A stretch of DNA of 43,051 bases, taken from positions 1 to 43,051 of the forward strand of contig NW_021835050.1 in assembly GCF_006345805.1 (NCBI RefSeq). Direction: 5' to 3'. Every line of letters starts with the position of its first letter. Within the stretch, counting starts at the first letter, position 1. The translations under genes and the position numbers were made by a program. Below are positions 1-43,051 of the stretch, piece after piece. The notes under the pieces were generated by a model. It was given only the letters and a program-made list of their open reading frames with translations. It did no database searches and had not been told where the DNA came from. Origin of the DNA: Octopus sinensis. Taxonomy: Eukaryota.

Positions 1-13257: not shown

Positions 13258-13401
13258 AATACCAAACGAGTTCCCTATGGATACCGTATTTATTACAACG
13301 AGTGGCTTGTAAACGTATCTAACGAGCGAAAGCGAGTTAGATACGTTTACAAGCCACGAGTTGTAATAAATACGGTATCCATAGGGAATGAGTTTGGTAT
13401 T
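13258..13401. repeat. 144-bp near-perfect palindrome
   Basis: Arms 13258-13323 and 13336-13401, with apical GC-GAAA-GC and symmetric GA/GA internal mismatches. Confidence 0.95.
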
Positions 13402-13744
13402 TTATTTATTACACACGAATAAACGACCATATTTTATTAATCTAATAATTAAATTCTTCACATCATGTTGAAGCGCGCATGAATACAGTTTGATTTCACG
13501 TCAGTGACGTCACAATGTGTAACTGTAAAAGATGTCATGCCGCAGGAAGATAGTCCGACTTTATAGCGCTAAGTTTTCAGGTGAAATGACTGATAACTGA
13601 TGACTATTTAACATTTTGTTAACATTCAAGTTCACGTTCAAGAAATACATAACACAGGTTGAATATTCAATAACTTTAATAATACTCAAACATGTTTTCG
13701 AGTAGCAATGTCAGTCAGAGTAGAGCACAATAGTCCAGGAAAAC

Positions 13745-14059
13745 TTAACAGTCCTCATTATCTGTGAGACGAGGTCGCTTTGCATCTGAACCAAAGAAGT
13801 TCACATTGATTGTTCCCCCATATATTGGAGCCGAGAAAATGGAGTGCAATGAACCAAAGCAAGTGACAGCGTTCCGAGATTGACTCGACGTAACGTTGAC
13901 AGTGGAGGGGAGTTCACTTGCACTCGCTGCTGCTGTGTGTGACGGAGGTAGAAGCGAAACAGGCTGGTCGTTGTTACTACTAAGGATGTTACTGATGGCA
14001 CGATGACGATCCATGGAAATATTGCTGTAACTATTGATGCTTTGCACATTACGATGTCC
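13745..14059 (-). pseudogene. Last exon of a Crypton-type tyrosine recombinase (remnant)
   Basis: GHRNVQSINSYSNISMDRHRAISNILS matches the (T)GH..VQS...Y catalytic His/Tyr region. It ends FSAPIYGGTINVNF...KRPRL and is preceded by the acceptor ttttttttataccAG. Confidence 0.75.
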
Positions 14060-14504
14060 CTGGTATAAAAAAAAGATAGTATGTTTGTTTAATTACATGG
14101 CTACATTCTACCTGCTCGTGAAAGTTTAGTTGTAACTTATGAATGACAAAAGTAGTGCCGTCACCGTGACCTCGGGTCATCACCATGGATTGACCAATCA
14201 GAAGCAGCGCTCGCAGTATCTGACATATGTTAGATACCAAAAATATCTCAAAGTGTTCTCACTCACATGTGTGTAATAAATATATATATATATTTCAACA
14301 CGGAGCAAATTATTCATGAGAAAAATAATTCACGTCCAAAAACCTGAATGTATGCTGAGAGATTGTCTCAGTCCGTTTGCCTCCGGACGGTAGATTTCTG
14401 TAGTTATTATCAGTATATTTTGGCGATTTAAATGAGAGTTTTGATTGTTATTTCCAGCAGGTAGACATACTTAGTATGTCCTTTGATTAATTGTAATCCT
14501 TCAG

Positions 14505-14539
<35 letters not shown>

Positions 14540-14606
14540 TATATATATATATATATAATTATGCATATGTACATTTGTGTATGTACATACTTATCATCAT
14601 ACGTAA

Positions 14607-14658
<52 letters not shown>

Positions 14659-14730
14659 GGACACAGTACAAAGTACACACACTGAGTGGGCCGTGTGTCA
14701 ACCCCAATAGAGAAAATGAAGGTCTCCATA

Positions 14731-14840
14731 CTCTCTCGACCAGTTAGAAATAGCAGTTAACTCTCTCGTACGCAGTGGGACTGAACCCGGAACCTTGTGG
14801 TTGGTACGCAAGCTACTTACCACACAGCCACTCCTGCGCC
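14731..14840 (-). mobile_element. SINE family 1 head fused to a short fragment of another repeat
   Basis: gcagtgggactgaacccggaacc...ccacacagccactcctgcgcc is the reverse complement of the head at 25090. Confidence 0.8.
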
Positions 14841-17800
14841 TTGGTTATAATTTCAGCAAATGCTCTTCGCTGATCAGTGCTGATGTATGCTAACCGATAA
14901 TACATCGTCGACGATTTATTGATAAACATAAAACAAAAGAAAAAATCGAAATAAGCACTTCGTCAACAATTATAAGGAAAATTATATTATACCACACGAT
15001 TTAACCGAAAACGAAACAAAAAATTATCAAGCTGATAAAGCAAAGCAATGGACAAACACAAGAAACAATTCACATTCATGTTATCATATATAAAGTCCTA
15101 GCTGTAACTGTTCTCGCTTGAAGATCGCGGTTGCAAGAAACTCGAGCCACGAGGAAAACATTCCATGTTAAGCATACATGTGTGTGTGTGTATTTTTGAG
15201 TACGTATTAATGCATGTCAGTATAATTACAAACAACAAGGATTTACACAAACTTGCAGCAAATCATATCATTTGGTATAACAAGAACAGATTCTTCATAT
15301 TCGACACCAAATACGAATAGTTCGTCTACAGTAAGTGCGGTTGTATCAGTGTTACTGTGTGTGAGTATACATAAACATGAGTATACATAAACATGTTGAG
15401 TATACATAAACATGTTCATACACACAGATATATACACACAGATACACAAACAAAAATGGAGAATTCTACATATGTAATTCAAACTCTATAATTCATGATT
15501 CGCTTACGTACGTTTCAGATGAGCAAGGGTTGCTTAATACATTGGTGATTTAATTCTTCACGTTAATTGATTCATATTTAATCGACCACGGTATTACGGA
15601 AACCAAGAAAATCATCGCATGCAAATCTTCCTCAGAGCTGCCACACTGCAAAGAATGTACATATGAATATATATATCTGTATATGCATACATATATGTAC
15701 ATATTTATGTCAGTATGTATGTATGCTTGTATGTATGTATGTGTGCATGTATGTATGTGTGTATGTATGTATGTATGTATGTGTGCATGTATGTATGTGT
15801 GTATGTATTTATGTATGTGTGCATGTTTGTATGTATGTATGTATGTATGTATGTATGTATGTATGTATGTATGTATGTATGTATGTATTATGTATGTATG
15901 CATGTGTGTGTATGTATGTATGTATGTATGTACGTATGTATGTATGCTTGTACGTTTAAGTATATATGACGAAACTCTACCGAACCCCACACTAGCATCC
16001 CCTAAAAGGAAAGTAGATATCACATATTGGGATCCCAATACATCGTTAAGATTAGTAATGATGATAATAAAATTGAGGAGGAGGAAGGGGAGGAAGAGGT
16101 GGAGTAGAAGAAGGGGGATGGCAATAATTGTCGTTAGCGTAATAAGGCGTGAGAGTTTGTGGTGTCAAAGTGGTTGGGAGTTGGTTGTGATGGTGGTCGT
16201 GGTGGTCGTGGTGGTCGTGGTCGTGGTCGTGCTGATGAAGGAGGTGACATTTCTTTGGTTTTCTTATCGGCCGATCATCCTGTACGACGTCTCAAGTCTC
16301 TCACGCACATGCACGCACACACATACACACACACACACACACATACGTACGAATGCGGACACATATACACACATCCATGTACATACATAATACATGTGTG
16401 TGTGCGTGTATATGCATGCATGTATGTATGTATGTATGTATGTATGTATGTATGTATGTATGTATGCATGTATAAGTGTGTGTGTATATATCTTATCTGT
16501 CTGTCTGTATATCACGCCCCGTTTTCGTGTGGAGACTTACTTCATTTTCCTAGCAGATTTTAAAACAAGGAAGAAAAGGATAGCAAAAGCATATGGAGAA
16601 GAAGAAGAAGAAGAAGAAGAAGAAGAAGAGAAGAAGAAGAAGAAGAAGAAGAAGAAGAAGAAGAAGAAGAAGAAGAAGAAGAAGAAGAGATTGTAGAAAA
16701 TGTGAGTGCCGTTGTGAATAAGGAAAAGAATTTTCTTTTTATACGGCCTTCTTCTTCTTCATCTTCATCTTCTACTTCTACTTCTACTTTTTTCTTCCTT
16801 CTCCTTCTTTTCTTCGCCATCTTCCGTTCTTTAAACCTTTATCATCCACTTGTGAAGCATTAAATGATGGTAGAGGCGTGTTTTAGAAGTGACAAACCCT
16901 AAAGGACAAAAAAAGGAGAAGTGGACCTGAAGAGGTTGGCGGTTTTTCAAAGATCTTATTCAAGTGGCAAACACTTTTCAAGTACTCTACGTTGTTGTTG
17001 CTGTTGTTGTCGTTGCTGAATTTTTGTTTTTGCTGTTGTTGTTGCATTTATTATTAGTGTTGCTGTTTTAATTATCGATGTTTTTGCTGTTGTCTTCGAT
17101 ATTATTGTTATTGTTAATGATAATGATGATGATGATGATGATGGTGTTTTAGTTGTTGGTGTATTTGATGTTCTCTCGTTTACTGTCCATATAATTGTTG
17201 TTGCCTTTCTTGTTCGTGTTACTGCTGCTGTTATTTTTGCTGATACTGCTGCTGTTGTTGTTGCTGCCGCTGCTGTCGAATAGATCTGGTAGAGTTAGGA
17301 TGAAAGTGATTCCAGCCTTGACTCCACCGTCTTTTATAAATTTTTGATGCGAGATGGTGCTTAATTGTGTTAATTACGGTATTTCAGTATATTCTTCTTG
17401 TTTCCATTGCGATAGTTTGTGACGAGACAGGAGCCGTAGCTGCCATTTCTAAGCGAGCCAAATATCCATATATAAATTCCCCTCGTTCAACAACATGAGT
17501 TTGTTTAATTTTGATATTGCAAAACGAACACAAATACAGGAACACGCCAACACACACCTATATGCATTCATACATATGTGTGTGTTTGTACGTGTGTCTG
17601 TGTGCGTGTGTATGTGTATGCATATATACATCTATACATATATAAATACATCCATTTACATATATATATATAAATGTATGTATGTATGTGCATATGTGTG
17701 TATGTGTGTACGTGTGTGTGTTTGTGTGTGCACATCTCTATCCGACATAAATAATGTCCTTCAAGAGCTCCTCCTAACGATGATATTATTATCAATACAA

Positions 17801-18064
17801 TAACCTTTCGCGTAATATGATGTGTAACTGTAGGGATCGACATAAGTGCCCTTTAAGTAACCAGTGTTTCCGAGTAAATTTATTATATAAATGTTCTCTT
17901 CAAACACCTGATAAAGTATGCTACTATATTGTTACCACGCTATGTCAGTTTAAATCGAGATTGAATAATCATGTACGATTTTTTTAATAACGAAAGAAAT
18001 TTACGTAATGCTTCCTTAGCCAAAATATATTTGGGATCTAAACGGTAGAATATTTATTAGAAAT

Positions 18065-18113
18065 CCATTAAAGGTATATAAAGACTTAGGTAGTCTTTAT
18101 ATACCTTTAATGG
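18065..18113. repeat. Perfect 22-bp inverted repeat with a 5-nt spacer
   Basis: ccattaaaggtatataaagact-taggt-agtctttatatacctttaatgg. Confidence 0.95.
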
Positions 18114-18549
18114 TCGTGTATATGATCAAAATGTTAATTGTTGTCACACTTCCACTGGTTATTGAAACGAGCGTAATGAAGTAATAAACGTGATACCGAC
18201 CTCATCATTCCTTCGATTGTTTGTTTTATTATACAGACACACGGACACACGGACACACGCACACACACAAATACACACATGCATGCACACACAACCGCAC
18301 ACACATACACGTACACACATACATATTCACACACACACAGATGTATATCGCGGATGTTACGTTCCAAAACCCACCACGATAGGTGAAAATCCGTGAAGTA
18401 GAAACAATACTGTACTGTATACGTTTTAATTATCTTTATATATTTATATATTTATTTTATTATAAATGCAAAATACCACAGAAGAATCAACGTAAGCTTA
18501 AATAATAAACTGCGATAGGTGAACCGCGATATGGCAAGGGATTATTGTA

Positions 18550-18586
<37 letters not shown>

Positions 18587-18772
18587 CGTTGGCGATTTTT
18601 TTCCTCTGTATTCCCTATCTTGGATCTCTCCTTTTTCTTTGTTTCTGACGAAGAGCTCCGCTCGAAACGTTAAATCGTCCTTCTTTATTTCCTTTCCTGC
18701 GCGTCTGATAACACTATACTTGTTCCACGACCTCGCGATGTTGTGTTTTCTCTTTGTACTTTCATGTTTGGA

Positions 18773-18777
<5 letters not shown>
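18587..18777 (+). mobile_element. Short pseudo-LTR-like repeat, family E
   Basis: Homologous to the reverse complements of 32085-32295 and 12693-12807, and flanked by (GT)n and (TA)n. Confidence 0.65.
18641..18675 (+). ncRNA. Minimal type I hammerhead ribozyme, family E
   Basis: gttt-CTGACGA-A-GAGC tcc GCTC-GAAACGT-T-aaat. The palindromic ACGT stem III implies dimeric folding. Confidence 0.65.
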
Positions 18778-18866
<89 letters not shown>

Positions 18867-18939
18867 GTATGTATATATACATATATATAGATAGAGATAG
18901 ATACATACACATACACTCATACATACATATATATAGTAG

Positions 18940-19018
<79 letters not shown>

Positions 19019-20196
19019 CTTACTTTAGGTTCTCATGCACTCTTCTCTAGTTTGATTGGTTGAAGATTCTTGCTAACCGAATCATGTATCACCAATGATC
19101 ATCATCGTCGTTGTCGTCGTCGTCAATCAGATTGTCATCATCATCATCATTAGCAGCAGCATCCCACCACCTGCACTATTAATTCCGTCGTCGTCGTCGT
19201 TGTCGTCACCACCCGCTTCCTCCTCCTCATCATCATCATCATCATTATAGTAGCCATCATTACCACCATCAGTGCGACCACCACTGCCAACCACCACCAC
19301 CACCACCACCACTACTACTACCACTACTACTATCACCTCCACACCGCCACCCACCCCCTGCTTCATTATCATCATAGTCTTTTACCGAGATATCTCATAG
19401 CAATAATCATACCGGATTTTGAAGCGACTCAGCGTTTTTTTGTGTCGTCGCCATTTTTGTTGTTGATGTTGATGATATTGTAGTTGTTATTGTATTTTTT
19501 CTTGCTATTTTTGTTGTAGGCGATTATTTTTTCGTTCCTTCCTCTCTGACTTTTTCTATACCTCTCCCCCCTTTCTGTCTCCCTCTCTATCTATCTTTTT
19601 ATCTCTCCTCACACTGTCACTGTCTGTCAATTGATGTGTGTCACGTGACCTTCTCAGTTTCCGACGATTTCATTTTGTTTTGTTTTTTACATATTTCATT
19701 TATATATTTTTTTAATGTTTATTTATTTATTTATTATATATCCCTCTTATCGTTTTTTCTATTCTATTTTTTTTTGCTTCGTGTTGTCGTTGTTGTTGTC
19801 GTTCTTGCTGTTGTTATTCTTGCTGTTGCAGCGGTGACGCCTAATGGTGACGTGTCACGCCGACGCATCATGCTACTTACGTTACTTCTAAGGTTTCGCG
19901 CCCTGCCAAAAAAGCCCTTGTTTCTGGGGTCTGAAAAACTGTCGCCCGCTAATGCTAATCTCCTTTTATCCCACACTTTATTCCTCACCTCTCACCTCCA
20001 CTCCTTCCTCACTATTTCTCCACCTCACACGTACACACACACACACATCACAAACACACGCATGCGAAACCACAAACACACACAGGAGCGCACATGGGGA
20101 CGAACAGACAGATTCTCATCCACTGGATATAGAGCACCACACGAATGGATGGTATTCCAACTCCGTAAGAGTTTTAGGATCACTTTTTATCTCTCC

Positions 20197-20233
<37 letters not shown>

Positions 20234-20252
20234 CATCTTGCTCTCTTTCTCG

Positions 20253-20303
<51 letters not shown>

Positions 20304-21664
20304 TGTTTGTGTGTATGTGTGTGTGTTTGTTAATATATATATATATAAATATACATACGTACATACATACATACATACATACATACATACATACATACAT
20401 ACATACATACATACAGGTATATATATATGTATATGTATGTATATATATTTATATATATATTAACACACACACACACATACTTATATAATATATATGTGTG
20501 TGTGTATGTGTGTGTGTATGTGTCCAGTGCATGTGTATGTGTGTGTAAATATACATGTGTGTGTGTGTGCGTGTGTGTTTATGTATTAGCATATGTGTAC
20601 ATGTGTGTATGTATGTGCATGTATATGGGTATGTATCTCTCCCCTATGTATCTCTCTCACACTATCTCTCCCTCTCTCCCGTCTCTCTCTCTCTCTCTCT
20701 CTCTCTCTGTCCTCCTCACTCTCTCTCCTCCTCATTCTCTGTCCTCCCCTCTCTATTTTTTCGGAACTTTTGCAAGTTTTCTCTATTTTTTTTTATAATG
20801 CCCCTATATAGGTCTCTCCCTAATCCTTTCTGTACTCAAATTACTCTTTCTCCAAAGCCACGAACAGATTTGTGAGCGTGTATGGGTGTTTGTGCGCGAG
20901 TGGGTTTGGGTGTCTTTGTAAGTGTAAGAGAGAGAAAGGGAGAGGAGGAGAGGGAAAGTAAGAGAGGGGGAAAGAAAGAGAGAGAGGCAAAGAAAGAGAG
21001 AAGGAGAGAGAGTAGATCAAAAGAAAACGAGGGTGAAGAAAACAAAGAACTTAAGAGGATACACGTTTAATAGAGGAAGTGGAAAGATGGTTAAAAAGAT
21101 ATTTATTTCCAGAAAGTAACACTAAATTGAGCCAAGGGAAATAACTCAAATGGGTTAATGACATGGATTTAGATAATTAATTGAAAGAGTTATGTACTGA
21201 TTGACGTTCGCAAATAATTGTTAATTAATTCAAAGCGATAACTTCAAAAAATGAGAACTCATGCTTCAAAGTTAATTTAAACACGAAAAGAAAAGACTGT
21301 CTGATTTATATTTACAGTCAGCAGATAACTCTGTACATGTTTCAGTCTATTTAACGTTAACAGCATAGTGTACTCTGACCAAACCTGCAGTCCAATAAAT
21401 TTTTACATGTAGAAAAAGGACTGTGATTTTTTTGGTACACTCCGGTTTATATAATCAAATTAATTATATAATGTACTAAGGGGTTAATAATTCAACTGAA
21501 ATAATGACCAAAGTTTGGAATGTTAAATTTAAAGGGATATTAGTGGAGGTTGTTCGAAAAAGTTCTTTATTGGAAGTTGGCGTTATGTAGAATAAATAAA
21601 CCTAATTATAACGGTTCTCTGTCTTTCTGACAAAGTTTACCATTTTATCTCACCCTTATATATA

Positions 21665-21710
<46 letters not shown>

Positions 21711-21715
<5 letters not shown>

Positions 21716-21825
21716 ATAGAGGGCATTATTACACATAAATGCCTCACACTACGTGGGACAAAGTCATTACTACCAAAATTACACTAATCATACCTAATGC
21801 AGTTCTTCAAAGCAAGACATTTAAA
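21711..21825 (-). mobile_element. Solo, diverged fragment of the 480-bp HHR repeat unit
   Basis: attgtatagagggcattattacacataaatgcc...gcaagacatttaaa matches 33708-33822 with several substitutions and abuts (TA)n. Confidence 0.9.
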
Positions 21826-21953
21826 GTATATATAGATACACACATATACACAAACACACACATACATACACACACATACATACATACATACATGCATGCA
21901 TACATACATACATATACATACATACATACATACATACATACATACATACATAC

Positions 21954-21989
<36 letters not shown>

Positions 21990-22369
21990 GTATGCACATA
22001 TACTCCAGGCCACGACAGACAGACAGGATGCTTTTGAAGCCGGGCATTTGAATTTACAGAGACAATATTTATATATCACCTGAGAAAATACAGCTAGTTC
22101 TCATAATGAAGGGAAACAGTTACATAACCAAATACCTGCAAGCCTAAGAAACTACATTGCATAGAAACAATTGTAGTGATTACAAATAAATTTTTAACCG
22201 TACTTTTTCTTATTTACTCCAACTTATTCAGTCACCTATTCACACACTACAGAAGCCCAAACGCAAGTCTGGAAGTACGTTTGATAAAACTACTATTGGA
22301 TAGCAGAGGGAGAAATCTGAAGGTGGACAAGCTTTGTATTGTACTCTACTACGCTCTTAACAGAATATA

Positions 22370-22469
<100 letters not shown>

Positions 22470-23782
22470 CAAGAGCAAAAGAAAATTATTTCCATGCCAA
22501 TATGCTGATAACAAACTTTTAAATCGTCAATTTCCACATATTATTATATACCCACCACAGAAATACGTTGTGCTGAAATCGAGGAAAGTTAGCCAATAGA
22601 ATTTTATTTTAAAGTTCGTTATTTCTATATTGAATCAATTTCGGAATTAATCTCATAGATTTTTTTCCTTTTCAGTAGAAAATACGAATAGAAATAAATG
22701 AAATACTTACATGCGCCCATGGAAAAAAAAGCCGAAGCAAAAGTCATGCGTACACATAAGTACCCCAAATATATCTAAATATAAAATCCTTTGGCTACGT
22801 ATACATATATAGATACGATCCATATATGTAGATTTCATACATATATAGATACGATCCATATATGTAGATTTCAAGTATTGAGTAGCAGGGATAGAGAATG
22901 AAAAGTGACCAGTATACGGTTAGATATAATAACAATTTATTGGCATCGAAAGTTACATACTTTTTCCCAGATAGAACTTGCAAGGAATTTCGAGTCTGAT
23001 AGTTTCTATATAGTTCACAGTTAGACACAAAAGCTGCTAAAAATGCGAATGAAAGTCCAAGTTGAGGGAAGTGAAACGGGTAAAATGCATTCTACATGTA
23101 TATCTCAATTAGCTGAAGGTCGTGATGCAAGTATTATGCAATGAGCTATACTCAACGTAGTTAATCATCAAGCTGAGAATACTATAACGAAATGAAGGCT
23201 ACATTGTCACCCGGAATTTCTGAGTCAGCCACAACACAATGGTGAATTCAAATGAATAGAAAACGATAAAAAATAATTCTAAAAACAAAAATATCAAGAA
23301 CATGTAGTTTAGAGAACCAATGAGCGATGAAGCAAAAGAGCGAGACCCATAATATGCAAGAATGGGCGTGGTTTAGAATCGGCCAGTCTGTTGATTAGCT
23401 ACGTTGGGGATAGCTCGTTACATAACGATTCCATCACTAGCTCCAGCTACTTAAGAAACATATGTAGCAAACATTTTACCTATTCCGATCCATCGATTTG
23501 TGTGAGTGTGTGTGTGTATGTATGTATGTATGTATGTGTCTGTGTTGTTCTAAGTGTGTGTATATATGAGGGTATCTTTTTAGTCTGTTTACAAGGTGGG
23601 CAAGTGTATCTGGTGCTCTCGCTGTCAGCTGCTGGGATAAAGATTCATCTCTCCACGATGTTTACTGTTTATACACAAATCTAAGTGGAGAAATTCCTAC
23701 TATGACTATTTCTGCAACGACAGGGCTTATCACGTCCAAACACAATCAATGTGCGTCATTGTTTATTTAATAACTAATTCTT

Positions 23783-24722
23783 AAGGTGGTGAACTGGCAG
23801 AAACATTAGCACGCCGGGCGAAATGCTTAGCAGTATTTCGTCTGTCGCTACGTTCTGAGTTCAAATTCTGCCGAGGGCGACTTTGCCTTGCTTCCTTTCG
23901 GGGTCAATTAAATAAGTACGAGTTACGCACTGGGTTCGATGTAATAGATTTAATCCGTTTGTCTGTCCTTGTTTGTCCCCTCTGTGTTTAGCCCCTTGTG
24001 GGTAGTAAAGAAATAGGTATTACGTCTGCCGCTACGTTCTGAGTTCAAATTCCGCCGAGGTCGACTTTGCCTTGCTTCCTTTCGGGGTCGATTAAATAAG
24101 TACCAGTTTCGCACTGGGGTCGATGTAATCGACTTAATCCGTTTGTCTGTCCTTGTTAGTCGTCTGTGTTTAGCTCCTTGTGGGTAATAAAGAAATAGGT
24201 ATTTCGTCTATCGCTACGTTCTGAGTTCAAATTCTGCCGAGGTCGACTTTGCCTCTCTTCCTTTCGGGGTCGATTAAATAAGTACCAGTTTCACACTGGG
24301 ATCGATATAATTGACTTAATCTATTTGTCTGTCCTTGTTTGTCCCCTCTGTGTTTAGCCCCTTGTGGGTAGTAAAGAAATAGGTATTTCGTCTGTCTTTA
24401 CATTCTGAGTTCAAATTCCGCCGAGGTCGACTTTGCCTCTCTTCCTTTCGGGGTCGATAAATAAAGTACCAGTTACGCACTGGGGTCGATGTAACCGACT
24501 TAATCCGTTTATCTGCCCTTGTTTGTCCCCTCTATGTATAGCTCCTTGTGGGCAGTAAAGAAATAAGAATTGTTAGCACACCAGGCAGAACACCGATGTC
24601 GATTTTGCCTTTCACCCTTTCGGGGGTCGATAAATTAAGTACCAGTGAATCACTGGGGTCGATGTAGTTGGCTATCCTCCTCCCCCAAAATTTCAGGCCT
24701 TGTGCCTATAATAGAAAAGATT
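23783..24722 (+). mobile_element. Tandem array of SINE bodies (head, about four ~183-bp units, then a tail from a related subfamily)
   Basis: Units restart at gtattt/acgtctg near 23833, 24018, 24199 and 24382, each with ttctgagttcaaatt and cctttcggggtcgat..aagtaccag. Confidence 0.9.
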
Positions 24723-25089
24723 GACCAAGCGTTGTGTAAGCACGTCTTTGCACGATATATACGAGTTGAACTGTTTGATTTAACCGTAATATTCCGGTGA
24801 TCTGATGAGCTCCATTTGCATTAATCTGTGAATATACAATTATATTTTGTAACGCTGAGTGTACATTTTAATGTTAACGCACGCATAATTTCTTGCATTT
24901 TATATTAATACTACATGAAGAAGATTGCGAATCGGCCATAATCCTAAAGGTGTCACGTGGTTAAATTCATATACATTCACCTCTCTTACTTTCTAGTTTT
25001 ACGTCGGTTGCCAGTGTTGCTATGACGTTTGTTACACAATCACGTGGTTTCAGGTTCAATCTCGTTGCGCAAATGTACCAAGCGTAATA

Positions 25090-25502
25090 GGCGTAGGAGT
25101 GGCTGTGTGGTAAGTAGTTTGCCAACCAACCACATGGTTCCGGGTTCAGTCCCACTGCGTGGCACCTTGGGCAAGTGTCTTCTACTATAGCCTCGGGCCG
25201 AGCAAAGCCTTGTGAGTGGATTTGGTAGACGGAAACTGAAAGAAGCCCGTCGTATATATGTACATATTTATATATATGTATGTGTGTGTATATGTTTCTC
25301 TCTATATATTTGGCACCCCCCCCCCATCACTTGACAACCGATGCTGGTCTGTTTACGTCCCTGTAACTTAGCGGTTCGGCAAAAGAGTCCGATAGAATAA
25401 GTACTTACAAAGAATAAGTCCTGGGGTCGATTTGCTCGACTAAAGGCAGTGCTCCAGCATAGCCACAGTCAAATAACTGAAACGAGTAAAAGAGTAAAAG
25501 AG
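25090..25502 (+). mobile_element. SINE family 1, near full length
   Basis: tRNA-like head (tggctgtgtggtaag; ggttcagtccc), internal microsatellite and (AAAAGAGT) tail. Confidence 0.92.
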
Positions 25503-25634
25503 AGAAAACATACCAATAACTTACGAGTGTATTTGATTGACGGACTTTGGGTGTATTTAACTGAACGTGAAAGTATGAATGCCAATACGCCTGCCTTTGT
25601 TTCTCGCCGTTTAACAACTGGTACACAGTGCATC

Positions 25635-25940
25635 GTGGAAGCACGTGACCTAGTGGTTAGAGCCGTCGACTATCGGTCGAGGGATCACGGGTTAGAATCT
25701 CAGACCGGGCAATGTGTGTGTTTATGAGCGAAACACCTAAGCTCCACGCGGCCACGGCAAAAAGTAATGGCGAACCACTGCTGACTCTTTCGCTACAACT
25801 TTCTCTCATTCTTTCCTCCTCTATCTGGCAGCTCACCTGCGACGGACCGGCGTCGCGTCCAGGTGGGGAACCTATACGCCAAGGAAACTGGGAACCCGGC
25901 CCTTACGAGCCTGGAATGGCTCGAGAAGGAACGAACGACA
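25635..25940 (+). mobile_element. SINE family 2 variant
   Basis: The head (ctagtggttagag...cagaccgggc...aaacacctaagctccacg) is shared with 31768, but the 3' half differs. Confidence 0.8.
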
Positions 25941-26267
25941 GCACATTGCATCGCTGTAACATCAACCGTTCGGTAAAACTTGTCCAAGCATGCACGCAGT
26001 CCAATGAACCAAACGAGAAAAAGGATATATATATATGTGTGTGAGTGTGTATGTGTGTGTGTGTGTGTGCATTGCTTACGTCATAAAGTAGGTTCCTCTC
26101 CCACGGATAGCGTTCTAGGAACCTTTTCTATCCAAAGAGTTCTTTAAACCAATATTTGCACGTTATTACTTATCATTTTATCTGGTTCGAGATCCACCAT
26201 TCCAAAAGTGGAAAAGTGTTTTATACACACACATTCTATTCTGAATTTATACCCGTGTATGCATATA

Positions 26268-26330
<63 letters not shown>

Positions 26331-26334
<4 letters not shown>

Positions 26335-26968
26335 GTGGGCCTGACAGAGGGTAATTTAATTTCAAGGCCAGGTTCAATAACCACACTTTGAGCTTTAGGC
26401 ACTGGAACAAAAGAAAAGCGACACAATTATCCAATCATATTTGGTCTTTAAGAGATAAAGGTGTCGATTATAACATACAATGGAAGATTTTGGCCAGATG
26501 TAAGCCCTATACTAACGGCAGCGGAAGGTGCGGTTTATGCGACATGGAGAGATGGCTTATCTGGAAAAGCAGCTTAGACCCTACCACATGTCTAAATACA
26601 AGGACAGAGCTTTTCGGATCATGCCCACATGTGACTAAATTTCTGTTACGTTTTTGGTCCCCTAAAGAAAACGGATAGAACATGCTTTCTGTGTTATGTC
26701 CCAAGAAGATTTTATATATTTTTATATATTTTTATATATTTTTATGTATTTTTATATAATTTTTATGACGAAAAATGCGAGCGATGTATAAGTACGCAGG
26801 CAAAGCAGAGTTATAACAGAGTAATTTCCCTTCATTTTTAACGGTATTTTTTCATAACGTTTTCAAATAGCCAGATAACCGAAGAGATGGTGTTGTGGAT
26901 TTCCACTTCGGCATCTGAAACTCAGAGTTTTATCTTGACTACCGAGTAATGTAACATATGTATAGATA
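26331..26968 (+). repeat. 5' pseudo-LTR of PLE-1
   Basis: Differs from 28920-29552 only by a 5-bp duplication and two 1-bp indels seen by eye. Confidence 0.95.
26873..26935 (+). ncRNA. Variant type I hammerhead-like motif, family A
   Basis: AGATAA-CCGAAGA-GATG..GTGG attt CCAC..CATC-T-GAAA-CTC a GAG-TT-TTATCT. Stems I, II and III all pair, but the core has U4C and an extra U. Confidence 0.6.
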
Positions 26969-27139
26969 ATTTTCCTCTATTTACATAATATTGAGGTCTC
27001 TTTCTTTCTTTTGTTATCTTACCGTTTTATCAATAAATCACCTCCCGGACGACGTTATTCTCAACTAAGAGCTAATACGACCTTTTTGGGATTATCGCCT
27101 AACATCGGTTGAGGACTCTCACAAACAAAAGAATCTAAT

Positions 27140-29261
27140 ATGGACGCATATCACATAGATTATTCTATGAAAAATATACCGATCCCATCAAAGGATTTTT
27201 ACTCTAAGAAACTTCTGCAAAAAATTACTGATGTAATTAAGCGTATGAGATGGAAGGCTTTCTTTTTTGATACAGAAGCGAACACCAAGGAAAACATTTG
27301 CTATCGGATAAAATCCAAAAAATTCCCTCCTAGGATTAAAGGCTTGGAAGATTTCGAAGCGGACCTGCTGAAGATCATGAGCAAAATAAAGTTTCGTAAG
27401 TCTTTTAACAATTTCCAACATAAATTGAAAAAAGATATTGATCATATAAAAAGCTCCAAGAAAAAAGCACTTTTTTCGGATAAAACCAAGAACTTATACC
27501 TGGTAGATAACAGCAAATACACACAACTCTTACACAACAGCATCATTAATAATTATACTAAGGCTAGGGCACAGACATATAACGAAATTAATAAAGAAGC
27601 TAGCGTCATCGCCGCTAAACTTAAATTAGATAAAAAATAGAAACCCTCCCCCAAAAAGAGGCCTTTATTACTATTAAAGACCACAAAGAAAACTTCCTTT
27701 CCAACCCTAAATGTAGGCTTATCAACCCAGCCAAGTCAGAACTAGGGATTATTAGCAAAGAAATTTTAGATAAAATAAATACGAAAATTAAGACCGATAC
27801 TAGGCTAGTGCAATGGTCCAATAGTATAGAAGTCGTAGACTGGTTTAAAGCTATTAAGAATAAGAAAAAGGCGAGGTTTACACAATTCGATATTGTTGAT
27901 TTTTATGCCTCTATCTCTAAAGAACTGCTAGATAAAGCCCTAATCTTCGCTAGTGACTTCATAGAAATTAGTACCAATGATAAGGATATAATCTTCCATG
28001 CTAGAAAGACATTACTTTTCAGTGAGAATGCAAAGTGGGTAAAAAACACCGACACGGAGGGCGCTTTCGATGTGAGCATGGGTTCATATGATGGGGCAGG
28101 CATCTGTGATCTAATTGGACTCTTTCTCCTAGATACCTTCGGTAAGACATTCCCTAACGTACATTTCGCCATCTACAAAGATGATGCCTCGCCTTAACAG
28201 CTAATACAAATGGACCAGCACAAGATCGTTTTAGGAAGGATATTATCCAGTTAATGAACACTTCGGACTTAGTATAACTATAGACACTAACCTGACGGTT
28301 GTCAATTTCTTAGACGTTTCCTTAGATCTTAATAATAATATTTATAAGCCTTATAGGAAGCCCAATGATAGACTAAGTTATATTAATGTAGGTTCATGCC
28401 ATCCCCCTATAGTATTCAAAAATTAGTTAAAAATATTAGTAAGAGGATTTCTAGCCTCTCATCTAATGAGGACATCTTCAATAGCGTTGCCCCAGTTTAT
28501 AATAAAGCTTTAAAAGATAGTGGTTTTAGCGAAAAAATAAAATATACACCTATCACCAGCCCAACAATAAGGAAAAGGAATAATAGAAATAGGAAGGTCA
28601 TCTGGTTTACGCCCCCTTACTCACCCGAGGTGGCCTTCAATATAGGTAAATATTTCCTAGCACTGATAGATAGACATTTTCCAGTTAACCATGCTTATAG
28701 GAAACTCTTTAATAGACACAATTTAAAAATTAGTTTTAGTTCAACTACCAATTTTAAAAACATAATCAATCATAACATACAAAAAACACAAGAAGAAAAC
28801 AGCTGTTCATGCAGGAATAAAGAATTGTGCCCGCTAAATGGAGCTTGCATGTCCAAGACCATCATATATGAAGCTACCGTAAACTCTATAACCACTAAAG
28901 ACACCGTTTCGACGAAGAAATACGTGGGCCTGACAGAGGGTAATTTCAAGGCCAGGTTCAATAACCACACTTTGAGCTTTAGGCACTGGAACAAAAGAAA
29001 AGCGACACAATTATCCAATCATATTTGGTCTTTAAGAGATAAGGTGTCGATTATAACATACAATGGAAGATTTTGGCCAGATGTAAGCCCTATACTAACG
29101 GCAGCGGAAGGTGCGGTTTATGCGACATGGAGAGATGGCTTATCTGGAAAAGCAGCTTAGACCCTACCACATGTCTAAATACAAGGACAGAGCTTTTCGG
29201 ATCATGCCCACATGTGACTAAATTTCTGTTACGTTTTTGGTCCCCTAAAGAAAACGGATAG
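27140..29261 (+). CDS. PLE polyprotein, RT plus C-terminal GIY-YIG endonuclease, about 700 aa after repairing five 1-bp deletions
   Basis: RT motifs FDIVDFYASI, MGSYDG and YKDD; NFLDVSLDL; WFTPPYS; CSC-x5-C-x5-C; IIYEA...YVGLT; CGLCDME; LNTRTE...CPH. Confidence 0.92.
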
Positions 29262-29552
29262 AACATGCTTTCTGTGTTATGTCCCAAGAAGATTTTATAT
29301 ATTTTTATATATTTTTATATATTTTTATGTATTTTTATATAATTTTTATGACGAAAAATGCGAGCGATGTATAAGTACGCAGGCAAAGCAGAGTTATAAC
29401 AGAGTAATTTCCCTTCATTTTTAACGGTATTTTTTCATAACGTTTTCAAATAGCCAGATAACCGAAGAGATGGTGTTGTGGATTTCCACTTCGGCATCTG
29501 AAACTCAGAGTTTTATCTTGACTACCGAGTAATGTAACATATTGTATAGATA
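28920..29552 (+). repeat. 3' pseudo-LTR of PLE-1
   Basis: Direct repeat of 26331-26968. Confidence 0.95.
29456..29518 (+). ncRNA. Variant hammerhead-like motif, family A, second copy
   Basis: Identical to 26873-26935. Confidence 0.6.
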
Positions 29553-30059
29553 TATATATATATATAATATATATACATATATATACACACACATACATAT
29601 ATATATGTATATATATATACATATATATATATATGTAATATATATATATATAATGTAATAGGCTGAACTCCATGCACGCGATATTTCGGTATCGTGTTTG
29701 CATCTAGTCCAGCAAATTACATTTATAACGGACCATGCTGATGATGGCTGCAGTTTTCTTGCGGAAAATAACAGCTGAAACTAATTTAGTACATGGGTAA
29801 TTATTTTATTTCGTATATTTTTCACTTGTTTATTGCTATGGTTTTGTGTTGAGTTTGATCTGAGAACATAATCTTTTGTGGTGAATGGCGATTTGACGTC
29901 TATATCTAGCATGTTGACTGTCCACTTTTCGTGTTCAGTCCTTAATTGGTATATATAAATATTTTAATCTTCGGATTCTTTTTTAATATGCTAGACCACT
30001 GGTCTTAATTGATAAATATCAATTTCTACCCTTAATTAATATTATATATATATATATAT

Positions 30060-30130
<71 letters not shown>

Positions 30131-30436
30131 CATATATATATATATACATATATATACATATGTATAATGTATATATATATATATGTGTGTGTGTATAAAT
30201 ATATGCATATACATATATAGACATGTATGTGTGTATGTGTGTATATGTGAATATGTGTATGTGTGCGTGTACAGTTTTATATATGCGTTCACGTATAAAC
30301 TCATTATGTATGCATTTATTACGTAGTACAAATATTAAATGTCTCTCAAAATGCTCAGCTCATGCACATGCATTAATATACGCATACATGCGTGCATACA
30401 TACATACATACATACATACATACATACATACATACA

Positions 30437-30467
<31 letters not shown>

Positions 30468-30589
30468 GTGCGTATAATTATATACACGCACATACACACC
30501 CACGTATCAATATTTCTAATATGAACTTATAAGATTTCCGGTAATGGTGTTAAAATAGGGTTTTAAGAAATTAGGCAAGGGACATGAGG

Positions 30590-30671
30590 GTGGTGGTGGT
30601 GGTTTAGGTGAAGGTTTGAAAGAGAGAGGGAGATTTGAAAAGAGAGACACAGAGTGATTTATAAACGGAGA

Positions 30672-30709
<38 letters not shown>

Positions 30710-31250
30710 GGCAGACAGGCAGACAGAAATGATAGATAGGTAGGAAGTGCGCTGGGATTCATGAAGAGGGTACGAAATCGGGAATTAGATGGAGGCGCTT
30801 TAATATTAATAACCCGAGAAGACATAAAAGAGGGGGAGGAGGGGGAGGAGAAGAAGAAGAAGAAGGCGATGACGACGATGATAATGATGATGACGATGAT
30901 GATGATGATGATGACGATGATGACGATGACGATGATGATGATGATGACGACGACGATGATGATGATGATGACGATGATGAAGATGAAGATGATGATGGTG
31001 GTGGTGGTGGTGGTGGTGTTGGTGGTGGAAATTTTGATAATAGCGATAATTATATTGAGCATGACGCTGATGATTAAGTTGATGATGATGATGATGATAA
31101 CACAACTAGAACAGGAAAGAGAACGCAGGTGGCGCTGGTGGCGCTGCTGGTTTTGCTGGTGGTGGTGGTGGTGGTGGTGGTGGTGGTGGTGGTGGTGGTG
31201 GCGATGGTTGTGGTTGTGGTTATTGTGGTGGTGGTGGTGGTGGTGAAAAT
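30590..31250. repeat. Microsatellite cluster with (GA)n, (GAT/GAC)n and (GGT)n
   Basis: Directly visible. Confidence 0.9.
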
Positions 31251-31398
31251 GATGAGTAGGAAACGATAGAGGAAACTGTTAATGGTCTTTTATGGTATCA
31301 ATACTGGCTGTAGTGCTGCTGTGACGGCCTCCAGCCCTCACCGCAGGGAAACCTTCGAGGGTCGGAGTGGGGGGGGGACTTTCGACTTATCTATTATT

Positions 31399-31615
31399 CT
31401 TTCACATGTTTCAGTCATTAGACTACGGCCATGCTGGGGCACCGCCTTGAAGAATTGTTAATCGAATGAATCAACTGCAGTACTTTTGTATTTTTTAATA
31501 AAGCCTGGCACTTATTCTATCGGTCACTTTCGCCGTATCGCTAAGTTACGAGGACGTAAACACACCAACACCAGTTGTCAAGCGGTGATGGAGGATAAAG
31601 ACAAAACACAAAGAC
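31399..31615 (-). mobile_element. SINE family 1, 3' half
   Basis: Reverse complement of the tail (tttcagtcattagactacggccatgctggggcaccgcc). Confidence 0.85.
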
Positions 31616-31670
31616 CCACACACTCACAGACACATACATACATATATATATATATATATACATATATATA

Positions 31671-31748
<78 letters not shown>

Positions 31749-31767
31749 TATATATATTATATATATC

Positions 31768-32066
31768 GTGGAGGCGCAATGGCCCAGTGTTTAGGGCTGC
31801 GGACTTGCGGTCGTAGGATCGCGGTTTCGATTCCCAGACCGGGCGTTGTGAGTGTTTATTGAGCGTAAACACCTAAAAGCTCCACGAGACTCCGGCAGGG
31901 GTGGTGATCCCTGCTATACTCATTCGCCACAACTTTCACTCACTCTTTCTTCTGTTGGCCTGCTCGCTTAGCCAGCGGGGTGGCCTCATTCAAAGGTTAA
32001 AACAATGCGAACGGATTGTGACTAGCGATGTGTAACAACATCTGATGGTCTGGTCGGTCACGTGAT
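31768..32066 (+). mobile_element. SINE family 2, full length
   Basis: Reverse-complement match to 3878-4178. Confidence 0.92.
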
Positions 32067-32084
32067 ATCATATAAATATATATA

Positions 32085-32295
32085 TGTATAACGGGAAGCT
32101 TTATGAAAATAGACAAAAGACGAAGGCAGGTGGAAAACAAACAATTGTATTAGTATGGCGCTCAGGAAATATAAATAAAACAAGTCTTTAACGTTTCGAG
32201 CCTACGCTCTTCAACAGAAAGATACACAGAGAGAAAAAAAACACAGAAAGAAGGAGAGAAAAAAAATGCGTGCAGTAACTAACGAATCAACATGG
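32085..32295 (-). mobile_element. Family-E short repeat with HHR motif at 32185-32222
   Basis: The reverse complement reads TCTTT-CTGTTGA-A-GAGC gtag GCTC-GAAACGT-T-AAAGA. Stem I is 5 bp perfect; the A6U core change is probably inactivating. Confidence 0.7.
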
Positions 32296-32575
32296 CGAAT
32301 GTATGTATGTATGTATAAAATCAAAATATGCAACAAGGATATCCAGAGGTAATGCAGTACGAACGTTTCATGCAACTCCATTTAATTAGACAATACAATC
32401 ATTTCATTACATCAATTTAAAATGTAGAGCAATCTTCAGCTGCACAAAGACATAGAATTTAATTAAATTAGAACAGAAGGACACATTAGTATAATTTTAC
32501 CTAAGATCTCCACGAAGTTAGGTTGATAGACAAAGAACATGTTTTACCTACAACATCATAGTTGTATATATACAT

Positions 32576-32715
32576 ACAACGGGTTTCTTTCAGTTTCCGT
32601 CAACCAAATTCACTCACAAGGCTTTTGTCAGCGTGAGGCTTTTGTAGAAGACACTTGCCCAAGGTGCCACACAGTGGGACTGAACCTGGAACCTTGTGCT
32701 TGGGAAGCAAACTTA
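32576..32715 (-). mobile_element. SINE family 1 head
   Basis: tttcagtttccgtc...gtagaagacacttgcccaaggtgcc...gtgggactgaacc. Confidence 0.85.
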
Positions 32716-32754
32716 ACGCAGAGCTACGTCTTCGTCTTGCTAGAATTACTAGTC

Positions 32755-32927
32755 AGATCTCTCCAAAATCACATTTATACTGGTCTTAAAATTGGGAGGA
32801 CACGACGAATACGTTAGTGCTAGGCATATGTAAAAGCAGATGGGATGGTCACGACTGGCGTGTCATTAATCATACATCTGATCGTTCATATCGGATCCGG
32901 TGGGGGATTGCTAAACAACAACATCAT
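32755..32927 (+). mobile_element. Diverged short interspersed repeat ending in (AAC)n
   Basis: gatgggatggtcacgactgg...gctaaacaacaac resembles a common octopus repeat as recalled. Not verified. Confidence 0.45.
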
Positions 32928-32993
32928 TGATTTGTTGTAGCAGCGCTTCTCGTCATTAGGGAAATTTTACCATCAACATCATCATCAACATCA

Positions 32994-33362
32994 GGAGGCG
33001 CAATGGCCAAGTGGTTTGGGCAGCAGACTCGCGGTCGGAGGATCGCGGTTTCGATTCCCAGACTGGGCGTTGTATGTGTTTATTGATCGAAAACACCTAA
33101 AGCTCCACGAGGCTCCGGCAGGGGGTGGTGACGACCCCTGTTGTACTCTTTCGCTCCAACTTTCTCTCATTCTTTCTTCCTGTTTCTTGTCCCCGACTCC
33201 TTACGCAACCGCTGAGCCTGGATGCGCTTTCATCCGTCCGTCGATGCTCTCGGTGTCGGAGGTTGACCTGCTTTCTCTTCTGCGGGTCTTATGAATAGCA
33301 AAGGACCACGTTTCGGACTTCTCCCACCTTGCGAGCTCTGCGACGAAGACCGTTCGCTCAAC
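32994..33362 (+). mobile_element. SINE family 2 variant
   Basis: Same tRNA-like head as 31768 with a different 3' half, followed by an (AAC/ATC)n tail. Confidence 0.85.
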
Positions 33363-33637
33363 AGCAATAGCAACAGCATCAACATCAACATCATCAGCAT
33401 CAACATCATCATCGTCAGCATCACCATCATCATCGTCATCGTCGTTGTCATCTTTATGTTCCCCTCCTCTTCCTCCTCATCATCGTCATTATCATCATTA
33501 TCGTCGATATCGTCTTCGTCGTCGTTCGTAATAGGGTCGGATAACTAGCACATTGAGGCTAGTCTATACATATACACCAATAAATATATATATACACACA
33601 TACATATCACCTACATACAAATACATACATATATATA

Positions 33638-33706
<69 letters not shown>

Positions 33707-33834
33707 TATTGTATAGAGGGCATTATTACACATAAATGCCTCACACTAGGAGGGACAAAGTCATTACTACCAAAAATTATACTAATCATACCCAAATGCA
33801 GTTTTTCAAAGCAAGACATTTAAAAATGAATTAT

Positions 33835-33890
33835 GTTCTGTATCACCGTGATTTCACATACAACTTGCGTCTAATGATCGTCAGCAGAAC
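33835..33890 (-). ncRNA. Type I hammerhead ribozyme, family B
   Basis: Reverse complement of the motif at 35669-35724. Confidence 0.8.
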
Positions 33891-34313
33891 TGATTCTGAT
33901 ACATCATAAATAAACTACCAACCTTACGTAGCGGAGACGAACAGACAACTGCTCACTCCGGCCAAGCACATGGAATGTTTATAAATCATATATCCGGTAA
34001 ATGGCGGGCTTTTTACGAACTGCATGTCGGGTAATGAAAAGTATTTCGGAATAAGTTTAACAATTAAGGATAATCTCTTAATAAGGGATCTTAACAAGAA
34101 ATTATCGGGTAGCTAGCGTGAAAACCTCATAAAAGAAAAGAATCCGAAAATAATTTTTTTCTTTTGAACAAATTAATTATATCTATATTGTATAGAGGGC
34201 ATTATTACACATAAATGCCTCACACTAGGAGGGACAAAGTCATTACTACCAAAAATTATACTAATCATACCCAAATGCAGTTTTTCAAAGCAAGACATTT
34301 AAAAATGAATTAT

Positions 34314-34369
34314 GTTCTGTATCACCGTGATTTCACATACAACTTGCGTCTAATGATCGTCAGCAGAAC
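34314..34369 (-). ncRNA. Type I hammerhead ribozyme, family B
   Basis: Same motif. Confidence 0.8.
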
Positions 34370-34794
34370 TGATTCTGAATACATCATAAATAAACTACCA
34401 ACCTTACGTAGCGGAGACGAACAGACAACTGCTCACTCCGGCCAAGCACATGGAATGTTTATAAATCATATATCCGGTAAATGGCGGGCTTTTTACGAAC
34501 TGCATGTCGGGTAATGAAAAGTATTTCGGAATAAGTTTAACAATTAAGGATAATCTCTTAATAAGGGATCTTAACAAGAAATTATCGGGTAGCTAGCGTG
34601 AAAACCTCATAAAAGAAAAGAATCCGAAAATAATTTTTTTCTTTTGAACAAATTAATTATATCTATATTGTATAGAGGGCATTATTACACATAAATGCCT
34701 CACACTAGGAGGGACAAAGTCATTACTAACCAAAAATTATACTAATCATACCCAAATGCAGTTTTTCAAAGCAAGACATTTAAAAATGAATTAT

Positions 34795-34850
34795 GTTCTG
34801 TATCACCGTGATTTCACATACAACTTGCGTCTAATGATCGTCAGCAGAAC
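34795..34850 (-). ncRNA. Type I hammerhead ribozyme, family B
   Basis: Same motif. Confidence 0.8.
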
Positions 34851-35668
34851 TGATTCTGAATACATCATAAATAAACTACCAACCTTACGTAGCGGAGACG
34901 AACAGACAACTGCTCACTCCGGCCAAGCACATGGAATGTTTATAAATCATATATCCGGTAAATGGCGGGCTTTTTACGAACTGCATGTCGGGTAATGAAA
35001 AGTATTTCGGAATAAGTTTAACAATTAAGGATAATCTCTTAATAAGGGATCTTAACAAGAATTATCGGGTAGCTAGCGTGAAAACCTCATAAAAGAAAAG
35101 AATCCGAAAATAATTTTTTTCTTTTGAACAAATTAATTATATCTATATTGTATAGAGGGCATTATTACACATAAATGCCTCACACTAGGAGGGACAAAGT
35201 CATTACTACCAAAAATTATACTAATCATACCCAAATGCAGTTTTTCAAATGTTTTTAAATGTCTTGCTTTGAAAAACTGCATTTGGGTATGATTAGTATA
35301 ATTTTTGGTAGTAATGACTTTGTCCCTCCTAGTGTGAGGCATTTATGTGTAATAATGCCCTCTATACAATATAGATATAATTAATTTGTTCAAAAGAAAA
35401 AAAATTATTTTCGGATTCTTTTCTTTTATGAGGTTTTCACGCTAGCTACCCGATAATTTCTTGTTAAGATCCCTTATTAAGAGATTATCCTTAATTGTTA
35501 AACTTATTCCGAAATACTTTTCATTACCCGACATGCAGTTCGTAAAAAGCCCGCCATTTACCGGATATATGATTTATAAACATTCCATGTGCTTGGCCGG
35601 AGTGAGCAGTTGTCTGTTCGTCTCCGCTACGTAAGGTTGGTAGTTTATTTATGATGTATTCAGAATCA

Positions 35669-35724
35669 GTTCTGCTGACGATCATTAGACGCAAGTTGTA
35701 TGTGAAATCACGGTGATACAGAAC
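35669..35724 (+). ncRNA. Type I hammerhead ribozyme, family B
   Basis: GTTCTG-CTGACGA-T CAT ta GAC gcaa GTT gt ATG T-GAAA-TCAC g GTGA-TA-CAGAAC. Stem I is 6 bp perfect, stem III is near-palindromic, and AUA cleavage is predicted after 35718. Confidence 0.8.
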
Positions 35725-36146
35725 ATAATTCATTTTTAAATGTCTTGCTTTGAAAAACTGCATTTGGGTATGATTAGTATAATTTTTGGTAGTAATGACT
35801 TTGTCCCTCCTAGTGTGAGGCATTTATGTGTAATAATGCCCTCTATACAATATAGATATAATTAATTTGTTCAAAAGAAAAAAATTATTTTCGGATTCTT
35901 TTCTTTTATGAGGTTTTCACGCTAGCTACCCGATAATTTCTTGTTAAGATCCCTTATTAAGAGATTATCCTTAATTGTTAAACTTATTCCGAAATACTTT
36001 TCATTACCCGACATGCAGTTCGTAAAAAGCCCGCCATTTACCGGATATGATTTATAAACATTCCATGTGCTTGGCCGGAGTGAGCAGTTGTCTGTTCGTC
36101 TCCGCTACGTAAGGTTGGTAGTTTATTTATGATGTATTCAGAATCA

Positions 36147-36202
36147 GTTCTGCTGACGATCATTAGACGCAAGTTGTATGTGAAATCACGGTGATACAGA
36201 AC
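36147..36202 (+). ncRNA. Type I hammerhead ribozyme, family B
   Basis: Same motif. Confidence 0.8.
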
Positions 36203-36625
36203 ATAATTCATTTTTAAATGTCTTGCTTTGAAAAACTGCATTTGGGTATGATTAGTATAATTTTTGGTAGTAATGACTTTGTCCCTCCTAGTGTGAGGCA
36301 TTTATGTGTAATAATGCCCTCTATACAATATAGATATAATTAATTTGTTCAAAAGAAAAAAATTATTTTCGGATTCTTTTCTTTTATGAGGTTTTCACGC
36401 TAGCTACCCGATAATTTCTTGTTAAGATCCCTTATTAAGAGATTATCCTTAATTGTTAAACTTATTCCGAAATACTTTTCATTACCCGACATGCAGTTCG
36501 TAAAAAGCCGCCATTTACCGGATATATGATTTATAAACATTCCATGTGCTTGGCCGGAGTGAGCAGTTGTCTGTTCGTCTCCGCTACGTAAGGTTGGTAG
36601 TTTATTTATGATGTATTCAGAATCA

Positions 36626-36681
36626 GTTCTGCTGACGATCATTAGACGCAAGTTGTATGTGAAATCACGGTGATACAGAAC
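36626..36681 (+). ncRNA. Type I hammerhead ribozyme, family B
   Basis: Same motif. Confidence 0.8.
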
Positions 36682-36940
36682 ATAATTCATTTTTAATGTC
36701 TTGCTTTGAAAAACTGCATTTGGGTATGATTAGTATAATTTTTGGTAGTAATGACTTTGTCCCTCCTAGTGTGAGGCATTTATGTGTAATAATGCCCTCT
36801 ATACAATATAGATATAATTAATTTGTTCAAAAGAAAAAAATTATTTTCGGATTCTTTTCTTTTATGAGGTTTTCACGCTAGCTACCCGATAATTTCTTGT
36901 TAAGATCCCTTATTAAGAGATTATCCTTAATTGTTAAACT

Positions 36941-36975
<35 letters not shown>

Positions 36976-37022
36976 TTGTATGTAGGTGTATATGTATGTG
37001 TGTATATATATATTTATTGGTG

Positions 37023-37067
<45 letters not shown>

Positions 37068-38013
37068 TTGTATGTAGGTGTATATGTATGTGTGTATATA
37101 TATATATATTTATTGGTGTATATGTATAGACTAGCCTTCTAAGAGTGTAGACATGAATCTGTAGGTACGCGTACGTATGAGTATATACGTGAATGTATGT
37201 AGATGTATGTATTTATGAATATAACGCGTGCGTGCGTGTATGTGTATGAGTGTACGAATGAGTGAGTGTACGTGCTAATGAGTGTGCGTGCGTGAATGAG
37301 TGCTTGTTTTCAAGTAGACAGATAAATGGACTTGCTGTCATAGCCAAGATCCTTGGACCAGCGGTCAAAGATAACAAAAGTAATAAATGAAGATAATAAA
37401 ATTAAAATTAGGGAATGGGTCTGTATTTGTATGTATATATATGTGTGTATGTGTAGGTATGTATAGGTACACATATGTATATATATATATATATATAATG
37501 CCTTACCACATACCGAATTTAGAAGGGAGATCTCAGTAAAATGATAGATTGCAGTCAATTCATTCTCTCTTACCTGTTTGTGCCTTCCAAATGCTGTTTT
37601 TACTGAGATCTCCCTTTTTAGTAGAAGAAATAGCTATAACCCTTTGACTGCTATTTCTAAATTCGGTATGTGGTAAGGCAACTCGTTGCTAAACCCTTAT
37701 TGCTTAGTATTACTTAAATTTTCCTCGAATGAGGCTTTTACATGCCGAAGACTACTTGGTGTAATTGATAATTTTTCCAAATTAATTAATTTCACCCTTC
37801 ATTATTACGGATAACCATATTTTATCTCAGTAGATGACCACAGCATCTTGTTTTGGCTACACGCGGGTGGGAAGGGGCTGTTGACACAATCGTTTCATTC
37901 ACAAATTGAATTCGGTGATACCAGTTGCGGTTCTAGCTCGCTCTGATACTGAGTGGAGTTGGTGCCTTCTGGTATCTCAAAATTCAATATATAATCATTT
38001 ATGATTATAGTAT

Positions 38014-38127
38014 TCTACGCTGAAGAGAAAAGAAGTTTCGGTAAGATAGAATTATTTATTATTTAATATTTAATATTTAATTCGTATGCTTTCCTTAAAA
38101 CTTGATTTCGAAACGTACGTCCGTGGA
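38014..38127 (+). ncRNA. Type I hammerhead ribozyme with a long stem II, family C
   Basis: TCTACG-CTGAAGA-GAAA..(~75 nt)..TTTC-GAAA-CGTACG-TC-CGTGGA. Canonical core, palindromic stem III, GUC cleavage predicted after 38121. Confidence 0.85.
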
Positions 38128-38615
38128 TAACTAAAAAATGTATGATAGATTGCAGTCAATTCATTCTCTCTTACCTGTTTGTGCCTTCCAAATGCTGTTT
38201 TTACTGAGATCTCCCTTTTTAGTAGAAGAAATAGCTATAACCCTTTGACTGCTATTTCTAAATTCGGTACGTGGTAAGGCAACTCGTTGCTAAACCCTTA
38301 TTGCTTAGTATTACTTAAATTTTCCTCGAATGAGGCTTTTACATGCCGAAGACTACTTGGTGTAATTGATAATTTTTCCAAATTAATTAATTTCACCCTT
38401 CATTATTACGGATAACCATATTTTATCTCAGTAGATGACCACAGCATCTTGTTTTGGCTACACGCGGGTGGGAAGGGGCTGTTGACACAATCGTTTCATT
38501 CACAAATTGAATTCGGTGATACCAGTTGCGGGTTCTAGCTCGCTCTGATACTGAGTGGAGTTGGTGCCTTCTGGTATCTCAAAATTCAATATATAATCAT
38601 TTATGATTATAGTAT

Positions 38616-38729
38616 TCTACGCTGAAGAGAAAAGAAGTTTCGGTAAGATAGAATTATTTATTATTTAATATTTAATATTTAATTCGTATGCTTTCCTTAA
38701 AACTTGATTTCGAAACGTACGTCCGTGGA
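38616..38729 (+). ncRNA. Type I hammerhead ribozyme, family C
   Basis: Same motif. Confidence 0.85.
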
Positions 38730-39215
38730 TAACTAAAAAAATGTATGATAGATTGCAGTCAATTCATTCTCTCTTACCTGTTTGTGCCTTCCAAATGCTG
38801 TTTTTACTGAGATCTCCCTTTTTAGTAGAAGAAATAGCTATAACCTTGACTGCTATTTCTAAATTCGGTATGTGGTAAGGCAACTCGTTGCTAAACCCTT
38901 ATTGCTTAGTATTACTTAAATTTTCCTCGAATGAGGCTTTTACATGCCGAAGACTACTTGGTGTAATTGATAATTTTTCCAAATTAATTAATTTCACCCT
39001 TCATTATTACGGATAACCATATTTTATCTCAGTAGATGACCACAGCATCTTGTTTTGGCTACACGCGGGGGGAAGGGGCTGTTGACACAATCGTTTCATT
39101 CACAAATTGAATTCGGTGATACCAGTTGCGGGTTCTAGCTCGCTCTGATACTGAGTGGAGTTGGTGCCTTCTGGTATCTCAAAATTCAATATATAATCAT
39201 TTATGATTATAGTAT

Positions 39216-39327
39216 TCTACGCTGAAGAGAAAAGAAGTTTCGGTAAGATAGAATTATTTATTATTTAATATTAATATTAATTCGTATGCTTTCCTTAAAA
39301 CTTGATTTCGAAACGTACGTCCGTGGA
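39216..39327 (+). ncRNA. Type I hammerhead ribozyme, family C
   Basis: Same motif, with two 1-bp deletions in the stem II apex. Confidence 0.85.
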
Positions 39328-39810
39328 TAAAAAAAAATGTATGATAGATTGCAGTCAATTCATTCTCTCTTACCTGTTTGTGCCTTCCAAATGCTGTTTT
39401 TACTGAGATCTCCCTTTTTAGTAGAAGAAATAGCTATAACCCTTTGACTGCTATTTCTAAATTCGGTATGTGGTAAGGCAACTCGTTGCTAAACCTTATT
39501 GCTTAGTATTACTTAAATTTTCCTCGAATGAGGCTTTTACATGCCGAAGACTACTTGGTGTAATTGATAATTTTTCCAAATTAATTAATTTCACCCTTCA
39601 TTATTACGGATAACCATATTTTATCTCAGTAGATGACCACAGCATCTTGTTTTGGCTACACGCGGGTGGAAGGGCTTGTTGACACAATCGTTTCATTCAC
39701 AAATTGAATTTGTGATACCAGTTGCGGGTTCTAGCTCGCTCTGATACTGAGTGGAGTTGGTGCCTTCTGGTATCTCAAAATTCAATATATATCATTTATG
39801 ATTATAGTAT

Positions 39811-39924
39811 TCTACGCTGAAGAGAAAAGAAGTTTCGGTAAGATAGAATTATTTATTATTTAATATTTAATATTTAATTCGTATGCTTTCCTTAAAACTT
39901 GATTTCGAAACGTACGTCCGTGGA
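39811..39924 (+). ncRNA. Type I hammerhead ribozyme, family C
   Basis: Same motif. Confidence 0.85.
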
Positions 39925-40103
39925 TAACTAAAAAAATGTATGATAGATTGCAGTCAATTCATTCTCTCTTACCTGTTTGTGCCTTCCAAATGCTGTTTTT
40001 ACTGAGATCTCCCTTTTTAGTAGAAGAAATAGCTATAACCTTGACTGCTATTTCTAAATTCGGTATGTGGTAAGGCAACTCGTTGCTAAACCCTTATTGC
40101 TTA

Positions 40104-40161
<58 letters not shown>

Positions 40162-40685
40162 ATGTATGTGTATGTTATATATGTGTGTATGTGTATATAT
40201 GTGTATATAGGGACTAGTGTGCTGTGTGTGCATGTGTGTATGTGTGTATGTTATATATATTTTTCTGTGTGTATATGTATGTGTGGTCGTGTGTGTATAT
40301 ACATGTTGTATACGTGTATGCATGTGAGTGATGTATGTTGTATATATATATGTGTACGTGTAGATATGTATATGTATGTGAGGTATATATATGTATATGT
40401 GTGTGTGTGTATGTATGTGGTATGTATTATAGTATGTATGTGTGTGTATATATGTATACATATGTGTATAGGTATAAGTGAGAATCTCCTTATTTACCTA
40501 AAACTCTATTTTTATATATATATTTTTTTATTTTTTTATTTATTCTTTTATCTAATTTACCACTGACTCCTTGACCACTCCCCCAAGTATGATATTTTGC
40601 GCTATGCCTACCCCCAAAAAGTCCCCCACCACCACCCCTTTAAACCTGCCTAAATGTATAAATGCCAATACAATTCTTGTTAACT

Positions 40686-40736
40686 AGCTTCCTGAAGATT
40701 TCTCTTGAATGAAACAGTTCTAGTCCTGTAGAAGCT
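40686..40736 (+). ncRNA. Type I hammerhead ribozyme, family D
   Basis: Identical to 9927-9977 and followed by ccttc then (TA)n. Confidence 0.85.
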
Positions 40737-40738
40737 CC

Positions 40739-40773
<35 letters not shown>

Positions 40774-40910
40774 GGTATGTAGAAAAATACAACATGGACA
40801 AGAAGGTATAACTCTTAGAAGACGGTACAATAAACATGGACAAGACATTCGAAACCCTCAGTCTTCAGTCAAGAACCGGATCATCGTAGTAATTTCGGCT
40901 GATTAATCTT

Positions 40911-40978
<68 letters not shown>

Positions 40979-41219
40979 CATATACATACATGCATTTATA
41001 TATACAATATATATACATATATGTGTGTGTAATGTATTGATTCCCCTGAGTCTTAAGCATGTACTTCTGCTGTTCTAAAGTGGTATTTCTTAAATGTATA
41101 TATTATCAAGCGTATCATTGTGACTATTAATATTTCCCACCTTTCAGCCTCACCCCATTCCTAATAATCCTAAGTGAATTCTCAAGTACAAATAAATATA
41201 AATCGAATGTTTTATCTAC

Positions 41220-41267
<48 letters not shown>

Positions 41268-41317
41268 TACATATATATATATATATATTATTATATATAT
41301 ACATATATAATATATAT

Positions 41318-41348
<31 letters not shown>

Positions 41349-41383
41349 TATATATAATATATTATATATATATATATAGATAT

Positions 41384-41450
<67 letters not shown>

Positions 41451-41509
41451 GTCGTTTCTTCTGTGCAACTTTTTACTCTAATGATATATGTATATAATAA
41501 TATATATAC

Positions 41510-41540
<31 letters not shown>

Positions 41541-41804
41541 ATATGTGTGTATATATATATATATATAATATATATATATATAAGATTTTCTACTTCTCAA
41601 TATGTCGGATTGTTTCCAAGATTTACCATCGCTTTCTATTTACTGGTTGAGTTTATTATTTTCTTTTTCTGTTTTTCATCATTCATATTATTGTCTACAA
41701 ACACACTCGGGCGCGCACACACAGGCGGATATATACATATATGCGTGCTTACTGTATGTATGTATGTATGTATGTATGTATGTATGTATGTTATACGTGT
41801 GTTT

Positions 41805-41968
41805 GAAGAGCCGAGCCGACATATTCGTTAGCACGCCGGACAAAAAGCTTAGCGGCATTTCTTCCCTTCGAGGCTCTTCCCTTTCTGAGTTCATATCCCT
41901 TCGAGGTCGATAAGATAAAGTACTAGTCAAATATTGGACCCTCCCTTCAAAACTGTTGGCCTGAAACC
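41805..41968 (+). mobile_element. Diverged SINE related to the 23783 array
   Basis: gttagcacgccggacaaaaagcttagcggcattt...ttctgagttca...aggtcgataagataaagtac. Confidence 0.7.
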
Positions 41969-42070
41969 GTACAACAGACCGGCATTATGATCTTGACCAC
42001 TTAAAAGCCATCAAAACTGGGTAGCTGGTACTATAAGCCCTTGGACTTGATAAAAAATAAAAGAAAACCA

Positions 42071-42437
42071 GGCGCAGGGGTTACTGTGTGGTGCCAAGTT
42101 CAATCCTATTGTATGGAAAGTGTCTTCTACAATAGCCTCGGGCTGACCAAAGCCTTGGGAGTGGATTTGGTAGACGGAAACTGAAAGAACCCCGTCGTAT
42201 ATATGTATACATATGTATGTGTGTGTGCCTTTGTGTCTATGATTGCCACCCCACCACCATTTGAAACCCGGTGTTGGTGTGTTTACGTCCCCATAACTTA
42301 GCGGTTCGTTAAATGAGACCAACAGAATAAGTACTAAGCTTTAAAAATAAGTACTGGACTCGATTCATTCGCCTAAAAATTCAAGGTGTTGCTCCAGCCC
42401 GGCCGCATCTATTGACTGAAACAAGTAAAAGATAAAA
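42071..42437 (+). mobile_element. SINE family 1 with an internal deletion in the head
   Basis: Colinear with 25090-25502. Confidence 0.88.
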
Positions 42438-42470
42438 AATATATGTGTGTTCATATTTATATATTCTAAA

Positions 42471-42780
42471 ACTGGTACTCCGTCGGTTACGACGATGTGG
42501 GCTCCAGTTGATCCGATCAATGGAAGAGCCCGTTCATGAAATTAACACACAAGGGGTTGAGGACTCCATGGATATGCGTACCTTTATGCAGTTCTGAAGA
42601 ATATTCAGCGAAATACAGAATGTGACAAGGCTAGCCACTTTGTAATTACAGAAACAAAACATTTTGGCCATTTGAGTGAACTGGACGAATGTGAAAGAAA
42701 GTGACTTGCCCAGGGGAATCGAATACACAACCTTACGATCGTGGGCCGAATTGCCTAACCAGGAAGTCACGGGCCTTCAC
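42471..42780 (-). mobile_element. Diverged SINE related to the family 2 head
   Basis: The right end gggaatcgaatacacaaccttacgatcgtgggccgaattgcctaacc is a reverse-complement tRNA-like head. The left part resembles a recalled octopus SINE tail. Confidence 0.65.
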
Positions 42781-43010
42781 TGGCTATAAGGCGACAGAGT
42801 GCAACGGCGATTCTGTAAACTAAGGTTTCAGTGACCCGATGGGGAGCTCTATTAGTTCTATAAAAATATTTTAGAAGTTCTTACTATCCACGTATCAGCC
42901 AGTTCACTCTAATCTGTGAATTATCATACAAACTCTACAATAGAGAAAGGGGAAAATATGAGTGTCTTCTGTATTACTAATCTGTAAAATTTCTCTTTAG
43001 AAAGCTTTTG

Positions 43011-43051
<41 letters not shown>

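What the first reader, a model, noticed from the sequence alone, without database searches (positions are those of the whole stretch)
13258..14282. Joining the two ends of the Crypton-like element extends its hairpin, suggesting a circular intermediate
The right end gtgtgtaataaata (14269-14282) joined to the left end aataccaaac (13258) gives gtgtgtaataaata-aataccaaac. This is within one base of the reverse complement of gtttggtattttatttattacacac (13392-13416). Cryptons are thought to move via tyrosine-recombinase circles, so the crossover site appears to lie within the outer hairpin arm, with integration into TA-rich DNA.
Basis: partly seen in the sequence, partly recalled or inferred. Interest (0 to 1): 0.7.

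Follow-up and report, generated by a model that had tools for sequence, protein, structure and literature searches.

The report
Crypton transposon ends form a palindrome
This is a 1-kb deletion copy of an octopus tyrosine-recombinase (Crypton) transposon whose two ends, when joined, rebuild a ~175-nt palindrome around a giant terminal hairpin, an end structure the Crypton papers I read say animal Cryptons lack.

Summary
A 144-nt hairpin (13258-13401) is followed after one base by a 14-nt repeat (13403-13416). Its only other copy in the window is inverted, at the far end (14269-14282). Joining the ends extends the stem by 13-15 bp.

The Crypton reading is supported. The internal ORF is the last 104 codons of a tyrosine recombinase (DUF3504 + Phage_integrase). 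A 97-99% identical full-length copy (~2.36 kb, one 497-aa recombinase ORF) lies on an octopus chromosome with the same ends. The window copy is that element minus 1,388 bp, on the minus strand, 14281 to 13254.

The 3' end carries GTCT, which bulges at the joint.

All 11 related 3' ends read TCT followed by an AT(A/T/G)T(A/T)(T/G) hexamer. Elements start with the same kind of hexamer, inside the outer repeat. This short terminal direct repeat is a Crypton mark and the likely crossover, so a (TA)n tract is a natural target.

Five of five recombinase loci with enough downstream DNA have a long hairpin after the gene. The hairpin shows strong covariation. Two metagenome contigs hold head-to-tail chains that share one hexamer per joint.

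My first hypothesis, a Helitron2-like element, fits the anatomy but fails on the encoded enzyme. No circle was observed.

The parts
13254..14281 (-). Whole element: 1,028-bp non-autonomous deletion derivative of a ~2.36-kb CryptonA-type transposon
   Evidence: blastn to L009: element nt 1-222 = L009 9647-9866 (99%), nt 223-935 = L009 11255-11971 (97%), nt 984-1028 = L009 11966-12010 (100%). Flanks diverge at these ends.
14269..14281 (-). Outer (5'-terminal) inverted repeat, ATTTATTACACAC on the element strand.
   Evidence: Perfect 14-nt complement of 13403-13416 and unique in the window. Relatives carry different but still complementary pairs.
14276..14281 (-). 5' terminal hexamer ATTTAT: one copy of the terminal direct repeat and the proposed crossover core
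   Evidence: Seven of the eight 5' ends begin AT(T/A)(T/C)(T/A)T after unrelated flanks; L012_B begins ATTTTAT, with one extra T. In head-to-tail joints the hexamer is shared between two elements.
14060..14268 (-). 5' non-coding region, including a 22-nt imperfect palindrome at 14216-14237
   Evidence: 99% identical to L009 9647-9866. Palindrome seen as a self-match. The 5' 122 nt as a whole do not fold better than shuffles (z = -0.68).
14059..14060 (-). Internal deletion junction: 1,388 bp of the autonomous element are missing (L009 9867-11254)
13745..14059 (-). Remnant of the tyrosine-recombinase ORF: last 104 codons plus stop, starting GHRNVQSINSYS with the putative catalytic Tyr
   Evidence: Translation. 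75/79 identical to P0006 residues 419-497. Homologues found by HMMER.
13417..13744 (-). 3' non-coding region between the stop codon and the inner repeat. Contains TGACGTCA-type palindromes at 13494-13515.
   Evidence: 97% identical to L009. Sequence read directly.
13403..13416 (-). Inner inverted repeat GTGTGTAATAAATA, one base upstream of the hairpin
13258..13401 (-). 144-nt 3'-terminal hairpin. The tip reads GCGAAAGC on the + strand at 13326-13333. Three symmetric CGAG/CGAG (+ strand) mismatch sites lie at 13267-70/13389-92, 13299-302/13357-60 and 13323-26/13333-36.
   Evidence: Fold z = -18. Covariation: 22 of 64 pairs changed on both sides against 7.8 +/- 2.0 in shuffles and 2-6 in slid controls. 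36 of 75 pairs in a more divergent set.
13254..13257 (-). 3'-terminal tetranucleotide GTCT (CTCT in most relatives). It forms the bulge at the joined ends.
   Evidence: 11 of 11 related 3' ends finish in TCT. Folds of joined ends.
13248..13253 (-). Hexamer ATATAT just outside the 3' end: second copy of the terminal direct repeat, target-derived or shared core
   Evidence: 11 of 11 3' junctions read AT(A/T/G)T(A/T)(T/G). Background frequency is 1-4% per position.
13241..13253 (.). (TA)n flank on the left side
   Evidence: Sequence.
14282..14294 (.). (AT)n flank on the right side. With the left flank it reconstitutes an uninterrupted TA microsatellite as the empty site.
   Evidence: Sequence. 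Flank print-out.

Best explanation
The feature is the pair of ends of a non-autonomous CryptonA-type DNA transposon lying on the minus strand, 14281 to 13254.

Shown:
- The autonomous form is about 2.36 kb and encodes a single intronless tyrosine recombinase with DUF3504 and Phage_integrase domains.
- The window copy has lost 1,388 bp, including most of that gene, but keeps both ends.
- The 5' end starts with a 13-14-nt repeat. Its inverted partner sits one base upstream of a 144-nt hairpin that ends the element, followed by GTCT.
- A hexamer of the type ATTTAT / ATATAT occurs at both element-host boundaries.

Inferred:
- The recombinase excises the element as a circle by exchanging strands within that hexamer.
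- In the circle the two repeats flank the hairpin and make one ~175-nt palindrome.
- The crossover hexamer lies in the outer arm of that palindrome, next to a 4-nt bulge.
- The circle integrates into any ATWTAT-like site, which a (TA)n microsatellite offers many times over.
- The hairpin and repeats are the cis-acting site that the recombinase, supplied in trans by full-length copies, needs in order to move this copy.
For: 1. Recombinase identity. HMMER hits to the ORF remnant. P0006 Pfam scores are DUF3504 85.4 bits, Phage_integrase 36.1 and QRICH1 31.3, all above the curated cut-offs. 95% identity to the window remnant.

2. Autonomous copy with the same ends on octopus chromosome CM016870.1.

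3. Linkage of recombinase and hairpin. All five recombinase loci with enough downstream DNA (L009, L012, L014, L015, L016; only 36-45% identical in the C-terminal protein region outside octopus) carry a hairpin with 49-74-nt arms 390-670 nt after the stop codon.

4. Cis requirement. A 287-bp miniature relative keeps only the two repeats and the hairpin.

5. Covariation. Hairpin pairs. The repeats differ between family members but stay complementary: GTGTGTAATAAAT, GTGTAAGAAATAT, ATGTGATAAAT.

6. Terminal direct repeats. 11 of 11 3' junctions and seven of eight 5' ends; the eighth has one extra T.

7. Joints. Head-to-tail joints of different family members share exactly one hexamer.

8. Literature. 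Cryptons are described as bounded by 4-6-bp direct repeats regarded as recombination substrates, and as moving through a circle (PMC3212892).
Against: - No circle junction read or empty site was seen. The circle and the crossover position are inferred.
- The hexamers at the two ends are often imperfect copies (ATTTAT vs ATATAT here). Classical tyrosine recombinases need identical overlap regions.
- The two arms of a palindrome can be homogenised by repair or gene conversion, so compensatory changes alone do not prove selection on pairing.
- The only full-length copy seen has a 48-nt tip deletion in its hairpin and a premature stop 25 codons before the end, so an active source copy has not been shown.
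- Only about 11 elements from 8 loci were available.
Confidence: 0.8

Rival explanations
1. A non-autonomous Helitron2/Helentron-type rolling-circle element that captured a fragment of a recombinase gene. It would be moved by a Rep-helicase through a single-stranded circle.
For: The anatomy matches the published Helitron2 layout exactly: a 5' repeat 0-2 bp from the end, and a 3' repeat of 8-16 nt immediately upstream of a 3' terminal hairpin (PMC3627910; PMC4067079; PMC11417382). Head-to-tail arrays are also known for Helitrons. This was my working hypothesis up.
Against: The full-length copy with these ends is only ~2.36 kb and its one gene is the tyrosine recombinase. The recombinase-then-hairpin order is conserved in five loci from different genomes, which a passenger gene would not show. 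The insertion sites are N|ATWTAT with a terminal direct repeat, not T|T without repeats. The hairpin is 144 nt, against the 5-10-bp palindromes and roughly 20-60-nt 3' terminal segments reported for Helitron2 and HINE elements.
Confidence: 0.04
2. Two unrelated insertions side by side: a palindromic foldback/MITE (13258-13401), and an 880-bp element with 12-14-bp terminal inverted repeats and a TA duplication (13403-14282).
For: TTTATTACACAC...GTGTGTAATAAA flanked by TA on both sides can be read as a Tc1/mariner-like MITE. (TA)n is a hot target for such elements.
Against: The same combination occurs at unrelated loci: the far-end repeat, and the near repeat abutting the hairpin. It is seen in L009, L002 element b, L001 elements Z and Y, and L012 element B. 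The repeat sequences co-vary with each other. The window's far-end 146 bp and the hairpin are both conserved in L002 b while the middle differs.
Confidence: 0.02
3. The hairpin mainly works at the RNA level or as a regulatory element for the recombinase gene (a 3' UTR structure or terminator). The match between the ends would then be incidental to recombination.
For: The hairpin lies 330-670 nt downstream of the stop codon in the sense orientation in every locus.
Against: It is the terminal element of the transposon, ending 4 nt from the boundary. It is retained in derivatives that have lost the gene, including the window copy and the 287-bp miniature. The repeat complementary to the far end has no role in an mRNA whose 5' end lies inside the element.
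Confidence: 0.08

Closest known systems
CryptonA elements (animal Cryptons; Kojima & Jurka 2011, PMC3212892; Glomhopper paper 2026, PMC13465315)
   Same: A single tyrosine-recombinase gene with DUF3504 and Phage_integrase domains and no other enzyme. Small size. Abundant non-autonomous deletion derivatives. Short direct repeats at both boundaries.
   Different: Those papers state that Cryptons have no terminal inverted repeats, and that no terminal repeats were found in animal Cryptons. This clade has a 13-14-nt asymmetric inverted repeat and a ~110-160-nt terminal hairpin.
Helitron2 / Helentron and their HINE / DINE-1 derivatives
   Same: The same end geometry: a 5' repeat at the tip, and a 3' repeat directly upstream of a 3' terminal hairpin. 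Joined ends would extend the hairpin. AT-rich targets and head-to-tail copies.
   Different: The enzyme is a tyrosine recombinase, not a Rep-helicase. There are terminal direct repeats. The hairpin is several times longer. This is convergence or look-alike, not membership.
DIRS-type retrotransposons (tyrosine recombinase; inverted terminal repeats plus an internal complementary region)
   Same: A recombinase-bearing element in which an internal sequence is complementary to the two ends placed side by side, so the ends are aligned for a closed circle. The ICR is mentioned in PMC13465315. Its proposed role is from my own knowledge.
   Different: No reverse transcriptase or RNase H here. The complementary segment is one arm of a terminal hairpin rather than an internal block.
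Folded single-strand substrates of bacterial tyrosine recombinases (integron attC sites; CTX phage attP with XerCD). From my own knowledge, not tested here.
   Same: A long imperfect hairpin with conserved unpaired bases next to the crossover point, recognised by a tyrosine recombinase.
   Different: These are bacterial. There is no evidence here that the Crypton site is used in folded form.
Tn916-family conjugative transposons. From my own knowledge.
   Same: A tyrosine recombinase, a circular intermediate, 6-bp staggered cuts that tolerate non-identical overlap, and AT-rich targets.
   Different: Bacterial and large, with no terminal hairpin.

Membership tests
Crypton (CryptonA) | The autonomous element encodes a tyrosine recombinase (DUF3504 / Phage_integrase, with HxxR and catalytic Tyr) | tested here: met
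   P0006 on L009: DUF3504 85.4 bits (cut-off 29.7), Phage_integrase 36.1 (27.1), QRICH1 31.3 (30.8). HSAR and GHRNVQSINSY motifs are visible. The window keeps only the last 104 codons.
Crypton (CryptonA) | No reverse transcriptase, DDE transposase or Rep-helicase in the element | tested here: met
   The L009 element 9647-12010 holds one called gene, the recombinase.
Crypton (CryptonA) | Short (4-6 bp) direct repeats at both termini, taken as recombination substrates | tested here: met
   ATTTAT-type hexamer at the 5' end (7 of 8; the eighth has one extra T) and AT(A/T/G)T(A/T)(T/G) after the 3' TCT in 11 of 11. The two copies are often imperfect.
Crypton (CryptonA) | Absence of terminal inverted repeats (a descriptive feature in the literature) | tested here: not met
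   A 13-14-nt asymmetric inverted repeat plus a terminal hairpin. I treat this as a new variant, not as exclusion, because the enzyme defines the superfamily.
Crypton (CryptonA) | Excision as an extrachromosomal circle | not testable with these tools
   Only head-to-tail genomic joints with the predicted sequence were seen.
Helitron2 / Helentron (HLE2) | 5' terminal repeat paired with a 3' subterminal repeat directly upstream of a 3' hairpin | tested here: met
   compared.
Helitron2 / Helentron (HLE2) | The autonomous partner encodes a Rep-helicase | tested here: not met
   The autonomous copy with identical ends encodes only a tyrosine recombinase.
Helitron2 / Helentron (HLE2) | Insertion between T and T without target duplication | tested here: not met
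   The last base of the 5' flank is T in four of the five free 5' ends and G in L009; the other three 5' ends abut another element. The 3' flank always starts ATWTAT, repeating the element's own first hexamer.
Tc1/mariner-type MITE | Symmetric terminal inverted repeats at both tips with a TA duplication | tested here: not met
   One repeat is 148 nt inside the element, behind the hairpin.
DIRS-like retrotransposon | Reverse transcriptase / RNase H together with the recombinase | tested here: not met
   A single recombinase ORF in 2.36 kb.

The most novel reading that the evidence does not exclude
The recombinase of this Crypton clade may recognise its site as a folded structure: a cruciform extruded from the circle, or a single-stranded hairpin.

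Features that could position and orient cleavage, much as extrahelical bases do in integron attC sites:
- the conserved 4-nt bulge next to the crossover hexamer;
- the symmetric CTCG/CTCG mismatches along the stem;
- the CTYG-N6-8-CTYG motif at the tip.

On the window's + strand the tip reads GCGAAAGC, a known ultra-stable DNA mini-hairpin, and the mismatches are tandem G.A pairs.

This would be the first structure-specific recombination site for a eukaryotic tyrosine-recombinase transposon.
Probability: 0.2. Interest if true: 0.85.

Novelty: new variant of a known kind. Interest (0 to 1): 0.62.

Why it matters
Cryptons gave rise to several animal genes (ZMYM2-4, QRICH1, KCTD1, KIAA1958). Yet their ends are poorly defined and their mechanism has never been shown.

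This clade supplies a precisely bounded element, a candidate crossover hexamer and a large conserved cis structure. It also has natural miniature derivatives and a near-intact recombinase gene.

That makes the circle model directly testable. It also gives annotators a structural signature for finding such elements. At present the same signature would be mistaken for Helitron2, so Helitron-finding tools that rely on terminal repeats plus a 3' hairpin may be mislabelling these elements in mollusc genomes.

Tried and rejected
1. Helitron2/Helentron hypothesis. I held it through on anatomy alone and rejected it once the autonomous copy proved to encode a tyrosine recombinase.

2. 'Exon' reading of the ORF. 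The poly-pyrimidine tract plus CAG upstream looks like a splice acceptor, but it is the deletion junction of an intronless ORF.

3. Exact-sequence look-ups of window ORFs found nothing on record.

4. A protein search with the hairpin translated in its open frame gave no candidate.

5. The 20-mer from the hairpin tip had no hit in viral contigs. One bacterial genome hit and four metagenome hits (L003, L005-L008) share only the 20-22-mer and are unrelated.

6. Pfam found nothing in the window's ORF remnant itself, which is too short.

7. Sigma-70 promoter and terminator scan: irrelevant for a eukaryote and not enriched.

8. A 5' terminal hairpin overlapping the 5' repeat, a Helitron2 feature, is not supported. 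The 5' 122 nt fold no better than shuffles.

9. L004 could not be oriented with confidence, because its CTCG motif and its terminal CTCT point opposite ways. It was left out of the end tables.

10. The 19-nt similarity between the hairpin foot and the 480-bp repeat at 33.9-36.6 kb has no adjacent palindrome. I treat it as chance.

Full report
**What is in the sequence**

The window is eukaryotic and very rich in microsatellites. Between two TA tracts lies a block of about 1 kb.

- Positions 13258-13401 form a 144-nt hairpin. As single-stranded DNA it folds at -69.3 kcal/mol, against -14.6 +/- 3.0 for shuffles (z = -18).
- One base after the hairpin comes TATTTATTACACAC (13403-13416).
- Its perfect reverse complement is at 14269-14282, abutting the right-hand TA tract.
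- With one mismatch allowed these are the only two copies in 43 kb; about 0.13 are expected by chance.
The joined string differs from the complement of 13392-13416 by one A.

**First hypothesis, later rejected**

Read on the minus strand, the block has a repeat at the 5' tip. Its partner lies directly upstream of a 3' terminal hairpin.

This is the published layout of Helitron2/Helentron elements and their HINE/DINE-1 derivatives (PMC3627910; PMC4067079; PMC11417382). In that family, pairing of the two repeats has already been proposed to mark the end of rolling-circle replication. I worked with this idea until the protein evidence came in.

**Relatives from elsewhere**

I scanned metagenome contigs with the 20-mer at the hairpin tip. 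Three contigs hold true relatives: L001, L002 and L004, at 76-80% identity over the hairpin. Four other hits, and one bacterial genome hit, share only the 20-22-mer and are unrelated.

- L002 element b shares both the hairpin and the far-end ~150 bp with the window element, but not the middle. Hairpin and far repeat therefore belong to one unit.
- The repeats differ between elements yet stay complementary within each: GTGTGTAATAAAT in the window, GTGTAAGAAATAT in L002 b, ATGTGATAAAT in L001 Y.
- Joining the true ends of four different elements extends the hairpin in every case, by 8-15 kcal/mol. A 2-4-nt bulge sits at or next to the joint.
- Hairpin pairs co-vary. 22 of 64 pairs changed on both sides, against 7.8 +/- 2.0 in shuffles and 2-6 when partners are slid. 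In a more divergent set it is 36 of 75 pairs.
- A caveat applies: the arms of a palindrome can also be kept alike by repair, so this is not proof of selection on pairing.

**The turning point**

The longest ORF inside the element (14047-13745, minus strand) has no Pfam hit of its own. A full HMMER search found ten relatives.

- The best is P0006, 497 aa. It is 95% identical to the window remnant over its last 79 residues.
- It carries DUF3504, Phage_integrase and QRICH1 domains above the curated cut-offs.
- Its only solved relative by sequence is QRICH1, a domesticated Crypton-derived protein.
- The other hits show the tyrosine-recombinase box NHSARKYLVQKL...ISGH.N.QSIN.YS.

P0006 is encoded on chromosome CM016870.1 of assembly GCA_006345805.1. 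I recall this as Octopus sinensis; that was not checked here.

**The window copy is a deletion derivative**

Alignment of the window element, in minus orientation, with that locus (L009) gives:

| Window element (nt) | L009 | Identity |
|---|---|---|
| 1-222 | 9647-9866 | 99% |
| 223-935 | 11255-11971 | 97% |
| 984-1028 | 11966-12010 | 100% |

L009 9647-12010 is therefore a full-length element of about 2.36 kb whose only gene is the recombinase. The window copy is the same element minus 1,388 bp. The apparent splice acceptor in front of the 'exon' is simply the deletion junction, and the ORF is intronless.

The L009 copy is itself slightly damaged. It has lost 48 nt at the hairpin tip and has a premature stop 25 codons from the end. 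The window copy keeps the complete hairpin, matching the tip seen in L002, L004 and L012.

**Is the hairpin part of the recombinase element in general?**

I retrieved loci for six more distant relatives, 36-45% identical in the C-terminal region.

- Every locus with enough downstream DNA has a long hairpin after the stop codon: L012, L014, L015 (GCA_020536995.1, which I recall as zebra mussel) and L016. Arms are 56-74 nt and the hairpin lies 390-670 nt downstream.
- L009 shows the same arrangement.
- L010, L011 and L013 are too short to tell.
- L012 also holds a 287-bp miniature element made of the two repeats and a hairpin only.

The conserved order of recombinase then hairpin, and the retention of the hairpin in gene-less derivatives, argue two things. 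The recombinase is the element's own enzyme, and the hairpin acts in cis.

**Ends and target**

I compared all ends in gene orientation.

- Eleven of eleven 3' ends finish in TCT and are followed by AT(A/T/G)T(A/T)(T/G). The background frequency of that pattern is 1-4% per position.
- Seven of the eight 5' ends begin with the same kind of hexamer after unrelated flanks: ATTTAT, ATACTT or ATATTT. The eighth (L012_B) begins ATTTTAT, with one extra T.
- In the window this gives ATTTAT at 14281-14276 and ATATAT at 13253-13248. The element proper is 13254-14281.
- With the element removed, the flanks join into an uninterrupted TA repeat.
- In L001 and L002, different family members sit head to tail and share exactly one hexamer at each joint. 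Integration of a circle into the terminal site of a resident copy would give this arrangement.

Short terminal direct repeats of 4-6 bp, regarded as the recombination substrate, are the one terminal mark described for Cryptons (PMC3212892).

**Most likely mechanism**

Shown:
- the identity of the enzyme;
- the deletion-derivative status of the window copy;
- the conserved end anatomy;
- the hexamer repeats;
- the head-to-tail joints.

Inferred:
- The recombinase exchanges strands within the hexamer and releases a circle.
- In the circle the two repeats flank the hairpin and form a ~175-nt palindrome.
- The crossover hexamer lies in the outer arm of that palindrome, next to the GTCT bulge.
- Integration goes into ATWTAT-like DNA.

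The two hexamers of one element are often not identical. That suggests tolerance of mismatched overlaps, as in the Tn916 family (my own knowledge).

**Unexplained details**

- In the octopus, L002 and L004 subfamily, three sites along the stem carry the same tetranucleotide on both arms (CGAG on the window's + strand). They cannot pair.
- The tip reads GCGAAAGC on the + strand. This is known as an exceptionally stable DNA mini-hairpin with a sheared G.A pair (PMC13037366).
- More distant relatives keep a CTYG-N6-8-CTYG motif at the tip, while some stem sites are fully paired.
- These could be protein-binding sites or structural marks of a folded substrate. I cannot tell which.

**Comparison with what is known**

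By its enzyme, the element is a CryptonA-type transposon. The papers I read state that Cryptons lack terminal inverted repeats and that no terminal repeats were found in animal Cryptons. A full-text search for Crypton together with hairpin found no such description. Repbase entries could not be checked.

I therefore rate it a new variant of a known kind. It resembles Helitron2 in anatomy only. It also shares with DIRS elements the logic of an internal sequence complementary to the two ends placed side by side.

**Verdict**

The circle itself remains to be shown.

Noticed in passing
window 33,560-37,130: A ~480-bp unit is repeated 3.2 times forward (33,700-35,249) and then 3.5 times inverted (35,252-36,943), with arms 98-100% identical. 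The flanking microsatellite-like DNA is inverted too. This is either a giant palindrome or an assembly artefact.
   Followed up: partly
window 27,140-29,160 (+): Three consecutive ORFs of a degenerate mobile element. The last has a weak GIY-YIG nuclease hit (E = 0.009, below cut-off) and 39-46% identical unnamed homologues in ENA metagenomes.
   Followed up: partly
window, throughout (e.g. 1,446-1,900; 4,920-5,100; 8,480-9,600; 14,500-14,660): Exceptional density of microsatellites: (TA)n, (TGTA)n, (GATA)n and trinucleotide runs. Most long ORFs in the window are translations of these repeats.
   Followed up: no
window 13,494-13,515; also L001 and L002 element bodies: TGACGTCA-type (CRE-like) palindromes recur in the non-coding parts of the Crypton and of its non-autonomous relatives. 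They may be promoter or host-factor sites.
   Followed up: no
L012 9,441-9,727: A 287-bp miniature family member consisting only of the 5' repeat, the inner repeat and a hairpin: the minimal cis-acting unit.
   Followed up: partly
L001 (elements X, Y, Z) and L002 (elements a, b): Chains of different family members in the same orientation. Two joints share a single ATTTAT hexamer. Some members have half-deleted hairpins.
   Followed up: partly
L004 340-512: The hairpin copy has mixed orientation marks: the CTCG motif points one way and the terminal CTCT/AGAG the other. This could be a flipped palindrome. It lies beside what looks by eye like a cadherin-type exon, which I did not test.
   Followed up: no
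L009 11,480-11,495 and 11,957-11,966: The full-length octopus copy has a TAT-to-TAA stop 25 codons before the natural end, and a 48-nt deletion of the hairpin tip. It is probably not the active source.
   Followed up: yes
window 33,906-33,924 and five further sites in the 480-bp repeat: A 19-nt, 89% match to the hairpin foot plus inner repeat of the Crypton, with no palindrome beside it. Probably chance.
   Followed up: partly

What the first reader, a model, noticed from the sequence alone, without database searches (positions are those of the whole stretch)
33708..36942. 3.2-kb palindrome of 480-bp units with six outward-facing hammerheads
Each full unit carries one HHR and no recognisable RT. 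Transcription of either arm would give self-cleaving ~480-nt monomers, the architecture of non-LTR retrozymes, though longer than the few-hundred-nt monomers I recall for animals. Read-through of both arms would instead give long dsRNA. The units are nearly identical, indicating a very recent origin.
Basis: partly seen in the sequence, partly recalled or inferred. Interest (0 to 1): 0.88.

Follow-up and report, generated by a model that had tools for sequence, protein, structure and literature searches.

The report
Mirror-image hammerhead retrozyme repeat array
This is a very young, non-coding 478-bp tandem repeat carrying one hammerhead-type self-cleaving RNA motif per unit (a "non-LTR retrozyme"), present as two mirror-image arms inside a TA microsatellite. 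It is a new example of a known kind of animal mobile element, and its ends show how such elements are probably copied into DNA.

Summary
Units of 478-481 bp form two inverted arms, 33697-35249 and 35252-36943, around an 18-nt spacer. Each arm has three identical hammerhead-like motifs facing outward. The mirror is larger than reported: it also covers the TA microsatellite and about 92 bp of flank (33557-37136).

Rfam's hammerhead models do not score the motif. It nevertheless has the full catalytic core and type I topology. A structural descriptor finds five unrelated motif families in this window, against 0.03 hits expected by chance, and their helices covary. The U.U at the base of helix II has a published, active precedent in axolotl.

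The monomer is non-coding, has 34% GC, and folds far better than shuffles (z about -6). A degraded reverse transcriptase/GIY-YIG element lies about 4 kb away.

Outer ends join (TA)n through TA microhomology. Inner ends lie 15-31 nt downstream of the predicted ribozyme cut. A solo fragment and the neighbouring 602-bp array have the same kind of ends, and that array also starts with an inverted piece.

Best reading: a non-LTR retrozyme array inserted by Penelope-like target-primed reverse transcription and mirrored at the cut 5' end of its RNA template. An assembly fold-back artefact remains possible (about 0.2). It is a new member of a known kind, of moderate interest.

The parts
33557..33696 (.). 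Left outer part of the mirror. It is an inverted copy (F') of the right-hand flank block plus an (AT)n tract. The breakpoint to unrelated sequence lies at 33556/33557.
   Evidence: F' equals the right flank block apart from one 1-nt indel. A paralogous copy at 6150 (rc) continues past GACTAGCC as the right flank does, whereas the left copy breaks there.
33697..35249 (-). Left arm of the array. The sense strand is the - strand. It runs from monomer nt 31, through two full units, to nt 144, where it joins (AT)n.
33835..33890 (-). Hammerhead-like motif, left arm copy 3. Predicted cut between 33841 and 33840.
34314..34369 (-). Hammerhead-like motif, left arm copy 2. Predicted cut between 34320 and 34319.
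34795..34850 (-). Hammerhead-like motif, left arm copy 1. Predicted cut between 34801 and 34800.
35250..35267 (.). 18-nt asymmetric spacer at the centre of the mirror (TGTTTTTAAATGTCTTGC). It is a 2-nt filler followed by 16 nt of unit sequence that only the right arm has.
   Evidence: (pair I18)
35252..36943 (+). Right arm of the array. The sense strand is the + strand. It runs from monomer nt 15, through two full units, to nt 269, where it joins (TA)n.
35669..35724 (+). Hammerhead-like motif, right arm copy 1: GUUCUG-CUGACGA-U-CAU..GAC GCAA GUU..AUG-U-GAA-AUCA CGG UGAU-A^CAGAAC. Predicted cut at 35718^35719.
36147..36202 (+). Hammerhead-like motif, right arm copy 2. Predicted cut at 36196^36197.
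36626..36681 (+). Hammerhead-like motif, right arm copy 3. Predicted cut at 36675^36676.
35719..36196 (+). One complete predicted monomer RNA, cut site to cut site: 478 nt, 34% GC, non-coding.
   Evidence: linear MFE -124.9 kcal/mol, z -5.3. (circular MFE -119.4, z -6.2; antisense -100.5). (the 99-aa ORF of the unit, on the strand antisense to the hammerhead, has no homologue).
36944..37136 (.). Right outer part of the mirror: (TA)n, flank block F, (TA)n, then a second F. Its sequence continues into the flank exactly as in the paralogue at 5777-6345.
21702..21825 (-). Solo 126-bp fragment of the same unit (94% identical). It covers monomer nt 17 to about nt 144, has the same junction to (TA)n as the left arm, and lies between microsatellites.

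Best explanation
The locus is a very young array of a non-autonomous, non-coding retroelement of the non-LTR retrozyme type.

Proposed life cycle:
1. Each 478-nt unit, when transcribed on its sense strand, can fold a type I hammerhead that cuts after ...GGUGAUA. This releases monomers with a 5'-OH at CAGAAC....
2. By analogy with published retrozymes, these monomers are ligated into highly base-paired circular RNAs.
3. The RNA is copied into DNA by the reverse transcriptase/GIY-YIG endonuclease of a Penelope-like element (PLE).
4. A nicked (TA)n microsatellite end pairs with a UA-rich stretch of the RNA and primes cDNA synthesis.
5. More-than-unit-length copying gives the tandem units.
6. Synthesis ends where the template ends, about 15-20 nt from the ribozyme cut.

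The mirror arose at that 5' end. The new strand most likely turned back on itself (snap-back or template switch) and recopied the array, the (TA)n tract and ~92 nt of flank. It slipped once from the unit's own AUAUA stretch into the (TA)n tract.

Shown here: the anatomy, the motif statistics, the RNA folding, the microhomologies, the positions of the ends, and the filled versus empty paralogous site for the neighbouring array.

Inferred: self-cleavage, circular RNA, which RT does the copying, and the snap-back step.
For: 1. The hammerhead core and topology are present in all six units. Stem I is 6 bp, followed by CUGACGA. Helix II is 3 bp, a 2x2 internal loop, 3 bp and a GCAA loop. Then come GAA, a helix III of 4 bp with a triloop, and A17.
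2. The active fold lies within 1.2 kcal/mol of the MFE.
3. The descriptor finds 14 hits in 5 unrelated families in this window, against 0.033 expected. The cores are invariant while all three helices covary.
4. A U.U mismatch at the base of helix II occurs in axolotl HHR_Amex2, which self-cleaves. [quoted passage not shown]
5. The monomer has 34% GC and no coding capacity. Its circular MFE is -119.4 kcal/mol against -90.2 +/- 4.7 for shuffles (z -6.2). The sense strand is more stable than the antisense strand. These are the published retrozyme traits.
6. All four outer ends of arrays A and B, and the outer end of the solo fragment, abut (TA)n with 1-5 nt of TA microhomology. (TA)n is a preferred PLE target.
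7. Sense 5' ends lie at nt 15 (array A right arm), nt 17 (solo fragment) and nt 21 (array B) after the respective cut sites. The chance of all three falling within the first 21 nt is about 7e-5.
8. Array B is an insertion into (TA)n relative to a paralogous empty site. It also begins with an inverted piece of its own unit. PLE insertions typically carry an inverted 5'-truncated copy at the 5' end.
9. RT (YxDD) plus C-terminal GIY-YIG ORF remnants, with a partial tandem duplication, lie at 26331-29552.
10. Both arms contain the same number of full units, and F' is a near-exact copy of F. This fits a mirror copy rather than two independent insertions.
Against: - No Rfam hammerhead covariance model reports this motif or the other families in the window, even on slices of about 100 nt at E<=10.
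- The 76-nt motif region alone does not fold better than shuffles (z +0.56).
- The 10.1/11.1 position is U.U rather than the usual G-C, which in axolotl goes with weak monomeric cleavage.
- No homologous copies from other genomes could be retrieved. Conservation of this particular family is therefore untested.
- The inverted copy of flank DNA is not a described feature of PLE insertions, and the snap-back step is my inference.
- A near-perfect palindrome with 1.5-kb arms and an 18-nt spacer would be unstable in most genomes.
- All differences between units look like long-read errors, so an assembly artefact cannot be excluded.
- No expression data are available.
Confidence: 0.55

Rival explanations
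1. The retrozyme array is real, but the mirror image was made later by a purely DNA-level event, unrelated to reverse transcription. Examples are replication template switching or break-induced fold-back, helped by the self-complementary (TA)n tracts.
For: - The mirror includes the (TA)n tract and ~92 nt of flank DNA, which RNA-templated insertion does not predict.
- Both arms have the same number of full units.
- The left boundary is a simple breakpoint to unrelated sequence.
- (TA)n tracts are self-complementary and sit on both sides.
Against: - The centre of the mirror lies 15-31 nt from the ribozyme cut site. A random fold-back point would fall that close only about 4-6% of the time.
- The same kind of 5' end is seen in the solo fragment and in array B, which also has an inverted head.
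Confidence: 0.2
2. The mirror is an assembly artefact. A fold-back or chimeric long read (both strands of one molecule read in series) was built into the contig, and the genome holds only a single array of about 3.5 units.
For: - The arms carry no substitutions, only private 1-2-nt indels typical of long-read error.
- The spacer is only 18 nt.
- Long near-perfect palindromes are unstable in vivo (general knowledge).
- Complex PLE-type structures are known to trouble assemblies.
Against: - The mirror is bounded on both sides by different unique sequence, so a second chimeric junction at 33556/7 would also be needed.
- The arms differ structurally at their outer ends: a 125-nt difference, one versus two flank blocks, and different (TA)n lengths.
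- A turning point at a random fragment end would not be expected next to the ribozyme cut site.
- The neighbouring array B shows a small version of the same head-to-head layout.
Confidence: 0.18
3. It is ordinary satellite DNA, and the hammerhead-like motif is a dead relic. The repeat grows only by unequal crossing-over, and no self-cleaving or circular RNA is made.
For: - Rfam models do not recognise the motif.
- There is a U.U at 10.1/11.1 and an internal loop in helix II.
- The motif alone has no significant folding z-score.
- No expression data and no orthologues are available.
Against: - The core is intact in all copies.
- The descriptor statistics and the covariation across five families argue for selection on the fold.
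- The whole monomer is strongly and strand-specifically structured.
- Insertion footprints are present: a solo fragment, TA microhomology, 5' ends near the cut site, and a filled versus empty site for the neighbouring array.
Confidence: 0.07

Closest known systems
Non-LTR retrozymes of animals (Cervera & de la Pena 2020, PMC7229834; Li et al. 2026 preprint, 10.64898/2026.07.22.740005)
   Same: [quoted passage not shown]
- Low GC, no ORF, no LTR.
- A strongly self-paired monomer.
- Co-occurrence with Penelope-like elements.
- Unit length within the published 51-972 bp range.
   Different: - This sequence family has no retrievable relatives.
- Here the array is mirrored head-to-head, with the flank included. 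The papers I read do not describe this for retrozyme arrays.
- RNA expression and cleavage have not been shown for this locus.
Axolotl HHR_Amex2 hammerhead (retrozyme Rtz_353)
   Same: It has a U.U mismatch at the base of helix II and a helix III that is more stable than in newt-type motifs. It sits in a tandem repeat.
   Different: - There is no sequence similarity.
- Helix II here is longer, with an internal loop and a GNRA loop.
- Helix III here is 4 bp with a triloop.
- Activity has not been measured here. Amex2 gave 22% cleavage in 1 h as a monomer and more as a dimer.
Penelope-like element insertions (Craig et al. 2021, PMC8557442; Cervera & de la Pena 2014, PMC4209133)
   Same: - (TA)n target preference.
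- Partial tandem copies.
- An inverted 5'-truncated copy abutting the 5' end.
[quoted passage not shown]
- Pairs of hammerheads on opposite strands a few hundred bp apart.
   Different: - The unit encodes no RT or endonuclease, so it is non-autonomous.
- The unit has no detectable sequence similarity to the RT/GIY-YIG element in the window.
- The inverted duplication extends into flank DNA.
L1 5' inversions by twin priming, and hairpin (snap-back) self-priming by reverse transcriptases
   Same: Head-to-head junctions of two cDNA-derived segments, with their 5' ends meeting in the middle and short fillers or microhomology at the junction.
   Different: - Different element class and enzyme.
- Here the template is a multimeric or circular ribozyme RNA.
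- The mirrored part includes target DNA, which twin priming does not give.

Membership tests
Hammerhead ribozyme, type I | Conserved core: C3 U4 G5 A6 N7 G8 A9 ... G12 A13 A14 ... A15.1-U16.1, H17 | tested here: met
   CUGACGA, GAA, the A15.1-U16.1 pair and A17 are present in all six copies.
Hammerhead ribozyme, type I | Three helices around the core, with helix I open and helices II and III capped by loops | tested here: met
   Helix I is 6 bp, then an internal loop and 4 more bp. Helix II is 3+3 bp with a GCAA loop. Helix III is 4 bp. Position 10.1/11.1 is U.U rather than G-C. This variant has a precedent.
Hammerhead ribozyme, type I | Match beyond chance, and helices kept by compensatory change among relatives | tested here: met
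   0.033 descriptor hits are expected per shuffled window, against 5 families (14 hits) observed. All helix positions covary across the families. Covariation within family A itself could not be tested because all copies are identical.
Hammerhead ribozyme, type I | Score at or above the Rfam gathering threshold for a hammerhead covariance model | tested here: not met
   No hammerhead hit at the gathering threshold, at E<=10 on 3.9 kb, or at E<=10 on 86 nt. The other families in the window are also missed.
Hammerhead ribozyme, type I | [quoted passage not shown] | not testable with these tools
   This needs in vitro transcription or RNA end mapping.
Non-LTR retrozyme | Head-to-tail tandem repeats (dimers to multimers) of about 50-1000 bp, each with one type I hammerhead | tested here: met
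   The spacing is 478-481 bp. Each arm holds about 3.2-3.5 unit lengths (two complete cut-to-cut monomers plus partial units at both ends), with one motif per unit and three motifs per arm.
Non-LTR retrozyme | Non-coding, low GC (<45-50%), no LTRs | tested here: met
   GC is 34%. The only ORF (99 aa, antisense) has no homologue. There are no terminal direct repeats other than the units themselves. PBS and PPT motifs were not searched for.
Non-LTR retrozyme | Monomer RNA predicted to be highly self-paired | tested here: met
   z -5.3 when folded as a linear RNA and z -6.2 as a circular RNA, with 66% of bases paired.
Non-LTR retrozyme | Co-occurrence with Penelope-like elements in the same genome | tested here: met
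   [quoted passage not shown] Homologues of 39-46% identity have the same layout. A 99%-identical partial tandem lies at 26331-26968 / 28920-29552. Assignment to a PLE clade was not tested.
Non-LTR retrozyme | Expressed as linear and circular monomer RNA | not testable with these tools
   No transcriptome of the source organism was available. The organism was not identified.
Penelope-like element (autonomous) | Encodes an RT plus a GIY-YIG endonuclease | tested here: not met
   The 478-bp unit has no such ORF. It can therefore only be a non-autonomous passenger.
PLE-type insertion architecture | Microsatellite ((TA)n) target, tandem copies, and an inverted 5'-truncated copy at the 5' end | tested here: met
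   compared with the description.

The most novel reading that the evidence does not exclude
The mirror is a direct genomic footprint of reverse transcription running off the ribozyme-cut 5' end of the RNA template and snapping back on itself. In that case hammerhead self-cleavage would set the end-point of cDNA synthesis for retrozymes and PLEs. Such insertions would also create natural hairpin-RNA loci able to feed small-RNA silencing of the same element.
Probability: 0.3. Interest if true: 0.65.

Novelty: new member of a known kind. Interest (0 to 1): 0.45.

Why it matters
How animal retrozymes and Penelope-like elements integrate is still unknown. There is no in vitro system, and their tandem/inverted insertions and microsatellite bias remain unexplained.

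This one window holds an unusually clean set of young insertion footprints:
- a filled versus empty paralogous site;
- TA microhomology at every outer (3') junction examined;
- sense 5' ends 15-21 nt from two unrelated ribozyme cut sites;
- two head-to-head junctions.

If a genome-wide survey confirms these patterns, three things follow. It would link ribozyme cleavage to template end definition. It would support target-primed copying of self-cleaved or circular RNA. It would also identify a lineage in which hammerheads with an unpaired U or a U.U at the base of helix II predominate and escape Rfam-based annotation.

The mirror locus is also a candidate natural source of long hairpin RNA.

Tried and rejected
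- Rfam gave nothing for hammerheads. I tried the gathering threshold, E<=10 on the region, E<=10 on the whole window, and slices of about 100 nt around three motif families. The whole-window run was swamped by microsatellite-driven miRNA false hits. The miRNA-like hits at 35180-35337 simply reflect the centre of the palindrome.
- The search for relatives failed. The unit's 99-aa ORF has no homologue among 5.8 billion proteins. Exact or degenerate DNA patterns are absent from the metagenome and viral contig collections. The unit is absent from the four fetched loci.
- The organism could not be identified. No tRNA genes were found. SINE-like sequence words are not in the literature library. A SINE-derived ORF matched only an unnamed Logan run. 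The impression that this is a cephalopod rests on memory only and is not claimed.
- PDB and Pfam could not classify the RT part of the neighbouring element.
- I considered a DNA transposon with terminal inverted repeats (F'/F as TIRs) and rejected it. The right F continues into its flank exactly as in a paralogue that has no left partner.
- I considered two independent insertions (pure twin priming) for the two arms. This is disfavoured because the flank block is mirrored too and both arms have the same number of full units.
- A possible motif at 18645 (CUGACGA-A-GAGC UCC GCUC-GAAAC...) lacks helix I and was not counted.
Full report
**1. What is in the sequence**

The region holds tandem copies of a 478-481-bp unit in two inverted arms. 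The left arm is 33697-35249 and the right arm is 35252-36943. The innermost inverted pair, 35107-35249 and 35268-35410, is separated by 18 nt (pair I18).

I split each arm at the predicted ribozyme cut sites. The right arm then runs from monomer nt 15, through two full units, to nt 269. The left arm runs from nt 31, through two full units, to nt 144. Across about 3.2 kb there are no substitutions. There are only seven private 1-2-nt indels, in homopolymer or dinucleotide runs. That pattern fits either a very young array or residual long-read error.

The mirror is larger than the finding states. Outside each arm lies a (TA)n tract and then a ~92-nt block (F). The left copy of F, from 33557 onward, is an inverted and nearly identical copy of the right one. 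The right F is duplicated. It continues into its flank exactly as a paralogous copy at 5777-6345 does. The left copy breaks off at 33556/7 into unrelated sequence. The right side is therefore the original, and the left side (array plus flank) is the inverted duplicate.

**2. Is there a hammerhead?**

Rfam says no. There is no hit at the gathering threshold, none at E<=10 on 3.9 kb, and none at E<=10 on an 86-nt slice. The 76-nt motif region alone does not fold better than shuffles.

The sequence itself says yes at the level of a descriptor. Every unit carries GUUCUG-CUGACGA-U-CAU-UA-GAC-GCAA-GUU-GU-AUG-U-GAA-AUCA-CGG-UGAU-A^CAGAAC. This contains the complete core. It has a 6-bp helix I, extended in the fold by an internal loop and 4 more bp, so the topology is type I. 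Helix II is capped by a GNRA loop. Helix III has 4 bp. A17 is present. This fold lies within 1.2 kcal/mol of the MFE.

I scanned the whole window with a descriptor requiring:
- helix I of at least 5 bp;
- CUGANGA;
- helix II of at least 3 bp, allowing one unpaired base at its foot;
- GAAA;
- helix III of at least 2 bp;
- H17.

It found 14 hits in five unrelated families:
- A: the six copies in this locus.
- B: four copies in a 602-bp tandem array at 37541-40107.
- C: 9933 and 40692.
- D: 29738.
- E: 32439, on the minus strand.

In 300 dinucleotide-preserving shuffles a slightly stricter form of the descriptor, in which the unpaired base must be on both sides of the foot of helix II, gave 0.033 hits per window. 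The cores are identical across families, while every helix position changes and keeps pairing. Four of the five families have a U after A9, and three of those also have a U before G12.

This variant is precedented in two ways. Axolotl HHR_Amex2 has a U.U mismatch at the base of helix II and self-cleaves, at 22% per hour as a monomer and better as a dimer. PLE hammerheads usually have an unpaired base at the 5' end of a long helix II. Rfam also misses families C and D. I therefore read the negative Rfam result as a limit of the models rather than as evidence of absence. It remains a failed membership criterion and is listed as such.

**3. Retrozyme traits**

- The monomer (35719-36196) has 34% GC.
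- Its only ORF (99 aa, antisense) has no homologue.
- It folds at -124.9 kcal/mol against -96.2 +/- 5.4 for shuffles (z -5.3).
- As a circle it folds at -119.4 kcal/mol (z -6.2), with 66% of bases paired. The antisense strand reaches only -100.5.
- Monomer B behaves the same way (z -6.1).

These are the published properties of animal non-LTR retrozymes: tandem type I hammerhead repeats, low GC, no LTR, and highly self-paired circular RNAs.

A candidate autonomous partner lies about 4 kb to the left. [quoted passage not shown] Homologues at 39-46% identity have the same layout. There is also a 99%-identical partial tandem at 26331-26968 / 28920-29552, of the kind PLEs form. Neither unit A nor unit B has detectable sequence similarity to this element.

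**4. Insertion footprints**

- All outer (3') ends abut (TA)n with 1-5 nt of TA microhomology. The junctions are: A right arm ...AAACTTAT|(AT)n; A left arm ...CAATATA|(TA)n; array B ...CTTAGTAT|(AT)n; and the inverted head of B.
- A solo 126-bp fragment of unit A at 21702-21825 has the same 3' junction as the left arm.
- A paralogous copy of the right flank (5053-6345, reverse) runs straight from 37497 to 40136. Array B (37498-40135) is therefore an insertion into a (TA)n tract.
- The sense 5' ends fall at nt 15 (A right arm), nt 17 (solo fragment) and nt 21 (B) after the respective predicted cut sites. The inner end of the left arm is at nt 31. The chance that three independent ends fall in the first 21 nt of units of 478-602 nt is about 7e-5.
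- Array B also begins with an inverted piece of its own unit. This piece is the reverse complement of nt 78-160, with a hairpin deleted, and lies at 37499-37541.

PLE insertions are described as follows. They are partial tandems, often with an inverted 5'-truncated copy abutting the 5' end. They have a microsatellite, notably (TA)n, target bias. Pairs of PLE hammerheads on opposite strands are also on record. The head-to-head layout is therefore part of the known behaviour of this element class.

**5. How the mirror probably arose**

Two independent primings (twin priming) would explain the head-to-head ends. They would not explain the mirrored flank block or the equal number of full units in the two arms. 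A mirror copy explains both.

The centre sits just downstream of the ribozyme cut, as do the 5' ends of the solo fragment and of array B. For this reason I favour a snap-back or template switch of the nascent strand when reverse transcription reached the cut 5' end of the template. The strand would then have recopied the array, the (TA)n tract and ~92 nt of flank. One slip from the unit's AUAUA stretch (nt 144) into the (TA)n tract would account for the 125-nt difference between the arms and for the single flank block on the left. This step is inference.

Two rivals remain:
- A DNA-level fold-back unrelated to reverse transcription. The position of the centre would then be a 4-6% coincidence.
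- An assembly fold-back artefact. This would need a second chimeric junction, and would not predict the structural asymmetry of the outer ends or the position of the centre. It is favoured by the error-like differences between units and by the expected instability of such a palindrome.

I put these at about 0.2 and 0.18. The dead-satellite reading is at about 0.07.

**6. Consequences**

The motifs face outward, so sense transcripts run from the centre outward and would self-process. A transcript entering from either flank would read one arm antisense and the other sense. It could fold into a ~1.5-kb hairpin. That is a plausible source of small RNAs but is entirely untested.

**7. Verdict**

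The locus is a new member of the non-LTR retrozyme kind, in an unidentified AT-rich, microsatellite-dense animal genome. Its value lies in the clean footprints that link (TA)n target priming, ribozyme-defined template ends and head-to-head junctions.

No related sequences or expression data could be obtained with the tools at hand.

Noticed in passing
window 37498-40135: A second retrozyme-like tandem array: a 602-bp unit, about 4.3 copies, 98.6% identical. Each unit has a hammerhead with a canonical G10.1-C11.1 pair, a ~70-nt insert in helix II and a GAAAC-GUAC-GUC helix III (CTGAAGA at 38020, 38622, 39222, 39817). It is an insertion into (TA)n relative to the paralogue at 5777-5800, and it starts with an inverted piece of its own unit (37499-37541). 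Its monomer folds with z -6.1.
   Followed up: yes
window 9933-9983 and 40692-40742 (+); paralogous elements 9209-9994, 40109-40770 and 5053-5853 (reverse): A compact 51-nt hammerhead-like motif (AGCUUC-CUGAAGA-U-UUC UCUU GAA-U-GAA-ACAG...CUGU-A^GAAGCU). It lies near the 3' end of a dispersed ~0.7-1.3-kb repeat that ends in (TA)n. The copy at 5053-5853 has lost the motif.
   Followed up: partly
window 29733-29796 (+) and 32346-32445 (-): Two further single hammerhead-like motifs (families D and E). Each has a U after A9. D lies just after the (TA)n tract that follows the RT/GIY-YIG element.
   Followed up: partly
window 26331-29552: A degraded retroelement. Its ORFs are in broken frames and carry a YxDD-type RT motif and a C-terminal Cys-rich linker plus GIY-YIG nuclease. 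A 99%-identical partial tandem (26331-26968 = 28920-29552) is followed by (TA)n. The layout is Penelope-like. The closest relatives are unnamed ENA metagenome proteins at 39-46% identity.
   Followed up: partly
window 18645-18700 (+): A hammerhead core with good helices II and III (CUGACGA-A-GAGC UCC GCUC-GAAAC GUUAAAUC GUC) but no helix I in cis. It may be a relic or a half-motif.
   Followed up: no
window 23833-24673: A tandem array of a 184-bp unit (about 4 copies, 80-90% identical) whose sequence looks SINE-like. ARAGORN finds no tRNA gene anywhere in the window.
   Followed up: no
window 31770-31956, 32994-33184, 3997-4195, 25646-25826; also 32563-32713, 25116-25262, 42115-42437: Two families of short dispersed repeats. 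One has a tRNA-like head (GGAGGCGCAATGGCC...GGTTTCGATTCCC). They flank the palindrome on the left. The second family is also found in Logan runs SRR11869390/1 at 76% identity.
   Followed up: partly
window 33544-33563: At the left breakpoint of the mirror, ACTAGC (unique side) and GCTAGT (start of F') form a 6-bp inverted repeat 8 nt apart. This may be a trace of how the junction formed, or it may be chance.
   Followed up: no
whole window: The density of TA, TATG, ATAC and TG microsatellites is extreme (188 TRF rows). These drive hundreds of spurious Rfam miRNA hits (mir-297, mir-466, mir-3149) at permissive thresholds.
   Followed up: no
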